Shown here: one piece after another, positions 1-64,000 of the stretch
How positions within the stretch are numbered: position 1 is the stretch's first letter
How the letters are laid out: every line of letters begins with the position of its first letter
Source of the DNA: Candidatus Iainarchaeum sp.
GTDB taxonomy: Archaea > Iainarchaeota > Iainarchaeia > Iainarchaeales > DTGL01
NCBI GenBank assembly: GCA_026396995.1
Contig: JAPLVS010000045.1
Span: 31,519-95,518 of the forward strand
DNA: 64,000 nt
Direction: 5' to 3'
Position numbers and translations under genes: made by a program
Notes under the pieces: model-generated
Database searches by the model: none
Seen by the model: the letters and a program-made list of their open reading frames with translations, nothing else
Told to the model about the DNA's origin: nothing

Positions 1-163
1 TGCGGCCTCCCTCATAGTCGCTGATTGTCGAAGAACTGACCTTCAAAAATTCCGCGAGTTCTGTCTGTGAAATGCCGAAGATTTCGCGCCATTTTTTCAT
101 GCTGCCGCCTGGGTCTTTGGATAGGGTGATTTCCCCGGCAATCGTAACCGCAAGCTTCTCCAT
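1..163 (-). CDS. Partial CDS (N-terminal part, gene continues beyond window start): helix-turn-helix XRE-family regulator
   Basis: Reverse translation from ATG at ~163 gives MEKLAVTIAGEITLSKDPGGSMKKWREIFGISQTELAEFLKVSSSTISDYEGGR, a classic HTH_3 (XRE/MBF1-like) helix-turn-helix signature; not in ORF table because truncated by window edge. Confidence 0.5.
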   Translation of the reverse strand, partial: MEKLAVTIAGEITLSKDPGGSMKKWREIFGISQTELAEFLKVSSSTISDYEGGR

Positions 164-330
164 GCTAAAAATAGGGCAAGGCAAACTTAAAAAACGTTTC
201 GTCAATCGTCCTCCCTGAAAAGATGTTTTGTCGAACCTGCCAGCGGGTTTTTTTGCCTTGTGTTTTTTTCCTTACCGAAGACTTTTTTAACAGTTAATGG
301 CAAATATAACTGTATTAACCGAGGTGTTTT

Positions 331-795
331 TTGATGGCATTTTTTAGAAGGGTTCCAAAGGGAACCACCGGGGAAAGACTTCTGATTTCAAAACGCGGAA
401 TAGTCCGCGAGCAACAGCCTGTGAAAGACAAGGAGGCCAAGAAGCCGAATTTAATCGCTTCTGCAAGGTTCGGCGAAGCCAGACGGGTGCTTGCAGCCCA
501 ATCGATTCCGGCTGAAAACATCAAGCAAATCGGCAAAACAGGAATTCTTGCCTTAAAGGACAAATCGGGAAATTTAGGGCTTGTTGTGCCTGAAGGTTCC
601 TTTGTCAGCAACAGGGAGGTTGTCGGCGTGGTTTCAAGGGTTCGGGAAACCCAAATGGTGGTAACGCCCAGGTTTGCATTAAAATATGCACGTCTGGGTA
701 AGAGATATGTGAGTTACGAAGGGAAAAAAATTACTGTTAAAGCTGACGCCAAAGGCGAAACCGGCTGGTTCCAGGTCGGCATACTGCTGAAATAA
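331..795 (+). CDS. Hypothetical protein (154 aa), basic, no recognisable motif
   Basis: ORF with TTG/ATG start, coding-like composition; overlapping antisense ORF 315..611 looks less protein-like. Confidence 0.35.
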   Translation: MMAFFRRVPKGTTGERLLISKRGIVREQQPVKDKEAKKPNLIASARFGEARRVLAAQSIPAENIKQIGKTGILALKDKSGNLGLVVPEGSFVSNREVVGVVSRVRETQMVVTPRFALKYARLGKRYVSYEGKKITVKADAKGETGWFQVGILLK

Positions 796-877
796 CAGCC
801 AAAGCCGCAATGACTTTTTTTATTGCTTAAAAGCAGTTTCTTTCTTTTTTTTCTTTTGGGCAAGTTAAGCAGTTTTT

Positions 878-958
878 CTTTCTTTTGGCCGCAGTCGTTT
901 TCTTTTCTTTCCGCAACTTACGCTTTCTTTTCTTTTCGTAAAAGAAAAGAAAGGGCAG
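878..958. repeat. A/T-rich 'aaagaaaag' palindromic element in 3' flank of tRNA-Arg(CCT)
   Basis: Hairpin ctttcttttcttttcgtaaaagaaaagaaag plus motif ttttcttttctttccgcaact, which recurs inside the tRNA-Ser(GGA) intron at ~53183..53205. Confidence 0.5.
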
Positions 959-961
959 GAG

Positions 962-1036
962 CGGGCCCGGTGGGATTTGAACCCACGACCCCCAGATTAG
1001 GAGTCTGGTGCTCTGTCCAAACTGAGCTACGGGTCC
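962..1036 (-). tRNA. tRNA-Arg (anticodon CCT)
   Basis: Reverse complement folds as cloverleaf: acceptor GGACCCG/CGGGCCC (one A-C mismatch), D arm GCTC-AGTTTGGAC-AGAGC, anticodon stem CCAGA/TCTGG with loop CTCCTAA, T arm GTGGG-TTCAAAT-CCCAC; no encoded CCA. Confidence 0.75.
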
Positions 1037-1110
1037 TTGCGGCCTTAACAGGCTTAGACTAATGATTTTCCTTGCAAAGATTTAAATAAACGGCATCTGT
1101 TATATTTGCG

Positions 1111-1890
1111 GTGTGTTTTTTTATGGGAAAAGTCGGTAAAAAGGCGGGTTTTTCTTTTTTGGTTTTTGCCCTCATTTTGTTGGGCATTGCGGTTTTTGCC
1201 GCCGTCCCCAAGTGTGCTGGGCAAACTGGTTTTGACAAGGATGACTGCATTGAGGCAAATGCCGTGACAGCGCAGGACTGCGCCGAGATTTTTTCAATTA
1301 GCCAGCAGGAAAATTGTATTTTAAGGGTGGCAAAGGAACCCAATGATTGCGAGTTAATTTCGAACGAAACAACCAAATGGCAGTGTGTCAAGGGCCTTTT
1401 TCCGGCTCTTGAATCTCTTGCAGACTGCACTAAGTTGCCCTCAAAGTATTTATCCAAATGTGAGGCGTTCGTAACTTTTCAGAACAATCCTGAGGACATT
1501 TCGGTCTGCTGGAAGTTGAAATATGATTCTCAGGAATACTGCGTTGAAGAATATGTGACGAACAGAAAAATTTCAGACCCGAATTTTTGCCTTGATGTCA
1601 AAGAGGATTTCCAAGCAAGATGTGCTTACCTTGCGACCTTGAACAAGTATGGCTTTGGCGCTGTCTTGGGCGAAACTGAAAAGGGCGCATGCGACACGTA
1701 CACAGGCAAAATCAAGGATGGCTGCGAGCAATATTTTGCTTTCAGCAGCGCTGCAAACGGAGCAATTGGCGGTTTTTTAACGGCAGGATTGATCTTCTTT
1801 GCGGCGATTGTCATTTTCGGGCTGGCGGCAATCGTAATAGTAATCTATGTTCTGACAAGGAAAAAAGGTCAACCTGAAAAGCCAAAATAA
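1111..1890 (+). CDS. Cys-rich repeat surface protein with C-terminal TM anchor (paralogue family with 14306..15202 and 60711..61436)
   Basis: N-terminal hydrophobic signal, repeated D-x3-C-x8-10-C-(Y/I) units (e.g. DPNFCLDVKEDFQARCAYLATL), C-terminal hydrophobic helix GLIFFAAIVIFGLAAIVIVIYVL followed by basic tail. Confidence 0.55.
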   Translation: MCFFMGKVGKKAGFSFLVFALILLGIAVFAAVPKCAGQTGFDKDDCIEANAVTAQDCAEIFSISQQENCILRVAKEPNDCELISNETTKWQCVKGLFPALESLADCTKLPSKYLSKCEAFVTFQNNPEDISVCWKLKYDSQEYCVEEYVTNRKISDPNFCLDVKEDFQARCAYLATLNKYGFGAVLGETEKGACDTYTGKIKDGCEQYFAFSSAANGAIGGFLTAGLIFFAAIVIFGLAAIVIVIYVLTRKKGQPEKPK

Positions 1891-1941
1891 ACCGATTTCG
1901 CTAAAGATTTAAATAAAAAGGCTTTTTGCCTTTCTTTTGGC

Positions 1942-2673
1942 ATGAAAATTGGTCTTTTGGCGCTTTTGCTTTTGCTTTTCCCTTTTTTCGCGGGCGCAGC
2001 ATATTATGCCGACATATCTGTTGATGTGGGTTCGGACGGCATTTCAACCCTTTCCGGCACCACAAACCATCCTGCGCTTGCTGCAGGGCAGAGCAGCGAG
2101 TTCACTTCCAAGGAAGGCAAGTACTGGCTTTTTTCCATTGACTTGAACGAGCAGTTTTCCGATTTTGTTTTTTCTGTGCTTTTGCCTGAGGGTGCATCAA
2201 TAAATTACGCCAAGGGCCCATCTGTCCGCATCGAGACAGAGAACGGCAGGATTGCTGTGAAAGGCGTCGGCAGCAACGGGCCTTTTTCCCTCAAAATACA
2301 GTATTCCCTTGAGGCGGACCAGAAAGAGCCCTTGATTCCATTGTGGGGTTATGTGCTGCTTTTGTTCGCGCTCTTTATTGCGGCAAGCTACCTGATTTTA
2401 AGGTACAAAAAGAAAAATTCTGAACCGATTGAAAAACCAAGGAAGAAAGGCTTGTCCGAAAAGGAAAAGGCTTCGCTCACAGAAAGGCAGCTTGCAATAA
2501 TCGGAATAGTTGAAAAAAACAAGGGCTTTGTTTCCCAGAAAAAAGTGGAAGAAGAATTGGGAATTCCCAAATCCTCGGTTTCAAGGAATGTGGAAGCGCT
2601 CGTGAAAAGAGGCTATTTGAAAAAGGAAGAGAAGGGCATGACCAACATGCTTTTCCTTGTAGAAACCAAGTAG
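1942..2673 (+). CDS. Membrane-spanning transcription regulator: extracytoplasmic domain - TM - C-terminal MarR-like winged HTH
   Basis: Signal/anchor MKIGLLALLLLLFPFFAGA, TM helix LWGYVLLLFALFIAASYLIL, then basic stretch and wHTH TERQLAIIGIVEKNKGFVSQKKVEEELGIPKSSVSRNVEALVKRGYL. Confidence 0.55.
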   Translation: MKIGLLALLLLLFPFFAGAAYYADISVDVGSDGISTLSGTTNHPALAAGQSSEFTSKEGKYWLFSIDLNEQFSDFVFSVLLPEGASINYAKGPSVRIETENGRIAVKGVGSNGPFSLKIQYSLEADQKEPLIPLWGYVLLLFALFIAASYLILRYKKKNSEPIEKPRKKGLSEKEKASLTERQLAIIGIVEKNKGFVSQKKVEEELGIPKSSVSRNVEALVKRGYLKKEEKGMTNMLFLVETK

Positions 2674-2773
2674 TTCTGGCTTGTTCCGCCTTGTTCCGCT
2701 GTTTTCCGCAAAAACCTAATTAAGCGTTCCGCCGCAATACTTCCAACAAACAAAAACCAAAGGAGGGCTGAAA

Positions 2774-3982
2774 ATGAAGAAACAATATTTTGTCCTTCTG
2801 CTTGTGCTGCTGGCGGCATTGATTTTGCCGGCAGTGTTTGCGGAAGACGAAAATGCAACGCCGGCGCCGACAGCAACGCCGGAAATTACGCCGACGCCTG
2901 AGGAAACGCCTGAACCGACCCCTTTCCCGGAAGGGATAGACCCTGAAACAGGCGAGCCTATAATGGACATGGAAACATCACTGGAAATAGAGTCCATGGG
3001 TTCAGGCATTGGGGCGCAGGTAAGGCTGCTTCAGTTGGAGAAATCCATTCTAAAGAGAGTCATTGCCGGCGAGCAAGCAATAGAATGGATAAAAGCAAAT
3101 AGGCCGGCAACCGATGTCAATAACCTTGAAGCTATCCTTGCTGAATTGAAGACTGTGAAGGACGAGGTCAAGGCCGAATATGATTCGGTCAAGGCAAACG
3201 GGGTTGACGGGAATACTGTAAAGGCTTTTGTCGACCTCAAAAATGACGCGAGGAGCCTTGTCAAGCAGTTCAGGGATGCTGGAAAGGACATCGTTGTGGA
3301 GCAAGGCTATAAGGAATTTATGAAAGCCCTGGAGGGGGATGCGGAAGTAGCGGCGCTTACTTCCGAAATCAAGGAAGCCGCACAGGAATTCAACGCCCAA
3401 AGGCTTGAGGAATTCTTTTCGAAACTGGAGGAAAGCCAGGCAGGCCTGATAGCCAAAGTCAGGAGCGGGGAAATCACCCTCAAAGAAGCCAAAGACCAGA
3501 TAAAGGAATTCCTTAAAGGGCTTGACTCCGCCCCGAAAGGAAAGGCATTCCAGTGGCTGAAAGAAGCCGGCGCAAAAAAGCGCGTTTTCGGGCAGGCCAA
3601 GGCACAGGAGGCAAAAAACCAGTTCCTTGAAAGGCGCGTAAACAGGCTCCAGGAAAGGATTGAAGACCTGAACAAAAATCCAAGAGTTGGCGAAGTTGCC
3701 CAAAACATAATGGACCGGGTAAAGGAACGCATTCAGGGCAGGATACATGATATGAACTTAGGTCCTCACGGGCAAAACCAGAGTCCCGGTGATTGGAATG
3801 CAGGCCAGAACGGCGGGCTTTGGGCTGAAGACATGAACCAGCCTGATGACCAGAACTGGCCTGATGGCCAGGGCGGGCAGCCGAACCAGAACGGCGGGCA
3901 TGGGTTGCAGGATAATCACTGGGACCAGAATGAGCCGCCTGACCAGAACAACGGCCACGACGGCGAGCCGGAGGGGTGGTGA
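2774..3982 (+). CDS. Secreted protein with Pro/Thr-rich linker, coiled-coil region and Q/N/G-rich C-terminus
   Basis: Signal peptide MKKQYFVLLLVLLAALILPAVFA; TPAPTATPEITPTPEETPEPTP linker; long helical Lys/Glu-rich core; C-terminal QN-rich low-complexity tail; RBS-like aaaggaggg upstream. Confidence 0.5.
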   Translation: MKKQYFVLLLVLLAALILPAVFAEDENATPAPTATPEITPTPEETPEPTPFPEGIDPETGEPIMDMETSLEIESMGSGIGAQVRLLQLEKSILKRVIAGEQAIEWIKANRPATDVNNLEAILAELKTVKDEVKAEYDSVKANGVDGNTVKAFVDLKNDARSLVKQFRDAGKDIVVEQGYKEFMKALEGDAEVAALTSEIKEAAQEFNAQRLEEFFSKLEESQAGLIAKVRSGEITLKEAKDQIKEFLKGLDSAPKGKAFQWLKEAGAKKRVFGQAKAQEAKNQFLERRVNRLQERIEDLNKNPRVGEVAQNIMDRVKERIQGRIHDMNLGPHGQNQSPGDWNAGQNGGLWAEDMNQPDDQNWPDGQGGQPNQNGGHGLQDNHWDQNEPPDQNNGHDGEPEGW

Positions 3983-3986
3983 AAAA

Positions 3987-4193
3987 ATGAAAGCACTCTT
4001 TGCGATCGCCGGATTGCTTTTGGTTTTTGCCTTCCTTGCGGGATGTGCACAGCAGGCAGGCCTTGGCGGGCAGACGCCCACTCCGACCGCAACACCGCAG
4101 CTTTCCGAACAGGAACAGACCCAAGCGGTCGACGAGTTCAACAACGGCCTGATAGATGCGAACCAAGAAATAGACATTGGGGAACTGACTTAG
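3987..4193 (+). CDS. Small lipoprotein-like protein (~68 aa)
   Basis: MKALFAIAGLLLVFAFLAGC lipobox-like signal followed by PT-rich stretch; starts 5 nt after previous stop. Confidence 0.4.
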   Translation: MKALFAIAGLLLVFAFLAGCAQQAGLGGQTPTPTATPQLSEQEQTQAVDEFNNGLIDANQEIDIGELT

Positions 4194-4230
4194 GTCATTC
4201 CCTTTTTTTATTTTTTTCTTTTTCTTGTTT

Positions 4231-5232
4231 TTATTTGGCTTTTTGAGTTCTTCTGGCAGGCTTGAATTGGGCTTTTGATGTCTGGAATCTCCTCCTTTGC
4301 GAGGAAGGATGCAGGTGCCATCCAGGCTTTCTGGGTTCCAATATCTTTGAAACTCTCCTCAACTCAGCCAGCGCACTATACACTCCGCTTCCTTGGGCAA
4401 ACACTCTGTATTTCTTTAAATTAGCAGCATTCATTAACAAAGCCACTCTCCTAGGAAGGTCCATGTACTCAACCCAAAGAGGATCCTCTTGCAGGACATT
4501 GTCACTTCTTCTCATGGGGTTTATAGTGGCGGTCGGAATCAAGTCTGGAGTCAAAGCGTAATTCCATTTTCCCAGCCCTGCAGTAAATCTAACACATACC
4601 CCCCTCAATGCCAGCTGGGTCCTTATTGCCTTCTTGAAATCATTTCCCAGAATGGAAAATTCAAAGCCTGGCTTGCCTTTAAAGTAGCCGGAACCCAATT
4701 CGTTTTCAAGAAGATAAACTGCATTTGCCATAAGCGGGTTTTTTTCAAGGTCTTTTCCTTTCACCCCCAATGAATTCAATGTTGTTTCTATTAGTGGAAG
4801 CGTCATTTTTATCGTTGTGACGGCCGCTATATCTTTTCCCTTTGATTGATTTGCCGCTTTGGCGGTATCCGCTAAATTTATGATATTTTTCGCTATCCCA
4901 AGTTCCGCTCTTGCCTTGTCACCGAGAAATTTTTCCTTTCCCCGCCCTACTTTTTCAAGTGCCTGCTCGAGTTTGAGGACTTCCATGGACAAACCTGGAA
5001 ACACCCTATAATTTTTGTCAAGATTAATTTCTCTGCAAAGTTCTCGGGTTTCCTTTATTGTTCTTTCTGTTTCTGGGCCAAAAGGATCTCTATTTCCAGA
5101 CGGCAATTGTCTCCAACAAAAGTTGATGCCAGTCATCACTCTTTGCACTCGGTCTTCCAATTGCAGCGCTTTTGAAGGCTCGGGCACATACCTCTGCGCT
5201 GCTTTTGAAGGTTTAGCTCTGTCACTTGCCAT
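4231..5232 (-). CDS. Hypothetical protein (333 aa)
   Basis: Long ORF with coding-like composition; no motif I can assign confidently. Confidence 0.45.
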   Translation of the reverse strand: MASDRAKPSKAAQRYVPEPSKALQLEDRVQRVMTGINFCWRQLPSGNRDPFGPETERTIKETRELCREINLDKNYRVFPGLSMEVLKLEQALEKVGRGKEKFLGDKARAELGIAKNIINLADTAKAANQSKGKDIAAVTTIKMTLPLIETTLNSLGVKGKDLEKNPLMANAVYLLENELGSGYFKGKPGFEFSILGNDFKKAIRTQLALRGVCVRFTAGLGKWNYALTPDLIPTATINPMRRSDNVLQEDPLWVEYMDLPRRVALLMNAANLKKYRVFAQGSGVYSALAELRRVSKILEPRKPGWHLHPSSQRRRFQTSKAQFKPARRTQKAK

Positions 5233-5268
5233 AATATATCCAATCCGCAGATTATTTTATTTTCTTTT

Positions 5269-6024
5269 TTATTCCCTTACTTCTATTCTTTTCACGTATT
5301 TTTCGAGGATTTTTGCCATTCCCTGGAGGACTTCAACAGGATATGGCTGTATTTCCCTGAACTTGTCATCAACCAATGGAACTTCGTTCACGAACTGCTG
5401 CAATGCGAAAAACCTTGCGCCTTTCACGAGCTCGCCTATTTTTTCTATGTCTTCAAGGCAGACAAGGGTGGGCACGACAGTTGTCCTGAACTCGTAATCC
5501 ACTTTCCCTTCTTTCAATAATTCAATGCTTTCCTTCACAGCGTCAAGGTCCACGTGCACGTTTGCTATGGCATCATACCTTTCCAGCGGCGCCTTGACAT
5601 CCATTGCGACGTAATCGACCATTTTTTCATTTATGAGCTCGCGCAGGAGCGCGGGATTCGTGCCATTCGTGTCAAGTTTCACTTTAAGGCCTAACTCTTT
5701 CACCTGCGTGATGAAGAATTTGAGGCCGCCGTGGACTGTCGGCTCGCCGCCTGAAATGCAAACGCCTTCCAGGTATTTTTTCCTGCCTTTCAAAAACTCG
5801 AGCGCTTCCTTTTCGCTTATTTCCCTTGTTTCTTTTTCCAGGACAAGCGAGGGGTTCTGGCAGAACCCGCACCTGAAATTGCATTTGTCGACAAAAAGTG
5901 TTGTGGCAATATGGGAAGGGTAATCTATAAGCGTTGTTTTCTGCAATCCCCTGAAAATCATTCCATGCACCAAAACCAGGCTGCCATCCGGCTTTCGCTT
6001 GGTCCGCAGTTCATTTGGCTTCAA
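5269..6024 (-). CDS. nrdG: Anaerobic ribonucleoside-triphosphate reductase activating protein (radical SAM)
   Basis: CNFRCGFC radical-SAM cysteine triad near N-terminus, GGEPT motif, located immediately downstream of nrdD; TTG start in table, true start may be the internal Met (MIFRGL). Confidence 0.85.
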   Translation of the reverse strand: MKPNELRTKRKPDGSLVLVHGMIFRGLQKTTLIDYPSHIATTLFVDKCNFRCGFCQNPSLVLEKETREISEKEALEFLKGRKKYLEGVCISGGEPTVHGGLKFFITQVKELGLKVKLDTNGTNPALLRELINEKMVDYVAMDVKAPLERYDAIANVHVDLDAVKESIELLKEGKVDYEFRTTVVPTLVCLEDIEKIGELVKGARFFALQQFVNEVPLVDDKFREIQPYPVEVLQGMAKILEKYVKRIEVRE

Positions 6025-6241
6025 CTGCCGGCCTTGCTTTTGCCTTTATTTTGCAGTCCTCTTCTTCTCTGTCAACTGCTTTTTTTTCTGAGAATGTCTT
6101 CCTGTCCTCAAATTCCTGCGCTTTCCCTATGTTCCATTGCTGGACAGGCCTGTAATAGCCTACAACCCTTGAATATACTTCGGTGTTTTTTCCGCATTTT
6201 GTCATTGTTTCACCTCTTTGGCCGGTTCTCCTGCCTGGCAT
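6011..6241 (-). CDS. Detached C-terminal glycyl-radical domain of class III RNR (NrdD C-terminal fragment)
   Basis: MTKCGKNTEVYSRVVGYYRPVQQWNIGKAQEFEDRK matches the NrdD C-terminal Zn-Cys / glycyl-radical loop (R-V-x-G-Y), but with V in place of the usual C; starts ~24 nt downstream of the nrdD body stop. Confidence 0.7.
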   Translation of the reverse strand: MPGRRTGQRGETMTKCGKNTEVYSRVVGYYRPVQQWNIGKAQEFEDRKTFSEKKAVDREEEDCKIKAKARPAVEAK

Positions 6242-6265
6242 TTCCCGGTGTTTTTCCGCAGCCGG

Positions 6266-8269
6266 TCATTGTTTCACTTCTGCGGCCTTGGTTTCCCTGG
6301 CTTCCTGCACTTCAACAGGGCATGCATAATGCTTTCCTGAAAGGTAGCCGTGCACAGGGCAGATGCTGAAGGTCGGCGTTATTGTAAAGTATGGGAGCTT
6401 GAAGTTATAAGCGATTGTTTTCACCAGTTTCTTGCAGGATTCACCTGAACTCATCCTTTCCCCCAAAAACCCGTGCAAGACTGTTCCCCCGGTGTACTTG
6501 CACTGCAGCTCATCCTGGTGTTCCAATGCGTCGAAAATGTCGTCTGTGAAATCCACAGGCAATTGCGTCGAATTCGTGTAATACGGCGCTTCCTTTGTGC
6601 CGGCCGTGATTATGTCCGGGTAATTGTCCCTGTCGATTCTTGCAAGCCTGTATGAAGTGCCTTCGGCCGGCGTTGCTTCAAGATTGTAAATGTTTGTTGT
6701 TTCCTCTTGGAAGTCCTTGAGCTTTCCGCGCATGAAATCCAGCACTTTCAATGAAAATTTCCTGCCTTCCTTGGACGCGATGTTTTCGCCGAGGAAATTC
6801 AGGCAGCATTCGTTCATGCCGTTAAGGCCTATGGTTGCAAAGTGGAAATCGAAAGTGCCGAGATATCTTTTTGACCATGGCAGGAGGCCGTCCTTCATGT
6901 TCTTTTCGACTTCTTTCCTCTTGATTTCGAGAGCTTCTTTTGCCAGATACATGAGATAATCGAGCCTTTCAAAGAAATCGCTTTCGTCCTTTGAGAGGTA
7001 GCCGAGCTGCGGCATGTTGATTGTCACAACTCCGATAGAGCCTGTCTTTTCCCCTGAACCGAATAGGCCGCCTGTCTTGGCTTTGAGTTCCCTCACGTCG
7101 AGCTGAAGCCTGCAGCACATGCTTCTCACGTCATGCGGCTTGAGCGATGAATTGATGAAGTTTTGGAAATAGGGCGTGCCGTATTTTGCAGTCATTTCGA
7201 ACAGGAGGTTTGAGTTCTCGCTGTTCCAATCGAAATCCCTTGTGATGTTGTATGTTGGTATGGGAAATGTGAAAATCCTTCCGTTCATGTCGCCTTTTGT
7301 CATTACTTCGATGAATGCCTTGTTTACCATGTCCATTTCATCCTGGAATTCGGAATAAGTTTCCTTTAGTTCCCCGCCGCCCCAGACCGCTGGCGTTCCC
7401 TTCATGTCTTCCGGCACAGTCCAGTCGAGCGTGATGTTTGTGAACGGAACCTGGTTGCCCCACCTTGAAGTCGCATTGATTGCGAAAACGAATTCCTGCA
7501 GGCTCTGCTTCACCCTTTCATAATCCAGGTTGTCTTTTGCTGCAAGCGGGGCAAGGTAAGTGTCGAAGGAAGAAAATGCCTGGGCTCCTGCCCATTCGTT
7601 CTGCATTGTGCCCATAAAGTTGACCATCTGGCCAAGTGCGGCGTTGAAGTGCTTTGCAGGCTTTGCTGCAATCCTTCCGGGAACGCCATTGAAGCCTTCC
7701 TCGAGAAGCTGCCTTAACGACCAGCCGGCGCAATATGCCGCAAATGTCCCAACCCCTAAATCGTGGAGATGGAATGCAGCGGTCTTGTGCATTTTCCCGA
7801 TTTCAGGGGGATAAATGTATTTGAGCGCATACTCTGAAACAATCGAATCTGAAATGTGCGCCTGCAGTCCGCTCAGGGAATAGGACGCGTTGCTGTTTTC
7901 CTTCACGCGCCATGATTTTTCCAAAACATATTCGTCTATTATGCTCGATGCCTTTTCCAAAAACGCCTTTGTGTCCCTTATCCTGTTGCGTTCGGCCCTG
8001 TAAAGTATGAAAGCCTTTGCTGTCTGGGCATGCCCGCTCTCGATCAGTTCCTTTTCCACTTCATCCTGGATTTGCTCGACTGTCGGAACTTTAGTGCCGA
8101 ATTTTTTCTTCAGCCTGTAAACAACGCGGTCGGAAAGCTTTCTTGCAGTCTCGCGGTCCTTGCCGCCAACCGCCTTTGCAGACTTAAAAATAGCTTCCTC
8201 GATTTTTTCCCGCTGGAAGGGCACGATGCGGCCGTCGCGCTTCTTGACCTTCTCTAAAAATCTCTTCAT
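6266..8269 (-). CDS. nrdD: Anaerobic ribonucleoside-triphosphate reductase (class III), catalytic body lacking its glycyl-radical tail
   Basis: N-terminal ATP-cone (MKRFLEKVKKRDGRIVPFQREKIEEAIFKSAKAV), long body with class III RNR-like conserved blocks, ends ...CPVHGYLSGKHYACPVEVQEARETKAAEVKQ just before the expected CxxC/RVCGY region. Confidence 0.9.
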   Translation of the reverse strand: MKRFLEKVKKRDGRIVPFQREKIEEAIFKSAKAVGGKDRETARKLSDRVVYRLKKKFGTKVPTVEQIQDEVEKELIESGHAQTAKAFILYRAERNRIRDTKAFLEKASSIIDEYVLEKSWRVKENSNASYSLSGLQAHISDSIVSEYALKYIYPPEIGKMHKTAAFHLHDLGVGTFAAYCAGWSLRQLLEEGFNGVPGRIAAKPAKHFNAALGQMVNFMGTMQNEWAGAQAFSSFDTYLAPLAAKDNLDYERVKQSLQEFVFAINATSRWGNQVPFTNITLDWTVPEDMKGTPAVWGGGELKETYSEFQDEMDMVNKAFIEVMTKGDMNGRIFTFPIPTYNITRDFDWNSENSNLLFEMTAKYGTPYFQNFINSSLKPHDVRSMCCRLQLDVRELKAKTGGLFGSGEKTGSIGVVTINMPQLGYLSKDESDFFERLDYLMYLAKEALEIKRKEVEKNMKDGLLPWSKRYLGTFDFHFATIGLNGMNECCLNFLGENIASKEGRKFSLKVLDFMRGKLKDFQEETTNIYNLEATPAEGTSYRLARIDRDNYPDIITAGTKEAPYYTNSTQLPVDFTDDIFDALEHQDELQCKYTGGTVLHGFLGERMSSGESCKKLVKTIAYNFKLPYFTITPTFSICPVHGYLSGKHYACPVEVQEARETKAAEVKQ

Positions 8270-8354
8270 GCCCCCACTCTCTGCGCGAAAAAATCGTGCG
8301 TATTGAATAACTCAACCAACATTTAAAAAGGTTTGCAGAAATTCGAATTTCAAA

Positions 8355-8924
8355 CTAAAAAATTATGTAGAGCACAATCCCTGCGGCAACCGGCATCGAA
8401 AAATTGTCGTCCAAAGGCAGGAGTTCTGCCGCCATTGCCACTGCTGAAACCGCAATAACCGCGGTCCAGGACGGCAGGAACAGCGCCAGGGCAAGGCAGG
8501 AAGCCGTAAAGCCTGCAAGCGTGCCCTCGACTGTTTTTCCGTTGATAATCTCGTGCTTTCCCCATCTTTTTCCGGCAATTGCCGCAATTCCGTCCCCGAA
8601 AACGAGCGGGACAAGGGCCGGGGCGATGATTTCTCCCCTTTGGAAAACAAACAATGCCAGGAACATCAGGAATGCCGCGCCTGCAAAAAACATTATTGCG
8701 CCTTTTCCAGGCATATCCCTATCATTATCCCTTTCAAACAATTCAACGAGAAGCGAGAAGACAGGGAATTCAAGGCCGTGCGCGATGAGATTGGAAACCA
8801 TTATGCCTGCGATAAGGGCAGCGCAGGTTATTGTGAAAGCGGTTTCCCCGCCAAAGCCGACTGCGCTGACTATAAAAAGCGAGCCGAAAAGGATGTGGAT
8901 TGTTTTCCGCCCTATTTCACCCAC
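8355..8924 (-). CDS. CTP-transferase-family polytopic membrane protein (CDP-archaeol synthase / polyprenol kinase-like)
   Basis: 189 aa, ~6 TM helices, C-terminal VFGDGIAAIAGKRWGKHEIINGKTVEGTLAGF resembling the CdsA/DolK/CarS family signature. Confidence 0.5.
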   Translation of the reverse strand: MGEIGRKTIHILFGSLFIVSAVGFGGETAFTITCAALIAGIMVSNLIAHGLEFPVFSLLVELFERDNDRDMPGKGAIMFFAGAAFLMFLALFVFQRGEIIAPALVPLVFGDGIAAIAGKRWGKHEIINGKTVEGTLAGFTASCLALALFLPSWTAVIAVSAVAMAAELLPLDDNFSMPVAAGIVLYIIF

Positions 8925-8992
8925 TGCCCAATCTCCCCCCTAAAGCCGAAAAGAATGCGGTTGTTTTGTTTCCTATTTCGCCCATATTTCCC

Positions 8993-9655
8993 TCACTTTT
9001 TTTCCAGCAGGCAGAACAGGTGGTCTTTCTCGAAAGGCTTCAGGTTTATTTCCTGCACTATCTTGAATTTTTCTTCAAGGATTTTTTTCTGTTCGGCGAA
9101 AACTTTTGTCGCAGGCACTGTGCTCGAAACGCTCTGCGATTTTATCGAAATCATCCCGGCTCCTCCCCTTGGCAGGAACAATTCAGCATTCTTGTTGAAT
9201 ATTTCTGCCTGGTTTTTCTGCGATACATCCTGGTAAAGCAGGCCGATTTCATAGCCTTTAAGGTGTTCGGCGTATTCCTCAGGCCTGCCGGCATCCGCCA
9301 GGAGCGGCAAAATATTTTCCCTGTCCTCGCAGACCTTCAAAAGCCTTGTCATTGTTTTCTCGCTGATATCCACGCCGAAAATGATTCCTTCTTTCCCTGT
9401 GATGTCGCTGATGTGCGAAGCCGTTGTCCCTTCGGCAATCCCCAAATACAAAACATTCGAGCCTTCCTTCAAGGGCACCTGCATAAGGCCGTTTTTTATT
9501 GCAGCGCAGAGCTTTGACCTGAACGGAATCCATTCGCGGTATTCAACGCCTTCTGATTTCAGGAGCCTTTCCCCGTAAACCTTTTTGCCAGGCACAAGGT
9601 TTTTCGTGAAAATCCTGTCGTCGCGCCCGAAAACGCCCTTAAACAGCTCTTTCAT
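8993..9655 (-). CDS. flpA: Fibrillarin-like rRNA/tRNA 2'-O-methyltransferase
   Basis: VYGERLLKSEGVEYREWIPFRSKLCAAIKNGL ... GSNVLYLGIAEGTTASHISDI ... GIIFGVD: canonical fibrillarin motifs. Confidence 0.9.
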   Translation of the reverse strand: MKELFKGVFGRDDRIFTKNLVPGKKVYGERLLKSEGVEYREWIPFRSKLCAAIKNGLMQVPLKEGSNVLYLGIAEGTTASHISDITGKEGIIFGVDISEKTMTRLLKVCEDRENILPLLADAGRPEEYAEHLKGYEIGLLYQDVSQKNQAEIFNKNAELFLPRGGAGMISIKSQSVSSTVPATKVFAEQKKILEEKFKIVQEINLKPFEKDHLFCLLEKK

Positions 9656-9697
9656 TGTAGGGATGAAAGGAAAAAGGGATTAAAAAGGGAGCGATTT

Positions 9698-10414
9698 TCA
9701 GCTCCCGTAAAGCGTTTGCAGTCCCTTTATGTCGCCTGATTCCAAGGTTCTCTTGATGGTTTCCCCTTCAGTGGAATAGCCGTACATTGTCTGGAGCGTG
9801 CAGGAAGCAGTGTAAAGGTCGGACAGCCCAAGGCCGTGCCCGATTTCATGGGTTGCAATGTTTTGCAAATCCATCAGGGCAGGATTCAATGAAGCGTTGC
9901 CCCAGGCAAAGTCTGTGTCGAACATTATGTCGAATTCTGTTATGCGCTTGTTTTTGCCTGAGAAATAGCCCCAGATGTTTGTGATTGCGATGACCCCTGA
10001 CTGCTGGTAATTGCCGAAAGAAAGCTCGTTCCTTCCATCAGGGCTTTTGTCATCCCAGTTGGCGGTGTTGTCCAGGGAGTACAACCCAAAGAGGGCTGAA
10101 TGTGTTGCATCATCCCATGATTTTGCACTGGCCTTTATTGTGTCCGATACAAATGCATTGCTCAATCCATGCCTGTTTGTCGGGTTTATCACGAGGTTTA
10201 TCGGCAACGCCTGCCATTTGAGGCCGTTTCCAATGTATTTTGTGCATGAAACAGGCTGTGCCTTTCCAGGCAATGCCTGCGATTTCTCAAAGCCTTTCTT
10301 GTAATGGATTATTGTGATTTTTTCCAATGGCTCTTTGGCCTGCACTGCAGCAAAAGCCATCGGGGCCAAAATCAAGAATGAAACCAGAATTGCAAAAGCC
10401 ATCCTTTTATCCAT
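9698..10414 (-). CDS. Secreted zinc metalloprotease, metzincin with HExxHxxGxxD (snapalysin/matrixin-like)
   Basis: Signal peptide; ATHEIGHGLGLSDLY zinc-binding motif with Asp as third ligand; Met-turn-like TMYGY downstream. Confidence 0.75.
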   Translation of the reverse strand: MDKRMAFAILVSFLILAPMAFAAVQAKEPLEKITIIHYKKGFEKSQALPGKAQPVSCTKYIGNGLKWQALPINLVINPTNRHGLSNAFVSDTIKASAKSWDDATHSALFGLYSLDNTANWDDKSPDGRNELSFGNYQQSGVIAITNIWGYFSGKNKRITEFDIMFDTDFAWGNASLNPALMDLQNIATHEIGHGLGLSDLYTASCTLQTMYGYSTEGETIKRTLESGDIKGLQTLYGS

Positions 10415-10569
10415 CTAAAAACCTCCCTCTTTGCCAATCTAATAATCCTTGAAAACGGTTTTTAACATATCGGAAAAAGGGCTTTTGGCCCTGAAATCCC
10501 AAAAAACACGCTTTTTTCCCAAAAAGAACGTTTTTAAATTATTTTAATGGACATATGTAGTACAGTTTT

Positions 10570-10785
10570 TTGTGGAGGGTGGTGGGAAACATGCCATTAT
10601 TGCCAAAATACGGTTCTTCGGAACCTAAAAAAATTCAGGTAAGGTCAAGCGACGATGATGAGGACAGAAGCCCTCTCCGTGACATGGCTGAAAGAAGCCT
10701 TGCAAGGGGTTCAAGGCCAGAGCAGAAGCCTCTGGAACAGAAAAAGAAGGGCTTTTTCGCAAGCCTTTTCGGAAAAAAAGAATGA
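10570..10785 (+). CDS. Small basic hypothetical protein
   Basis: ORF only; charged low-complexity sequence. Confidence 0.25.
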   Translation: MWRVVGNMPLLPKYGSSEPKKIQVRSSDDDEDRSPLRDMAERSLARGSRPEQKPLEQKKKGFFASLFGKKE

Positions 10786-10936
10786 ATTCTTTCAATCTTT
10801 TTCTTGCCCCCAGGGAGGTCAAAGCCTCTTTGGGCGCATTGCCTTATCCGTTCTTGCGCTGGAACGCACAGAAAGCAGCCCATAACCGCAAGAAGAAGGA
10901 TTTCCAACAGGAAACAAAAATCAGGCTGATTTGTTA

Positions 10937-11764
10937 TTATTTCAGTTCCAGCGCCCGTTTTTCGAGGCCTTCCAGCATTTTTGTGCCGATATCCTGTTTT
11001 CCGAAATAGTCTTCTTTTGCTGCAAGCGACAGCTTGTTTGCAAGCGCCCTTGCGATTTTGCCCCTGTTCTTGCGCTTTACAGCGCGCATGAGCGGGTGCT
11101 GGAAAATATAACCGTGCTTCGGCGGCTTGCTTCCTGTTTTTAAGTGCTGGAACAATGCCTTTTCCGCGCCAATGACCTGTATTGTCGAGGAAGGCATCAT
11201 TGCAAGCCTTTTAATGGAACCGGCAGCATTCATCAACTTTGCCCCAAGGAGTGCGCCTGCAATTTTTGAAAAATTCGGCATCTGAACATTCATTTCGGAT
11301 TCAATGTATGAAGCAAGGGCGTTCCTTTGCTTTTTGAGATCCACAGCCTTGTCTGCCAGTTTCTGGATGCGCAGGCAGTCCTTTTCTTCCAAGGGGGAAC
11401 CCATGCTTTTCAGGGCAGCATCAGCAATCCTTTTCGCCTGTTCCTGGTTTGAATAAACTTCAAGGATGTTTTTTTCAGTGAAATCCTTGCGGTCGCATAT
11501 TTTTGCAATCAGTTCAAGGTATGTTTCGTTGCCTTTGACCATTTTTTCGAGTTCAGGGAAATGCACAGAATACCATTCCCTTACATCCTCAAAAAGCAGG
11601 TTGAAGACAAAATCTATGTCTTCGAGCACGTTTATGGCGCGGATTATGTGCACATCGCGGCCTGTGTAATGCTCGGTTACCTGCCTTCTGGCCTTGTGAA
11701 TCAATTCCTTGCGGAGATTTGCTGTTTGCTGCATAAGAACCCTAAAGAAATGGCTGCAATTCAT
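10937..11764 (-). CDS. nop5: Nop5 (Nop56/58) C/D box snoRNP protein, short form
   Basis: NOP domain FSKIAGALLGAKLMNAAGSIKRLAMMPSSTIQVIGAEKALFQHLKTGSKPPKHGYIFQHP; only 275 aa, apparently lacking the long coiled-coil insert. Confidence 0.8.
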   Translation of the reverse strand: MNCSHFFRVLMQQTANLRKELIHKARRQVTEHYTGRDVHIIRAINVLEDIDFVFNLLFEDVREWYSVHFPELEKMVKGNETYLELIAKICDRKDFTEKNILEVYSNQEQAKRIADAALKSMGSPLEEKDCLRIQKLADKAVDLKKQRNALASYIESEMNVQMPNFSKIAGALLGAKLMNAAGSIKRLAMMPSSTIQVIGAEKALFQHLKTGSKPPKHGYIFQHPLMRAVKRKNRGKIARALANKLSLAAKEDYFGKQDIGTKMLEGLEKRALELK

Positions 11765-11803
11765 TAAAAAAGGTTTCCAGGGGAACTATCATGTAGTGAT
11801 TTT

Positions 11804-13298
11804 AATGCCGAAAGAAGAACTTTTCAACCTTGCACTGCGCAGGCAATTGTACTTTCCAGCCGCCGAAATCTATGCAGGCGCACCGGCTGGCTTCTGGGAT
11901 TTCGGGCCTGTAGGAGTAAGGATAAGGAACAAGGTCGTTGACCTTTGGAGAAAGGAATTGCTGGAAAAGGAAGGCCTGCTCGAAATAGACGGCGCTGTCC
12001 TGCTTCCGAAGCCTGTTTTCGAGGCCTCAGGCCATTTGAAGTCCTTCAATGATCCCATAGTGCAATGCACCAAATGCAGGGCATTGCACCGCGCAGACCA
12101 ATTGATAGAGGAAAAAACAAAGGAAAAAATACCTGAGGCCAAGCCTGTTGAAGAAATGGGCAAAATTATTGAAGTGAACAAAATCGTGTGCCCGAAATGC
12201 AAGGGCGCCCTCGGGGAGGTGCGCTCCTTCAACATGATGATGCGCGTTGAAATCGGCGCGACAGGCGACCAGACCTGTTTTTTAAGGCCGGAAACCTGCC
12301 AGAACATTTTTTTGGACTTCGACAGGCTTTACAAGACCGGCCGCCTTAACCTGCCTTTAGGGATAGCGCAGGCCGGAAAAAGCTTCAGGAACGAAATCGC
12401 GCCAAAGCAGACCTTGCTGAGGGAGCGCGAAATCGGGCAAATGGAAATAGAGTATTTTTTCAACCCGAAAAAAATAAATAATTTCGAGCGCTTCGAGGAA
12501 GTAAAGGATTACACATTAAACCTTCAGAGACTCGAAAAAGGATTCGAGAAAAAAACCTGCGAATCCGCTGTAAATGAAAAAATCGTTTCAGGAAAGATTG
12601 TTGCCTATTGGCTTGCGCGCACCCAGCAATTTTACTCCAAGCTCGGCATTCCGCTTGAAAAAATGCGCTTCCGCGAACTCGAAAAGGAGGCGCGCGCTTT
12701 CTATTCGGCCGAAACATGGGATTTTGAAGTGGAAACCGACCTCGGATGGATTGAATTGGTTGCCTGCAATTACCGCACTGATTATGACATTGCAGGGCAT
12801 GCGAAAGGAAGCAAGAAAGACCTTGCGGTGAAAGAAGAGGGGGAAAAATTCACCCCGCACATTTTCGAGGTTTCGGCAGGAATCGACCGCTCGATGTATG
12901 TAGCACTCGACTGCGCTTTCCGCAAGGAAAAGCGCGGGCCTGAAGAGCGCATCTATCTCAAGCTGCCGCCTGCAGTGGCGCCTTACCTTGTGGCTGTTTT
13001 TCCGCTTGTGAACAAGGACGGTGTTTTCGAGAAAGGCCGCGAAGTGTTTGAAGGAATCGAGGACAATGGCTTCAATGCGTTTTTCGACGACAAGGGTTCC
13101 ATAGGAAAAAGGTATGCGCGCGTGGACGAAATCGGAGTGCCTTTTGCGATAACCATCGATTACGACACGTTGAAGGATGCCACTGTCACTTTGAGGGAGC
13201 GCGATTCCATGGAACAGGCCAGGCTGAAAGTCGAACAGCTGCCTGAAACGCTTTGGGCGCTGTCCGCAGGCAGGAAAGCCTTCAACCAATTGAAATAA
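11804..13298 (+). CDS. glyS: Glycyl-tRNA synthetase, archaeal/eukaryotic class II type
   Basis: Class II aaRS motifs (FRNE, GxGxDR), Cys cluster CTKC...CPKC, C-terminal anticodon-binding domain; the table ORF starts at 11709, but the first Met codon (MPKEEL) is at ~11804. Confidence 0.9.
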
Positions 13299-13343
13299 AA
13301 ACATCAGCAGGGCTATTTTTAGTATAAGCCAAAGCAGCATATC

Positions 13344-13416
13344 GCCGGAGTGGCGCAACCGGTAGCGCGGCACACTCGTAATGTGCAGGTTGGGGGTTCG
13401 ATTCCCCCCTTCGGCT
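13344..13416 (+). tRNA. tRNA-Thr (anticodon CGT)
   Basis: GCCGGAG-TG-GCGC-AACCGGTA-GCGC-G-GCACA-CTCGTAA-TGTGC-AGGTT-GGGGG-TTCGATT-CCCCC-CTTCGGC-T cloverleaf, followed by a T-run terminator. Confidence 0.85.
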
Positions 13417-13484
13417 TTTTTTTGTCTTTTTTAGGGGAAAGGAACCCTTCGAGTTCTTTTAAACTCAAAAACCGATATCTTTGT

Positions 13485-14300
13485 ATGGAGAATGCGGAGA
13501 GAATTGAATTTCCAGATGCGGCAACAAGAAACGAGTTTTTCGGCTTGCTGAAAGGCTCTGTAGGGGTTAGAGCTTGGGATGAACTTTACAAGAGATTCAA
13601 TATTGGCCGGAGCCTTTTCCAAGGATATAGATGTGGCCAATTCACCCTGCCAAAAGACAAGTTTCAAACATTTTTGGAATTTTTGCCAAGCCAGGAACGA
13701 GAACGTTTCATTTCGATGATTTCAACTAAGTCGGGGAGTTGGGGAAGAAAACTCGGGGGAATTTCAACCTATTATAAATATCCAGAACTTTTTCAGCAAG
13801 GAAGAGAGAAGGCGTGGCACAGCCTTAATCATTCAGGTGGCGGAAGACGTTACTACGCTTTGAACATTCCATTACGCTCTGATTTGTGCGAGTTTATTGG
13901 TGCATTGATTGGCGATGGGTTCACTAACCAGTATGGCTCTTATTACCAGACCGGCTTCTGTGGCGATAAGAGGTTTGACAAGAATTATTACGATACTTTG
14001 ATTATTCCGATTGCAAGAGATTTGTTCGAAGCAAAGGCCCATTTTCGCTATAAGAATAACGGCATGTGGATTAATTTCGGTTCGGTGTTCATGCACAGAG
14101 TTTTAACCGAAAGATTCGGAATCCCCAAAGGCGTAAAATTCGACAAAGTCTTAATCCCGGAAGAAATCCTTAATTCAAACCAGGAATTCATTGCAGCCAC
14201 ATTGCGCGGAATCTTTGACACAGACGGAAGCATTTATTTCGACAAGCGCAAGATTTACCGGAAACCATACGTGCGAATAGAGCTGAATATGAAGATATAA
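13485..14300 (+). CDS. Free-standing LAGLIDADG-family homing endonuclease-like protein, probably 3'-truncated/degenerate
   Basis: Two LAGLIDADG-type motifs (EFIGALIGDGFT and FIAATLRGIFDTDGSIY); only ~25 aa follow the second motif (normally ~70-90) and the ORF abuts the stop of the opposite-strand gene at 14306; start trimmed to first Met after the tRNA. Confidence 0.65.
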   Translation: MENAERIEFPDAATRNEFFGLLKGSVGVRAWDELYKRFNIGRSLFQGYRCGQFTLPKDKFQTFLEFLPSQERERFISMISTKSGSWGRKLGGISTYYKYPELFQQGREKAWHSLNHSGGGRRYYALNIPLRSDLCEFIGALIGDGFTNQYGSYYQTGFCGDKRFDKNYYDTLIIPIARDLFEAKAHFRYKNNGMWINFGSVFMHRVLTERFGIPKGVKFDKVLIPEEILNSNQEFIAATLRGIFDTDGSIYFDKRKIYRKPYVRIELNMKI

Positions 14301-14305
14301 GGAGA

Positions 14306-15202
14306 TTAACCCGTTCCTGCAAGATAAATGCAGCCCTCTTTTGCCGTTTGGTTTTGGATTTTGTCGCAGATTGTTGGGTCTTGTTTGTCTACAGCAACAT
14401 TATTATAGCAAGAGTCTTTGTTAATTTGTTCCTGGATTTTGTCACAGATTGAAGGATCTTGTTTGGCTGGGGCAATCTCAAAATAACAATGGTCTTTGCC
14501 GACCTGGTCTTGGAGTTGATCACAAATTAGCGGGTCTTGTTTTGCTATTGCAATACGATAATAGCAGCCCTCTTTTGCCGTTTGGTCTTGGATTTTGTCA
14601 CAAATTGAGATATCGTTTTTGTCAGAGGCAATGCGGGTATAGCAACTGCCTTTGGTATCTTGATATTTGATGTAATCGCAGAAAGCTGGGTTTTGTGTGG
14701 CTATGGCTATCTTGGTGTAGTCCTCGTAGGGCGGCTTGCATCCCCAAGAAAAAACAAGGTACAAAACAGCCAAAACACCAACCAAAAAAACAAAAATCCA
14801 CTTGGTCTTCTTGTGGTTCTCTTCAAAAAACCACAAAATGACAAAAATGCCTAAAAAAATAACAGGCGGAGCAAACCCTGACGAGGAATTAAACTTGTCG
14901 CAGGGATTGCGTAGATCCTGCTGGAAAACCATTGGGAGAACAAGCGCTGCAATGAACGCAAGCAGAACAGTCCATAAACAGGCCGCTTTCCAGAGTTTCC
15001 TGTTCGGCTCCTTTTTTTTGACGGAAAAAAAGCAAAGGATCAGGGATAGGAAAGGCACAAAACTAACAGCATAGCCAATTACTGTGTTGCCAAGTGGCAA
15101 AGCAAAAAGCACAGAGAGGAGCAATGCCGGTGGCACCAATAGCCAAACCAAAATAGCCAGGCACCCGAACTTATTCTCTTTGAAAGATTTCAACAAATCC
15201 AT
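14306..15202 (-). CDS. Polytopic membrane protein with C-terminal tandem Cys-rich ~28-aa repeats (paralogue of 1111..1890 and 60711..61436)
   Basis: N-terminal TM helices; five tandem units of ICDKIQ(D/E/N)Q.(A/G)K(E/D).CY..(I/V)A.(A/D)KQDP.; repeat visible at DNA level 14310..14700. Confidence 0.55.
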   Translation of the reverse strand: MDLLKSFKENKFGCLAILVWLLVPPALLLSVLFALPLGNTVIGYAVSFVPFLSLILCFFSVKKKEPNRKLWKAACLWTVLLAFIAALVLPMVFQQDLRNPCDKFNSSSGFAPPVIFLGIFVILWFFEENHKKTKWIFVFLVGVLAVLYLVFSWGCKPPYEDYTKIAIATQNPAFCDYIKYQDTKGSCYTRIASDKNDISICDKIQDQTAKEGCYYRIAIAKQDPLICDQLQDQVGKDHCYFEIAPAKQDPSICDKIQEQINKDSCYNNVAVDKQDPTICDKIQNQTAKEGCIYLAGTG

Positions 15203-15249
15203 GCCAATAATAGGCGCCCGAAATATTTATTCCTTTCCTTTGATGCGGC

Positions 15250-16226
15250 GGTGTAGAAATCCTATTGGGGTACGAGGGTTAGCGTGATTTTGATTGTTCG
15301 CCCGATGTGTTCGATGTTGTAGGCTATTGCTTTGATGGTTGCTTGTTTTTGTTGGTTTGCAGCGTTTTTTGCTCTAACAAACCCTCCAAGGGTTTGTTTG
15401 ATTGCAGAATTCACTGATTCAGCTATTGCCCTTTTTTGATAAGTTTTCAGGTTAAATTTTTGCAGTGCTCTCCTGCGTTTAGCGCAATAATGTTGTTGGC
15501 CGTACTTGTCTTTTTGTGATGCGTGCTTTCTGAACGGAATATGCACGTTCAATCCATGCAACCAACAAAACTCCCTGTTCTCTAGAGAATCATAGCCTTT
15601 GTCAGCCAACACAGTCCGCAACACACTTAATAGTTCTTGCACCATAGGCCGAAACGTTGTAATCTCGTTCGAGTGGTCAGAAAAAGTTCGAACATTGAGC
15701 ACAAGTTTTGTGCTAATATCACTGATAAACACGGTTTTAGTATAGTTTGAATGGGTTACGCCGTCAACACGTTTTTCATAATAATGTGAAGGATTCGTGT
15801 TAGAAAAACCTGTTCCGTCAATCGCTGCAACACTATTCCTCACATTCAACAGTTTTGAACATGCTCGAACCATCAACTCAAACAATAGTTTTGGAGTGCG
15901 CTGCACAAACTTTTGCAGCGTACTAAAATGAGGGATGCGTTTCAAACCCAACATGTGCGCTATCTGGTTTTCTTCACAGATTTCAACAAAACGCCTATAC
16001 GAAACATTGAGTTTCTCTCTATAGACTGCGAGAAACGAGAGTTTGATGTTGCCATACATTTTTTTAGAAAACAAAGAGTTCCGGCAAGGCACTCCAGCCA
16101 ACCAACACAATCGCTCAACCAAACCATAAAAGTTATTAACCCGAACAGGATACAATCGCATTAGAGTCACCGATAAATAGGAGTGCAAACTCCTATTTAT
16201 CACTATTTAAAAAGGATTTCTACAGA
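15250..16226. mobile_element. Insertion sequence (~0.98 kb) with single DDE transposase gene and ~12-13-bp terminal inverted repeats
   Basis: tgtagaaatcct at ~15252..15263 and its reverse complement aggatttctaca at ~16213..16225 bracket the transposase ORF; internal perfect palindrome gataaataggagtgcaaactcctatttatc at ~16172..16201. Confidence 0.7.
15262..16203 (-). CDS. DDE transposase (IS4/IS5-superfamily-like)
   Basis: DGTGFS...DKGYDS...AIAESVNSAIKQTLGG motif blocks typical of PF01609-type transposases. Confidence 0.75.
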   Translation of the reverse strand: MINRSLHSYLSVTLMRLYPVRVNNFYGLVERLCWLAGVPCRNSLFSKKMYGNIKLSFLAVYREKLNVSYRRFVEICEENQIAHMLGLKRIPHFSTLQKFVQRTPKLLFELMVRACSKLLNVRNSVAAIDGTGFSNTNPSHYYEKRVDGVTHSNYTKTVFISDISTKLVLNVRTFSDHSNEITTFRPMVQELLSVLRTVLADKGYDSLENREFCWLHGLNVHIPFRKHASQKDKYGQQHYCAKRRRALQKFNLKTYQKRAIAESVNSAIKQTLGGFVRAKNAANQQKQATIKAIAYNIEHIGRTIKITLTLVPQ

Positions 16227-16273
16227 GCCGTTGGCGAAAGCACTACTTGAACAATTGCCTGTTCTGGACGTGC

Positions 16274-16762
16274 TTATTCAGGTCCAGTGTTTCCAATCGC
16301 CTTTGCCAGCCTCTTGGCGATTTCGCCTGCTTCTTTTGCGCCATTGCCCTGCGGCGGCTGTATTCCTATAAGCACCACCTTGCACCCAATGCTTTTTTCC
16401 ACGTAATCCATGAGGAATGAGGCCGAAATGCTGTGCGTTGAAAAATTGCAGCCTCTGATTTTGCCCTTGTCGATTATTTTGATTGAGCCGGGTTTTTCCG
16501 CAATTTCAGCGGCATCAACTATGATCAGGTGGGAGGGGTTCAATTTTCTGATTTTGCCTGTGAAATTTTCAGGCGCTGTCCCTGCGAGAAGGGTTTCGAT
16601 TTTCGGCAATTTCATTTTTCCAATGTTTTTCACTGCTTCGATGCCGATGCTGTCCGCGGGATTGGATTCGTCGCCTATTCCAAGCAAAAGAATCAGGCTG
16701 GAATCTTTACGCATTGCAGGCAGTTGTTCTTCCAGGGAAGGCATTTTTTTACCTTTATTCAA
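16274..16762 (-). CDS. hycI: [NiFe] hydrogenase maturation endopeptidase (HycI-like)
   Basis: [18 protein letters not shown]-terminal signature, ~160 aa, last gene of hydrogenase operon, overlaps upstream gene by 8 nt. Confidence 0.65.
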
Positions 16763-17135
16763 CTGTCACAAACATTTCCCTTTTTCCCGAGCAGCCTGAG
16801 AACTTGTTTGTGAGTTCGATTGCTTTTGTCGGGCAGGCCTCTGCGCAAAGCTCGCACCTTATGCAGACAAGCAGGTCGCACCTTGGAATCCTCTGCCTTG
16901 CCATTTTCCTGCCAGCAAAATCGACTTCGGTGTGCTTTTCGTCAGGCACCATTTCTATCGCTTTTGCAGGGCAGACAATCGAGCATTTCGAGCAGCCTAT
17001 GCATTTCTTTGAATCGAAATGAATCCTGCCCCTGAACCTTTCGGCCACAGGCACTTTTTCGAAGGGGTATTTTATCGTGGCAGGCTTTTTTGCAAGCGAT
17101 TCGAACAATTCCTTTACAATGACGCCGAGAGCCAT
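16755..17135 (-). CDS. Hydrogenase 2x[4Fe-4S] ferredoxin subunit (NuoI/MbhN-like)
   Basis: Two CxxCxxCxxxCP motifs ([12 protein letters not shown] and [12 protein letters not shown]); start taken at MALGVIV (stop/start overlap with upstream gene); the longer table ORF (16755..17429) would overlap NuoH-like gene. Confidence 0.8.
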
Positions 17136-18121
17136 CAGAACACCCCAACCATTTTCAGTATTATTGTTGCGGCTATCTGGAGGAGCGCGAGCAGGCCAAG
17201 CCATTTCCAGCCGAAAAACACCATCTGGTCGATCCTTATCCTTGCGAAAGCGCTGCGCACAACTGAAAGGATGAAAATCACGAACAATGTTTTTATCAAA
17301 AATGCAGCGAATCCCAGCAAATGCATTGCAGGCCAGCCAAGTGAAGATGTGTCGAACAAAAGGCTCGGGCCTCCAAGGAATACCACCGCTATAAGGGCAG
17401 AGCCGACAACCATTGTCATGTTGGTGCATAAGCGGAACAATGCGAGTTTTTTTCCGGAATATTCCGTGAACGGACCGCCGACTATTTCGGCTTCGGCCTC
17501 AGGCATGTCGAAAGGCACCCTCCCGAGCTTTGCCTGCAGGCACATCAATGCAACAACAAAGCCTATGGGCTGCAGGATGAAAAACCAGGGATTGGACTGC
17601 TGGTATGCCGCAAGGTCTGAAAAAGCCCAGCTGCCAGTGATAAGGACAGGGCTCAAAATGACCGCAAAGAACGCGACTTCGTACACGAAAACCATGCTCA
17701 GTTCCCTGTAAGCGCCGATCGAGGAAAATGCGTTCCCTGAATGCCATCCGCCGACGAAAAGGAGGATTGAAGGCAGGGTTTTAAGGTAAAGCACAAGAAT
17801 CATGTCACCATTGAAGCCAAGCGGCGAAGAGTTTGAGAAAATCGGGATGTAAAGGAATGCCGTAAGCAAAAACGCCAGCGACAGCACAGGCACATAATTG
17901 AAGAGCGCCTTGCTCGCCGCTTTTGGAACAATGTCTTCCTTGGAAAGCAGCTTTATGAAATCCGCAAGCGGCTGCAAAAAAGGAGGCCCTAACCTGTCCT
18001 GCATCTTCGCATACAGTTTCCTGTCGAACCATTCCATGAAAAAGCCGTAGGCAATCGCGAACAGGAAACCCGGGAAAAAGAAGATATAGAAAGCCTCGAT
18101 AAGCCAGTTCATTTCTCCCAC
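17135..18121 (-). CDS. Hydrogenase membrane subunit, NuoH/ND1/HycD-like
   Basis: 8 TM, conserved NuoH-like N-terminus [19 protein letters not shown]. Confidence 0.8.
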
Positions 18122-18158
18122 CTTTCAATGCCTGGAAAGAAAGCAAGGATAATGAAAT

Positions 18159-19349
18159 TCATTTCTCCCACCCAATGCCCCTGCCCTTGTACCATTTGAT
18201 GCTGTACGCTTCGAGCTCTTCCCATGACAGGGCGCCCAGCTTCCTGTCATTTGCGTCAACAATTGTTGTCCTTGAAGTGCAGCTCATGCACGGGTCGATT
18301 GCCGCGATAATAATCGGTATGTCGGCAATGTGCATTCCTTTCATTGCCTCGACGACAGAAAGCCAGTTTGCGAAAGTGGGCGTTCTTACATGCGCCCTTT
18401 CAATCATGTTATTGGCATTCGTCCTGATGTAATAGAACAATTCGCCTCTCGGCGCCTCATACCTGCTGACAACCTCTGCTGCCTTCACAGTATCAGGGAT
18501 CGGCGCGTATAGGTCGCCTTTGGGCAGGTTTTCCAGTGCATATCTCACCATATCGAGCGATTCCTTGAGTTCGTAAACCCTCACATAGTTCCTTCCGTAG
18601 ACATCGCATGAATCGCTTGTTATCATTTTGAACGGGATTTCGCCATAGGCTGCGTACGGGTCGTCCTTCCTGATGTCCCTTTTGACGCCTGAGCCTCTTG
18701 CTGTCGGGCCGACAGCAGCCAGCTCGAGAGCCATTTTTTTGCTTAGAATGCCTACTCCTTTCATCCTTTTCGCGAGGGTTTTTTCTGTTTTCACAAGGTT
18801 GATGTAATAGTCAGCCCTTCCCTCCAAAAATTTCAGTTCCTGCAGAACCTTTTTTGCGGTTGCGTCATCTACATCTCTTCTAACTCCGCCGAGCCTGTTC
18901 ATTGCGTGCGAAATCCTGCCGCCGGAAATTGTTTCCATGAGGTCAAGCACTGTTTCCCTGTCCCTCCAGGTGTACATGAAAAGCGTGTCGAAGCCCATGC
19001 CGTGGCCTTCAACGCCGAGCCAGAGCAGGTGGCTGTGGATTCTTTCGAGTTCAGCCATTATCACGCGGATGTACTGCGCCCTTCTCGGTATGGTCAAGTT
19101 CATTATTTCCTCGATGCCTTTGCAGAAATTCGTGGTGTGGCTGTGCGAGCATATGCCGCAAATCCTTTCCACCAGGTAAATGTTTTTCTCGAAAGTCCTC
19201 TGCTCCATTCCCTTTTCGATGCCTCTGTGATTATAGCTTATGTCAAGGTCCAGCGAGAGAATCTTTTCGCCGTCCACGTGCACCCTGAAGCTTGCCGGTT
19301 CTTTCAGTGCAGGGTGCTGCGGTCCCACAATCAGTTCAGAGCCGTGCAT
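18159..19349 (-). CDS. [NiFe] hydrogenase large subunit, group 4 (NuoD/MbhL/EchE-like)
   Basis: N-terminal RICGICSHSH and C-terminal DPCMSCTSR Ni-Fe ligating CxxC pairs, followed by a C-terminal extension expected to be removed by HycI. Confidence 0.85.
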   Translation of the reverse strand: MHGSELIVGPQHPALKEPASFRVHVDGEKILSLDLDISYNHRGIEKGMEQRTFEKNIYLVERICGICSHSHTTNFCKGIEEIMNLTIPRRAQYIRVIMAELERIHSHLLWLGVEGHGMGFDTLFMYTWRDRETVLDLMETISGGRISHAMNRLGGVRRDVDDATAKKVLQELKFLEGRADYYINLVKTEKTLAKRMKGVGILSKKMALELAAVGPTARGSGVKRDIRKDDPYAAYGEIPFKMITSDSCDVYGRNYVRVYELKESLDMVRYALENLPKGDLYAPIPDTVKAAEVVSRYEAPRGELFYYIRTNANNMIERAHVRTPTFANWLSVVEAMKGMHIADIPIIIAAIDPCMSCTSRTTIVDANDRKLGALSWEELEAYSIKWYKGRGIGWEK

Positions 19350-19881
19350 TTTTCACGCCTCCATAATATTTTTTTTCGCCCTTGGCCCAGTCCTTCCTGA
19401 GCGGGAATTCGCCTTCAGGCCAGTCCTCGTTAAGCATCAATCTCCTCAGGTCAGGATGCCCTATCGGCTCCACTCCGAATAAATCGTGGTTTTCCCTTTC
19501 AAACAGGTTCGCTGAAGGGAAAATATCTGTGACTGTTTCTATTTCAGGCTTTGCCCTTGGGATTTTTGTTTTCACTGAAATCATGGAGCCTTCTCCGCTC
19601 CACAAATGGTAGATAATGCCGAATGAATCTGTTTCATCGATGCAGCTTATCGCACTCAGGTGGGTGCAGTCCATTTTTTCTTTCAGCGCAGACAGCACTT
19701 TTTTGATGCCTTTTGCCTTGGCTTCGATAAAAATCCTTCTCGCCCTCTGCACTTCAATCCCTGAAACAGTTTCGCCAAGCAATTTTTTGATTTCTGCCGA
19801 AATTTTGGCCTCGTTTTTAAGGCTTGGGCCTTTTTTGTCTGCGGCAATTTTGCTTTCCTTTTTCACTGCAGTTTTTTTCAT
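19336..19881 (-). CDS. Hydrogenase subunit NuoC/MbhK-like (30-kDa subunit family)
   Basis: 181 aa, NuoC-like C-terminal block NEDWPEGEFPLRKDW. Confidence 0.75.
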   Translation of the reverse strand: MKKTAVKKESKIAADKKGPSLKNEAKISAEIKKLLGETVSGIEVQRARRIFIEAKAKGIKKVLSALKEKMDCTHLSAISCIDETDSFGIIYHLWSGEGSMISVKTKIPRAKPEIETVTDIFPSANLFERENHDLFGVEPIGHPDLRRLMLNEDWPEGEFPLRKDWAKGEKKYYGGVKNARL

Positions 19882-19890
19882 TCACAACAC

Positions 19891-20331
19891 CTATTTTTTA
19901 TCTTTCTTCCCATACAAAAGGTCGAGCGCGGTAAGCGCCCCGTCTATTATCTCGTCAGGCCTCGGAGGGCAGCCTGCAATGTACATTGCCACAGGCAATA
20001 CCTTGTCAATGCCTTCCTCCACATTGTACAATCCCTTGAAAACATCGCCTGTGGCAGCGCAATTGCCGACCGCTATGACCACTTTCGGTTCAGGCATCTG
20101 GTCGTAAATCCTGCGCAGCCTTTTCGCCTGCTTCAATGTCACAGGCCCTGTGGCAAGCAGGATATCCGCATGCCTTGGCGTGCCCTTGAGCAAAACTCCC
20201 ACTCTTTCCAGGTCAAGCCTTGGGGTCAGGGCCGCAACTATCTCTATGTCGCAGCCGTTGCAGCTCCCGCTGTTGAAATGCAGCACCCACGGCGATTTTT
20301 TCCTTGCCCATCCAACAATTTCTTTTATCAC
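19891..20331 (-). CDS. [NiFe] hydrogenase small subunit, NuoB/MbhJ-like
   Basis: GSCNGCDIE ... GNCAATGD ... AGCPPRP: the four Cys of the proximal [4Fe-4S] cluster of NuoB-type small subunits. Confidence 0.85.
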   Translation of the reverse strand: MIKEIVGWARKKSPWVLHFNSGSCNGCDIEIVAALTPRLDLERVGVLLKGTPRHADILLATGPVTLKQAKRLRRIYDQMPEPKVVIAVGNCAATGDVFKGLYNVEEGIDKVLPVAMYIAGCPPRPDEIIDGALTALDLLYGKKDKK

Positions 20332-20333
20332 AT

Positions 20334-20666
20334 TTATCGCCCCATAAGGACAACAATCGACACAAGCATGAAAAACGCGTAAACCAATGCAAGGCCGCCT
20401 GCGATTCCGGCGGATTCGGCCGTAATGACTATCGCACTCACATGGAATATCGTGAAAAGGACTGCAAGGTGGAAGAAATTATACGAAGGCCTGGGGTTTG
20501 TTTCAGGGAGCTCTTCGCCGCAGGCATAGCTCTTGAGCTTGTCGCCCTCGTCTTTCAGTTTCGGTGCAATCCTTGCGCCGATGGCGTAAACCAAAAAGGC
20601 AAGCGCCAGCGAAAGCAGGAACATTGTAAGCGGCGAAAATACCAGTGCTTCAATCCCCAAATCCAT
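20334..20666 (-). CDS. NuoA-like small membrane subunit
   Basis: 3 TM, YACGEE motif resembling NuoA YECGF. Confidence 0.55.
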   Translation of the reverse strand: MDLGIEALVFSPLTMFLLSLALAFLVYAIGARIAPKLKDEGDKLKSYACGEELPETNPRPSYNFFHLAVLFTIFHVSAIVITAESAGIAGGLALVYAFFMLVSIVVLMGR

Positions 20667-20762
20667 ATCAATCAGCCTTCAAAGCCGTCCTGCAATTCAG
20701 CCCGCAAATCCATATCAATCAGCCCATCCAAACCCAGGAAAACATTTCAATAAAGCCTCACA

Positions 20763-22196
20763 TCAGCCCATCAAAGCCCACGCCGCCGCCTTTACGATTC
20801 CAAAAGCCGGCACAGGATAAAACCCTATGACCACGGTTGCAATCACAAGCGATAATATTGCGGCATATTGGGCCAAACCAATATGTGATTCCTCTTGCTT
20901 AAATTTGTTTCCGTCTTCGGAGAACATGGCGGAAATTACCGGCACATAATATCCGAGTGAGACCGCAACATTCAAAATCATTATAAGCACAAGCAAAAGG
21001 CCTGTGCCGCCGAACTGCGCAATGCCTGCCCCGAGCAGGAACAATTTTCCAGGGAAACCCAAAGTGAACGGGATTCCTATAAGGCTTAAGATGAAAACTG
21101 AAAAGCAGGCTGCAAGCAATGGCTTGCTTTTTGCAATTCCCTTCAAGTCGGCGATATCCTTTATGCCGAGGCTTTCGAAAGCGCCTGCGCAGAAGAATGC
21201 ACCGCCCTTCATTATGCTGTAGGCGACAATATAGAAAAGCGCGGCAGCAAGGCCGAAGGCGGAATTATATTCGAATGCAATGGAAAGGCCCGCAATGGCA
21301 TATCCCATCTGGGCTATGCTCGAATATGCCAGCATCCTTTTCAGGTCTTTTTGTACAAGGGCAAGGAAATTGCCGAAGGTCATTGTGAGAATTGCAAAGA
21401 TGCATAAGACAAGGCCGAGGTGCGCTGAAGGGAGAATAGATTGCGGGAAGGCAAGGAGCGTCCTGGCAAGCGCCATGAAAAATCCTATTTTTGTGATGCT
21501 TGCAAGGAGCACTGTTACCGACGGCACTGAATAATAGTAAGCGCCGGGAAGCCAGGTGTGCAATGGAACAAGCCCGAGCTTGACGCCGTAGCCTGCGACC
21601 ACAAGGCAAAGCGCAATCACGAGGATCGGGCTCGGGGAAAGTGCGGAGCCTGAAATTGCAGCTATGTTAAGCGTGCCTGTGACAAGGAACACCATTGAAA
21701 GGCCGAGGAGCGCCGAAAGCGTTCCTGCAGTGCCCTGCACCAGGTATTTTATTATTGCGGAAAGCACCTTCTTTTCCTTTTTCAAATTATAGGCGACAAG
21801 GAAATAGGAGGGAATTGAGGCGAATTCGACCATCACGAAAACAGTGAAAAGGTCGCCTGCAAAGCCTATCGCCATTGTGCCTGCGACAGAAATCAGGAAA
21901 AGAGGGTAGAAATAGGCGAGATGCGTGTCCTCCTTTATTGCGCCGATCGAATAGAGGGCTGCTGCTGCGCCAAGGCCGCTTGAGACAAAGCCCAAAAGAA
22001 TCGAAAGGCCGTCTGTCCCCTCAGGCATGTTCCCTGAAAGCAGGAAATATGCGAACAACAGGAATGTTGAGCACAATGCAAGCGTCGCAAGAAGGCCTGC
22101 GAAAGGCCAGAATTTTTTGCCGCCGAACTTGACAATGGCATAGCAGGCAACGCCGGCCAGCACAAGCGCTATTGCAAGGATTTCCGAAATAATCAT
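20763..22196 (-). CDS. Antiporter-like membrane subunit (NuoN/MnhD/MbhH family)
   Basis: 477 aa, ~14 TM, Mrp/complex-I antiporter-like composition. Confidence 0.75.
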   Translation of the reverse strand: MIISEILAIALVLAGVACYAIVKFGGKKFWPFAGLLATLALCSTFLLFAYFLLSGNMPEGTDGLSILLGFVSSGLGAAAALYSIGAIKEDTHLAYFYPLFLISVAGTMAIGFAGDLFTVFVMVEFASIPSYFLVAYNLKKEKKVLSAIIKYLVQGTAGTLSALLGLSMVFLVTGTLNIAAISGSALSPSPILVIALCLVVAGYGVKLGLVPLHTWLPGAYYYSVPSVTVLLASITKIGFFMALARTLLAFPQSILPSAHLGLVLCIFAILTMTFGNFLALVQKDLKRMLAYSSIAQMGYAIAGLSIAFEYNSAFGLAAALFYIVAYSIMKGGAFFCAGAFESLGIKDIADLKGIAKSKPLLAACFSVFILSLIGIPFTLGFPGKLFLLGAGIAQFGGTGLLLVLIMILNVAVSLGYYVPVISAMFSEDGNKFKQEESHIGLAQYAAILSLVIATVVIGFYPVPAFGIVKAAAWALMG

Positions 22197-22218
22197 AGGG
22201 CGACCACCTTTTTCATGC

Positions 22219-23997
22219 TCACCATGCTGCCACCATCCACATCAATGCGAATATGAACAAAAGCATTATCGCCGAAAGCATGAGGTTCCAGTTGAGGTCC
22301 CTGTCCTCCATTTTTCCGGAAAGGCTGCCGAAAGAAAATAAAAACCTGCTCCAGCCTGAAAAAGCCGCAAAGATTCCGATAAACAATTCTTTGGTTGCAG
22401 CAGATGCCGACAGCACCCAGTTGCCGAACTTATTGTACAGCACATCGAAGTCCTTCACGCCTGTGTCGTGCGGTGCAAGGATTTTTTTCCCTATAGTGAA
22501 AAATAATATTGCCGTGGCGCCGAGGATTGCTGTTGTTTCAAGGAGATATGCCAGCGATAAAGGCTCCAAAGCCTCCTGCACCGGCAGTATTCCGAGAACC
22601 AGTGCCGGATATAATCCAATGACAACGCATGCGATTGCGATTGCCGCCTGGGCGAAAAGCATTGTTTTCGGCGCCTCTTCAACTTTCAAATCCTTTCCTT
22701 TCCTGAGGAAAACGAAATAGCCCAGTTTCAGGAATGAAAGGAAAGTGCCGATTGAAGCAATTTCCAGCAGCAGCCATAAAACTGTGAAGTCTTCCGAGGC
22801 AGTTATGACCATGCCTTTGCTCAGGTATCCGTTGAGGCCTGGAATGCCTGCGATTGCGAGCGCAGCAATAAAGAAGGTTATTGCGGTAATCGGCATTTTT
22901 TTCCATAACCCCCCGAGCTGCGAAATCTTTTCAAAGCCTGTTCTGTAAATAACAGCGCCGACGCACATGAAAAGAAGTGTCTTGTAAAGGAGGTTGTTGA
23001 AAAGATGGAACATGCCGCCGTTCAATCCGATGGCTGTGCCAAGGCCTATGCCTGCAACCATGTATCCGACCTGGCTTAGTATGTGATAGGAAAGAAGCTT
23101 TCTCATGTTGTTTTGAATCAGCGCAAAAGACACTCCGTATATTGCCATGATCCCGCCAAGGATTGCAATAATTCCGCCGACAAGCGGCATTGCTCCCAGC
23201 ACTGCAAAGCTTGGAGCCATCCTTGCAAGGAAATATACCGCGGTCTTTGTGGTGTAAACGCTCAGGAAAACGCTTGAGGCAATGTGCGGTTTCGGGTAAG
23301 TGTCAGGCAGCCATGTGTGCAAGGGAATAATTCCGAGGTTGATGCCTACTGCCAGTGTCATCAGCAGCAGTGCCCAGGGATTCATTACCGAGGCGCCGAT
23401 AAGCAGGCTTCCTGTTGAAAAATACTGGATTGCAATGCTGCCAAGCAGCAGGCTTCCGCCAAGCAAATGGAAAAGCAGGTAACGGAATGCAGCCGATGCC
23501 GCTTCGCCGCCGTGAATCCATACAAGGGCAGTGGAACTGATTGCCATCAACTCCCAGAAAATTATGAGCGTGATGAAATCGCCGGCAAAGACAGCGCCGA
23601 GCGAAGTGCCGGCGTAAAGGATTGCAAAGAAATAAATCCATGTCTTGTCAAAGTGGGAGGCGTAAAGGATTGCGCAGAAAGTGATTATCACAAAAATATA
23701 GCCTGTGAACAGTGAAAGGCTGTCAACGTTCAGCATCACCAAATTGAAATTCATGAAATCAAGGGAATAATATGAACCCGGCTGGAGCGAGAAAGTAACA
23801 AGCACTGCGAGCGCAGCCAAAAGCACCACTGCCGCCCTGCGCAGGTTTCCTTTCAGCAAAAGGAGCGGCAATCCAAGGAAAAAGATGAATGCCGGGTGGA
23901 AAATAAAAGTCATGGAAGCACGCCCCCTGAAAGGAAAACCTGCAGGAAAATAAAAGTCATGGCAGCACGCTCCCAGGCAGAACTGCCTTTGTGACAA
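22219..23997 (-). CDS. Antiporter-like membrane subunit (NuoL/MnhA family)
   Basis: 592 aa polytopic, NuoL-like; overlaps next gene by ~40 nt. Confidence 0.75.
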   Translation of the reverse strand: MSQRQFCLGACCHDFYFPAGFPFRGRASMTFIFHPAFIFFLGLPLLLLKGNLRRAAVVLLAALAVLVTFSLQPGSYYSLDFMNFNLVMLNVDSLSLFTGYIFVIITFCAILYASHFDKTWIYFFAILYAGTSLGAVFAGDFITLIIFWELMAISSTALVWIHGGEAASAAFRYLLFHLLGGSLLLGSIAIQYFSTGSLLIGASVMNPWALLLMTLAVGINLGIIPLHTWLPDTYPKPHIASSVFLSVYTTKTAVYFLARMAPSFAVLGAMPLVGGIIAILGGIMAIYGVSFALIQNNMRKLLSYHILSQVGYMVAGIGLGTAIGLNGGMFHLFNNLLYKTLLFMCVGAVIYRTGFEKISQLGGLWKKMPITAITFFIAALAIAGIPGLNGYLSKGMVITASEDFTVLWLLLEIASIGTFLSFLKLGYFVFLRKGKDLKVEEAPKTMLFAQAAIAIACVVIGLYPALVLGILPVQEALEPLSLAYLLETTAILGATAILFFTIGKKILAPHDTGVKDFDVLYNKFGNWVLSASAATKELFIGIFAAFSGWSRFLFSFGSLSGKMEDRDLNWNLMLSAIMLLFIFALMWMVAAW

Positions 23998-25483
23998 ATT
24001 CCGCTATCTTGAACGGGCCGTCAGGCATTGAGGTCCACAGGCCCAGTATGATTGCACATATTATAGTGATTAATATAGGCAGCACCATCGCATAATGCGC
24101 CTCTTCAATCCTTGACTTGGCGCCTGATTTTTCCGGATCGCCTGAGAATGCGGTGAAGATTATCGGGAAGAAATATGCTGCGTTGAGGATTGAGGAAATT
24201 ACTAGCACAAAGATTACAATAAGCTGGTTTGCGTCCCATGCGCCTGCGCTCAGGTAAAATTTGCTGATGAAGCCAGGCATCAAAGGAAGGCCGACCATGC
24301 TGAGCGCAGCCAGGGTGAATGCCAGCATTGTCAACGGCATTTTCTTTCCTATTCCTGCAAGCTCGCTGATTTTTGTTTTGCCTGTTTTTACCCTTACAGC
24401 GCCTGCAACAAAGAACATAGTGAGCTTTGCGAAAGCGTGCGCCGCAATCTGGAAAAGCGCACCCATGACGCCCATTGAGGTAAGGAGCGCTGCGCCAAGA
24501 ATAATGTATGAAAGCTGGCTTATTGTTGAATAGGCAAGCCTGCGCTTGAAATCGTCCTGGGCTAACGCGATAAACGACCCGACCAATATTGTGATGCTTG
24601 CAAAGAGGATCAGCCAGAACTGGAGACCGAGTGATAATATCATTGAAGGGCCGACAATGAAGAAAATCACTCTGAGGACGCCGAAAACGCCTGCTTTCAC
24701 TACTGCAACTGCGTGCAGGAAGCCGCTTACTGGTGTTGGGGCAACCATTGCGGATGGCAGCCATGGATGCAATGGCATTATGCTTGCCTTTACCCCAAAG
24801 CCTGCAATCAGCAGGAAGAATATCAGCCTTACAACGTCAGGGCTTGCCATGCTCTGGCCAAGCATGCCGCCTGCAGCAAAATCAGTCGTGCCTGCGACAG
24901 AATAAACAAGCACTAAGCCTGCAAGGATTGCAAGGCCGCCGCCAAGCGTGAAGAAAAGGTATTTTTTGCCTGCCTTCAATGCCTCATCTGTTTCCTTGTG
25001 GATTACAAGAGGATATACTGAAATTGTGAGGATTTCATAGAAAATGAAAAGCGTGAAAAGGTTTGCTGAAAGCGCTATGCCGAGTGTTGCGCCCATTGCG
25101 ACAGCAAAACAGCAATAATATCTTGTCTGGGCGTGCTCTTTCAGGCCGCGCATATAGCCGACAGAATAAATTGTGGTGAGAATCCAGAGGAATGAGGAAA
25201 TCGCTGCAAAGAGGATGCCGAGGCCATCTCCCCCAATCTTAAAATCAAGGTTCGGGAGGATTGAAAAAAGCGAAAACTGGGAAGTGCCGCCTGCAAGAAT
25301 GCCGGGCACCGCGGATGCGATAAGCAGGAAAGTGATTATCGATGTGATAATGCTTATTGCTTCCCTCGGGTTAGGCCATTTCGATAAAAGTATTATGAGC
25401 AGCGAACCGATGAAAGGCGCAAGGATTGCGCCGAGGACCGCTGTCATTTTTCCCTCACCGCGTTCCAAATCAGCCGATGGCAA
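23957..25483 (-). CDS. Antiporter-like membrane subunit (NuoM/MnhD family)
   Basis: 508 aa polytopic, NuoM-like. Confidence 0.75.
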   Translation of the reverse strand: MPSADLERGEGKMTAVLGAILAPFIGSLLIILLSKWPNPREAISIITSIITFLLIASAVPGILAGGTSQFSLFSILPNLDFKIGGDGLGILFAAISSFLWILTTIYSVGYMRGLKEHAQTRYYCCFAVAMGATLGIALSANLFTLFIFYEILTISVYPLVIHKETDEALKAGKKYLFFTLGGGLAILAGLVLVYSVAGTTDFAAGGMLGQSMASPDVVRLIFFLLIAGFGVKASIMPLHPWLPSAMVAPTPVSGFLHAVAVVKAGVFGVLRVIFFIVGPSMILSLGLQFWLILFASITILVGSFIALAQDDFKRRLAYSTISQLSYIILGAALLTSMGVMGALFQIAAHAFAKLTMFFVAGAVRVKTGKTKISELAGIGKKMPLTMLAFTLAALSMVGLPLMPGFISKFYLSAGAWDANQLIVIFVLVISSILNAAYFFPIIFTAFSGDPEKSGAKSRIEEAHYAMVLPILITIICAIILGLWTSMPDGPFKIAEFVTKAVLPGSVLP

Positions 25484-25490
25484 TATGCAG

Positions 25491-25832
25491 TCATTTTGCT
25501 TTCACCGCTTCCTCTGCCTTTTCCCTCACAGTTTTCTCGATTCTTATCGAGCCGTGGGTTCTTTTATTCATTATCGCCAGCGCCAGCGCCATTGCAGCCA
25601 CAAGAACTTCTATCACTATTATAGTGAAAACTATTGCCTGTGCCTGGCCTGTCTCGCCGTTGGCAAATCCCCCGAGGATAAAGCAAAGTGTTGTCGACTT
25701 GCCGATAAGCTCCAGTGCTATGATGATTTTTGTCAGGTTCGCTTTTGAAATCAGGGCATAGAGGCCGATGCAGAAAAAGCACGCAACCCCGGCCAGATTT
25801 GCAAGCACCACAAAGTCACTCATTGTGTTCAT
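25491..25832 (-). CDS. NuoK/MnhC-like small membrane subunit
   Basis: 113 aa, 3 TM, conserved Glu in TM (ALELIGK...IVIEVLV). Confidence 0.6.
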   Translation of the reverse strand: MNTMSDFVVLANLAGVACFFCIGLYALISKANLTKIIIALELIGKSTTLCFILGGFANGETGQAQAIVFTIIVIEVLVAAMALALAIMNKRTHGSIRIEKTVREKAEEAVKAK

Positions 25833-26043
25833 CCCTTACAAGCATTACAATCCCAAAAACAGCCGCAAGAATCAGCATCGACTGGCTTATTGTCTCGAAG
25901 CTCCTGTACTTCCAGAGGGCATCGCCTATCCACATGGATTCGCCCTCTTCAGCCGGCACAGGGTAGGAGCTTTTCAAAAAAGCCATGAGGAAAAAAAGCA
26001 GAAGGCAGGCGCAGACAAGGAATGCGAGTAGTTTATGCAGCAT
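25816..26043 (-). CDS. MnhB-domain-like small membrane subunit
   Basis: 75 aa, 2 TM, operon position between NuoK-like and first gene. Confidence 0.45.
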   Translation of the reverse strand: MLHKLLAFLVCACLLLFFLMAFLKSSYPVPAEEGESMWIGDALWKYRSFETISQSMLILAAVFGIVMLVRDEHNE

Positions 26044-26053
26044 TTCGCCCCAC

Positions 26054-26320
26054 CTATTCGTCCCTCTTTTCTTTTTCGTCTGTCAGGGACAGGGCGACAA
26101 GCAATATCACGGTTATAAGACCTGCGCAGACTGTAAGCTCCAGTACCGCGGCAAAAGGCGAATTGAGGAGGTAAAAAACAGCCGCAATGCAGGCGCTTGC
26201 AAGCGCAAAGAACAGGGCTGCCTTAACCAAGTCCCTGGCGCGAACCGCCAGGAAAGCGAAAATTACACCAAAAGCAATTGCCGCTATATTTACTGCAAGG
26301 CTGAGTTCATTGAAAGGCAT
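26054..26320 (-). CDS. MnhB-domain-like small membrane subunit (first gene of hydrogenase operon)
   Basis: 88 aa, 3 TM; followed upstream by non-coding promoter region. Confidence 0.45.
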   Translation of the reverse strand: MPFNELSLAVNIAAIAFGVIFAFLAVRARDLVKAALFFALASACIAAVFYLLNSPFAAVLELTVCAGLITVILLVALSLTDEKEKRDE

Positions 26321-26349
26321 TTCAATCCCTGTAGATATAAGAAGCGGTG

Positions 26350-26375
26350 TATACTTTTTAAATAACTATAGAATA
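26350..26375 (-). promoter_or_regulatory. Candidate archaeal TATA/BRE promoter for hydrogenase operon
   Basis: Reverse strand reads ctatagTTATTTAAAAagt ~35-55 nt upstream of start at 26320, in a 200-nt non-coding gap. Confidence 0.35.
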
Positions 26376-26448
26376 CTTGCCTGCAGGCAAAGCGCTCGGC
26401 TGTATTCTTCTCCCTGCAGCCCCTCTGTTTTCCTGCGGAAAAGGCTTT

Positions 26449-26470
26449 CCCTTATATATATTTAAAGGTT
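26449..26470 (+). promoter_or_regulatory. Candidate archaeal TATA box for A-type ATP synthase operon
   Basis: cccTTATATATATTTAAAGg ~60-70 nt upstream of atpH start; divergent from hydrogenase promoter. Confidence 0.35.
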
Positions 26471-26527
26471 TTTATCGGTTAAACTTACGCACGGAATGCA
26501 CTGATTAGCGTGTTTTGGCCGGGTTGA

Positions 26528-26845
26528 GTGGGCAACATGGAAATCCTTAGGGAAATAAGGCTGCTTGAAAGCGAGGGCCGCGCGGCAGTGGAAAAGGCGG
26601 AAAGGGAGCGCGAGAAAAAACAGCAGGCGGCAGTGGAAAAGGCAGCACTCCTCAAAAAAGAAACCATTGAAAAAGCAGGCGCGGAAGCCGAAGCGATCAT
26701 CGAGGAAGGCCGCAAAAAAGGCCGCGAGGAAGCGAAGAAAATAACAGAGAGAATTGAAAAGGAAAAAGAGAAAATAAGGGCGAATGCTGCCAAAAAATCC
26801 GCGGCCGCGAAAAAAATCATTTTCCGGGGGCTGCTCGATGTTTAA
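26528..26845 (+). CDS. atpH: A-type ATP synthase subunit H
   Basis: ~100-aa Glu/Lys/Ala-rich helical protein, first gene of ahaHIKECFABD; real start may be MEIL at ~26537. Confidence 0.7.
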   Translation: MGNMEILREIRLLESEGRAAVEKAEREREKKQQAAVEKAALLKKETIEKAGAEAEAIIEEGRKKGREEAKKITERIEKEKEKIRANAAKKSAAAKKIIFRGLLDV

Positions 26846-28805
26846 GCCTGCCAGAGTGAGGAAGTATTCTGTTGCCGTGCTCCAGAAGGACGCTGAAAAA
26901 GTGCTTTCCGGGCTGCACGAAGAAGGCATAGTGGAAACAAGGAATGTTGACCTGAAGGCGAAAAAGCTCGAGGCATTCGAGGCCGGCGAAAGGGAAAAAT
27001 TCGCCGCATTCAGCCTCACAAAAATCAAGAGGGCTTTCGCAATCCTTTCGCCTTTCGAGCCGAAGAAAAGCCTGCCTGAAAAAGCGAAGGAATTCCTGTT
27101 TGTGGAAAAAATCGAGAAAAGGAGGCCGGCTGAAACATTCCAGGAATTGAAGAAACTTGTTTTGGAAAAAGCAGACCCTGTCCTCAAAAAAGCCGAGGAA
27201 ATCGAGGAAAAAAACCGCGAATTGCATGAAAGGGAGTCCTCGCTCAGGGAGGAAACGGCGGTGCTTGAAAGCCTCAAGGATTTGGACATGGAACTGCAGA
27301 CATTCAGGGGCTTCGAGAACATTGAGGTGATAATCGGCAGGATTTCGCCTGAATTCATGGAAAGCGCCCAGGGAGAGATAAGCAGGGCGGAGAACGCCAG
27401 CCTTTTGAAAGCGCTCGGCAAAAACAAAAAGGAAAAAATAATCATTGTGGCAGCCGGCACAGATGAAAGCGATGCGCTTTTGAAGAACCTGAAAAAAACA
27501 GATTTCTCGCAGATAACATTGCCTGAACTGGAAGGCAAGCCTGCAGTTCTCCTGAAAAAAACAGCCGCTGAGCTGGAAAAAACCGAAAAGGAAAAAAAGC
27601 GCGTTGCTGAGCAGGCTGCAAAACTGCTTTTGGAAAACCGGGGGGAATTGCTCGCAATAGGGGAAATGCTCGAAATAGACAAATCTGTTTTCAGCGCTTT
27701 TGCAGGCGCAGGCAAAACCGAAACAACGGCTTCCTTTGATGTCTTTGTGCCTGAAAAAAAGGCAGAGGCAATGCTTTCAATCCTGGAAAAAAGCTCTTCA
27801 GGCAGGTTTTACGCCGAGCAGGTGAAATTCGAGGAAAAAGAGGCGCCAATACTGCTTGAAAACCCTGGCTTCATCAAAAACTTCGAGTTTTTGCTTAAAT
27901 TGTACGGTTTGCCGGAATACAATGCAATCGACCCGACGCCTTTCATGGCTTTTGTTTTCCCAGTGTTTTACGGCCTTGCATTGGCAGACATAGGTTATGG
28001 CGCCATCCTTGCAGCCTTAATGGCTTTCCTGCACTTCACCTGGGGCAGGAAATCGGATTCCATAAGGCAGCTAACAAACATAATTTTTGTAGGAAGCATA
28101 ATGGCTGTCCTGTTCGGCATTGTTTTCGGCTCGTTTTTCGGGGACGCAGGCGGCGAGGCAGTCAAGGCAATGATAATCATAGACCCGCTCGGCAAAACTT
28201 TCATGGGAGTCAATGCAACGCTTTTCTTTTTCGGCATCATCCTTTCGATAGCGTTATTGCACATAAACCTCGGGATTGTTTTCGGCATTCTCGAGGAGCT
28301 CAGGAAAAAAAACATCAAGGGCGCGATTACCGACAAGTTCGCGAACATTGTCCTTGAAGCAGGGGCGCTTTTCTGCGTGCTCGGCCAGCTTCTGGGATTC
28401 GGCGCGGTTTTCCTTTACGCAGGCCTTGCATTGCTTGCGCTGGCCCTCGTGCTTTTTACGATATCAGGAGGCCTGCTCGGCTTCATGAGGATGACCGGCC
28501 TTTTGGGCAACTGGCTTTCGTACATAAGACTTGCGGCGCTCGGCATGAGCACTACAATTATCGCGATGGCAGTCAACAGGATTGCGATTCTCGCTTTCAC
28601 TGCGCCGTTCGTCGGCTTTATTGCAGCCGGCTTGATTCTCCTGCTCGGCCACACTGTAAATTTCCTGTTCGGGATGCTGAGCTCTTTCACTCATCCGTTA
28701 AGGCTGCACTTTGTCGAGTTCTTCGGCTTTTTTTACGAGGGCTCGGGAAAGGAATTCAGGCCTTACACAATAAAAAGAAAATTCACAAAAAAGGAGGTAG
28801 AATGA
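26838..28805 (+). CDS. atpI: A-type ATP synthase subunit I (a subunit)
   Basis: N-terminal soluble helical half plus C-terminal 7-8 TM with conserved LSYIRLAALGMS arginine helix; start MFKPARV chosen over longer table ORF. Confidence 0.85.
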   Translation: MFKPARVRKYSVAVLQKDAEKVLSGLHEEGIVETRNVDLKAKKLEAFEAGEREKFAAFSLTKIKRAFAILSPFEPKKSLPEKAKEFLFVEKIEKRRPAETFQELKKLVLEKADPVLKKAEEIEEKNRELHERESSLREETAVLESLKDLDMELQTFRGFENIEVIIGRISPEFMESAQGEISRAENASLLKALGKNKKEKIIIVAAGTDESDALLKNLKKTDFSQITLPELEGKPAVLLKKTAAELEKTEKEKKRVAEQAAKLLLENRGELLAIGEMLEIDKSVFSAFAGAGKTETTASFDVFVPEKKAEAMLSILEKSSSGRFYAEQVKFEEKEAPILLENPGFIKNFEFLLKLYGLPEYNAIDPTPFMAFVFPVFYGLALADIGYGAILAALMAFLHFTWGRKSDSIRQLTNIIFVGSIMAVLFGIVFGSFFGDAGGEAVKAMIIIDPLGKTFMGVNATLFFFGIILSIALLHINLGIVFGILEELRKKNIKGAITDKFANIVLEAGALFCVLGQLLGFGAVFLYAGLALLALALVLFTISGGLLGFMRMTGLLGNWLSYIRLAALGMSTTIIAMAVNRIAILAFTAPFVGFIAAGLILLLGHTVNFLFGMLSSFTHPLRLHFVEFFGFFYEGSGKEFRPYTIKRKFTKKEVE

Positions 28806-28806
28806 A

Positions 28807-29070
28807 ATGATAGACCCGGATCTTGCATTCGGCCTGGGATTGATGGCCATAGGCGCAGGCATCGGCGTTGGGGTGGCGGCAGGCCTTTCGGCGATAGGCC
28901 AGGGAATGACGACAGCCGCAGCGGTCGGTGCGGTCACAGAAAAAGACGACTACAGCTTCGGCAAAATGGTCGTATTGTCGGCAATCACGGAAACCCAGGC
29001 AATCTACGGCTTTGTCACGGCAATGATGATAATCTTTGTCCTGGCGTTGGGCTCAGGCTTTTTCACCTGA
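28807..29070 (+). CDS. atpK: A-type ATP synthase subunit K (proteolipid c)
   Basis: 87 aa two-helix hairpin, GAGIGVG and proton-binding Glu in AITETQAIYG. Confidence 0.85.
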   Translation: MIDPDLAFGLGLMAIGAGIGVGVAAGLSAIGQGMTTAAAVGAVTEKDDYSFGKMVVLSAITETQAIYGFVTAMMIIFVLALGSGFFT

Positions 29071-29094
29071 ACCTGCTGCCTGGAATGGGATTGA

Positions 29095-29673
29095 ATGGAA
29101 AGCCTTTTGAAAAAAATAAAGCTGGACGCGGACCAGAAGACCGATGCGGTCAGGAGAGCCTCGGCTGAAGAGGAGCGAAGAATCCTTGAAGAGGCGGAAA
29201 CCGAAGCGCAGGCCGAAGCGAAACGCGCAATCGATGCCGCAGGGAAAAGGGCGGAACTGGAAAGCGCAAGGATTGCTTCTTCGGCAAGCCTTGAGGCAAA
29301 AAAAAGCCTTGCGGCATGCAGGGATGCAATCCTCGAGAAATGGATAGCCGATGCTGCGGGAAAGCTCGATGAGCTCCGCTCCGAAAAACAATACCGCAAA
29401 TCGCTTGCAGCTTTGGTCAACCGCGCGGTATCAGAAATCCCATCGCAAAGCATCATCATTGAAGCGGCTAAAGAAGATGAAAGGGAAATCAGGGCGATTG
29501 CAGGGAAAAGGAAAAATGTTTCAGTGAAAGCGACGCCTTCGATAAAGGCAGGCGCGATAGTGCGCGCAGGCGACGGCAGCATAGAAATAGATGCGACCTT
29601 TGAAAGGCTGCTTGAAACAAGAAAACCGGCAATAAAGAAGGGATTGTCTGCGCTTTTGGAGGCAGAAAAATGA
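29095..29673 (+). CDS. atpE: A-type ATP synthase subunit E
   Basis: 192 aa, helical N-terminus, operon position. Confidence 0.8.
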   Translation: MESLLKKIKLDADQKTDAVRRASAEEERRILEEAETEAQAEAKRAIDAAGKRAELESARIASSASLEAKKSLAACRDAILEKWIADAAGKLDELRSEKQYRKSLAALVNRAVSEIPSQSIIIEAAKEDEREIRAIAGKRKNVSVKATPSIKAGAIVRAGDGSIEIDATFERLLETRKPAIKKGLSALLEAEK

Positions 29674-30896
29674 ACCCGGTGATTGCGGGGAAAATTATTT
29701 TCCTTGCAGCGGAGGCTGCGGCAAAGGCCGCAGGCACAGCGGCACAGGCTTCAGGCGCGGTGGCACAGGCGTCAGGCCCTGAATTGATTGCCTTCTGGGT
29801 TGTTGCTGGCGCAATTCTCGGCGTGCTGGCGCTTGTGGCCGTGACTGTAAAAAAAATTCTCCCAATAATGGCCTTTGCCTATCCTGTGACAAGGGTCAGG
29901 GCGATGGGGAGCAGGATGGTCAAGGAACGGAAGCTCAGGGAACTGGCTGAAAGCTATTCCCACAGGGACGTGATTGCGGCATTCGAGGGCACTGCATACG
30001 AGCCCAATGTTTCAGGCAAAAAGGAAATAGAGGAAATCGAAAAAGGCCTTGCATTGAACCTGGCAAAGGACTATGAAAGGATAGTGAAGATGACGCCGAA
30101 AAGCGCCTCAGAATTCTTCAGGCTTGTGAGTTACAGGTACGAAATCGAAAACGTGAAAAGAATCCTTGAATCAAAGGCCACAGGCGAGCCGATAACAATG
30201 CTTTACCCTAGCCCGCTCTCCGAATCATTCATTGAAAGGCTCAAGGAATCTGAGGGAATGGAGGAAACCCTTGGCCTGCTGAAACAGACGAATTTGAAGG
30301 ACGCAATAGAAGGGCTGAAGGCCGACTCAAGCGTCGAAGAAATCGAAAAAGCGCTTGACAGGCACTTGTATGAAAAAGTCTTCGAAAAGAAAAAAATGGC
30401 GGAAGTCGCAAAAAAGGCAGGGGTGCTAGACGACAAAAACAGGCTTTTGGAAATCTACGGCACACAGGTCGACATGATGAACATAAAAATAGCGCTGCGC
30501 GGGATTGCCGGCAGGCTCGGGGAAAGGGAAATCAAGGAAATAATGATTCACAACCATTACTTCCTGCCTGAAAAAAACGCAAACGCGATGGCAGAAGCCA
30601 AAGACATCCAGTCCGCAATCGCCTGCCTTGAAGGCACACGGTATTATGAAACGCTTGCCGAGGCCTCAAGGGAAACCGGCAAAGGCAGGGGCCTGAGCTC
30701 TGTGGAAAAAGCGCTCGACCAATATTATCATAAAAGCCTCAAGACAACCGCATTCAGCCAGCCTTTCGGGCTGACGCCGATAGCCGGATATCTTGCGCTC
30801 AAGGAAAGCGAAATAAGAACGCTCACAGCAATATTGAACGGAATAGCGGAAGGCGTCCCGAAGGAAAGAATCACGGAAATGTTTATTGCGGAATGA
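29670..30896 (+). CDS. atpC: A-type ATP synthase subunit C (d), with unusual ~66-aa N-terminal hydrophobic extension
   Basis: From MAFAYPVTRVRAMGSRMVKERKLREL onward matches AtpC; ATGA overlap with atpE stop supports start at 29670. Confidence 0.8.
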   Translation: MNPVIAGKIIFLAAEAAAKAAGTAAQASGAVAQASGPELIAFWVVAGAILGVLALVAVTVKKILPIMAFAYPVTRVRAMGSRMVKERKLRELAESYSHRDVIAAFEGTAYEPNVSGKKEIEEIEKGLALNLAKDYERIVKMTPKSASEFFRLVSYRYEIENVKRILESKATGEPITMLYPSPLSESFIERLKESEGMEETLGLLKQTNLKDAIEGLKADSSVEEIEKALDRHLYEKVFEKKKMAEVAKKAGVLDDKNRLLEIYGTQVDMMNIKIALRGIAGRLGEREIKEIMIHNHYFLPEKNANAMAEAKDIQSAIACLEGTRYYETLAEASRETGKGRGLSSVEKALDQYYHKSLKTTAFSQPFGLTPIAGYLALKESEIRTLTAILNGIAEGVPKERITEMFIAE

Positions 30897-30917
30897 AAAA
30901 ATGCGGGATATGGAAAA

Positions 30918-31220
30918 ATGAAGATTGCTGTGCTCGGAAGCCATGAAACAGTGCTTGCTTTCAGGCTTGCCGGAGTGAGAAAAGGGGTGAGGGCAGAGGA
31001 AAGCCGCGAGGCATTGCTAGGGCAATTCGAAAAGCTCGCAGGCGAGGAAGGAATCGGTCTGATAATTGCCGATGATTCGTGCTCGCAGATAAGGGATGAA
31101 ATCACGACATTCATCGAACTGAACCAGAAGCCGCTCATAATAGAAATTCCAGGAAGGAACGAAAAAATAACAGGCGGGGTAGCGGAAATGATAATCAAAA
31201 AAGCCACAGGAGCAAAATAG
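30918..31220 (+). CDS. atpF: A-type ATP synthase subunit F
   Basis: 100 aa, MKIAVLGSHETVLAFRLAGV typical AtpF. Confidence 0.8.
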   Translation: MKIAVLGSHETVLAFRLAGVRKGVRAEESREALLGQFEKLAGEEGIGLIIADDSCSQIRDEITTFIELNQKPLIIEIPGRNEKITGGVAEMIIKKATGAK

Positions 31221-31282
31221 AGGGGAGAATGGAAAGGGCTGTTATCTAAAACAAACAGGAGCGAAATAGAGAGGGGACACAA

Positions 31283-33052
31283 ATGGAAAATGGGAGAATT
31301 GCCAGGATTTCAGGGCCTGTCATTGAAGCGAGAGGAATGCTTGGCGCAAGCATCAACGAGGTTGTGAGAGTCGGCAGGGAAGGCCTTATCGGGGAAGTGA
31401 TAAGGCTCAACAAGGACATGGCCACAATACAGGTATACGAGGAAACATCAGGCCTGATGCCTGGCGAGCCGGTGGAAGGGACAGGAAAGCCTTTGAGCCT
31501 TGAGCTTGGGCCGGGGCTTTTGGGAAGCGTTTATGACGGGATACAGAGGCCGCTTGAAACCGTGAGGCAGAAATCAGGCGATTTCATTGCGCGCGGGACA
31601 GAGGCTCCTGCGCTTGACAGGAAAAAGAAATGGCGCTTCAAGCCTCTGGCCAAAAACGGAGAACAGGTGAAAGCAGGCCAGATAATCGGCACTGTGCAGG
31701 AATCGAAGGAGATAAGCCACAAAATCCTTGTGCCCCCGCACACTGAAGGAAAAATTTCCGATTTGAAGGAAGGCGATTTTTCTGTCGAGGAAACAATCGC
31801 AAAAATCGACGGCAAGCCGATAAAACTCATGCAGGAATGGCCTGTCAAAAAAAAGCGCCCCTATCTTGAAAAACTCCCGCCATCAGAACTTCTCACTACA
31901 GGGCAAAGGGTCATAGATTTCCTTTTCCCTGTCCCGAAAGGCGGCACTGCAAGCATTCCCGGGCCGTTCGGTTCTGGAAAAACAGTGGTGCAGCAGCAGC
32001 TTGCAAAATGGGCCGATGCTGAAATAATAGTTTATGTGGGATGCGGGGAGCGCGGGAACGAAATGACCGAGGTGCTCACCCAATTCCCGAAACTCGTGGA
32101 CCCGAAAACAGGCAGGCCGTTAATGGAAAGGACTGTATTGATAGCGAACACTTCTAATATGCCTGTTGCCGCAAGGGAAGCATCGATTTACACAGGAATC
32201 ACTATTGCGGAATATTACCGCGACCAGGGCTTCAATGTCGCGCTTATGGCGGATTCCACTTCAAGATGGGCAGAGGCATTGAGGGAAGTGTCCTCGCGCC
32301 TTGAAGAAATGCCTGGCGAGGAAGGATATCCTGCTTATCTTGGCACAAGGCTTGCGGAATTCTATGAAAGGGCCGGAAGGGTGAAAGCATTGAGCGGAAA
32401 AATAGGGTCGGTGAGCGCAATCGGCGCTGTTTCGCCGCCTGGCGGGGATTTTTCAGAACCGGTGACACAAAACACCCTTAGGACCGTGAAGGTTTTCTGG
32501 GGCTTGGACAGTTCTCTCAGCGAAAGAAGGCATTTCCCTTCAATAAACTGGCTTTCATCATATTCGCTTTATATCGAGCAGACAGGGAAATGGCTTGCTG
32601 AGCATGTCTCAAAGGGCTGGCCTAAGGCAAGGGAGAAAACAATGGCGCTGCTGAAAAAAGAAGCGGAATTGCTTGAAGTAGTGCAAATAATCGGGCCTGA
32701 CGCCTTGCCGCCGAAAGAAAGGGTTGCGCTTGAAATCGCGAGAATGGTAAGGGAAGACTTTTTGCAGCAAAGCGCCTACCATGAAGTCGACACTTTCTGC
32801 CCTCTCGAAAAACAATTGGGGATGATTGAAACAATATTGTTCTTGGAAGAGCAGGCCTCAACACTTGAATTCCCTGACGCGAAAAGAATCAGCGAGCTCG
32901 AATCAGTGCAGAGGATTTCGAGGATGAAAGCCCTGCCGATTGGGGAATTCAAAAAGGAAATGAAATCTGTAAGGGACAGGATTGAAATAGAGTTTGCGGA
33001 GCTGAAGAAAAGGGAATTGCTTGCAAAGAAGGGCGGGGGTGTGGCGAAATGA
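31283..33052 (+). CDS. atpA: A-type ATP synthase catalytic subunit A
   Basis: Walker [21 protein letters not shown], full-length 589 aa. Confidence 0.95.
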
Positions 33053-34470
33053 TAAAGGAATACAACACGATTGAAAGGATTGCCGGCCCGCTTGTTTTCG
33101 TGAAAAACACTAAAAACGTGATGTACCAGGAAACAGTGCAGGTGAAAATGCCTGACTCGTCCATAAAAAACGGCCAGGTCCTTGAGGTCACAGAGGATAC
33201 CGCGGTGATACAGGTTTTCGAGGGCACAAGCGGAATCGACGTGAAAAAATCGAAGGTCAGATTCCTTGAGGAAACACTGAAGCTCAGAGTGAGCGAGGAA
33301 ATGCTCGGCAGGGTTTTCAGCGGCTTGGGAAAGCCGATTGACGGCGGCCCTGAAATAATCGGCGAAAAAGAACTCGACATAAACGGTTCTCCCATAAATC
33401 CCACAAGCAGGGACAATCCCGGTGACTTTATCCAGACAGGCATAAGCGCAATAGACGGAATGGACACGCTGGTGAGAGGGCAAAAACTGCCGATATTCTC
33501 GGGCGCAGGGCTGCCGCACAACAGGCTTGCAGCGCAAATCGCAAGGCAGGCCACTGTTTTGGGCGAAAAGGAAAAATTCGCAATAGTGTTCGCAGCAATG
33601 GGCGTCACCCACGAAGAGGCGAACTTTTTCCGCGAGGAATTCGAAAAAACAGGCGCGCTCGAAAAAGTCGTGATGTTTTTGAACTATGCCGACGACCCTG
33701 CAATCGAAAGGATTATCACGCCGAGAATCGCCCTGACAGCCGCGGAATTCCTTGCGTTCGACAAGGACATGCAGGTGCTTGTTATTCTCACAGACATGAC
33801 AAACTACTGCGAGGCGCTGAGAGAAATAAGCTCTGCAAGGGAAGAAGTGCCTGGAAGGAGAGGTTATCCCGGTTATATGTACACTAACCTTGCCACAATC
33901 TATGAAAGGGCAGGAAGGATAAAAGGCAAAAAAGGCTCAATTACCCAGCTGCCGATTCTTTCGATGCCGGATGATGATAAAACTCATCCAATACCTGACA
34001 ACACAGGTTACATCACTGAAGGGCAGATTGTTTTGAGCAGGCCGATGCACATGGCTGGAATTTACCCGCCGATAGATGTGAGGCCTTCGCTTAGCAGGCT
34101 CATGAACCACGGCATCGGGCCTGAAAAAACAAGGGAAGACCATGCAGGCGTATCAAACCAGCTTTATGCGGCCTATGCCGAAGGAATGGACAAAAAGGAC
34201 TTGGTTGCGGTGGTCGGCGAAGAGGCGCTCACTGAAAGGGACAGGCAATATTTGAAATTCGCGGACCTCTTCGAAAAAAACTTTGTCAACCAGGGATACG
34301 AGGAAAACCGCCCCATACACGAAACCCTTGACATAGCATGGGGGCTATTCAAAACAATTCCGGAAAGGGAGCTGAAAAGGATTGATGAAAAGCACATAAG
34401 GAAATACCTGAAAGGCGAAAAAACCGCCGAAAAGGAAAAGCAGGCCAAGGCCAAAAAACCAAGAAAGTGA
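33049..34470 (+). CDS. atpB: A-type ATP synthase subunit B
   Basis: 473 aa, conserved B-subunit blocks ([16 protein letters not shown]). Confidence 0.95.
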
Positions 34471-34474
34471 TTGA

Positions 34475-35134
34475 ATGATAAGGAACGTAAAGCCGACAAG
34501 GATGGAATTGCTCAGGACAAGGAAAAAGATAGAACTGGCAAGGAAAGGCCACCGCCTCCTGAAGGAAAAAAGGGACGCATTGTTCAACGAATACTTCAGG
34601 GAAACAAGGCCTGCGAAAGAGGCGCGCATTGAACTCGAGGAAGGCCTTTCAAAGGCATTCGATTCGCTTGCAATCGCAATGGCCCAGCTCGGAAGGGTCA
34701 CAGTAGCTGAAAACGCGCTTGCGGCTTCAAGGAATGATTCTGTCGAAATCGAGGCAGGCGAGAGAAACCTGATGGGCGCAAAAATTCCCTCTTTGAAGGC
34801 TGGAAAGATTTCAAGGACGCTTTCAGAGCGAGGCTACAGCATAACAGAAACATCTTCGGCTGTCGACGATGCCTCAGGCAGGTTCGAGGAATCCCTTGAA
34901 AAAATAGTTTCGCTTGCAGAAAAGGAGGCGATGCTTGAAAGGCTTTCCTTTGAAATCAGCCGCACGAAAAGAAAGGTGAACTCGCTTGAAAAGGTCACAA
35001 TCCCAAGGCTTGAGGAAACACTGCGCTACATAGACCAGAGGCTTGAGGAAAGGGAAAGGGAAGCATTCTATTCCATGAAAAAAGTGAAATCCAAAAAAGA
35101 GGCGAAGCTTGCGGCCAGCCGGAGCGCATTCTGA
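34475..35134 (+). CDS. atpD: A-type ATP synthase subunit D
   Basis: 219 aa coiled-coil central stalk, MIRNVKPTRMELLRTRKKIELARKGHRLLKEKRDAL. Confidence 0.85.
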   Translation: MIRNVKPTRMELLRTRKKIELARKGHRLLKEKRDALFNEYFRETRPAKEARIELEEGLSKAFDSLAIAMAQLGRVTVAENALAASRNDSVEIEAGERNLMGAKIPSLKAGKISRTLSERGYSITETSSAVDDASGRFEESLEKIVSLAEKEAMLERLSFEISRTKRKVNSLEKVTIPRLEETLRYIDQRLEEREREAFYSMKKVKSKKEAKLAASRSAF

Positions 35135-35201
35135 TTTTGTACTAAAAAACCGGCGAACAAAAACAAAAAACTATTAAACTTTTCCAAGTTTCTTCAATTA
35201 T

Positions 35202-35963
35202 ATGACTTCAAGACTCCAGCTGTTCCTTTTCACACTCCTTGTCCTGACGACAGGCGTGATAATCGGCCTGCTGGTTTACCCGTACTTTGAAGGAGGGCAG
35301 CCTGCTGCAGTCCAGCAGGAGCAGAAAGCCCAGCTCTCAGAGGGAACTTATTCCTCGAAAGTGAACATCCTGGCTGTTTCAAGCAACGGCACAGGGGTAA
35401 TGAGCCAGGCTGAAGTGGAGATAACGGATGGAAAGGGAAGAGTGCTTTTTAGTGTGAATCCCTTCGTCGAACCCGACACCCAATACTCTGCGGAAACAGC
35501 AAAAAAAGTGGCCGAGGACTTCACAGGCAAAAGCCTTGAAAACAGGGATGTCATTTACACGATCACCGCAGGCGAATCGAATCTTGTAGGCGGGCCGAGC
35601 GCAGGCGCCGCACTGACCCTGGCAACCATTGCTGCAATCGAAAAAAAGCCGATCAGGGAGGATTTCGCGATGACAGGCACAATACAGGAAAACGGTACAA
35701 TAGGCCAGATAGGCGGAGTTATAGAGAAAGGCACCGCGGCAGCGCAGAACGGCATCAAATTGTTCCTTGTGCCTGAAGGCCAGTCCAAGGGAATTGTTTA
35801 TGAAAGGAAAACCGCTGAAAAAAAAGGCCGCGGATTCGTGCTCCAGCGGGTTTATTACGAGCCTGTGGAATTTGATTTGAACAAAGCGCTGTTCGAGGAA
35901 TACGGCATGCAGGTAATCGAGGTTTCCAATATAAAGGAAGCCGCAGAACTGGCCTTCAAATAA
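35202..35963 (+). CDS. Membrane-anchored Lon-type (S16) protease domain protein
   Basis: N-terminal TM; proteolytic domain with GGPSAGAALTLATIAAIE (Ser) and downstream Lys dyad; no AAA+ module. Confidence 0.7.
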   Translation: MTSRLQLFLFTLLVLTTGVIIGLLVYPYFEGGQPAAVQQEQKAQLSEGTYSSKVNILAVSSNGTGVMSQAEVEITDGKGRVLFSVNPFVEPDTQYSAETAKKVAEDFTGKSLENRDVIYTITAGESNLVGGPSAGAALTLATIAAIEKKPIREDFAMTGTIQENGTIGQIGGVIEKGTAAAQNGIKLFLVPEGQSKGIVYERKTAEKKGRGFVLQRVYYEPVEFDLNKALFEEYGMQVIEVSNIKEAAELAFK

Positions 35964-35994
35964 ATATATAAATAAGAAAGCCCTTATTGTTACC

Positions 35995-36708
35995 ATGCTT
36001 GAGGACTCCAGGTTAAGGGAAAACCTTTCGCTGGTTTTCCTGCTTTTCATGCTGGTGCTGGTTTTTGCCGTAATATACTTTCTTTTCGGCAAGGGCATAC
36101 TGATAGATATCCTGTTGCTGACCGCATACTTCATTTCATTTTCAGTCCTCGGCATTGTAATAATTTACGGCATCTGGTCCAATCCCCCGGCAAAAAAACT
36201 GCAGGATGAAATGCAAATCCTCAAGTCAGACATAAGGACGGTGGAGCAGAAATTCCTGAAAAGGGAAATAGACGAGGAAATATTCCTCAAGCTCTTAAGC
36301 GAAAAGCACCACAGGCTCATAAAAATCGAGGCAAAAATCTACAAGAAAACCTCGCCATTGCACCTTGCCGGAATAAGGGCAAGCCTCCTGAAAAGGCGCG
36401 AAAGGTCTGCACTGAAAAGGCTCATGGATGAAAAGGCAGAGCTTTTGAGCCAGAGAAGGATTGCCGCATGCAAAATGTACCGCAGGGAGCTTGACAGGGG
36501 CGGATTCCAGAAATTCATAGAGGAAAACGACGGCAATCTCGTGAAAGTCGAATCGCTCATAAACATCCTGTTTGCAAAGGCAGCCACAGTGCCGGAGCAG
36601 AAAGAGCAAAGGCAGAAGATTATAGTCGAAATCGTGAAAGACAAAAACATAGACGCCTCGGACATCGACCGCATGGCAAAGGAAATAGCCGAACAGCACA
36701 AAAAATAA
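35995..36708 (+). CDS. Membrane protein with cytoplasmic coiled-coil domain, hypothetical
   Basis: Two N-terminal TM helices then Lys/Glu-rich helical region. Confidence 0.4.
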   Translation: MLEDSRLRENLSLVFLLFMLVLVFAVIYFLFGKGILIDILLLTAYFISFSVLGIVIIYGIWSNPPAKKLQDEMQILKSDIRTVEQKFLKREIDEEIFLKLLSEKHHRLIKIEAKIYKKTSPLHLAGIRASLLKRRERSALKRLMDEKAELLSQRRIAACKMYRRELDRGGFQKFIEENDGNLVKVESLINILFAKAATVPEQKEQRQKIIVEIVKDKNIDASDIDRMAKEIAEQHKK

Positions 36709-36720
36709 GACCGCAAACCC

Positions 36721-37149
36721 CTACTTCTTTCTCACAGGCAACGGGTAAAGGTCCGCAAGCCTTGCCTTTTTTGCTTTGGAGATTGCAATCCAGGGATTGC
36801 CGAATTCTCCGATTATGTGCCTGCAGGCCCCGCAGGGCTGGAGCACTTCCCATTTGCCGCTTTTGCGGTCAGGCATGTGCACTGCTGCAATGAATTTTAT
36901 TCTCCGCTCCCCTGCCGCAAACATCGAGGCGATTGCGGCGGTTTCTGCGCAAATCGAAGTGGGCGAAGAGGAAAGGTTCTTGATGTTTGCCCCGGCATAA
37001 ATCCTGCCGCTGCCTGCCAGGAGCGCGCACCCGACAGAGGAGGAAATCGCCTTTGTGTCCACGCGGTTCAGCATTACCGCGCCAAGCGCGATTTTAACGA
37101 TTTCATTTTCAGATTTGGAGAGCTTTTGAGTTTTCATAACAATCACCAA
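36721..37149 (-). CDS. cdd: Cytidine deaminase
   Basis: Zinc-binding CAE(TAAI) and PCGACRH motifs, ~140 aa. Confidence 0.75.
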   Translation of the reverse strand: MVIVMKTQKLSKSENEIVKIALGAVMLNRVDTKAISSSVGCALLAGSGRIYAGANIKNLSSSPTSICAETAAIASMFAAGERRIKFIAAVHMPDRKSGKWEVLQPCGACRHIIGEFGNPWIAISKAKKARLADLYPLPVRKK

Positions 37150-37193
37150 CTTTTCTTTCTTTTAACCGACTCAGAATTTTCTTTTATCCATCA

Positions 37194-37246
37194 GGTCTTT
37201 TCTTTTGGCCAACCTAGGCTTTTCTTTTTTAAAAAGAAAAGCCCGG
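37194..37246. repeat. A/T-rich palindromic element in 3' flank of tRNA-Arg(TCT); near-identical copy inside tRNA-Ser(TGA) intron
   Basis: ggtcttttcttttggccaacctaggcttttcttttttaaaaagaaaagcccgg vs 61591..61646 ggtcttttctttttggcaaacctaggctttttcttttataaaaagaaaaaggctgg (~90% identity); contains hairpin cttttcttttt/aaaaagaaaag. Confidence 0.6.
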
Positions 37247-37249
37247 AAA

Positions 37250-37322
37250 CGAGCCCGGAGGGATTCGAACCCTCGACCTACTGCTTAGAAGGCAGCCGCG
37301 CTATCCACTGCGCTACGGGCCC
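37250..37322 (-). tRNA. tRNA-Arg (anticodon TCT)
   Basis: GGGCCCG-TA-GCGC-AGTGGATA-GCGC-G-GCTGC-CTTCTAA-GCAGT-AGGTC-GAGGG-TTCGAAT-CCCTC-CGGGCTC-G cloverleaf. Confidence 0.85.
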
Positions 37323-37380
37323 TGCACCGCCCTTTATTATACTATAATAAATGCCTCCTCTGCCAATAAATAGTTTTTCC

Positions 37381-37860
37381 TTATCTCGCAACATTAAAGA
37401 TTTCGGCAAAAGCGCCCTTTTCAGTGAATTGCCCTCTTGTGGCGTCCAGGAGCCAAACCATGATTTCATCCGGCCTGAAATCAGCTGGGAAAAACTTCGG
37501 CCTTGCCCTGCAAGGCAGGCCGTGCTTCTGGGTTTTCCTGTAAAGGCCCAGGCAGTTCGAGGACAGCACGAAAACAAACAGGTCAACGCTGCCCTTGTAC
37601 CTGAGCTTTTCCTTGAGCTTTCCTTTTGTCGGCCTGGTCATTACCTCAATGCCGATTAAGCCTTTCCCTGATTCCACCAGAAAATCATAGGAGCCTTTGC
37701 GTTCAAGCGGGAGCATTGTGCGCTTTTCCTCTTCAATGCTGCCTATAACCAAGTCTTTTTCCCTGCCCATCCTTTCCAGTTCCTTCAGGGTGAGCCGGTG
37801 CATCCTTTTCGTGAGATTATTGCCTGTCAGCTCGCAAGGCGTCAAAAAACCCCCTTTCAA
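37381..37860 (-). CDS. Hypothetical protein (possible PD-(D/E)xK nuclease-like fold, weak)
   Basis: ORF; YDFLVESGKGLIGIEVMTRPTKGK resembles D-x-E-x-K core; low confidence. Confidence 0.35.
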   Translation of the reverse strand: MKGGFLTPCELTGNNLTKRMHRLTLKELERMGREKDLVIGSIEEEKRTMLPLERKGSYDFLVESGKGLIGIEVMTRPTKGKLKEKLRYKGSVDLFVFVLSSNCLGLYRKTQKHGLPCRARPKFFPADFRPDEIMVWLLDATRGQFTEKGAFAEIFNVAR

Positions 37861-37913
37861 CGCCTAAAAAAAAGACAGAAAAGAATTTATTTGTAGAAGG
37901 CTTCATTGTATAC

Positions 37914-38852
37914 ATGAAAAGGGGTTCGGTGGAAAGGCATAAATCGAATGCAGGCAAATACATTGTTGCAGTGCTGATACTTGCAATCGCAGCATTCCTT
38001 GTATACAATTTCTTTAAGCCAGGCGAGCCGGAAATAGTGCCCTCTGATGAAACCACGACAATTTCCGACGAGCCTTCTTGGGACCACCCGGTTTCGACCT
38101 CTTATTTTTACATCGGCGACTTCTTTTTTGGGGGCAGCGATGACGAAGTCCATAACCTGTCATATTTTTATTTCAGCGATTTCAACGAGGGGGCCGCAGT
38201 GGTCGGCGTTGACACGAACGATTTCTATTTCGTGCTTGACCCTGATTCAGACCGGTTCGGAGTCGTAAGCGACTGGGAAGCTGATTTGGGGATATATTCT
38301 TTCACGCCTGGAAAAATTTCAACAGAAACGATTTCTTTCGGGCAATATCCTGTAAGATACAATTATTATGTTTCTTCGGACCGCGAAAGGCTTTTCCTGT
38401 TTTTGAGCGCGCAGGATTTCCCGATGCAGTTCAGCAAAACAATGTGGTTCAAGGGAACAGACTCCACTGATTCCGGTTCGCCTGGCCTGCCCTATTTCCT
38501 GCCATCGCTGGACGAATTCGGCTATGTGAAAGGCCAGAAGCCTGGCACCGCAATCTTTTCCTTTGATGAGGACGAGGACGGCAAAGAGGACATCTTTTAC
38601 TACATGGATACCTTGTACTGGGCACCGATAGAGCCAGGCTCAAGGGATTCCTACCAGTGGCAGGTTGTTTTCCCGCACAACGGGAGAAAACTTGGCTTCA
38701 ACCTCTTGGAAGGAAACGAAATGAAAATTGATTCTTACGGTTCGCTCATGCGCAGGGGCCTCAATGTGTTCTATGTCACAATGCCTGCCAAGAACCTGCC
38801 TTTGCCGTCGCCGACAGAAGAAGACTGGATTCCAGAAGAAGAAACCGCTTAA
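37914..38852 (+). CDS. Membrane-anchored acidic extracellular protein, hypothetical
   Basis: N-terminal TM anchor IVAVLILAIAAFLVYNFF, D/E/S-rich ectodomain. Confidence 0.45.
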   Translation: MKRGSVERHKSNAGKYIVAVLILAIAAFLVYNFFKPGEPEIVPSDETTTISDEPSWDHPVSTSYFYIGDFFFGGSDDEVHNLSYFYFSDFNEGAAVVGVDTNDFYFVLDPDSDRFGVVSDWEADLGIYSFTPGKISTETISFGQYPVRYNYYVSSDRERLFLFLSAQDFPMQFSKTMWFKGTDSTDSGSPGLPYFLPSLDEFGYVKGQKPGTAIFSFDEDEDGKEDIFYYMDTLYWAPIEPGSRDSYQWQVVFPHNGRKLGFNLLEGNEMKIDSYGSLMRRGLNVFYVTMPAKNLPLPSPTEEDWIPEEETA

Positions 38853-38965
38853 CTCTCTTGCACAGCATGGGAATTACATCGCGACAGCAGGGAAAGAAGA
38901 AACCGCTTAACCCTCAGGCACAGCCAATGGAAGGCACCGCGATGCGGCTGATAATAGAAAATGGC

Positions 38966-39475
38966 TTAGTCCTCTGCCGCAGGGGACAATGCCTCAACCG
39001 CAAGGTTTTTCGCAAACTCTTTCGCGAAAGCCAGCTTTTTCTCGTCAAGCTCGAAAATCGACCTTAAGACAAGCGAGTCAGCGACCTTTGCAGCCTTTGT
39101 GGTGAGAATACTGGACATTGTTTTTATTGTTGTGCCAGGAAAGCCGACACATGTGACAAAAAGAGCGAAATTCTTGCCCTTGGTGTTCTGCATTTCCCTC
39201 AAAAAAGTCGTCATTAAAGGCGTGGGCTTATAGGTCCAGACAGGCGTGCCGACAACAACCAAATCGAATTTCTTTGCGTCCATCTGGCCTTCCTTCAACT
39301 CTATTTTTTTCTTTTTCCTGAACTCTTTCATGTGATGGAACCATTTCTTTGATTTTTTTGCAAGGACAGGGTGCACTTCTGTCTGCCAGCCCATTTTCTC
39401 GAATTCCTGCCTTAACGTGCCGGCAACCTTTGCATTCGACCTGCTTTCAGCCTGGAAAGCAATCAGGACCCGCAT
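38966..39475 (-). CDS. Flavodoxin-like fold protein
   Basis: MRVLIAF...DLVVVGTPVWTYKPTPLMTTF: flavodoxin-like FMN loop pattern. Confidence 0.5.
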   Translation of the reverse strand: MRVLIAFQAESRSNAKVAGTLRQEFEKMGWQTEVHPVLAKKSKKWFHHMKEFRKKKKIELKEGQMDAKKFDLVVVGTPVWTYKPTPLMTTFLREMQNTKGKNFALFVTCVGFPGTTIKTMSSILTTKAAKVADSLVLRSIFELDEKKLAFAKEFAKNLAVEALSPAAED

Positions 39476-39503
39476 TCCACCACCGCAAAAAACATCAAAT
39501 CGC

Positions 39504-39602
39504 CCTAATAAAATGCATTCAGGAAGTTAAAAACATTTTCCCTGCCCCAAAAATGCCCAAAGCATCAGTTAAATGCCTTAAGGAAGTTAAAAACGTTTTC
39601 CC
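39504..39602. repeat. Two ~35-bp direct repeats (duplication of the 3' end of the deacetylase gene)
   Basis: aatgcattcaggaagttaaaaacattttccctgcccc / aatgccttaaggaagttaaaaacgttttccccgagcgc, 63 bp apart. Confidence 0.5.
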
Positions 39603-40452
39603 CGAGCGCATTAAGGTCATATCCGCCCTCCAGAACCCCAAAAGACGGCTTTCCTATCTCCCTCAATGTTTTCCCTATTTCAAAAAAAGTCTGCGGCTTC
39701 ATTATCCTCAAATCGGTGCCGACCACCAAATCAGTGTAAAAAATATCAAAGCCTGCTGAAATCGCCACCATGTCCGGCCTGAAGGATTTCGCCACGACCA
39801 GGGTTTCCTGCTTGAAGATGTGCAGGAAGTCCTCGTCGCTTGCCCCTGGCATCAAATCCACTTTTTTGGTGGTATCGCTCTCCATGCCGAGATTCTTCCA
39901 TGGATAAATCGTATTGGGATTCTGGTGGAAAGACAAATAGAAAACGCTGTCATCGTGCTCGAATATTTCAAGCGTGCCCTGCCCAAGGTGCACATCGAAA
40001 TCAACAATAAGCACTTTTTTCGCAAGGCCTTCCTTTTGCGCCTTCCTCACGGCAAAAGCGATGTTGTTCAGATAGCAGAATCCCCCGAAAGTCCTTATGC
40101 CTGCATGGTGGCCGGGGGGTCTTCCAAGCGAAAAAGCGAATTCCTTTTCGCAGGCCCTTGCCGCATCCAATGCAGCGCCCGCACTGAGAAGGGACAATTC
40201 ATAAGTGTTTTCATTGAATGGATTATCCGGAACTGAAAGCAGGCGCTTGGAGCGCAGTTTCAGTTCGTCCAAAAGGCATTGCTCGTGCACTAACAGCATG
40301 TCTTTTTCGAGAGCCGGCTTCGGTTCAATGAAATCCTTTTCATTGAAGCCCTTTTTTTTCAGGAAACCAGTGATTGCGGTTAGCCTTCCAGGGCATTCGG
40401 GGTTCCTGAAAGTAAGGTGTTCCAAAAACTTTTTCGAATAAAAAAGCTTCAT
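39565..40452 (-). CDS. Histone deacetylase-family (arginase/deacetylase superfamily) hydrolase
   Basis: GFCYLNNIAFAV, DFDVHLGQGT, HHAG blocks typical of HDAC/AcuC. Confidence 0.8.
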   Translation of the reverse strand: MKLFYSKKFLEHLTFRNPECPGRLTAITGFLKKKGFNEKDFIEPKPALEKDMLLVHEQCLLDELKLRSKRLLSVPDNPFNENTYELSLLSAGAALDAARACEKEFAFSLGRPPGHHAGIRTFGGFCYLNNIAFAVRKAQKEGLAKKVLIVDFDVHLGQGTLEIFEHDDSVFYLSFHQNPNTIYPWKNLGMESDTTKKVDLMPGASDEDFLHIFKQETLVVAKSFRPDMVAISAGFDIFYTDLVVGTDLRIMKPQTFFEIGKTLREIGKPSFGVLEGGYDLNALGENVFNFLKAFN

Positions 40453-40741
40453 TTTTGCAACTCCGGGTTGTTTACGACCACTTTAAATTGATTATTTTGG
40501 GTAATATTATTATGGCTTTCGAAAACCTTCTTGTGCTCGGGATAGGCTTTCTCCTCACAATAGGCATTGTCAAGGCAAGCGCGCAAATGGCCTACAAGAG
40601 GGAAGTAAGGTGGGGCGAGGCCTTCATGCAATGGCTTTTGCTGTTGGTGTTCGCATTCGTGGTCGGCATGGTGCTTGGCATCCTCAACGTTGGCATCAGC
40701 GTTTCCAGCATCCTTGGAGCGCTGGGCTGAAAATCAAGGTC

Positions 40742-41635
40742 ATGGTCGCCATGATTCAGCGGGATGTTTTGCAGAAAAAATTCAAGGTTTTCATTGCACT
40801 GTCCGCATTCATCCTATTTCTGGAAGTCGCAGGCGGCATTTTTACGAACAGCCTGGCGCTGTTGAGCGATGCAGGCCATGTCCTTGTAGATTTGTCGGCT
40901 TTTATGCTGGCTTATTATGCAATACGGCTCTCGATGAAAGAACCGACAAAAAAGTTCACATTCGGGTATTACAGGGCTGAGATTTTATCTGCCGCAGTCA
41001 ACGGCCTCATACTGGTTTTCGTTACCTTGTATATCTTTTACGAGGCATACAGGCGCTTCTTTTCCCCGTTGCAGATAAAAGGGCCTGAAATGCTTGCAAT
41101 TTCGGTTATCGGATTAATTGCCAATTTATATGTTGTAATAAAAATGCACAGCCATGAAAAAGAAAACTTGAATATCAGGGCCGCATACCTTCATGCTTTG
41201 ACAGACACTTTGTCCTCTGCCGGCGTTGTCATTGCAGGCGTGCTGATAATATTCACAGGCAATCCTGTTTTTGACAGCATAACCAGCGCAATAATCGGAT
41301 TGCTGATACTGATAGGTTCGCTGAGATTACTGGCAGAATCTGCGCATGTGCTTATGGAAGCGGCCCCAAAAAACATTAACCTGGAGCACGTGATGGCGGA
41401 CATCCAAAAAATGGATGGGGTGAGGGGCGTGCATGATTTGCACATATGGTGCATAACCTCTGACGTTTATGCCCTCAGCTCCCATATCCTGATTGACGCG
41501 AAAAACGCAAAGGCAATGAATAAAATAATCTCCGGCATAAACAAAATGCTCAAATCAAAATACAATATAACGCACACAACAATCCAATCCGAATGCCAGT
41601 GCTGCGCAGACGGAAAAAACAAGCACAGCCATTAA
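40742..41635 (+). CDS. Cation diffusion facilitator (CDF) metal efflux transporter
   Basis: LAYYAIRLS...HxxxD pattern in TM2/TM5 (SDAGHVLVD, HALTDT), 6 TM + cytoplasmic C-domain; start trimmed to MVAMIQ. Confidence 0.8.
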   Translation: MVAMIQRDVLQKKFKVFIALSAFILFLEVAGGIFTNSLALLSDAGHVLVDLSAFMLAYYAIRLSMKEPTKKFTFGYYRAEILSAAVNGLILVFVTLYIFYEAYRRFFSPLQIKGPEMLAISVIGLIANLYVVIKMHSHEKENLNIRAAYLHALTDTLSSAGVVIAGVLIIFTGNPVFDSITSAIIGLLILIGSLRLLAESAHVLMEAAPKNINLEHVMADIQKMDGVRGVHDLHIWCITSDVYALSSHILIDAKNAKAMNKIISGINKMLKSKYNITHTTIQSECQCCADGKNKHSH

Positions 41636-41720
41636 GCCTTTTTGCAGGAATGGCTCCAAAAAAAACAGAAGTGCGGAGCAGCGACTTTTTGGTAGCGTTC
41701 TATTTCAGCGTGTTTCAGAA

Positions 41721-42554
41721 TCATTTCGATTTTTGCCTTGCCATGCGCCTCAATGCAAGGGCTGTCTTTCTTGGAATGCGCCCTTTCACGGTTGTGCCTG
41801 CCTTTGACCTGCCCCCATAGGCTCCAACCTTTGCCCCTGCTCTTTCTTGGGGCCACTCAGCTTCAGCCGCGAACTCCTCTCCATTCCGCAATGCTACGTC
41901 CCTGTATTCCCCTATTGCCTGTTTTGTCCCTTGCCTGCCCCTATGACGTTGCGCTTGACCGGATCTTTTTGTTCCAGTAATCCCGCGACCGCTTATTCCC
42001 TCAATTTTGCCAATATTTGTCAAATCGCCCCTCAACTTCAAAATCTTGGGATTCAAGAGTTCTCTAATTCTTAGAGCCTCTATGCTGCGTTTATCGTATC
42101 GCACTTCAGTGTCATGAATTTGGTTTCTTAATTTGAAAATTTCATCCAGTTTCCTTGAAGCAGGGTCAATCCTTCTTTTCCTTCTCTGAGGCCTTCCCTT
42201 TGACGGCTCATGGGCAGCCAAGTCACGGTTGTCAACGCCAACCATCCTGCTCCTAATAACGCCATCATACAATTCGACTGGTTTCCTGCTCTTGCCATCC
42301 CGATCATAAACAGTAACTGACTTTTCAATCCTTCGCACTGTGCTCTGGGAAATGTGAACAGTAGAACTCCTTTTTCCTGCATTGGCAATCTCGCCCTTTT
42401 CCCCTTTGAACGAACCGCCGGCTATGCGAACCTTTTCTCCTTTAGTGAAAGGAACACTTGCAGGCTTCCTGGTTTCCCGCCTGCGAGCTGGCTGTCTCCT
42501 CGAAAAGCTTTGTTGGCGCATCATTAAAATAAGGAGGGAAAAAATTAATAACAC
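41721..42554 (-). CDS. Basic KOW-motif protein, hypothetical
   Basis: KGEKVRIAGGSFKGEKGEIAN KOW-like motif; extremely Arg/Lys-rich. Confidence 0.35.
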   Translation of the reverse strand: MLLIFSLLILMMRQQSFSRRQPARRRETRKPASVPFTKGEKVRIAGGSFKGEKGEIANAGKRSSTVHISQSTVRRIEKSVTVYDRDGKSRKPVELYDGVIRSRMVGVDNRDLAAHEPSKGRPQRRKRRIDPASRKLDEIFKLRNQIHDTEVRYDKRSIEALRIRELLNPKILKLRGDLTNIGKIEGISGRGITGTKRSGQAQRHRGRQGTKQAIGEYRDVALRNGEEFAAEAEWPQERAGAKVGAYGGRSKAGTTVKGRIPRKTALALRRMARQKSK

Positions 42555-42582
42555 ACCACAAAAACCAGAGGGAACAAAATGA

Positions 42583-42616
42583 TGCGGAGCAGCAGATTCG
42601 AACTGCTGAAGGCGCT
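42583..42616 (-). repeat. 34-bp partial copy of tRNA-Leu 3' end (att-like direct repeat)
   Basis: tgcggagcagcagattcgaactgctgaaggcgct vs 43879..43912 tgcggagtagcagattcgaactgctgaaggcact (32/34). Confidence 0.6.
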
Positions 42617-42685
42617 ATTCGGGCATATTTAAGGGGTTACGTTATAGCGTAACCCTTTATATACTCTTAGGCGCATTATTTTTTC

Positions 42686-43888
42686 ATGCTTTCAGGCGAT
42701 TACAAGGGGTTGTTGGATAAATGGGTTTTGAGGGAAAAAACCCATAAACGGGACGTCGAGGACGAAATTCTGCCTTTTATAAGCCGCAAAAACGTGGTTT
42801 TTTTGTTCGGGCCGAGGCGCGCCGGAAAATCCGTTGTTGCCAGGAGGCTCCTGGAGAGGATGCCGAAAGGCTCAAATACAAGGTACGTCAACTTGGAAGA
42901 CCCAAAACTAATAAATTCCCTGAACACTGATCTGATGGAGTCTTTTGCGGAAGGGCTTGAGGCAGACGACACGATTGTTTTTGACGAGGTTCAGCTTATC
43001 CCGGGCTGGGAAAAATGGGCAAGGAAAGCGGTCGATACAAGGCAATGCCAGATAATAGTGACAGGTTCATCGGCAAAGCTTTTGAGCGGCGAGTTTGCCT
43101 CTTCCCTTGGCGGGAGGGACATTGGCTTTCAGATACTGCCTTTTTCTTTCGCCGAATTCCGCAGGATAACCAAAAAAGGGCTGGATGAATACCTGAAAAC
43201 TGGCGGTTATCCGGAGGTTGTCCTGAATCCGGAGAAAAAAGAAAAACTGCTGGAATCATATTTCGAGCTTGCGCTTATAAAAGACATTGTGACACGATAT
43301 CAGGTAAGGGATTCGGCCGCACTAAGGAATATGGCTTTTTACTTGCTGACCAATTCCGGAAAACAGGTAAGCCTTAAAGGGATAAGAAGCGTTCTCGGGC
43401 TGTCATATGACACGATAAAGCAATTCCTGGATTACCTGGAATCGGCTTTTCTTGTGTTCCAAGTGCCGTTCTTTTCTTACTCGATGAAAGAATCCCTCAC
43501 AAGAGCCAGGAAAGTCTATGCCTTTGACCTCGGAATGCAGCAATATGCATCCAGGTCTTTCACCGAGGACAAGGGAAGGCTGGCCGAAGCGGCAGCCGCA
43601 ATAGAGCTAAAACGCAGGCAATTTGAAATCTTTTACTGGAAAAACTCAAAAGAAACCGACCTTGTGGCAAAAAAGAAAACCAAGGTGATGCCAATAAACG
43701 TCTGTTTCGCGGAAACAATCCCCGCAAGGGAAAAAGACGGGCTCATTGAATTCTGCAAAAAAAACAGGGCAAAAAAAGCGACAATACTGTACGCCGGAAA
43801 AACAGCGAAAACCAGCCAGGAAAACATCGAAATAGAAACAAAAAACCTGCAGGAATGGCTCCTGGAAAAAAATAGCAGTGCGGAGTAG
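42686..43888 (+). CDS. AAA_14/DUF4143-type ATPase
   Basis: Walker A GPRRAGKS, Walker B IVFDEVQ, C-terminal DUF4143-like region; sits between the tRNA-Leu and its partial direct repeat. Confidence 0.75.
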   Translation: MLSGDYKGLLDKWVLREKTHKRDVEDEILPFISRKNVVFLFGPRRAGKSVVARRLLERMPKGSNTRYVNLEDPKLINSLNTDLMESFAEGLEADDTIVFDEVQLIPGWEKWARKAVDTRQCQIIVTGSSAKLLSGEFASSLGGRDIGFQILPFSFAEFRRITKKGLDEYLKTGGYPEVVLNPEKKEKLLESYFELALIKDIVTRYQVRDSAALRNMAFYLLTNSGKQVSLKGIRSVLGLSYDTIKQFLDYLESAFLVFQVPFFSYSMKESLTRARKVYAFDLGMQQYASRSFTEDKGRLAEAAAAIELKRRQFEIFYWKNSKETDLVAKKKTKVMPINVCFAETIPAREKDGLIEFCKKNRAKKATILYAGKTAKTSQENIEIETKNLQEWLLEKNSSAE

Positions 43889-43962
43889 CAGATTCGAACT
43901 GCTGAAGGCACTAAGCCACAAGGCCCTCAACCTTGCCGGTTAGACCGCTCCCGTAACTCCGC
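43879..43962 (-). tRNA. tRNA-Leu (anticodon GAG)
   Basis: GCGGAGT-TA-CGG-GAGCGGTCTAA-CCG-G-CAAGG-TTGAGGG-CCTTG-long variable arm TGGCTTAGTGCCTTC-AGCAG-TTCGAAT-CTGCT-ACTCCGC-A. Confidence 0.8.
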
Positions 43963-44031
43963 AGTATAAGAATATTGGAAACCATGGCTTTTAAGCCTTT
44001 CCAAAAGCCGGTTTTTCGCCTGATTGTTTTG

Positions 44032-44445
44032 TCACTTGAATGCTTTCGAAATCTTTTTCCTGTACAGGTCAATTTCGCCTTCTTCGTAGGCGCGCTTCGG
44101 CCACCTGAAGCCTGCCGCGTCGCCTTCATAGCGCGGAATCACGTGCAGGTGGAAGTGCATTACGACCTGGCCTGCTGCGCGGCCGTTGGACTGCAAAATG
44201 TTGATTCCTTCAGGCTTCAGGGATTTTTGGAGTGCCGCGGCGACCTTTTTTGCAGCCGCAGCGACAGCCTTCAGTTCAGTTTCAGGGATATCGGAAATGT
44301 TCGAATAATGCTTTTTCGGTATCACCAAAGCGTGGCCTTTATTCACCGGCGCAATATCAAGGAATGCCAAAACCTTTTTGCCCTCGTAGATTTTTGCGCT
44401 CGGGATTTTGCCTTCGGCTATCCTGCAGAAAATGCAGTCCTTCAA
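44032..44445 (-). CDS. HIT-family (histidine triad) nucleotide hydrolase
   Basis: HFHLHVIPR histidine triad, IFCRIAEGKIP N-terminus. Confidence 0.85.
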   Translation of the reverse strand: MKDCIFCRIAEGKIPSAKIYEGKKVLAFLDIAPVNKGHALVIPKKHYSNISDIPETELKAVAAAAKKVAAALQKSLKPEGINILQSNGRAAGQVVMHFHLHVIPRYEGDAAGFRWPKRAYEEGEIDLYRKKISKAFK

Positions 44446-44463
44446 TCTGTCACTTCCCTGAAT

Positions 44464-44835
44464 TCACGCGATTCTTATCTGGGCCATGTTCACTTTCCTG
44501 AAGGTCAGCGAAACCGGGCCGGCTGCGACAGCGTCCTTGAGGGTGCCGTGCACAGGGCCTGTCCCGTTGCCCCTAACTATAATGGACAAATCCCAAAGGA
44601 AGCCGTCAGTCAAAGCGTGGATTTTCCCGCTCATTGAGCCGATCTCGTAAGACCTGCCGGTCATATCCCTTTGCAGGCTGCAGGTTTTGCCTATCACCGA
44701 AATCGCGAAATTCTTTATGCTGCCCGAAGCCTCTACCGGCACAAACAGCCTGATGTCCTTTTCGGTCATTACTTTCTGCACTGCCTGCATTACGTTCTCG
44801 TTGTCGTTGACTTTAACCTCTACCAACTCTTGCAT
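44464..44835 (-). CDS. Hypothetical protein
   Basis: ORF; start trimmed to MQELVEV; no confident motif. Confidence 0.35.
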   Translation of the reverse strand: MQELVEVKVNDNENVMQAVQKVMTEKDIRLFVPVEASGSIKNFAISVIGKTCSLQRDMTGRSYEIGSMSGKIHALTDGFLWDLSIIVRGNGTGPVHGTLKDAVAAGPVSLTFRKVNMAQIRIA

Positions 44836-44893
44836 TGCTCTATCACCCCAAGAAGACAATTGAAAAAACGAATATAACAAAGGGAAAGAATCA

Positions 44894-45070
44894 TTTAAAA
44901 CCTTTTGCAGGGCTGTTTTCAGCCTGCCTGAACGCCAAGACAAATCAATGGCTTAAAACTTTGCGCAGGCTGTTTTCGCCATGCCAGAATCCGCCAAGGC
45001 AAATCAACGGTTTAAAACCTTTTGGAAGCCGATTCGGGCTTTCCCGAACGTTCCCGCAAGTGCTTTAAAA
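44894..45070. repeat. Three imperfect ~58-bp tandem repeats immediately upstream of the A2M-like gene
   Basis: Units begin ttaaaac(c)ttt...gctgttttc.gcc.tgcc.gaa..gccaag.caaatcaa.gg; copies 1-2 ~80% identical, copy 3 more diverged; each carries a TATA-like tttaaaa. Confidence 0.6.
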
Positions 45071-45088
45071 ACCCCAGCGTTATATTGA

Positions 45089-48000
45089 TTGGGTGATTCT
45101 ATGAAAAAAACGCTTTCGTTACTGGTATTTTTGGCAATAATTTTGGTTCCCGCAACCGCAGCTGCAATGATGCAGACTGGAACGGCTGCAGCCGTACCTG
45201 TTGCAAACACAGGCGTGCAGGCCGAGGAAGGGAAAGGCGGAGTGGCCCCTGACTATTACAACCGCTATTTTTACATCAGCATAAGCGACAAGTTCATGCT
45301 CGGCGACAAGGTCGAAGCGCAGTTGTGCGGTTCAGGCCTTGCGACAGTTGAACTCTACAGGTTCGAGGACTTTTCAGCAATCTTCGACAGGTACAATTAC
45401 GGCATGAATGACACAAGCGATTTCATGAAAGGCGAAAAGCCCTTCAAAACCCTCACTGTACAGCTTGGAAACGGCCAGGACTGCCAGAAAGCGGATTTGC
45501 AGATAGAACAGGCAGGATTGTATTTCATAAAAGGCTATTCAACCGAATCGGACCAAAAGCCCACAGCGTTTTTTTCAGTCGAAGAAATCGCCTTCATGGC
45601 AAAAGAATCACCTGAAAAAATAGTATTCTATGCGGTTGATATCAAGACAGGAAAGCCGATTTCAGGCGCGGAAATAAAACTGCTCCAGCAGAAAACACCC
45701 ACGACACCGGAACAAAAGCCGGAAGCAACAGAAACAAGCCTTGGCTTCACCAATGATTTGGGATTATTCGAATGGCAGCAGGAAAAGCCTGCTTCAACAG
45801 ATTATTACCAGAGGCTCTTCATTGCAAAAAAAGACAATTCTTTCGCATATGTGCAAAGCTATTATTATGGCGGGGAAAGCGCCGAAAGGAAACAGGTTTA
45901 CCTTTTCACTGACCGCCCTATTTACAGGCCGAACCAGGAAGTGCACTTCAAGGGCATAGTCTGGGAAACAAGCACAGGCAAAAATGCCGCAGTTGCAAGC
46001 AAAACGCTTTCGGTTACGATAAGGGATTCGAAATGGAACGAGGTATTCAAGTCAGATTTTACAACCAATGAATTCGGCTCATTCGAAGGCTCTTTCAATC
46101 TCGCGGACGAGCCGCCTCTCGGGCAGTATTATATTGACGCAGCAATAAGCAAACCAGGGGAAGCCGAAGCCGGCTATTATTCAACCTCGGCTTCTTTCCA
46201 GGTGCAGGAATACCTGAAGCCTGAATTTGAAGTGACAGTGAACCCTTCCAAGGATGTTTTCATAGGCGGGGAAAAGGCGCGCGTCGAGATAAAGGCGGAA
46301 TACTTGTTCAAGGCGCCTGTGCAGGATGCGAAAGTGATGTACAGGGTTTATTCCTCATACTACCAGAGCCCGTGCTACGGCTACTGGAAATGCGTTTACT
46401 ACGACGAAGTGGCGGTTTCGCCTTACTCTTCTTACAGGTCTTACCCGTATTATGGCGGGCAAGAGCTTGTGACCGAAGGGGAAACAACCACTGACAGCGA
46501 GGGCAAGGCATTCCTAGAATTCGACACGAATGCAGACAGGGAAAAGCGCTACCAGATTGAAGCGACTGTTGTTGATGAAAGCAACCGCGAAGTGAAAGGC
46601 ACAGGCCAAATCACTGTTGCACCAGCAATGTTCAGGCTCACTGTAATGCCTGACAAGTGGTGGTACGCTGAAAACGAGGAGGTTGTGCTGAAAATCACAG
46701 CCGCAGACTTCGAGGGCGCAGCAGCGGAAACAAGCGCAACAGTGAAGGTTTTCTCGCTTAACTGGAACAGCACTTCAAGCGATTACGAACACACCCTGGT
46801 GAAAGAGGAAACAGCAAGCACAAGCGAAGGGAAAGCCGAAATAAGGCTCTCGCTCCCAACCGGAAATTATGCGGTGGAAGCATCAGCGCAGGATTCGAAA
46901 GGAAACACCGTGAAAGCCGAGAATTCATTCAGCGTCAGCTCTTATGAAAGCGAAAGCAAGGTGAAAGAAATAGAGGCAGCGCTTGACCGCGATTTCTATC
47001 TCCCAGGCGAACAGGCTGTGCTCACAATAACAATGCCTGAACCAGGATTCTACGCATTGATTTCGGTGGAAGGCAGGGGCATGTACCAGTACGAGGCGGT
47101 GTATTCTGCAGAAAACAGGCTTTCATACATCATTCCGGTTTCCACAGACTATGAGCCTAACGCCTTTGTTTCTGTGACAGGCGTGCAGGGCGGAAAGGTC
47201 TTCAACAAACAGCTTTCATTGAACGTGCCGCCGAAGGAAAAGAAAATAGATTTGAGCATCGAAACAGACGCGGAATATTACAGGCCAGGCGACAAGGCGC
47301 ACTATATAGTCAAAGCAACATCCGACGGCCAGCCTGTGGAAGCGGAATTCGCAGTAATGCTCGTTGATGAGGCAATCTACCAGCTCGCACAGGACAACAA
47401 GGAAGATATCTTCAAATTCTTCTTTGCGCCGGAATACAACAGAGTGAATACCCAGTGGAGCATAGGCGGGTATTATGGAGGCTATTACGGCATTAATGAA
47501 ATGGCTAAGGGCGGCGGAGGGGCCGTGCCAATGGCCACACCGACAACCCAAGCTGACAACGCAGCAAGGGACGGCGGAACAGCGTATGCCGCCGCAGAAA
47601 TAAGAAAGACCTTTTCTGACACGGCATTCTGGAAGGCATTCCTGAAAACGGATTCCACGGGAACTGCGGAATTCGATGTGGATTTGCCTGACAACCTCAC
47701 AACCTGGCGCGCTACAGTGATTGCGAATTCCGAAACAAAGGCAGGCGCACAGGAAGGCAAAATTGCAGTGACAAAAGATTTGCTTGCAAGGCTTATCCTT
47801 CCAAGGTTTGCTGTGAAAGGCGACGAATTTACTGTCACTGCAATCGTGCACAACAGTTTGCCTGAAATGAAAAACGTCCTGGTGAAAATCGAATCTGACA
47901 ACCTTGAATTCCCGGACGGGAACACAATAGAAATTACTGTTGCAAGCGGGAAAAGCGAAAAAGCTGAATTCAAGGCAATAGCGAAAAAATGCTGCTCTGC

Positions 48001-50989
48001 AACAATAAAACTGGAAGCGCTGACAGATGTCGAATCTGACGCGCTCGAAATAATAATGCCGGTATTCCCCTGGGGCATAAAGGAATTCGAGACGGTTTCA
48101 GGGGAAATAAGCGGTGCAACAAAAGAAATAACGATAGAGATTCCTGAGGAAACAGACAGGGAAGCCGACAAGCTGATAATAAAATTGAGCCCTACACTCG
48201 CGGCATCTGTTGTCGATTCATTGGATTACCTTACAGGCTACCCTTACGGCTGCGTCGAACAGACAATGTCAAAGTTTTTGCCTGACGTAGTTGTTTCGGA
48301 AACATTGGGCGAATTGAACCTTGACAACGAAAAAATTTCAAAGGATTTGCCTGACATGGTCGACAAGGGGCTGCAAAGGCTTTATTCTTTCCAGCACGCG
48401 GACGGCGGCTGGGGCTGGTGGGAAAACGATGAATCACAGCCTTTCATGACCGCTTACGCGATGTACGGCCTCACGCTGGCAAAAAAAGCAGGATTTAACG
48501 TAGAGGAAAGCGTGATTGAAAAAGGCCTCCAGGCAATGAGGGACAAATTCCATTCGGCAGGCACAAAAGGCTATGCCGACGAATACGATTCGCAGGCAGA
48601 AAAAGACTTGGAAGTGCAGGCATTCATGTCCTATGTGCTTTACCTCAACGGCGACAGCAAATTCGTGGGAGAGATTGAGGGCAAGGCAGGCGAAATGAGC
48701 GATTACGGCCTTGCGCTTCTCGCGCTCCAGGCAGAATCGAAAGAAGAGGCGCAGCCTTTCCTTGACTCGCTCGGCAAGAATGCAGCCTGCGACGCAACAT
48801 TCTGCTCCTGGCAGGGCAAAAGCTGGAGGCACTATTGGAGCGAAAGGGACATGGAGTCAACAGCGATGGTGCTGAAGGCGTTCGTGAAATGGCAGCCTGA
48901 AAGCGAACAGGCAAGGAAGGCAGTCGCATGGCTCATGAGCCAAAAGCAGTACAACCACTGGAATTCAACGCAGGACACTGCGACCGCAATAATGGCAATA
49001 ACAGATTACCTGAAATATTCAGGGGAATTGGACCCTGACTTCACAGCCAAAGTATACATAAACAACGAACTCAAAAAGGAATTCTCTGTCACAAAAGAAA
49101 ACCTGATGAGCACAGACGGAGACCTGACAATAGAGGTTCCGGAAAAGCAGAGCAACATCAGGATTGAAATGACAGGAAAAGGAAAGCTCTATTATTCGAT
49201 AACAAAAGAATACTTCGCGAAACAGGAAAAAATCGAAGCGAAAAGCAACGGCATCAAAATCACAAGGGAAGTGAAAAATGCCCTTGACATAGGCGAAGAG
49301 GCAACAGTGAAACTGACAATAGATGCGGACAAGGAATACGACTATGTCATTGTGGAGGACTTCCTGCCTGCCGGCGTTTCAATCGTTGATACCTGGCAGC
49401 GCAACACCTACGGGCACTATTACTGGGACTGGATGCCGTACTGGTATTCGAGGCTTGAAGCGCGCGACGAAAAGGCAGTGTTTTTCTTCGACAGCCTGCA
49501 GCAAGGCAAAACCGAACTCGAATACACGATAAGGGGCGAGGTTTCAGGCGCATTCAGGCACCTGCCTGCGCAGGCCTATTCCATGTACAATCCTGAAATC
49601 AACGGCCATTCTGAAGGAGGCAATTTCACTGTCACAACAGAAAAATCTTTCTCGCTGCCGAAACTCGAAGTGCACGACGACTACATATGGATTTACCCGA
49701 GACCGATTCCGATGGGTGCTGAAGTCAAGGCAACAGTCCTTGATGCTTCAGGCAAAGCCGTTGCATCGGCTTCAGGCCAGGCAAGCGAAGGAAAAATAGC
49801 GATTCCTTTGTCCGCAGGCCTCGCAAACGGAACCTATTCTGTCAGCGTTTCAACAGGGAGCGGAACTGCCACAAAGGACTTCCAGGTCGGCACTGTGGAA
49901 ATAAAGAAAGCAGAGCTTGCCTCGGCAACCTACACAAACGATCTCCTGGAAAGGACTGCACAGTCAGCATTCTCAAATCCCGCACAGGCAATGTGCACCT
50001 CGACAGGCGGCTCATGGAACGGCCGGTGCTCGTGCCCTTCAGGCTCGTACTGGCTTTTCGGCATAGGATGCCTTGCAAAAGGCGCCGGCATCGGGGGAAC
50101 GGCAGTTGAAAGCCTTTACCTTATTGCCTGCGCATTCCTATACTCCTTGCAGCCGATTTTCATCAAGGCGGCGCTCCCTTTTCTGACCCAATTCCAGATG
50201 TACGCTTTCCGCTGCGTTGGAACCCTGTTTGTGTTCCTTCCGCTCGCATTCCATTACAGGGAAAAGGTGCGCTCCGAGCTCAGGCAGTGGAAAAAATTCA
50301 TTGTTCCAGTAATAACAATCACCGGGGCAATGATGCTGTTTGTGGCAGGGATTTATCTTGCGGAAAACGCGACAGTCATGGCCCTGATAGCAAAATCCAA
50401 CCTTGTGTTCACGGCAATCCTGACAGTAATATTCTTTGCAGAGGAAAGGAGGGTGCTTTCCTCCAAAAGATTCATTGCCGGCGTCCTTTTGGCTTCAATC
50501 GGGGTAATCGGGGTCATCACGGCAGGGAAAGACTTGCCGCTCACATTCGGGATTGGCGCAATACTCATCCTGGTATCGCAGGTCTTCTGGAGCGCTTACT
50601 CGGTTTCACTGAAAGGATTGATAAAAAACAACAGCAGGCTTGAGGCATTGTGCGTGATTGTGCCGATGGCATTCCTTGTATCCGTGCCGTTTGCAGGCTA
50701 TGAAATCGCTGCCACAAACCCGCAAATAAACCCAATCTTTCTCCTGATACCGGTTGCAGCAGGAATGGCGCTCGGCCTTGCAAATATCTTTGAATTCAAG
50801 TCAATAGAAACCAAGGGCCTGATGATAACATACGCTTTCACGCTTATCAACCCGCTCCTCACAGGCTTAATCGCCTTCTTCATATTTCAGGAAACAATAT
50901 CAATCGCGCAGGCGGCCTTTGCTGCAGTCCTGATTGCAGGCGCACTGCTGATACTTAAATGCGAATGCATCGAAACCGAGGGCGACTGA
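45089..50989 (+). CDS. Alpha-2-macroglobulin-family thioester-containing protein fused to C-terminal EamA/DMT-type 10-TM transporter-like domain (1966 aa)
   Basis: Signal peptide MKKTLSLLVFLAIILVPATAAA; thioester motif LTGYPYGCVEQTMSKFLPD at nt ~48251..48262, followed by the W-rich block HADGGWGWWEND; beta-rich N-terminal 1000 aa consistent with MG domains; residues ~1680..1966 form ~10 TM helices in two EamA-like halves. Confidence 0.8.
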   Translation: MGDSMKKTLSLLVFLAIILVPATAAAMMQTGTAAAVPVANTGVQAEEGKGGVAPDYYNRYFYISISDKFMLGDKVEAQLCGSGLATVELYRFEDFSAIFDRYNYGMNDTSDFMKGEKPFKTLTVQLGNGQDCQKADLQIEQAGLYFIKGYSTESDQKPTAFFSVEEIAFMAKESPEKIVFYAVDIKTGKPISGAEIKLLQQKTPTTPEQKPEATETSLGFTNDLGLFEWQQEKPASTDYYQRLFIAKKDNSFAYVQSYYYGGESAERKQVYLFTDRPIYRPNQEVHFKGIVWETSTGKNAAVASKTLSVTIRDSKWNEVFKSDFTTNEFGSFEGSFNLADEPPLGQYYIDAAISKPGEAEAGYYSTSASFQVQEYLKPEFEVTVNPSKDVFIGGEKARVEIKAEYLFKAPVQDAKVMYRVYSSYYQSPCYGYWKCVYYDEVAVSPYSSYRSYPYYGGQELVTEGETTTDSEGKAFLEFDTNADREKRYQIEATVVDESNREVKGTGQITVAPAMFRLTVMPDKWWYAENEEVVLKITAADFEGAAAETSATVKVFSLNWNSTSSDYEHTLVKEETASTSEGKAEIRLSLPTGNYAVEASAQDSKGNTVKAENSFSVSSYESESKVKEIEAALDRDFYLPGEQAVLTITMPEPGFYALISVEGRGMYQYEAVYSAENRLSYIIPVSTDYEPNAFVSVTGVQGGKVFNKQLSLNVPPKEKKIDLSIETDAEYYRPGDKAHYIVKATSDGQPVEAEFAVMLVDEAIYQLAQDNKEDIFKFFFAPEYNRVNTQWSIGGYYGGYYGINEMAKGGGGAVPMATPTTQADNAARDGGTAYAAAEIRKTFSDTAFWKAFLKTDSTGTAEFDVDLPDNLTTWRATVIANSETKAGAQEGKIAVTKDLLARLILPRFAVKGDEFTVTAIVHNSLPEMKNVLVKIESDNLEFPDGNTIEITVASGKSEKAEFKAIAKKCCSATIKLEALTDVESDALEIIMPVFPWGIKEFETVSGEISGATKEITIEIPEETDREADKLIIKLSPTLAASVVDSLDYLTGYPYGCVEQTMSKFLPDVVVSETLGELNLDNEKISKDLPDMVDKGLQRLYSFQHADGGWGWWENDESQPFMTAYAMYGLTLAKKAGFNVEESVIEKGLQAMRDKFHSAGTKGYADEYDSQAEKDLEVQAFMSYVLYLNGDSKFVGEIEGKAGEMSDYGLALLALQAESKEEAQPFLDSLGKNAACDATFCSWQGKSWRHYWSERDMESTAMVLKAFVKWQPESEQARKAVAWLMSQKQYNHWNSTQDTATAIMAITDYLKYSGELDPDFTAKVYINNELKKEFSVTKENLMSTDGDLTIEVPEKQSNIRIEMTGKGKLYYSITKEYFAKQEKIEAKSNGIKITREVKNALDIGEEATVKLTIDADKEYDYVIVEDFLPAGVSIVDTWQRNTYGHYYWDWMPYWYSRLEARDEKAVFFFDSLQQGKTELEYTIRGEVSGAFRHLPAQAYSMYNPEINGHSEGGNFTVTTEKSFSLPKLEVHDDYIWIYPRPIPMGAEVKATVLDASGKAVASASGQASEGKIAIPLSAGLANGTYSVSVSTGSGTATKDFQVGTVEIKKAELASATYTNDLLERTAQSAFSNPAQAMCTSTGGSWNGRCSCPSGSYWLFGIGCLAKGAGIGGTAVESLYLIACAFLYSLQPIFIKAALPFLTQFQMYAFRCVGTLFVFLPLAFHYREKVRSELRQWKKFIVPVITITGAMMLFVAGIYLAENATVMALIAKSNLVFTAILTVIFFAEERRVLSSKRFIAGVLLASIGVIGVITAGKDLPLTFGIGAILILVSQVFWSAYSVSLKGLIKNNSRLEALCVIVPMAFLVSVPFAGYEIAATNPQINPIFLLIPVAAGMALGLANIFEFKSIETKGLMITYAFTLINPLLTGLIAFFIFQETISIAQAAFAAVLIAGALLILKCECIETEGD

Positions 50990-51058
50990 ACCCCCGGACC
51001 AAAAAGCATTTAAACAATAATGCCTATTTATTAATAATAATTATCACTAAGTGATTGG

Positions 51059-51445
51059 ATGAACAGGGCAAGGAACACAGTGCAATTGCAGAAAATCCGC
51101 GAATACCTCTCCGGGGTAAAATCGCACCCGAATGCGGAAACAGTGTTCAATGCCGTGAAGAAAGGAATCCCTTCGGTGACGCTTGCAACAGTTTACAGGA
51201 ACCTCAACAAGCTCGCGGACAGCGGGGAAATACTGCGCCTGGAAGTGAACGGCGAATATCGGTTCGATGCAGACAAAAGCATGCACCAGCACGCGGTTTG
51301 CACCGAATGCGGCGGCATCCTCGACTTTATGGATGTGAAACTAGGCGAAGAGATGCTGAAAAAATTCAAGTCAAAGGAATTCATGGCAGAAAAAGTGAAG
51401 ATTTTCTACGAGGGGAAATGCAGGAAATGCAGTTCAAAAAAATAG
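51059..51445 (+). CDS. Fur-family metalloregulator (PerR/Zur-like)
   Basis: wHTH N-terminus, HQHAVCTECGG and C-terminal CRKC metal sites. Confidence 0.8.
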   Translation: MNRARNTVQLQKIREYLSGVKSHPNAETVFNAVKKGIPSVTLATVYRNLNKLADSGEILRLEVNGEYRFDADKSMHQHAVCTECGGILDFMDVKLGEEMLKKFKSKEFMAEKVKIFYEGKCRKCSSKK

Positions 51446-51457
51446 GGGGTTGTTTTT

Positions 51458-51982
51458 ATGGAAGCGAAATTGTGGGTTTGTGAAATTTGCGGCGACCCGT
51501 ACATAGGCTATGCGCCGCCGACAGCTTGCCCTTTCTGCGGGGCGAGAGGCCGCTATATCAAGGAATTCAGGGACGCAAAGGTTGAATTTGATGTGAAACT
51601 CAACGAAAAGGACAGGGCGAATGCCGAGCACGCGCTCCAGGTCGAAGTCAGCAATTCCACGTTTTATTTCTGCGCTGCCGAAAAGACGCCTGATGCGGAA
51701 GCAAAAAAATTGTTCAAGGCATTGGGGAAAGTCGAGGCAGAGCACGCAGTGATCTGGAAAAAACTGCTCAAATTGAAGGAAATCCCGAAAGGCACAGATG
51801 AATGCGCCGAAAATTACATGAAAAATTTGCAGGACTCACACGCAAGGGAAACCCGCGCAATAGAATTTTACCGCAGCGCGGCAAAGGAAGCCGCGAATGC
51901 GCGCGTTAAGCAGGTTTTCGAGGCTTTGGTCGAAGTGGAAACAGACCACCTGCAGCTGTCTGAAGCGAGGGGAGCCAAATGA
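51458..51982 (+). CDS. Rubrerythrin with N-terminal rubredoxin-like domain (reverse rubrerythrin)
   Basis: N-terminal CEICG...CPFCG rubredoxin-like Cys4, then ferritin-like ExxH diiron helices (AEHALQ, EAEHAVI, ETDHLQ). Confidence 0.85.
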   Translation: MEAKLWVCEICGDPYIGYAPPTACPFCGARGRYIKEFRDAKVEFDVKLNEKDRANAEHALQVEVSNSTFYFCAAEKTPDAEAKKLFKALGKVEAEHAVIWKKLLKLKEIPKGTDECAENYMKNLQDSHARETRAIEFYRSAAKEAANARVKQVFEALVEVETDHLQLSEARGAK

Positions 51983-52128
51983 AGGGAAAATGCGAAAAGA
52001 AGACTGAAGTGTATTCCAGGGTATGCGGCTATTTCAGGCCGGTGGATAATTGGAATACAGGCAAGAGGCAGGAATTCAGCGACAGGAAGGAATATAATGA
52101 AGAAAAGGCGCTGAAAAAAGCGAGTTAA
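51979..52128 (+). CDS. Stand-alone 49-aa glycyl-radical peptide homologous to NrdD C-terminus (putative spare glycyl radical cofactor)
   Basis: MKGKCEKKTEVYSRVCGYFRPVDNWNTGKRQEFSDRKEYNEEKALKKAS; canonical RVCGY glycyl-radical loop; ATGA overlap with rubrerythrin stop and GGGGGG RBS before next gene; not in ORF table because <60 aa. Confidence 0.6.
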   Translation: MKGKCEKKTEVYSRVCGYFRPVDNWNTGKRQEFSDRKEYNEEKALKKAS

Positions 52129-52134
52129 GGGGGG

Positions 52135-52665
52135 ATGCCAATGACCGGAAAAAACAAAAACTGCGGAATTTCAATCACCAAGGACGGCCCTTATCTTGTT
52201 TCGGGAAGCCCGCCAATGAAAAAAGAAATCATTACAATTGGAAAGGAAGGCGAACCTGAAACATGGAAGAGCGGTGAAAAATTCGAAAAAAAGGAATCCT
52301 GCGCGCTCTGCAGGTGCGGCTCCTCTAACAGCAAGCCTTACTGCGACGGCACCCATGCCGGCGTGGGATTTGACGGCACTGAAATCGCAAGCAGAAAAAA
52401 ATATCTCGAACACGCCTCAAAATTTTCAGGCCCAGGCCTTGGTCTTACTGATGTGCAGGAATTGTGCGCTGCTGCAAGGTTCTGCCACCGCGGGGGCGGA
52501 ACATGGAAATTGGTTGAAAGGTCAGCGGACCCTAAACTGAAAAAGATTGCTGTTGAATCGGCCTGCAATTGCCCTTCGGGAAGGCTTGTGGCTTGGGACA
52601 AGAAAACAGGGAAGCCTATAGAGCATAAGTTTGAGCCTTCCATTGGGATGGCGACAAAAGCCTGA
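52135..52665 (+). CDS. CDGSH iron-sulfur domain protein
   Basis: CALCRCGSSNSKPYCDGTHAGV matches CxC-x-S-x3-P-x-CDG-(S/T)-H; second degenerate copy CNCPSGRL. Confidence 0.7.
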   Translation: MPMTGKNKNCGISITKDGPYLVSGSPPMKKEIITIGKEGEPETWKSGEKFEKKESCALCRCGSSNSKPYCDGTHAGVGFDGTEIASRKKYLEHASKFSGPGLGLTDVQELCAAARFCHRGGGTWKLVERSADPKLKKIAVESACNCPSGRLVAWDKKTGKPIEHKFEPSIGMATKA

Positions 52666-52749
52666 AGAAATGAGTAATGCTTTCGCTGCCTGAAGAAAGG
52701 AATACTAATACGGAAAGCCTAATTATTACAGCCTTATAATTATTGGGAA

Positions 52750-53085
52750 GTGGGAAAAATGGGCGGAAAGAATGCTCCGGGAACTAGGACAAACAAGAAA
52801 TACAATTCGCCTCAAAAAAAACTATTTTTGAGGAAGGGGAGGCCCAAGCGACCTGTACAGGTTTATGCCCCTCCAAAAAGGCGCAAGATTAAAATTGCGG
52901 GCGGAGCCATAATCAGGGTCGGCCCTGGTGAACTCGAAAGGCAGAGAATGGCAGAAAAAAGGGTAACCTCCAAGTATGAGCCAATAGTATCCCCCTATAG
53001 GCTCACGTCAGCGCAAATCAGCAGGGCAAATCAACTTGTTGCTGGTCATGCCAAGGCCGTACCGAGACCTAGACGGCCAAGGTAA
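52750..53085 (+). CDS. Small very basic hypothetical protein
   Basis: ORF; Lys/Arg/Pro-rich; ends adjacent to tRNA-Ser. Confidence 0.3.
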   Translation: MGKMGGKNAPGTRTNKKYNSPQKKLFLRKGRPKRPVQVYAPPKRRKIKIAGGAIIRVGPGELERQRMAEKRVTSKYEPIVSPYRLTSAQISRANQLVAGHAKAVPRPRRPR

Positions 53086-53095
53086 AAATAGGAAG

Positions 53096-53273
53096 CGCCG
53101 AGAGAGGGATTCGAACCCCCGCATGCTTGCGCATACCAGCTCTTTGGCCAGCTGCAGAGAAGTGACTGATATATTAATCAAACTTTTTCTTTTCTTTCCG
53201 CAACTCCCTGTTCAAGCTTGGCTTGAACAGGAGGATTCCAGACTGGCGCGTTAGACCGCTCCGCCATCTCGGC
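53096..53273 (-). tRNA. tRNA-Ser (anticodon GGA) interrupted by ~94-nt intron
   Basis: 5' exon GCCGAGATGGCGGAGCGGTCTAACGCGCCAGTCTGGAA (~53236..53273), 3' exon AGCTGG-TATGCGCAAGCATGC-GGGGGTTCGAATCCCTC-TCTCGGC-G (~53096..53141); acceptor stems fully complementary; Ser-type long D loop and variable hairpin; intron contains perfect 11-bp-stem hairpin cctgttcaagc-caa-gcttgaacagg. Confidence 0.7.
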
Positions 53274-53319
53274 TTACAATATTAATTAGTTTGGGGAGGG
53301 AATTTAAATTTGTTGCCTG

Positions 53320-53949
53320 CTAGAATTCCAGCAATTCAAGGGCCTTCCCGAGGTCCTTCTGGCTTACCACAAAAATCGTGTCAGTCCAGCACGAAGTGGT
53401 TTCAACAATGTTAATGCCGCGCTCCGCAAACAAGGAGTAAAGGAATGCCACAACGCCAGGCACGCTCTCAATCTCTTTCGGGCTTTTCAATGTGATTTCC
53501 ACCAATCCTTTCTGGCTTTTCACAATGAACGGCTTCAACGACGAAAGGCCTCCGAAGAATTCCTCGGAAGTGATGACTGTGAAGGTCGAAGTGCCCTTGA
53601 TGAGATGAAATGGTTCCCCGGCATCCTGGGCTTCCTTTTGCGACTGGAGCAAAACCTTCAGCGGCACAAGCGAGGAAAAAACCGCAGCATTCACCCGGCT
53701 TTTGATTTCAACCCTGCTTTTTTTCAGGAGCGCAAGGATTTCTTTCTTATCTGCCCCGCAGCCCTTAATCTTCTCTACATAACGCCGTGCCGCTACAATA
53801 AGCGCGTCATCGCTCGATTTGCTCCCTGTTTCGGATTTTATGAGGCGCGCGAGCGCGGAGTAATTCACAAGGCCTTTTTTCACTGCCGCTTTGACATAAG
53901 GCCTTTCTTCGATGAATTTTTCGGTTTCCTTCGAGGCGTTCATATGCAA
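53320..53949 (-). CDS. ACT-domain-containing protein (hypothetical regulatory)
   Basis: C-terminal VEITLKSPKEIESVPGVVAFLYSLFAERGINIVETTS ACT-like ligand-binding fold. Confidence 0.45.
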   Translation of the reverse strand: MHMNASKETEKFIEERPYVKAAVKKGLVNYSALARLIKSETGSKSSDDALIVAARRYVEKIKGCGADKKEILALLKKSRVEIKSRVNAAVFSSLVPLKVLLQSQKEAQDAGEPFHLIKGTSTFTVITSEEFFGGLSSLKPFIVKSQKGLVEITLKSPKEIESVPGVVAFLYSLFAERGINIVETTSCWTDTIFVVSQKDLGKALELLEF

Positions 53950-54073
53950 GATAATGGCAGGAAATGCTTAAATGTCTTATTTCGGACATTGCTTGTCTTT
54001 TTTGTCGGATTTCGGGCGTCAGGCTTTTATATTTCGTGCGATGCAGGTATTGAAAAGCGTTTTTGGTGGTCGC

Positions 54074-55324
54074 ATGGAATGGTTTGAAAAAACAAAAGAA
54101 GGAAACAGCGCTTCATATGAAGCCGACAGCCCGGAAAAGGTTCTGCTGCTATACTCGGGAGGTCTTGACACATCGGTGCTCCTGAAATTTATTCAGGAGG
54201 GGTACGATGCCGAGCTTTTCACGCTGACTGTTGATTTGGGGCAAAGCATTAATCTGGAAAAGATTAGGGCAAAAGCCCTGGCGCTCGGCGCAAAAAAGGC
54301 TTTTGTAGCCGACGCAAAAAAGGAATTTGCGGAGCAGCATATTTCTAAGGCGGTAAAGGCTAACGCGCTTTACCAGGGCAAATATCCTTTGAGCACAGCA
54401 ATCGGGCGGCCTTTGATTGCAAAACTCGCAGTGGAGATTGCGAAAAAGGAAGGGATTGACACGATTGCGCACGGCTGCACTGGCAAGGGCAACGACCAGG
54501 TGAGAATCGAAGCAGGCATCATTTCTTTGGCTCCAAAAATGAAAATTCTTGCGCCGGTGAGAGACTGGAACATGGCAAGAAACAAGGAACTGGAGTATGC
54601 GAAGGCCAAAGGCATTCCGGTAGCTGAAACCAAGGCAAAGCCTTATTCGACTGACGAAAACATGTGGGGCAAAAGCAGCGAGTGCGGTGCGCTCGAAGAC
54701 ACTTTCACCGAACCGCCGGAAAATGTTTTCGGCTTTTGCACCCTTCCTGAAAAGGCGCCTGACAAGCCTGAAATTGTGGAAATCGGTTTTGCCGAAGGGA
54801 TTCCTGTTTCGCTCAATGGGAAGGAACTGCCTTTGCAGGAACTTGTGATGGAATTGAATGGCATTGCAGGAAAGCACGGCGTTGGCATAATCGACCACAT
54901 GGAGGACAGAGTGGTGGGATTGAAGAGCCGCGAGGTGTACGAGTGCCCTGCAGCCACAGTGATTATAGAGGCGCACAAGGATTTGGAGAAAATGGCGAGC
55001 ACAGTGCACGAGAACCAGTTCAAGGAAATTGTTGACCAGAAATGGGCTTATCTTGTCTATCAGGGGCTTTGGTTCGACCCTTTGATGGATTCGCTGAATG
55101 CGTTCATTGAGGCGCAGAACAAAAAGGTGTGCGGAGCAGTGAAAGTGAAGCTTTACAAAGGCCACGCGCTTGTTGTCGGCAGGAAATCGCCTTTCGCGCT
55201 GTATGACAAGAGCCTTGCAACATATGATATCGGCCATACATTCAACCAGAAGGCTTCCTCCGGCTTCATCGAATTGTGGAGCCTGCAGTCGAAGATGGCA
55301 ATGCAGTTGAAGAAGGTGAAGTGA
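54074..55324 (+). CDS. argG: Argininosuccinate synthase
   Basis: PP-loop LLYSGGLDTS, conserved ArgG blocks; start trimmed to MEWFEK. Confidence 0.9.
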   Translation: MEWFEKTKEGNSASYEADSPEKVLLLYSGGLDTSVLLKFIQEGYDAELFTLTVDLGQSINLEKIRAKALALGAKKAFVADAKKEFAEQHISKAVKANALYQGKYPLSTAIGRPLIAKLAVEIAKKEGIDTIAHGCTGKGNDQVRIEAGIISLAPKMKILAPVRDWNMARNKELEYAKAKGIPVAETKAKPYSTDENMWGKSSECGALEDTFTEPPENVFGFCTLPEKAPDKPEIVEIGFAEGIPVSLNGKELPLQELVMELNGIAGKHGVGIIDHMEDRVVGLKSREVYECPAATVIIEAHKDLEKMASTVHENQFKEIVDQKWAYLVYQGLWFDPLMDSLNAFIEAQNKKVCGAVKVKLYKGHALVVGRKSPFALYDKSLATYDIGHTFNQKASSGFIELWSLQSKMAMQLKKVK

Positions 55325-56500
55325 ATGCAGAAACTATGGGGAAAACATGGGAAAAAGCTTGATGCCCAAGTGGAGGCTTTCACTGTCGGAAAAGATTTCC
55401 TTTTGGACATGGAATTGCTTGACGAGGACTGCGCGGTGAATGAAGCGCATGCCAAGGCGCTTGCTAAAGCCAAGATTATTTCATGGCATGAATTCGAGGA
55501 AATAAAAAAAGCCCTGGGCGAATTGAAAGCAAAGGGGAAGGAAGGAAAATTTGCCATAAAGCCGGAACAGGAAGATATCCATACTGCCGTTGAAAACTTC
55601 CTTACCGAAAAGCTCGGCGCTGCAGGGAAAAAAATCCACGTAGGGAAATCGAGAAACGACCAGGCTGCCGCTGACCTGCTGCTTTACTCGAAGAAAAAGC
55701 TCTCTGAATTGCAGGAAAAAACAGCGGCGCTTGCAGTGGAACTCGAAAAATTCGCTGAAAAAAATTCACATATAAAAATGCCAGGCTATACGCATTCACG
55801 GAAGGCAATGCCTTCAACTGCCAGGATATGGGCGGGGAGTTTCGTTGAATCATTGAAGGACGACATCGAATTGATGGAAAGCGTGAAGGCATTGACTAAC
55901 AAGAGCCCATTGGGCGCAGCAGCAGGCTATGGCACAAGCCTTGCGCTGGACAAGGGAATGGTTGCAAAGGAACTTGGATTTGCAAAAGTGCATGAAAACC
56001 CGCTTTACGCCATAAATTCCAGAGACAAATACGAAAGCGCTGTGCTTTTTTCAATGTGCGAGCTGATGCTGACCCTCAACAAGCTTGCAACCGACATAAT
56101 TATTTTTTCAGGCGAGCATTTCTGTTTTTTGGAACTGCCTGAAGAAATCTGCACAGGCTCATCGATAATGCCGCACAAGAAAAACCCGGATGTTTTTGAA
56201 ATTCTCCGCGCAAAAAACGCGGAAATGCAGTCATATCTTTTCAATTCGCTTGTGAACCAGAATTCATTGCCCTCCGGATACAACCGGGACATGCAATTGG
56301 GAAAAGAACCGTTAATCAGGGGATTTGCCCTCGCAGGCGAATGCGTCGGAATCGCATTGCATGTGCTCCCAAAAATAAAAGTGAATGAGGAAAACTGCCT
56401 GGCTGCGGTTTCCGAAGAAATGCTTTCAGCGGAAAAGGCGATTGCAATGGCAAAAAAAGGGGTTCCTTTCAGGGAGGCGTACAAACTGCAGAAAACATGA
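55325..56500 (+). CDS. argH: Argininosuccinate lyase
   Basis: GKSRNDQ, SSIMPHKKNPD fumarase/ASL signatures; ATG overlaps argG stop (TGAATG). Confidence 0.85.
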   Translation: MQKLWGKHGKKLDAQVEAFTVGKDFLLDMELLDEDCAVNEAHAKALAKAKIISWHEFEEIKKALGELKAKGKEGKFAIKPEQEDIHTAVENFLTEKLGAAGKKIHVGKSRNDQAAADLLLYSKKKLSELQEKTAALAVELEKFAEKNSHIKMPGYTHSRKAMPSTARIWAGSFVESLKDDIELMESVKALTNKSPLGAAAGYGTSLALDKGMVAKELGFAKVHENPLYAINSRDKYESAVLFSMCELMLTLNKLATDIIIFSGEHFCFLELPEEICTGSSIMPHKKNPDVFEILRAKNAEMQSYLFNSLVNQNSLPSGYNRDMQLGKEPLIRGFALAGECVGIALHVLPKIKVNEENCLAAVSEEMLSAEKAIAMAKKGVPFREAYKLQKT

Positions 56501-56690
56501 AGAAAAAATGGAAAAAAAAGTTGCGGGGCAACCGGGAAACTTGGCTGGTGCCATTGGGAATGGCTCAAGAACCAGTTGAAACCCCGCAATAATTATTTAA
56601 CCGAAATAGATTAATAAAGGTTTTGGATGGCTATTTTCGGGCCTTAAAGCGCAGGGAAAGGTTTTTATTTCAGGAAAGCATTATTTTTGC

Positions 56691-58025
56691 ATGCATAAAA
56701 AACTCCTGGCTGCAGCGCTGCTGTTGCTGTCCTTTTCCTGCGCTTTCGGTTGCACAAGCATCGGGCTGCACCCTAACCTGACAGAAAAAGACGGCAAGAT
56801 TTTCGGCTCGGTGCTTGTAGAGTGCGACTGGAACGCCCTTGCAGGGGTAAAGGTGGCGGTCACAGTGCCCAGCGGCGAAACCCAAACTCTTGTCACCTCT
56901 GAAACAGGCGACATTTACATTGAGGGAGGCGAAAAGGGCGCATACTTTTTCTCAGTGGAAGTTGCAGAAGGGAACAGCAACGAGGCAAAGGTCGTGCTCC
57001 GCGGGAAAGCCGGAATCACTGTCATCAGGGACGAAAACACTTATTTTGTCTGCGGCGAAGCGAACCAGGTTGAAATAATCGACAACGGAACGCTCTACAT
57101 TGTGCCGGCCAAAGGGGGCTGCGGAACCTACACAACCAAAAGCGATTCGTTTACAGTGCGCGCAGGCGGAACAGAAAAAAAGGCAGGAAAAATGCTGTTC
57201 ATCGAGGCTCCTGCCGAGGCAATTGCAGGAACCCAGTTTACAGTGAGGGTGCTTGACAACTCGAGGCCTGTTGCAGGCGCAACAGCAAAAATCCTGGAAA
57301 CCGAAAAAACAACAGATGCCTTGGGCTTGGCTGTTTTTTCTGTTGAAAAAGCCGGCAGCTTCGAAATCAGCGCAGAACTCGGAGGCATGGCTGCTGAAAA
57401 GAAAACAATAACAGTTCTCGAAAAAAAGAAAGAATTCGATGTGTCGTTCCCGGAAGAGGTTTTCCCTGGGGAAGTTTTCATTGTGAATGTTTCATGTGCT
57501 GGAGAGCCGGTGCAGGGCGCTGTTGTGGAATTCAGGAAGCAGTCAAAGCCAACCAACAGTGAAGGGGATGCTTTCTTTTCGGCTCAGGCAAAAGGAGCTT
57601 TTGAGGTTTTCGTGCAAAAGGAAAACTTTGAGCAGTTCAGTTCAACAGTCGAATGTGTTGCGCTTGAACAACCGGCGCTTGAACTCATGTTCCCATCTGA
57701 AATAACCGAAGGCGATGCATTGGAAGCGCTTGTGCTGTCAGGCGGGGAGCCGGTAGAGGGCGCAAAAGTGTCTTTCAACGGCCTGGAAAAAGAAACAGAC
57801 AGTTCAGGAAAAGCCGTCTTCATTGCACCGCAGGCAGGCAGCTACAATGTGGTTGCGCAAAAGGAAGGGTTTGCCTCTGGTGAAAAAACAGCCAGTGTGA
57901 ACAAGCCGGCTTCAGAGCCGCTGACCAATGAAGCGATACTGTTCCTTTCACTGCTTGTCTTTGTGTTTTTCATCTGCCTTGGCGGGGCAATACATTTTTT
58001 CAGGAAATGGAGGAGTTTAAGGTGA
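56691..58025 (+). CDS. Surface lipoprotein-like protein with Ig-like/carboxypeptidase-regulatory-like repeats and C-terminal TM anchor
   Basis: Signal with lipobox-like SFSCAFGC; repeated beta-rich ~80-aa units; C-terminal hydrophobic helix + RKWRSLR. Confidence 0.5.
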   Translation: MHKKLLAAALLLLSFSCAFGCTSIGLHPNLTEKDGKIFGSVLVECDWNALAGVKVAVTVPSGETQTLVTSETGDIYIEGGEKGAYFFSVEVAEGNSNEAKVVLRGKAGITVIRDENTYFVCGEANQVEIIDNGTLYIVPAKGGCGTYTTKSDSFTVRAGGTEKKAGKMLFIEAPAEAIAGTQFTVRVLDNSRPVAGATAKILETEKTTDALGLAVFSVEKAGSFEISAELGGMAAEKKTITVLEKKKEFDVSFPEEVFPGEVFIVNVSCAGEPVQGAVVEFRKQSKPTNSEGDAFFSAQAKGAFEVFVQKENFEQFSSTVECVALEQPALELMFPSEITEGDALEALVLSGGEPVEGAKVSFNGLEKETDSSGKAVFIAPQAGSYNVVAQKEGFASGEKTASVNKPASEPLTNEAILFLSLLVFVFFICLGGAIHFFRKWRSLR

Positions 58026-60085
58026 AAAAGAAAGCGCTGGCACTGGCATTTTTCCTGCTCCTTGCAGGCAGCATTGTTTGGGCTGCGGAAAAAGATGTCA
58101 TACTCCAGATAAACGGCGAGGATGCGGACATAGACGCGAACGCAGTCGAGGTGATTGGGCCAGGCGAATTCCATCTCACAGGCATGGTTAAAAACAACCT
58201 CCTGGCAGAGGACACCCATAAGAACCTGGATTTGGTTTTCATTCTCGACGCAAGCGGCAGCATGCAGGGCGAAATCGACGCTGTGAGGGACTCAATCAAT
58301 GAAATAATCGCTTACGTGAACACGGAATGCCCGGGATGCATGAGGGTCAGCATTTACGTGTTCGAAGCCATCCCGGCAAGTACTGGAGGCGGAGGAACGC
58401 CGCCGCCATGCCACGGGAAAGCCTGCCTGGAACCCAGTTCACCGGAAACAGAAAACACAGAAACCGCTTATTTCGGCTGTTTTTCCAAGAAAGGCTATTG
58501 TGCCGGCGACAATGACAAGGGCCTAATCCCCTTCACCACAAACGCCGACACATTAAAAGAATGCCTTGCCTTGGTTGTGGCAAACGGCTCTGTGGAGCCA
58601 TGGGCAAGGCTCACCTACGAAATACTCAACGACAACAGCTTCGGCTGGAGAAGTGACGCAGTAAAAGCCATGGTTGTGATTACAGATGAGCCGGCAGACC
58701 CATGCAGCTCATGTGATAAAGCCAGCTGCCACAGCCATTACTGCTCCCAGGCGGCAAACACGCTTCTAAGCAAGGACGCCTATTTTTTCGGGATTTACGG
58801 CATATACGGTGGCGCCCCAGGAGTCGACTTGGACATGCAGAAAATCCTTGATGCAGGCGTCAAGGGTGACATGTATTCTTATGACAACACCAGCGAAATA
58901 AAGGAAAAAATCCTGCAGGCAATAGGGACGATTATCGGAAGCGACGACTTTGTGGTGACAAAGGAGCTTGGCCCTGACTGGGAAAGCAACATTGGCGCGA
59001 CCGGCTTTTCAGTGCCGCAGGTCGTAAGGCGCGACCCGAACTGGAGGGAATTCCAGATAGACCTGAAAACCCCGGACACATACGACCAGGATTTCGCCAT
59101 GTTCGAGTACAAGATTGCGATGGTCGACGACCCTTCAAAGTACGATGTCGCCTGGCTGAAAGTGATAATGGGGGAGAACAAGCTGCCGACAGTTTCGCTT
59201 TCACACGAACCTGAAGAGCCGTTGCCGGGGGAAGAAGTTGTTTTCACTGCAGACGCCTTGGATGAGGACGGGACGATTGTGGCATACAGGTGGAATTTCG
59301 GCGACGGTGAAACAAAGGAATGCGCTGACTGCGCCGTCGTTTCCCACACTTATGCCGCAAAGGGCGAATACCTTGTTTCGGTCGAAGTCGAGGACGACCG
59401 CGGCGGAAAAGCAGCTGCTACTGAAAACCTGAAAATAAAGAACAGGCCGCCTAACAAGCCTGTAGTGACAATAAGTCCCACAAGCGGCTTTGCCCCGCTT
59501 GAAACAACAATGAACGCAACCGCCACAGACCCCGACAATGACCCAATCGTGCAATGGCAATGGGATTATGACGATTACACCCCGATGGACACATGCGACT
59601 GCAGTTCAAGAAACCATACTTATACAAGCGACGGAAGTTTCAGCGCAATGGCGAGGGCGTCCGACGGCGAAGACTGGTCTGAATGGAGCGACCCGATTGT
59701 GACAGTTTCAATCAAGAATGTGCTGACAGCTTTCAGGGTGCAGGACACGAATGTCGGGAAGAAGACATTAATGCTTGTTTCATGCACTGACCAAACTCTG
59801 ACCGCTCTTGTGGAAATAATGGACTCCGAGGGCACGCTTTTGAAAACCGTAGAGCGCGAATGCAACGGGCTTTGGTCCGAACCGGATTATGTTTTTGGCG
59901 AAAGCGGGATTTACATGGCAAGGGCTTCCATTAAGGGCAAACAATGCTCGAACTGCCCTAAAACAATATACTTCCGCGCAATCGCGCCCTTCCCTGAAAT
60001 TAAAACGCCTGATGCAAGCCCGCTCTCGGCAGCCGCAGTTCTTGCAGCAGTGCTTATCCTGACAGGAAGGAAAAAGAAAAAATAA
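58007..60085 (+). CDS. Surface protein with vWA (MIDAS) domain, PKD domains and C-terminal TM anchor
   Basis: Signal peptide; LDLVFILDASGSMQGEIDAV MIDAS; PKD-like WNFGDGE...HTY; C-terminal PLSAAAVLAAVLILTGRKKKK. Confidence 0.7.
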   Translation: MEEFKVKKKALALAFFLLLAGSIVWAAEKDVILQINGEDADIDANAVEVIGPGEFHLTGMVKNNLLAEDTHKNLDLVFILDASGSMQGEIDAVRDSINEIIAYVNTECPGCMRVSIYVFEAIPASTGGGGTPPPCHGKACLEPSSPETENTETAYFGCFSKKGYCAGDNDKGLIPFTTNADTLKECLALVVANGSVEPWARLTYEILNDNSFGWRSDAVKAMVVITDEPADPCSSCDKASCHSHYCSQAANTLLSKDAYFFGIYGIYGGAPGVDLDMQKILDAGVKGDMYSYDNTSEIKEKILQAIGTIIGSDDFVVTKELGPDWESNIGATGFSVPQVVRRDPNWREFQIDLKTPDTYDQDFAMFEYKIAMVDDPSKYDVAWLKVIMGENKLPTVSLSHEPEEPLPGEEVVFTADALDEDGTIVAYRWNFGDGETKECADCAVVSHTYAAKGEYLVSVEVEDDRGGKAAATENLKIKNRPPNKPVVTISPTSGFAPLETTMNATATDPDNDPIVQWQWDYDDYTPMDTCDCSSRNHTYTSDGSFSAMARASDGEDWSEWSDPIVTVSIKNVLTAFRVQDTNVGKKTLMLVSCTDQTLTALVEIMDSEGTLLKTVERECNGLWSEPDYVFGESGIYMARASIKGKQCSNCPKTIYFRAIAPFPEIKTPDASPLSAAAVLAAVLILTGRKKKK

Positions 60086-60087
60086 GG

Positions 60088-60657
60088 CTATTTTTTTGGG
60101 AAAGCCAAAAACTCCTTTTTAGCCTTCAAAAAAAGCTTCGTCCCTGTTTCTGTCTTTAATTCCCTTTCTGTTTTCCTGAAAAAATCGCCCATGTCCGCAT
60201 TCACGCGGCCTTTTTTCTGGTAGTATAAGACCTGCAGGCACATTTCAACCATGTCCAAATCCTTCACAAAAACAGATTCCTTCGAACGCTGTTCAAGGAA
60301 TTCCAATGCAAGCGAATCAAGCACTTTCCTTTTCCCCACAGGCGCAAATTTAGAAAATTCTCTTATCGCTTTTTCCTCGGCTTTTTTCTTTTCGGCATTC
60401 GTCATTTCCTGCTCGTGCTCGAATTCGCGCGAGCAGATGTCGCCGCAGACAGTTTCGTGCAAATCGTGGGCGAGAGCAAGGCGGACGCATTTCAATTCGT
60501 CAAGGCCCTCTTCTTTTGCATAAAGGCTGCAGAGCAGTGCAAGGACAAAAGAATGGTCGGCAACGCTCTCCGGCTTTTTCACTTTCCTCACAAGCCAGCC
60601 TGTGCGCTCGATGTCTTTCAGTTCGAGCGCCTTGAGGGCGAATTCAATAAAAGCCAT
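60088..60657 (-). CDS. HD-domain phosphohydrolase
   Basis: H...HD...H...D metal ligands (VADHSF, LAHDLHE, D near C-terminus). Confidence 0.75.
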   Translation of the reverse strand: MAFIEFALKALELKDIERTGWLVRKVKKPESVADHSFVLALLCSLYAKEEGLDELKCVRLALAHDLHETVCGDICSREFEHEQEMTNAEKKKAEEKAIREFSKFAPVGKRKVLDSLALEFLEQRSKESVFVKDLDMVEMCLQVLYYQKKGRVNADMGDFFRKTERELKTETGTKLFLKAKKEFLAFPKK

Positions 60658-60710
60658 AAAAATAAGGAAAACAGAAAGCTTGAAAATAGGATGGTCGGAT
60701 TTTGGAAAAT

Positions 60711-61436
60711 TCAGCTCGGGACTGGTTTTGCGCTTTGGGGCTTCATGTTCTGGTTGCAGTTGTCTTTAATGCTTTGGCTGGAAATCTTGTCGCAGTAGGA
60801 CGAGTCGCCGAACCGCTGGGCCATCTGGAGATAGCAGTTGTCTTTCTGCGATGACACCATCACTTTATCGCAGAGCGCAGGGTCGCCGACCATGTTCGCA
60901 ATATTGGTGTAGCAGTTGTCCCTCATATAGCTTTCCTTGATTTTGGCGCAGACTGTGCTGTCCTTTTCGTTCCTTGCATAGGCCTCATAGCACTGGTCTG
61001 CCTGGGTGCCGGCCTGCTCGCACAATGCCGGGTCTTCGGCCACTTGTGCCACAAGCGAAAAGCAGTCGACGCGCCTGTCTTTTCCAACCCTCTTGCAAAG
61101 CGAGCTGTCCTTGTGCTTTCCAGCAAGCCCCATGATGCAAATGTCTTCCATCGACTGGCCCTGCAATTCAGGCATTCCTGAGCACACCAAAAGCTCTTCC
61201 TCAAGGGTGAGTTCGCGCACAGGGGCGGGCGTCGCTGAAGACACAGCAGGGCACAAGGCCTTGTCGGTTACAGTGGTGCCGTCAGCGCACACATACTGGA
61301 TTGTTGAAACAGCCGCAGCGCACAGCGCTTTGTCCGCAACAGTGCGGCCGTCAGAGCAAACATATTGGGCCTGCTGGCTGCAGCCTAAAAGAAGGATTAC
61401 AAATCCCAATGAAAGTGCCAGCCAGGACTTATTCAT
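60711..61436 (-). CDS. Cys-rich repeat lipoprotein (paralogue family with 1111..1890 and 14306..15202)
   Basis: Lipobox LLLGC; duplicated QYVC(S/A)DG(R/T)TV(A/T)DKALC unit then five C-x9-11-CY..(I/M)A repeats; start trimmed to MNKSW because the longer table ORF runs into the tRNA-Ser gene. Confidence 0.55.
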   Translation of the reverse strand: MNKSWLALSLGFVILLLGCSQQAQYVCSDGRTVADKALCAAAVSTIQYVCADGTTVTDKALCPAVSSATPAPVRELTLEEELLVCSGMPELQGQSMEDICIMGLAGKHKDSSLCKRVGKDRRVDCFSLVAQVAEDPALCEQAGTQADQCYEAYARNEKDSTVCAKIKESYMRDNCYTNIANMVGDPALCDKVMVSSQKDNCYLQMAQRFGDSSYCDKISSQSIKDNCNQNMKPQSAKPVPS

Positions 61437-61512
61437 AACCGATGTATTAAATGCTGACCTTGTTAATAAATTTTTCCTTTTTGGGCTTTTTGGCATTCCC
61501 CGGCCTTTAAAG

Positions 61513-61685
61513 CGCCGAGAGAGGGATTTGAACCCCCGCATGCCAGAGGCATACCAGCTTACTCGCCGCAATATTTTGCTTTTGCCATGAGGTCTTTTCT
61601 TTTTGGCAAACCTAGGCTTTTTCTTTTATAAAAAGAAAAAGGCTGGGCTCAAGGCTGGCGCGTTAGACCACTCCGCCATCTCGGC
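61513..61685 (-). tRNA. tRNA-Ser (anticodon TGA) interrupted by ~89-nt intron
   Basis: 5' exon GCCGAGATGGCGGAGTGGTCTAACGCGCCAGCCTTGAG (~61648..61685), 3' exon A-GCTGG-TATGCCTCTGGCATGC-GGGGGTTCAAATCCCTC-TCTCGGC-G (~61513..61558); anticodon stem CCAGC/GCTGG; intron carries the aaagaaaag palindromic element. Confidence 0.7.
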
Positions 61686-61748
61686 AGCGCTTCAACAGTA
61701 ATAATAAGCCTGTTGAATGTTTTAATTCTTTCCTGTGGTTTAGCTTTG

Positions 61749-62216
61749 TTAATCCGAAGCCGGCTTTAGGCTTTTTGGAAGGCGCTTTGATTGCCAGTCT
61801 TGCCATCTTTGCCTCAGGTTTTTTGGAAGGTGCCGTGTCTGCCAATCAAGTTCCCTGGCGATTTCAGCCTCGGCATCGGCAGAATCGGCGGCAATTTTGA
61901 GTGCATAATAGGCAGCGCCGAAGGCGTGCTGGGGAACATGCGCAGTTGCCACTGCCTGGCCTGCTGCACGCGCGGCAAAACAGGCCGCGTTATTTTCTTT
62001 CGCTTCGCGGGCTGCAGCGTGGGCTGCGAGCGAAGCCTTGCGTATATCGGCCATCTTAAACACGCCAGTGCTGGCCCAGGCCCGGCATGCCTCTATGGCT
62101 TTTCTGGGTCGGTCGTCCATGGAGGATGCCTTTTCAAAAAATGGAAGCACCCGTTCGGCGCAGTCCGCGGCCCAGATTGCAAGCAGTCTCTGGTCCTGTT
62201 TGCTGTATTTCTCCAT
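61749..62216 (-). CDS. Ala/Trp-rich helical hypothetical protein, compositionally atypical
   Basis: ORF with markedly higher GC and Ala content than neighbours. Confidence 0.4.
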   Translation of the reverse strand: MEKYSKQDQRLLAIWAADCAERVLPFFEKASSMDDRPRKAIEACRAWASTGVFKMADIRKASLAAHAAAREAKENNAACFAARAAGQAVATAHVPQHAFGAAYYALKIAADSADAEAEIARELDWQTRHLPKNLRQRWQDWQSKRLPKSLKPASD

Positions 62217-62388
62217 AAATTAGTTTATTAATTTCCAATTTATAATATAATGGAAGGCATTCAAAAAGCACGATTTAAGGGCAAAACCGCAATTAGTTTT
62301 GGTTTTCGTGCAAAAAAACACAAAAAATTAATATTTTTAACATTTTTGCCACAAATAGTTGCCTTTTTAAACTTTTTCAGTCAGATAA

Positions 62389-62736
62389 ATGTATTTCATG
62401 GCAGCAAGCCTGTTTTTGGGTGAAGGAAGCCTTAAAGGCGATTCGTCGATAAAAAGCCTGGTTGTAAGGATTCTGTGCGACGAATGGCCTTTGAGCGTCA
62501 GGGAAATGCACGAGCGCATCAAGAGAACGCACGGCATTTCGTGCTCTTACCAGGCAGTGTTCAAGCAGGTCAAGGAGTTGCTGGAAAACAATGTCGTGCT
62601 TTCTGAAGGCCGTTATTACAAAATCAACCGCGAATGGCTGGAACAGATGAATTCCCATATCGAGAGCCTGCTTGAATTCCAGGAAATGCACCCGGAAGGC
62701 ATCCTCGGCCCGCGCGATTTAAATCCCTATTTTTAA
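62389..62736 (+). CDS. Small hypothetical protein, possible winged-helix
   Basis: ORF only. Confidence 0.3.
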   Translation: MYFMAASLFLGEGSLKGDSSIKSLVVRILCDEWPLSVREMHERIKRTHGISCSYQAVFKQVKELLENNVVLSEGRYYKINREWLEQMNSHIESLLEFQEMHPEGILGPRDLNPYF

Positions 62737-62761
62737 AAAACCGAACGAGCCCAATTGTTGC

Positions 62762-63928
62762 ATGGGCGGCCAGGCGGAAAATGGCGAAAGCACTTCAAAG
62801 TTCTTTGAACTCGAGAAAAAAATCTTCGACATAACCGACACGCTTGAAACAGATGTTTTGAAGTTTGTGGAGCCGATAAATTCTGTTGCCCAGAAAGAAA
62901 GGTTTTTTGACGCACTGGCAAAAGGCTGCGCGATAAACCCGCGGTTCGCTTACCTCCCGAAAAACCCGATTTTCAGCCATTTCAGCATGGCACCGGAGTA
63001 CGTGCGGATAAGGAAAGAGCTTGCCGCAATAGAAATAGAGGATTCAGGCATCGGACGACTCCTTAACAAGAAGAAAAACGAATCGCTGGCAAGGCTTGAG
63101 CTTGTGAGAAGCATCGGCTCAGCGGAATTCGCAGAAAAAGCCGAAGGCTTTTATGGAATACCAGGCAAAAAAACAGTGGAACTCGCATTCGAAACCATCG
63201 AATCCGCCAGGGGCGAAAACCGCAATAAAACAGTTTCAAGCCGGAAAGCCGCGGCTGCGCTTTCCTTTGAACTTTCAAAAAAAGGGATTGCCTGGAGTGT
63301 TATCATTGATGAAAACATTTCGCCCAATGCTGTCGTGCTTTCGCACAGTGGGATTTTGAAAATCCGCAGCGGCGCATTTTTTTCAGAAATGGACATAAAG
63401 AGGCTTGCATTGCACGAAATCAGGACACATATCTTCAGGCACCTTAACGGCCAACTGCAGCCCTTCAGGCTTTTTATAGAAGGACCGGGAATCGGATGGC
63501 TGAAAACAGAGGAAGGCCTTGCAGTGATAAACGAATCCATTTTCGGCTTGCTTGGCGCTGAGCAGATGAAAAACTATGCAGGCAGGGTGCTTGCGGTTGA
63601 TTTTGCCGGAAAGAATTCTTTTGTGGAAACATTCAAATTCCTCTGCGGTTTCTTTCCGCAGGAACAGGCTTACAGATTGGCACAGCGCGCAAAGCGCGGC
63701 ATGAACGACACTTCCCTGCCGGGCGCATTCACCAAAGACTATTTCTATTTCGAGGGCGCGCTCGAAGTCATGGACTTCCTGCAAAAAGGCGGGGAAATCG
63801 AAAAACTTTATTACGGGAAGATTTCCCTGGACGACGTGCCTGAATTGGAGGGCATTCCGATGCTTTCAAAGCCGAAATTCCTGCCCAAATACCCGAAAAA
63901 CATAAAGGAAAAGGCGAAATTTCCGTAA
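62762..63928 (+). CDS. DUF1704-like protein with HExxH and (Q)EGLA motifs (putative metallocarboxypeptidase-like)
   Basis: ALHEIRTHIFRH zinc-type HExxH, TEEGLAVINES matching the QEGLA-motif family. Confidence 0.5.
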   Translation: MGGQAENGESTSKFFELEKKIFDITDTLETDVLKFVEPINSVAQKERFFDALAKGCAINPRFAYLPKNPIFSHFSMAPEYVRIRKELAAIEIEDSGIGRLLNKKKNESLARLELVRSIGSAEFAEKAEGFYGIPGKKTVELAFETIESARGENRNKTVSSRKAAAALSFELSKKGIAWSVIIDENISPNAVVLSHSGILKIRSGAFFSEMDIKRLALHEIRTHIFRHLNGQLQPFRLFIEGPGIGWLKTEEGLAVINESIFGLLGAEQMKNYAGRVLAVDFAGKNSFVETFKFLCGFFPQEQAYRLAQRAKRGMNDTSLPGAFTKDYFYFEGALEVMDFLQKGGEIEKLYYGKISLDDVPELEGIPMLSKPKFLPKYPKNIKEKAKFP

Positions 63929-64000
63929 TCAAAGGGAAAATTTTTATTTTTTCCTTCTGGAATAGAGCAGGTAGGCAAGGTAAGCCCATGAGGCGACGAT

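Follow-up and report, generated by a model that had tools for sequence, protein, structure and literature searches.

Two tRNA-Ser genes of a DPANN archaeon (Iainarchaeota/Diapherotrites) each contain an intron of about 90 nt that carries sequence of a repeat also found in tRNA 3' trailers. The repeat has one pyrimidine tract (Y) and two purine tracts (R1 and R2), and it is called the Y-R-R element here. On balance, we lean towards reading it as a duplicative passenger repeat, capable of forming a triplex, that fills true canonical introns. The analysis covered a window, the whole stretch of DNA under study (64,000 nt), and metagenomes.

tRNA-Ser genes and their introns

The Rfam tRNA model RF00005 was aligned end to end to both tRNA-Ser genes, with one insertion in each. 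The tRNA-Ser(GGA) gene (53096..53273, minus strand) scored 41.2 bits, and the tRNA-Ser(TGA) gene (61513..61685, minus strand) scored 45.1 bits. The insertions were in the anticodon loop and had 96 and 91 nt, respectively. These matches span the two intron-split genes that a sequence-only reading of the window had proposed, and the acceptor stems it described (GCCGAGA/UCUCGGC) are present in both.

With the split at position 37/38, the Ser(GGA) gene consists of a 38-nt 5' exon (53236..53273), a 94-nt intron (53142..53235), and a 46-nt 3' exon (53096..53141). The Ser(TGA) gene consists of a 38-nt 5' exon (61648..61685), an 88-nt intron (61560..61647), and a 47-nt 3' exon (61513..61559), all on the minus strand. 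The lengths given earlier were right for Ser(GGA), but the intron and 3' exon of Ser(TGA) were off by 1 nt. The joined exons (38+46 and 38+47 nt) gave class II tRNA-Ser with a 7-nt anticodon loop. A related genome contains the ortholog of the Ser(GGA) gene (L004, 3779..3962), whose exons are identical to those of the window gene.

Bulge-helix-bulge (BHB) motifs were modeled from sequence and an energy model. In Ser(TGA), the central helix is predicted to pair C32U33U34G35 (61650..61653) with CGAG (61562..61565), so that all four pairs form. The bulges, A36-G37-C and U-A-A38, have 3 nt each, and the outer helix has 2 bp, CC (61645..61646) with GG (61566..61567). This 4-bp CUUG/CGAG helix between two 3-nt bulges puts the Ser(TGA) intron, whose position had been left ambiguous, at the canonical 37/38. 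In Ser(GGA), U33G34G35 (53238..53240) is predicted to pair with CCA (53145..53147) next to a C32.A mismatch, giving three of four pairs, and the bulges are A36-A37-U and A-G-A38. Its outer helix is CC (53233..53234)/GG (53148..53149), with a CUG/CAG extension beyond a 2x2 internal loop. In the L004 ortholog, the outer helix is unbroken and has 5 bp (CCUGC/GCAGG).

The folding check named in the sequence-only reading therefore had a positive outcome, as a motif was found at the 37/38 boundary in both genes. In the model, it has the two 3-nt bulges, 4-bp helix, and flanking helices of an hBHBh' motif, in relaxed form. Unconstrained minimum free energy (MFE) folding produced neither a cloverleaf nor a BHB, and the constrained BHB fold was 5–9 kcal/mol above the MFE; the folding energies are compatible with a BHB without proving it. 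The sequences support that both window genes hold true canonical 37/38 introns, which are predicted EndA substrates. ARAGORN in intron mode misplaced both introns and miscalled the genes as Ala and Thr.

Repeat copies within the window

The Ser(TGA) intron contains a copy of the repeat at 61593..61646 (minus strand). It reads CAGCC-T5CT5-loop-A4GA5-GCCTAGGTTTGCC-A5GA4GA, corresponding to Y, R1, linker, and mirror R2. A second copy lies at 37176..37243 (minus strand), in the 3' trailer of tRNA-Arg(TCT) (37250..37322, minus strand; called by ARAGORN and by Rfam with 72.1 bits). The trailer copy begins 7 nt past the tRNA and extends into the 5' UTR of a cytidine deaminase gene. The intron and the trailer were identical at 60 of 68 aligned positions (88%), and the local alignment had z=28 against shuffles. 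The similarity had been noticed before, over 55 nt; the shared stretch is longer.

The other pair joins the Ser(GGA) intron and the trailer of tRNA-Arg(CCT) (962..1036, minus strand; called by ARAGORN and Rfam). The trailer copy (898..959, minus strand) reads CCTGCCC-T3CT4CT4-acg-A4GA4GA3G-CGTAAGTTGCGG-A3GA4GA4. It was 94% identical to the L004 Ser(GGA) intron over 63 aligned columns, with z=31 against shuffles. Two further tandem units of a GC clamp plus a purine tract, GCGGCC-AAAAGAAAGAAAAA and TTGCCC-AAAAGAAAAAAAAGAAAGAAA, lie at 837..897 (minus strand) and have no hairpin of their own. The window's Ser(GGA) intron shares an identical 21-mer, AGTTGCGGAAAGAAAAGAAAA, with this trailer (53185..53205 and 898..918), as had been proposed. 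It retains an orphan linker and R2 remnant, AGTTGCGG AAAGAAAAGAAAAAG (53183..53205, minus strand), which matches the L004 intron. In place of the Y/R1 hairpin, it has a perfect 11-bp hairpin, CCTGTTCAAGC-caa-GCTTGAACAGG (53206..53232, minus strand), which was absent from every other locus compared. The claim that all copies carry the T-rich/A-rich hairpin thus fails for the Ser(GGA) intron, whereas the L004 ortholog keeps that hairpin.

Across the window, AAAGAAAAGA occurred 7 times against 0.99 expected. The core motif was found only at the four tRNA-linked sites, each time on the tRNA strand, and each window subtype is common to one intron and one trailer. Two of the six window tRNAs, Thr(CGT) and Leu(GAG), have no repeat. 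Judged by these alignments, the similarity between introns and trailers is real homology.

Architecture and mirror symmetry of the element

The element is ordered as C(T/C)GCCC, Y, a loop, R1, the linker GTGCAAGTTGCCC, and R2. In RNA form, it is 5'-C(U/C)GCCC, Y, a 3–4-nt loop, R1, the linker G(U/C)GCA(A/G)GUUGC(CC/GG), and R2. Y and R1 form a hairpin with an A/T-rich stem, and the conserved 13-nt linker connects R1 to R2. In sequences and RNA folds, many copies among the matches listed had a second stem, UUGCC/GGCAA, whose loop contains R2.

The defining feature of the element, overlooked by the sequence-only reading, is that R2 mirrors R1. The mirror was present in 55 of 56 copies among the matches listed, in which the first A-run of R2 equals the run at the stem base of R1. 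Anchored mirror identity was 98.8%, as against 79.6% when R2 was permuted among copies, and none of 5000 permutations reached 98.8%. Among the asymmetric copies in the matches listed, 49 of 50 followed mirror order and 0 of 50 direct order. The scan pattern admitted every run-length combination, so the mirror was not forced by the scan. We also considered R2 as an alternative Watson-Crick partner of Y, in a switch; the same count (mirror order 49, direct order 0) rejected it.

Paired positions covaried among the matches listed. The x2-y6 pair was T-A in 38 copies and C-G in 11, with 2 exceptions, and position y2 covaried with the dinucleotide that precedes R2 (C with GG, n=7; T with CC, n=38). 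The sense strand contained 20 G.T wobbles and 1 A.C. Counts were made with base-anchored scripts, as MAFFT put the variable-length stems out of register; the covariation statistics are inflated because the copies are phylogenetically related.

Since R2 mirrors R1, the tRNA-carrying strand can fold back into a three-stranded, purine-motif form, an intrastrand triplex. Judged from its symmetry, the mirror rule marks an intrastrand triple helix rather than an alternative hairpin, and it suggests that the triplex may form in vivo. Intrastrand Y-R-R triplexes of the purine motif are documented for the bacterial PIT/BoxC/TM_ECO repeats (PMC4666352). Purine-motif triplexes are possible in DNA and are reported to be unable to form in RNA (PMC4666352).

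Distribution in metagenomes

A pattern scan of metagenomes matched at least 120 loci. Among the matches listed, 65 copies bore the hairpin and 56 distinct copies had one shared architecture. The carriers are probably many uncultured archaea, Iainarchaeota and other low-GC, DPANN archaea; the carrier contigs among the matches listed had 29–51% GC. A scan of IMG/VR gave 8 viral matches, of which 0 had the hairpin architecture, so a viral carrier is not indicated. With the metagenome matches, the tRNA-associated repeat family seen by the sequence-only reading grows to dozens of copies, spread over introns as well as trailers of many tRNAs. That reading had held that an element confined to four places would be less likely to be mobile; the family is widespread beyond the window, so this rule is moot. 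No Rfam family matched the element, and literature searches did not find it described. By these searches, the Y-R-R repeat is previously undescribed.

Among the matches listed, the element stood at the start of canonical introns in 20 copies from at least nine tRNA species. A canonical BHB at 37/38 was solved for the window genes and for 18 of these 20 introns; the solved tRNAs were Ser (GGA, CGA, and TGA), Glu (CTC and TTC), Thr (TGT and CGT), Pro, Asp, Cys, and Trp. No intron was found at a non-canonical position, and the L031 locus is a duplication of a 5' fragment, with no D-arm intron. At least 15 copies were directly behind a tRNA 3' end, 12 of them called by ARAGORN and 3 recognized by eye or Rfam among the matches listed; other copies listed were behind stop codons. 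Placement among the matches listed was 0–9 nt past the tRNA 3' end, 1–8 nt past the 5' splice site, and 0–3 nt past some stop codons. Of the 31 non-tRNA copies listed, 7 trailed a same-strand ORF by 0–28 nt (5 by no more than about 3 nt), and 9 had a convergent ORF ending within 120 nt.

Possible duplication and turnover, and conservation

Identical copies were found on single contigs, in a Cys intron and at an ORF 3' end (L093) and in two Ser trailers (L021). Antisense copies abutted tRNA 5' ends, in leaders, or 3' exons, at the 3' ends of introns, so that the CTGCCC end faced the tRNA in every case among the matches listed. One intron (L044) contained both a sense and an antisense copy. Some copies had CTGCCC...GGGCAG ends (L108 and L017). 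Duplicated tRNA fragments of 18 nt (L031) and 26 nt (L050) lay beside or ahead of copies. At the orthologous Arg(TCT) locus, the element was present in the window and, rearranged, in L136, while L137 had only plain T7/T9 runs. In close relatives, the hairpin module was swapped or interrupted.

No transposase, integrase, or other recurrent neighbor gene was found, the best protein family occurring in 4 of 58 carrier loci. An ORF beside tRNA-Leu fragments was considered as an integrase and is an AAA_14/DUF4143 ATPase instead. There was no consistent target-site duplication among the matches listed, nor a complete two-ended copy with clean target-site duplications. Against insertion, simple insertion alone cannot create the anticodon-specific central helix of the BHB.

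At orthologous loci, conservation of the element exceeded that of its flanks (91% versus 81–83%, and 87% versus 59–63%). Its non-tract sequence was nearly invariant across the carrier contigs listed, for all their range in GC content. Near-invariance together with conservation above the flanks resembles the effect of purifying selection for a function more than the behavior of a selfish passenger. The very precise placement at processing sites and stop codons also suggests a function.

Preferred and alternative explanations

In the passenger-repeat reading, the splicing endonuclease would remove the Ser introns at the BHB, each intron being mostly one Y-R-R copy. The element would be a REP/PIT-like repeat that is duplicated at the DNA level and comes to lie with its CTGCCC end at the borders of tRNA genes and exons (in trailers, leaders, and introns) and at ORF 3' ends. 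A copy in an intron would be a tolerated passenger, excised whole. Its terminal CUGCC may pair with a downstream GGCAG-like segment and thereby supply the splice motif with its outer helix. We infer DNA-level spread and passenger status, as opposed to a functional module. A processing or termination structure and a mobile or duplicative element had both been offered as explanations. The latter fits better, since an efficient terminator could not sit in essential tRNA introns; a functional role keeps some probability, and neither a transposase nor a mechanism came to light.

A less probable alternative, which we still regard as a real contender, is a functional RNA module of primary transcripts. 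It would form a structured cap directly at a processing boundary, be it the RNase Z site, the 5' splice site, the stop codon, or, for antisense copies, the RNase P site. There it could guide or insulate processing, shield 3' ends from exonucleases, or yield stable small RNAs from introns and trailers, and R2 would make a tertiary contact in RNA, either triple-strand or loop-helix. The deep conservation with compensatory changes, the G.U wobbles on the transcribed sense strand, and the more than 35 copies that abut processing sites precisely all favor it. So do the conservation of the element above its flanks, the lack of a transposase near carrier loci, and the frequent looping of R2 within UUGCC/GGCAA. 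However, the sense-strand mirror corresponds to a purine-motif (R*R-Y) triplex, the type reported not to form in RNA (PMC4666352), and some copies lie antisense, in the leaders of tRNAs and at the 3' ends of introns. Replacement of the Ser(GGA) hairpin and absence of the element from the L137 Arg(TCT) trailer showed no sign of harm, and Thr(CGT) and Leu(GAG) of the window do without it.

We consider it unlikely that the element serves to terminate or pause transcription at the 3' ends of genes, with intron copies as leaky by-products. Termination would act through C-interrupted oligo-T or through a transcription-induced triplex or R-loop of non-template DNA (compare GAA.TTC repeats). The Y tracts are runs of T3–5 broken by C; an archaeal oligo-T terminator is an unbroken run of about 5–8 T directly after the gene. 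Termination would suit the L137 relative, which has its plain T7/T9 terminators where the element stands, and the window Arg trailers, which lack any other run of at least six T. It would also suit the copies that trail an ORF or have a convergent ORF ending nearby (7 and 9, respectively, of the 31 non-tRNA copies listed) and the opposite strand of the Arg(CCT) array, which gives several T-runs to the convergent gene at 331..795. However, 20 copies among the matches listed are inside tRNA introns that must be transcribed, including the window Ser(TGA) intron with T5CT5. Termination also leaves the conserved 13-nt linker and the CTGCCC end without explanation. The PIT elements of bacteria did not act as terminators (PMC4666352).

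It is very improbable that the tRNA-Ser genes are cis-split. In that case, the repeat would end a 5'-half transcript, the 3' half would be transcribed from an internal promoter, and the two would be joined in trans, as happens in Nanoarchaeum. The intron does open with the module found in real tRNA trailers, and the Ser(GGA) intron has a TATA-like TTAATATAT that is kept in L004. In most introns, however, R2 is 15–40 nt from the 3' exon, a distance that cannot accommodate a TATA box, the spacing of about 25 nt from there to a start site, and the BHB's 3' strand. The 18 introns examined shared no promoter-like motif, and the TATA-like motif is confined to the Ser(GGA) lineage.

Chance likeness of low-complexity A/T-rich sequence, or an intron-hosted C/D-box sRNA as in tRNA-Trp, can be given almost no weight: the tracts are of low complexity and the Arg(TCT) trailer has UGAUGG, 12 nt, and CUGA, but the alignments reached z=28–31 against shuffles, a non-repetitive linker and ends are conserved in 56 copies among the matches listed, the homologous Ser(TGA) intron does not keep the box-like strings, homologous copies share no conserved C (RUGAUGA) or D (CUGA) boxes, and Rfam gave no snoRNA match even at E<=1.

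Comparison with known systems

Ordinary archaeal tRNA introns are short and lineage-specific. The element-bearing introns share with canonical archaeal BHB introns the 37/38 position, the hBHBh' type, three to four of four central pairs, and 3-nt bulges, and removal by EndA and joining by RtcB are presumed here too. They differ in being unusually long (77–155 nt), and their 5' two-thirds consist of a conserved repeat that also occurs outside introns.

Transposed tRNA introns are known from Thermoproteales (Fujishima et al. 2010, as related in PMC4090602), and intron gain through a mobile element was modeled for Caldiarchaeum (PMC3293823). As far as these accounts go, the likeness lies in near-identical introns in unrelated tRNA species, adjacent duplications of tRNA fragments, and an inferred gain at the DNA level. 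In the carriers of the element, one element likewise occurs in at least nine tRNA species, and the copy in the L093 Cys intron equals a non-tRNA copy. Against the Thermoproteales introns as so described, the clade is another one, all positions seen are canonical, and no recombinase was found. The Y-R-R unit is also present in tRNA trailers and leaders and at the 3' ends of ORFs, and its architecture is of the triplex type.

The PIT/BoxC/TM_ECO repeats resemble the element in their order of Y stem, loop, R stem, loop, and R stem (purine motif) and in being multi-copy, mostly intergenic, and of unknown function (PMC4666352). They are G/C-rich with a 3-nt loop (PMC4666352), whereas the Y-R-R element is A/T-rich with a conserved 13-nt linker and a conserved CTGCCC terminus; it is archaeal, tRNA-attached, and present in spliced introns, and there is no sequence homology. 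The element has the blocks of a triplex repeat (Y, reverse-complement R, and mirror R) without the short (3–6-nt) second loop and G/C-rich stems. Compared by sequence, it appears as an analogue, not a member, of TM_ECO.

The Y-R-R element is like the REP/BIME repeats of bacteria in being a short imperfect hairpin with conserved flanks, located at gene 3' ends, oriented either way, and arrayed in tandem or as a mosaic with other hairpins. No RAYT-like transposase was seen, however, and the element goes beyond them in its mirror purine tract, its association with tRNAs and introns, and its archaeal host.

The element shares with the ENE/MALAT1 RNA triple helices a triple-strand symmetry beside a tRNA processing site, and its antisense strand has their pyrimidine-motif layout, U-rich/U-rich/A-rich (PMC7583470, PMC8457004). 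Unlike them, its tRNA strand has one U-rich and two A-rich tracts, a purine motif and not U.A-U. The split tRNAs of Nanoarchaeum and Caldivirga are similar in the trailer-like intron start and the BHB between the flanks (PMC4090602). Unlike those, the tRNA halves here are contiguous, with no shared promoter motif and no room for an internal promoter, and cis splicing is predicted; we therefore did not count them as split tRNAs.

Significance

The element accounts for standard tRNA finders missing or miscalling these genes and could be used as their marker. The three-way covariation, inflated as its statistics are by the relatedness of the copies, is unusually clean evidence for a selected triple-strand fold, and the element of about 55–60 nt is a compact model for such folds in DNA or RNA.

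Whether archaeal tRNA introns are ancient relics or late insertions is a long-standing open question, and evidence for late gain has until now come mainly from Thermoproteales. One recognizable module joins introns, trailers, and gene 3' ends, so gain, loss, and exchange of introns can be traced by comparative genomics.

We raise tentatively, as less likely than the passenger-repeat reading, that the element is a functional three-stranded module marking boundaries of tRNA/mRNA processing or transcription in DPANN, or an 'introner'. The three-stranded module could be RNA or co-transcriptionally exposed non-template DNA, and the 'introner' could be a carrier of half a splice motif. Either would be a first if true: the boundary module as a naturally occurring purine-motif triplex whose role is conserved, and the 'introner' as a mobile source of canonical archaeal tRNA introns that is defined in sequence. 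The element may offer insight into the origin and spread of tRNA introns.

Two intron-split tRNA-Ser genes

The Rfam tRNA model matched tRNA-Ser(GGA) (53096..53273, minus strand, 41.2 bits) and tRNA-Ser(UGA) (61513..61685, minus strand, 45.1 bits), both above threshold. Each alignment ran end to end with a single large insertion in the anticodon loop, confirming the two split genes called in the sequence-only reading. Plain ARAGORN called neither gene in the window; its intron mode recovered both, with introns misplaced and identities miscalled as Ala and Thr. The anticodons are GGA and UGA. Both genes have a long variable arm, G73 and the acceptor stem GCCGAGA/UCUCGGC that had been described as shared, and these three features identify them as tRNA-Ser.

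Splitting at 37/38, the canonical archaeal intron position, gave a 5′ exon, intron and 3′ exon of 38, 94 and 46 nt for Ser(GGA) and 38, 88 and 47 nt for Ser(UGA). The earlier lengths stood, except for the intron and 3′ exon of the latter gene, which were corrected to these values. A bulge-helix-bulge (BHB) splice motif fitted at 37/38 in both genes. In Ser(UGA), C32-U33-U34-G35 paired with CGAG just upstream of the U-A-A38 bulge (4/4 pairs), and the 5′ splice site lay inside the A36-G37-C bulge, followed by a short CC/GG helix. Ser(GGA) had 3/4 central pairs and an interrupted outer helix. In its ortholog (L004) from another 'Candidatus Iainarchaeum' genome, the exons are identical and the outer helix is an uninterrupted 5 bp, CCUGC/GCAGG. 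The predicted BHB fit therefore resolves the earlier ambiguity between 36/37 and 37/38 for the canonical site. Both introns are very probably genuine, with splicing predicted from these motifs.

Repeat copies in the window and in close relatives

The Ser(UGA) intron and the tRNA-Arg(UCU) 3′ trailer were 88% identical over 68 columns, and the Ser(GGA) intron and tRNA-Arg(CCU) trailer had an exact 21-mer in common; both resemblances had been noted before and hold. Local alignments of window introns with trailers scored 10 to 28 standard deviations over shuffles. The common repeat, here the Y-R-R element, has a pyrimidine tract (Y) and two purine tracts (R1 and R2). A core-motif scan of the 64 kb found it at four tRNA-linked sites only, all on the tRNA strand; the count of four thus stands within the window, and many more copies exist beyond it. 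The tRNA-Thr and tRNA-Leu of the window had ordinary T7-T8 runs in its place. A T/A-rich hairpin had been ascribed to all copies. The Ser(GGA) intron has none and instead carries an unrelated perfect hairpin at 53206..53232.

Orthologs were sought with the 5′ exon in species-representative genomes and were found in 'Candidatus Iainarchaeum' MAG JAZDDY01. Its Ser(GGA) intron (L004) contains the full T/A hairpin; therefore, the hairpin in the window gene is a recent replacement. From the first intron/trailer nucleotides, the L004 intron matched the window Arg(CCU) trailer at 94% over 63 columns (z = 31); copies in introns are therefore homologous to those in trailers. At its orthologous Arg(UCU) locus (L136), JAZDDY01 kept the hairpin and the linker plus R2, with two other perfect hairpins in between. 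A more distant Diapherotrites genome (L137) agreed in gene order and tRNA, with only T7/T9 runs after the tRNA. The tRNA-Ser genes of more distant DPANN were without intron.

Upstream of tRNA-Ser(GGA), the promoter and ArgG (89% amino-acid identity) are conserved between the window and the MAG, and synteny ends exactly at the tRNA 3′ end (L004 3963 onward versus window 53095 downward). At window 53206..53232, L136 1441..1497 and metagenome locus L050 ~400..430 there are short perfect hairpins of a second class, each with a 3-nt loop (TTCAAGC-caa-GCTTGAA, TTTTGAACC-aaa-GGTTCAAAA and CCCTTTCAAAGC-aag-GCTTTGAAAAGGG). Within introns and trailers of tRNAs, they either interrupt the main repeat or take its place, and these flanks look like mosaics in which hairpin modules can be exchanged. 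The 7 nt directly upstream of tRNA-Arg(CCT) (GCCGCAA, 1037..1043, minus) are complementary to TTGCGGC (804..810, minus), which lies ~150 nt downstream, just beyond the repeat array of this tRNA; the pair could be a leader-trailer stem or chance.

Anatomy and placement of the family

A degenerate pattern of R1 end, linker and R2 start, which selects for pattern-like copies, matched at least 120 loci in the metagenome collection. The same pattern gave 8 matches in IMG/VR, none with the Y-R-R architecture, and no Rfam family matched the element. Among the matches listed, 65 were preceded by a hairpin of 8 bp or more, and these gave 56 distinct parsed copies. Their order is C(T/C)GCCC, Y, a 2-6-nt loop, R1, linker and R2, the last often followed by GGCA(A/G). 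Y consists of T-runs of 3-5, occasionally longer, broken by single C; R1 is its reverse complement, and the linker is G(T/C)GCA(A/G)GTTGC(CC/GG). We regard the family and its anatomy as practically certain. In a subfamily (L018, L035, L044, L045, L088, L117), R2 is directly followed by another hairpin, GGTTTTCGC-nnn-GCGAAAACA, which is conserved.

Contexts were assigned by ARAGORN, Rfam and inspection. Among the matches listed, 20 copies lay in canonical introns, starting 1-8 nt past the 5′ splice site, in tRNA-Ser(GGA, CGA, TGA), Glu(CTC, TTC), Thr(TGT, CGT), Pro(CGG), Asp, Cys and Trp, and at least 15 started 0-9 nt beyond a tRNA 3′ end. Antisense copies, four in all, adjoined a tRNA 5′ end (L039, L049) or 3′ exon (L064, L044); the CTGCCC end therefore always points toward the tRNA. 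In the same matches, 7 of the remaining 31 copies were within 0-28 nt past a same-strand ORF stop codon, 9 of the 31 had a convergent ORF end at most 120 nt away, and carrier contigs ranged from 29 to 51% GC.

Mirror symmetry and a putative triple-strand fold

In counts that treat copies related by descent as independent, the nucleotide preceding GCCC and the one at the second position of A(A/G)GTT formed a T-A pair in 38 copies and a C-G pair in 11; 2 copies were exceptions. The predicted hairpin is supported by this compensatory change. Wobbles on the sense strand were G.T in 20 cases versus A.C in 1, indicating that the tRNA-carrying strand is the folding strand.

Counted from the GC clamp in the 5′ to 3′ direction, the run lengths of R2 are those of Y and the reverse of R1. 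With copies again treated as independent, first-run lengths agreed in 55/56 (3:3 in 17, 4:4 in 20, 5:5 in 18). Reversed R1 and R2 were identical at 490/496 anchored positions, against 79.6% with R2 permuted among copies, and 0/5000 permutations reached the observed value. The scan did not impose this rule, because its pattern admitted all nine run-length combinations. Asymmetric copies had mirror order in 49/50 and direct order in 0/50; R2 as an alternative Watson-Crick partner would need direct order and was rejected. Orthologous tRNA-Ile trailers on three related contigs had patterns (4,3,3), (3,5) and (5,4,1), and in every case R2 matched the pattern of its own copy. The mismatch partner y2 covaried with the two nucleotides just before R2, the register expected for R2 folding back antiparallel to R1. 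In a tRNA-Ala trailer (L105, ~688..760), Y (4,3,1) is mismatched to R1 (5,3), yet the mirror relation of R2 (3,5,1) to R1 is kept. The primary constraint would then be the R1/R2 mirror, or recombination may have occurred at the loop.

Templated copying cannot produce a mirror repeat, which triple-strand pairing needs. As predicted from sequence, Y-R1-R2 on the tRNA strand has the layout of an intrastrand triplex of the purine-motif type (A*A-T, G*G-C), and the complementary strand that of a pyrimidine-motif triplex. Bacterial PIT, BoxC and TM_ECO repeats, for which no function is known, have the same strand plan and fold into intrastrand triplexes as DNA in vitro (PMC4666352). Purine-motif triplexes are stated there to be unable to form in RNA. 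Together with the mirror symmetry and the sense-strand wobbles, this bar favours a fold in single-stranded sense DNA, which may be the non-template or lagging strand. A triple-strand fold at the RNA level, which would be unprecedented, is possible. It is likely that a triple-strand fold is under selection.

Other features of the window

Downstream of the intact tRNA-Leu(GAG) gene (43878..43962), its 3′ end recurs as two partial copies at 1.3 and 2.2 kb (42583..42617 and ~41657..41690, minus). One, which differs in its acceptor base, is 94% identical over 35 nt; the second is shorter and has a similar 3′ flank. They resemble the att-site duplications that integrated elements leave behind. Between the copies, the ORF 42686..43888 (plus) encodes an AAA_14/DUF4143 ATPase and not an integrase. 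Directly upstream of the tRNA-Leu 3′ fragment lies a perfect 11-bp hairpin, AAGGGTTACG...CGTAACCCCTT (42630..42659), preceded by a TATA-like GTATATAAAG; it may represent a promoter or be left over from the inserted DNA.

Five tandem 78-nt units with 65-71% identity (14323..14712; reported as four overlapping 156-nt copies with 78-nt spacing) lie inside ORF 14306..15202 (minus). The sole match of this ORF is a weak one to Wzy_C, and its product is probably a repeat-containing membrane protein. The 1966-aa ORF at 45089..50989 (plus) has alpha-2-macroglobulin domains MG2, A2M, TED and bMG10 and a C-terminal EamA transporter-like region. It is unusual in a small DPANN genome and may be two gene calls fused.

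Possible spread and function of the Y-R-R element

We lean slightly towards DNA-level duplicative spread, with the element a passenger in introns. Single contigs carry identical copies in different contexts (L093, L021), and each lineage-specific subtype in the window is common to one intron and one trailer. The element occurs in both orientations and as tandem and orphan pieces, its hairpins are swapped or interrupted among close relatives, and orthologous sites are filled or empty. Duplications of tRNA ends also adjoin copies (18 nt in L031, 26 nt in L050), recalling the Caldiarchaeum model, in which introns are gained by way of a mobile element (PMC3293823), and tRNA intron transposition as outlined for Thermoproteales in PMC4090602. 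At L031 (250..500, minus), the tRNA 5′ segment ATGCGGGGGTGCCAGAGC lies on either side of a ~110-bp insert beginning with the repeat; at L050 (280..520, minus), the repeat comes after the second copy of the tRNA 3′ end.

A function is compatible with duplication, as both are true of bacterial REP elements. The linker and ends are almost invariant across very different genomes, the element is more conserved than its flanks at orthologous loci, and its placement against processing sites is precise. A transposase was sought among the neighbours of carrier loci and none was found, which also argues for function. An efficient terminator is hard to reconcile with the at least 20 copies inside introns among the matches listed. 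A cis-split tRNA model was rejected, as the introns have too little space and no shared promoter.

The repeat first noticed in the sequence-only reading is real and more interesting than originally described. The two tRNA-Ser introns are ordinary in position and predicted splicing mechanism, and their content belongs, by sequence, to the Y-R-R element. This widespread, triplex-type repeat links tRNA introns with tRNA trailers and is apparently undescribed.
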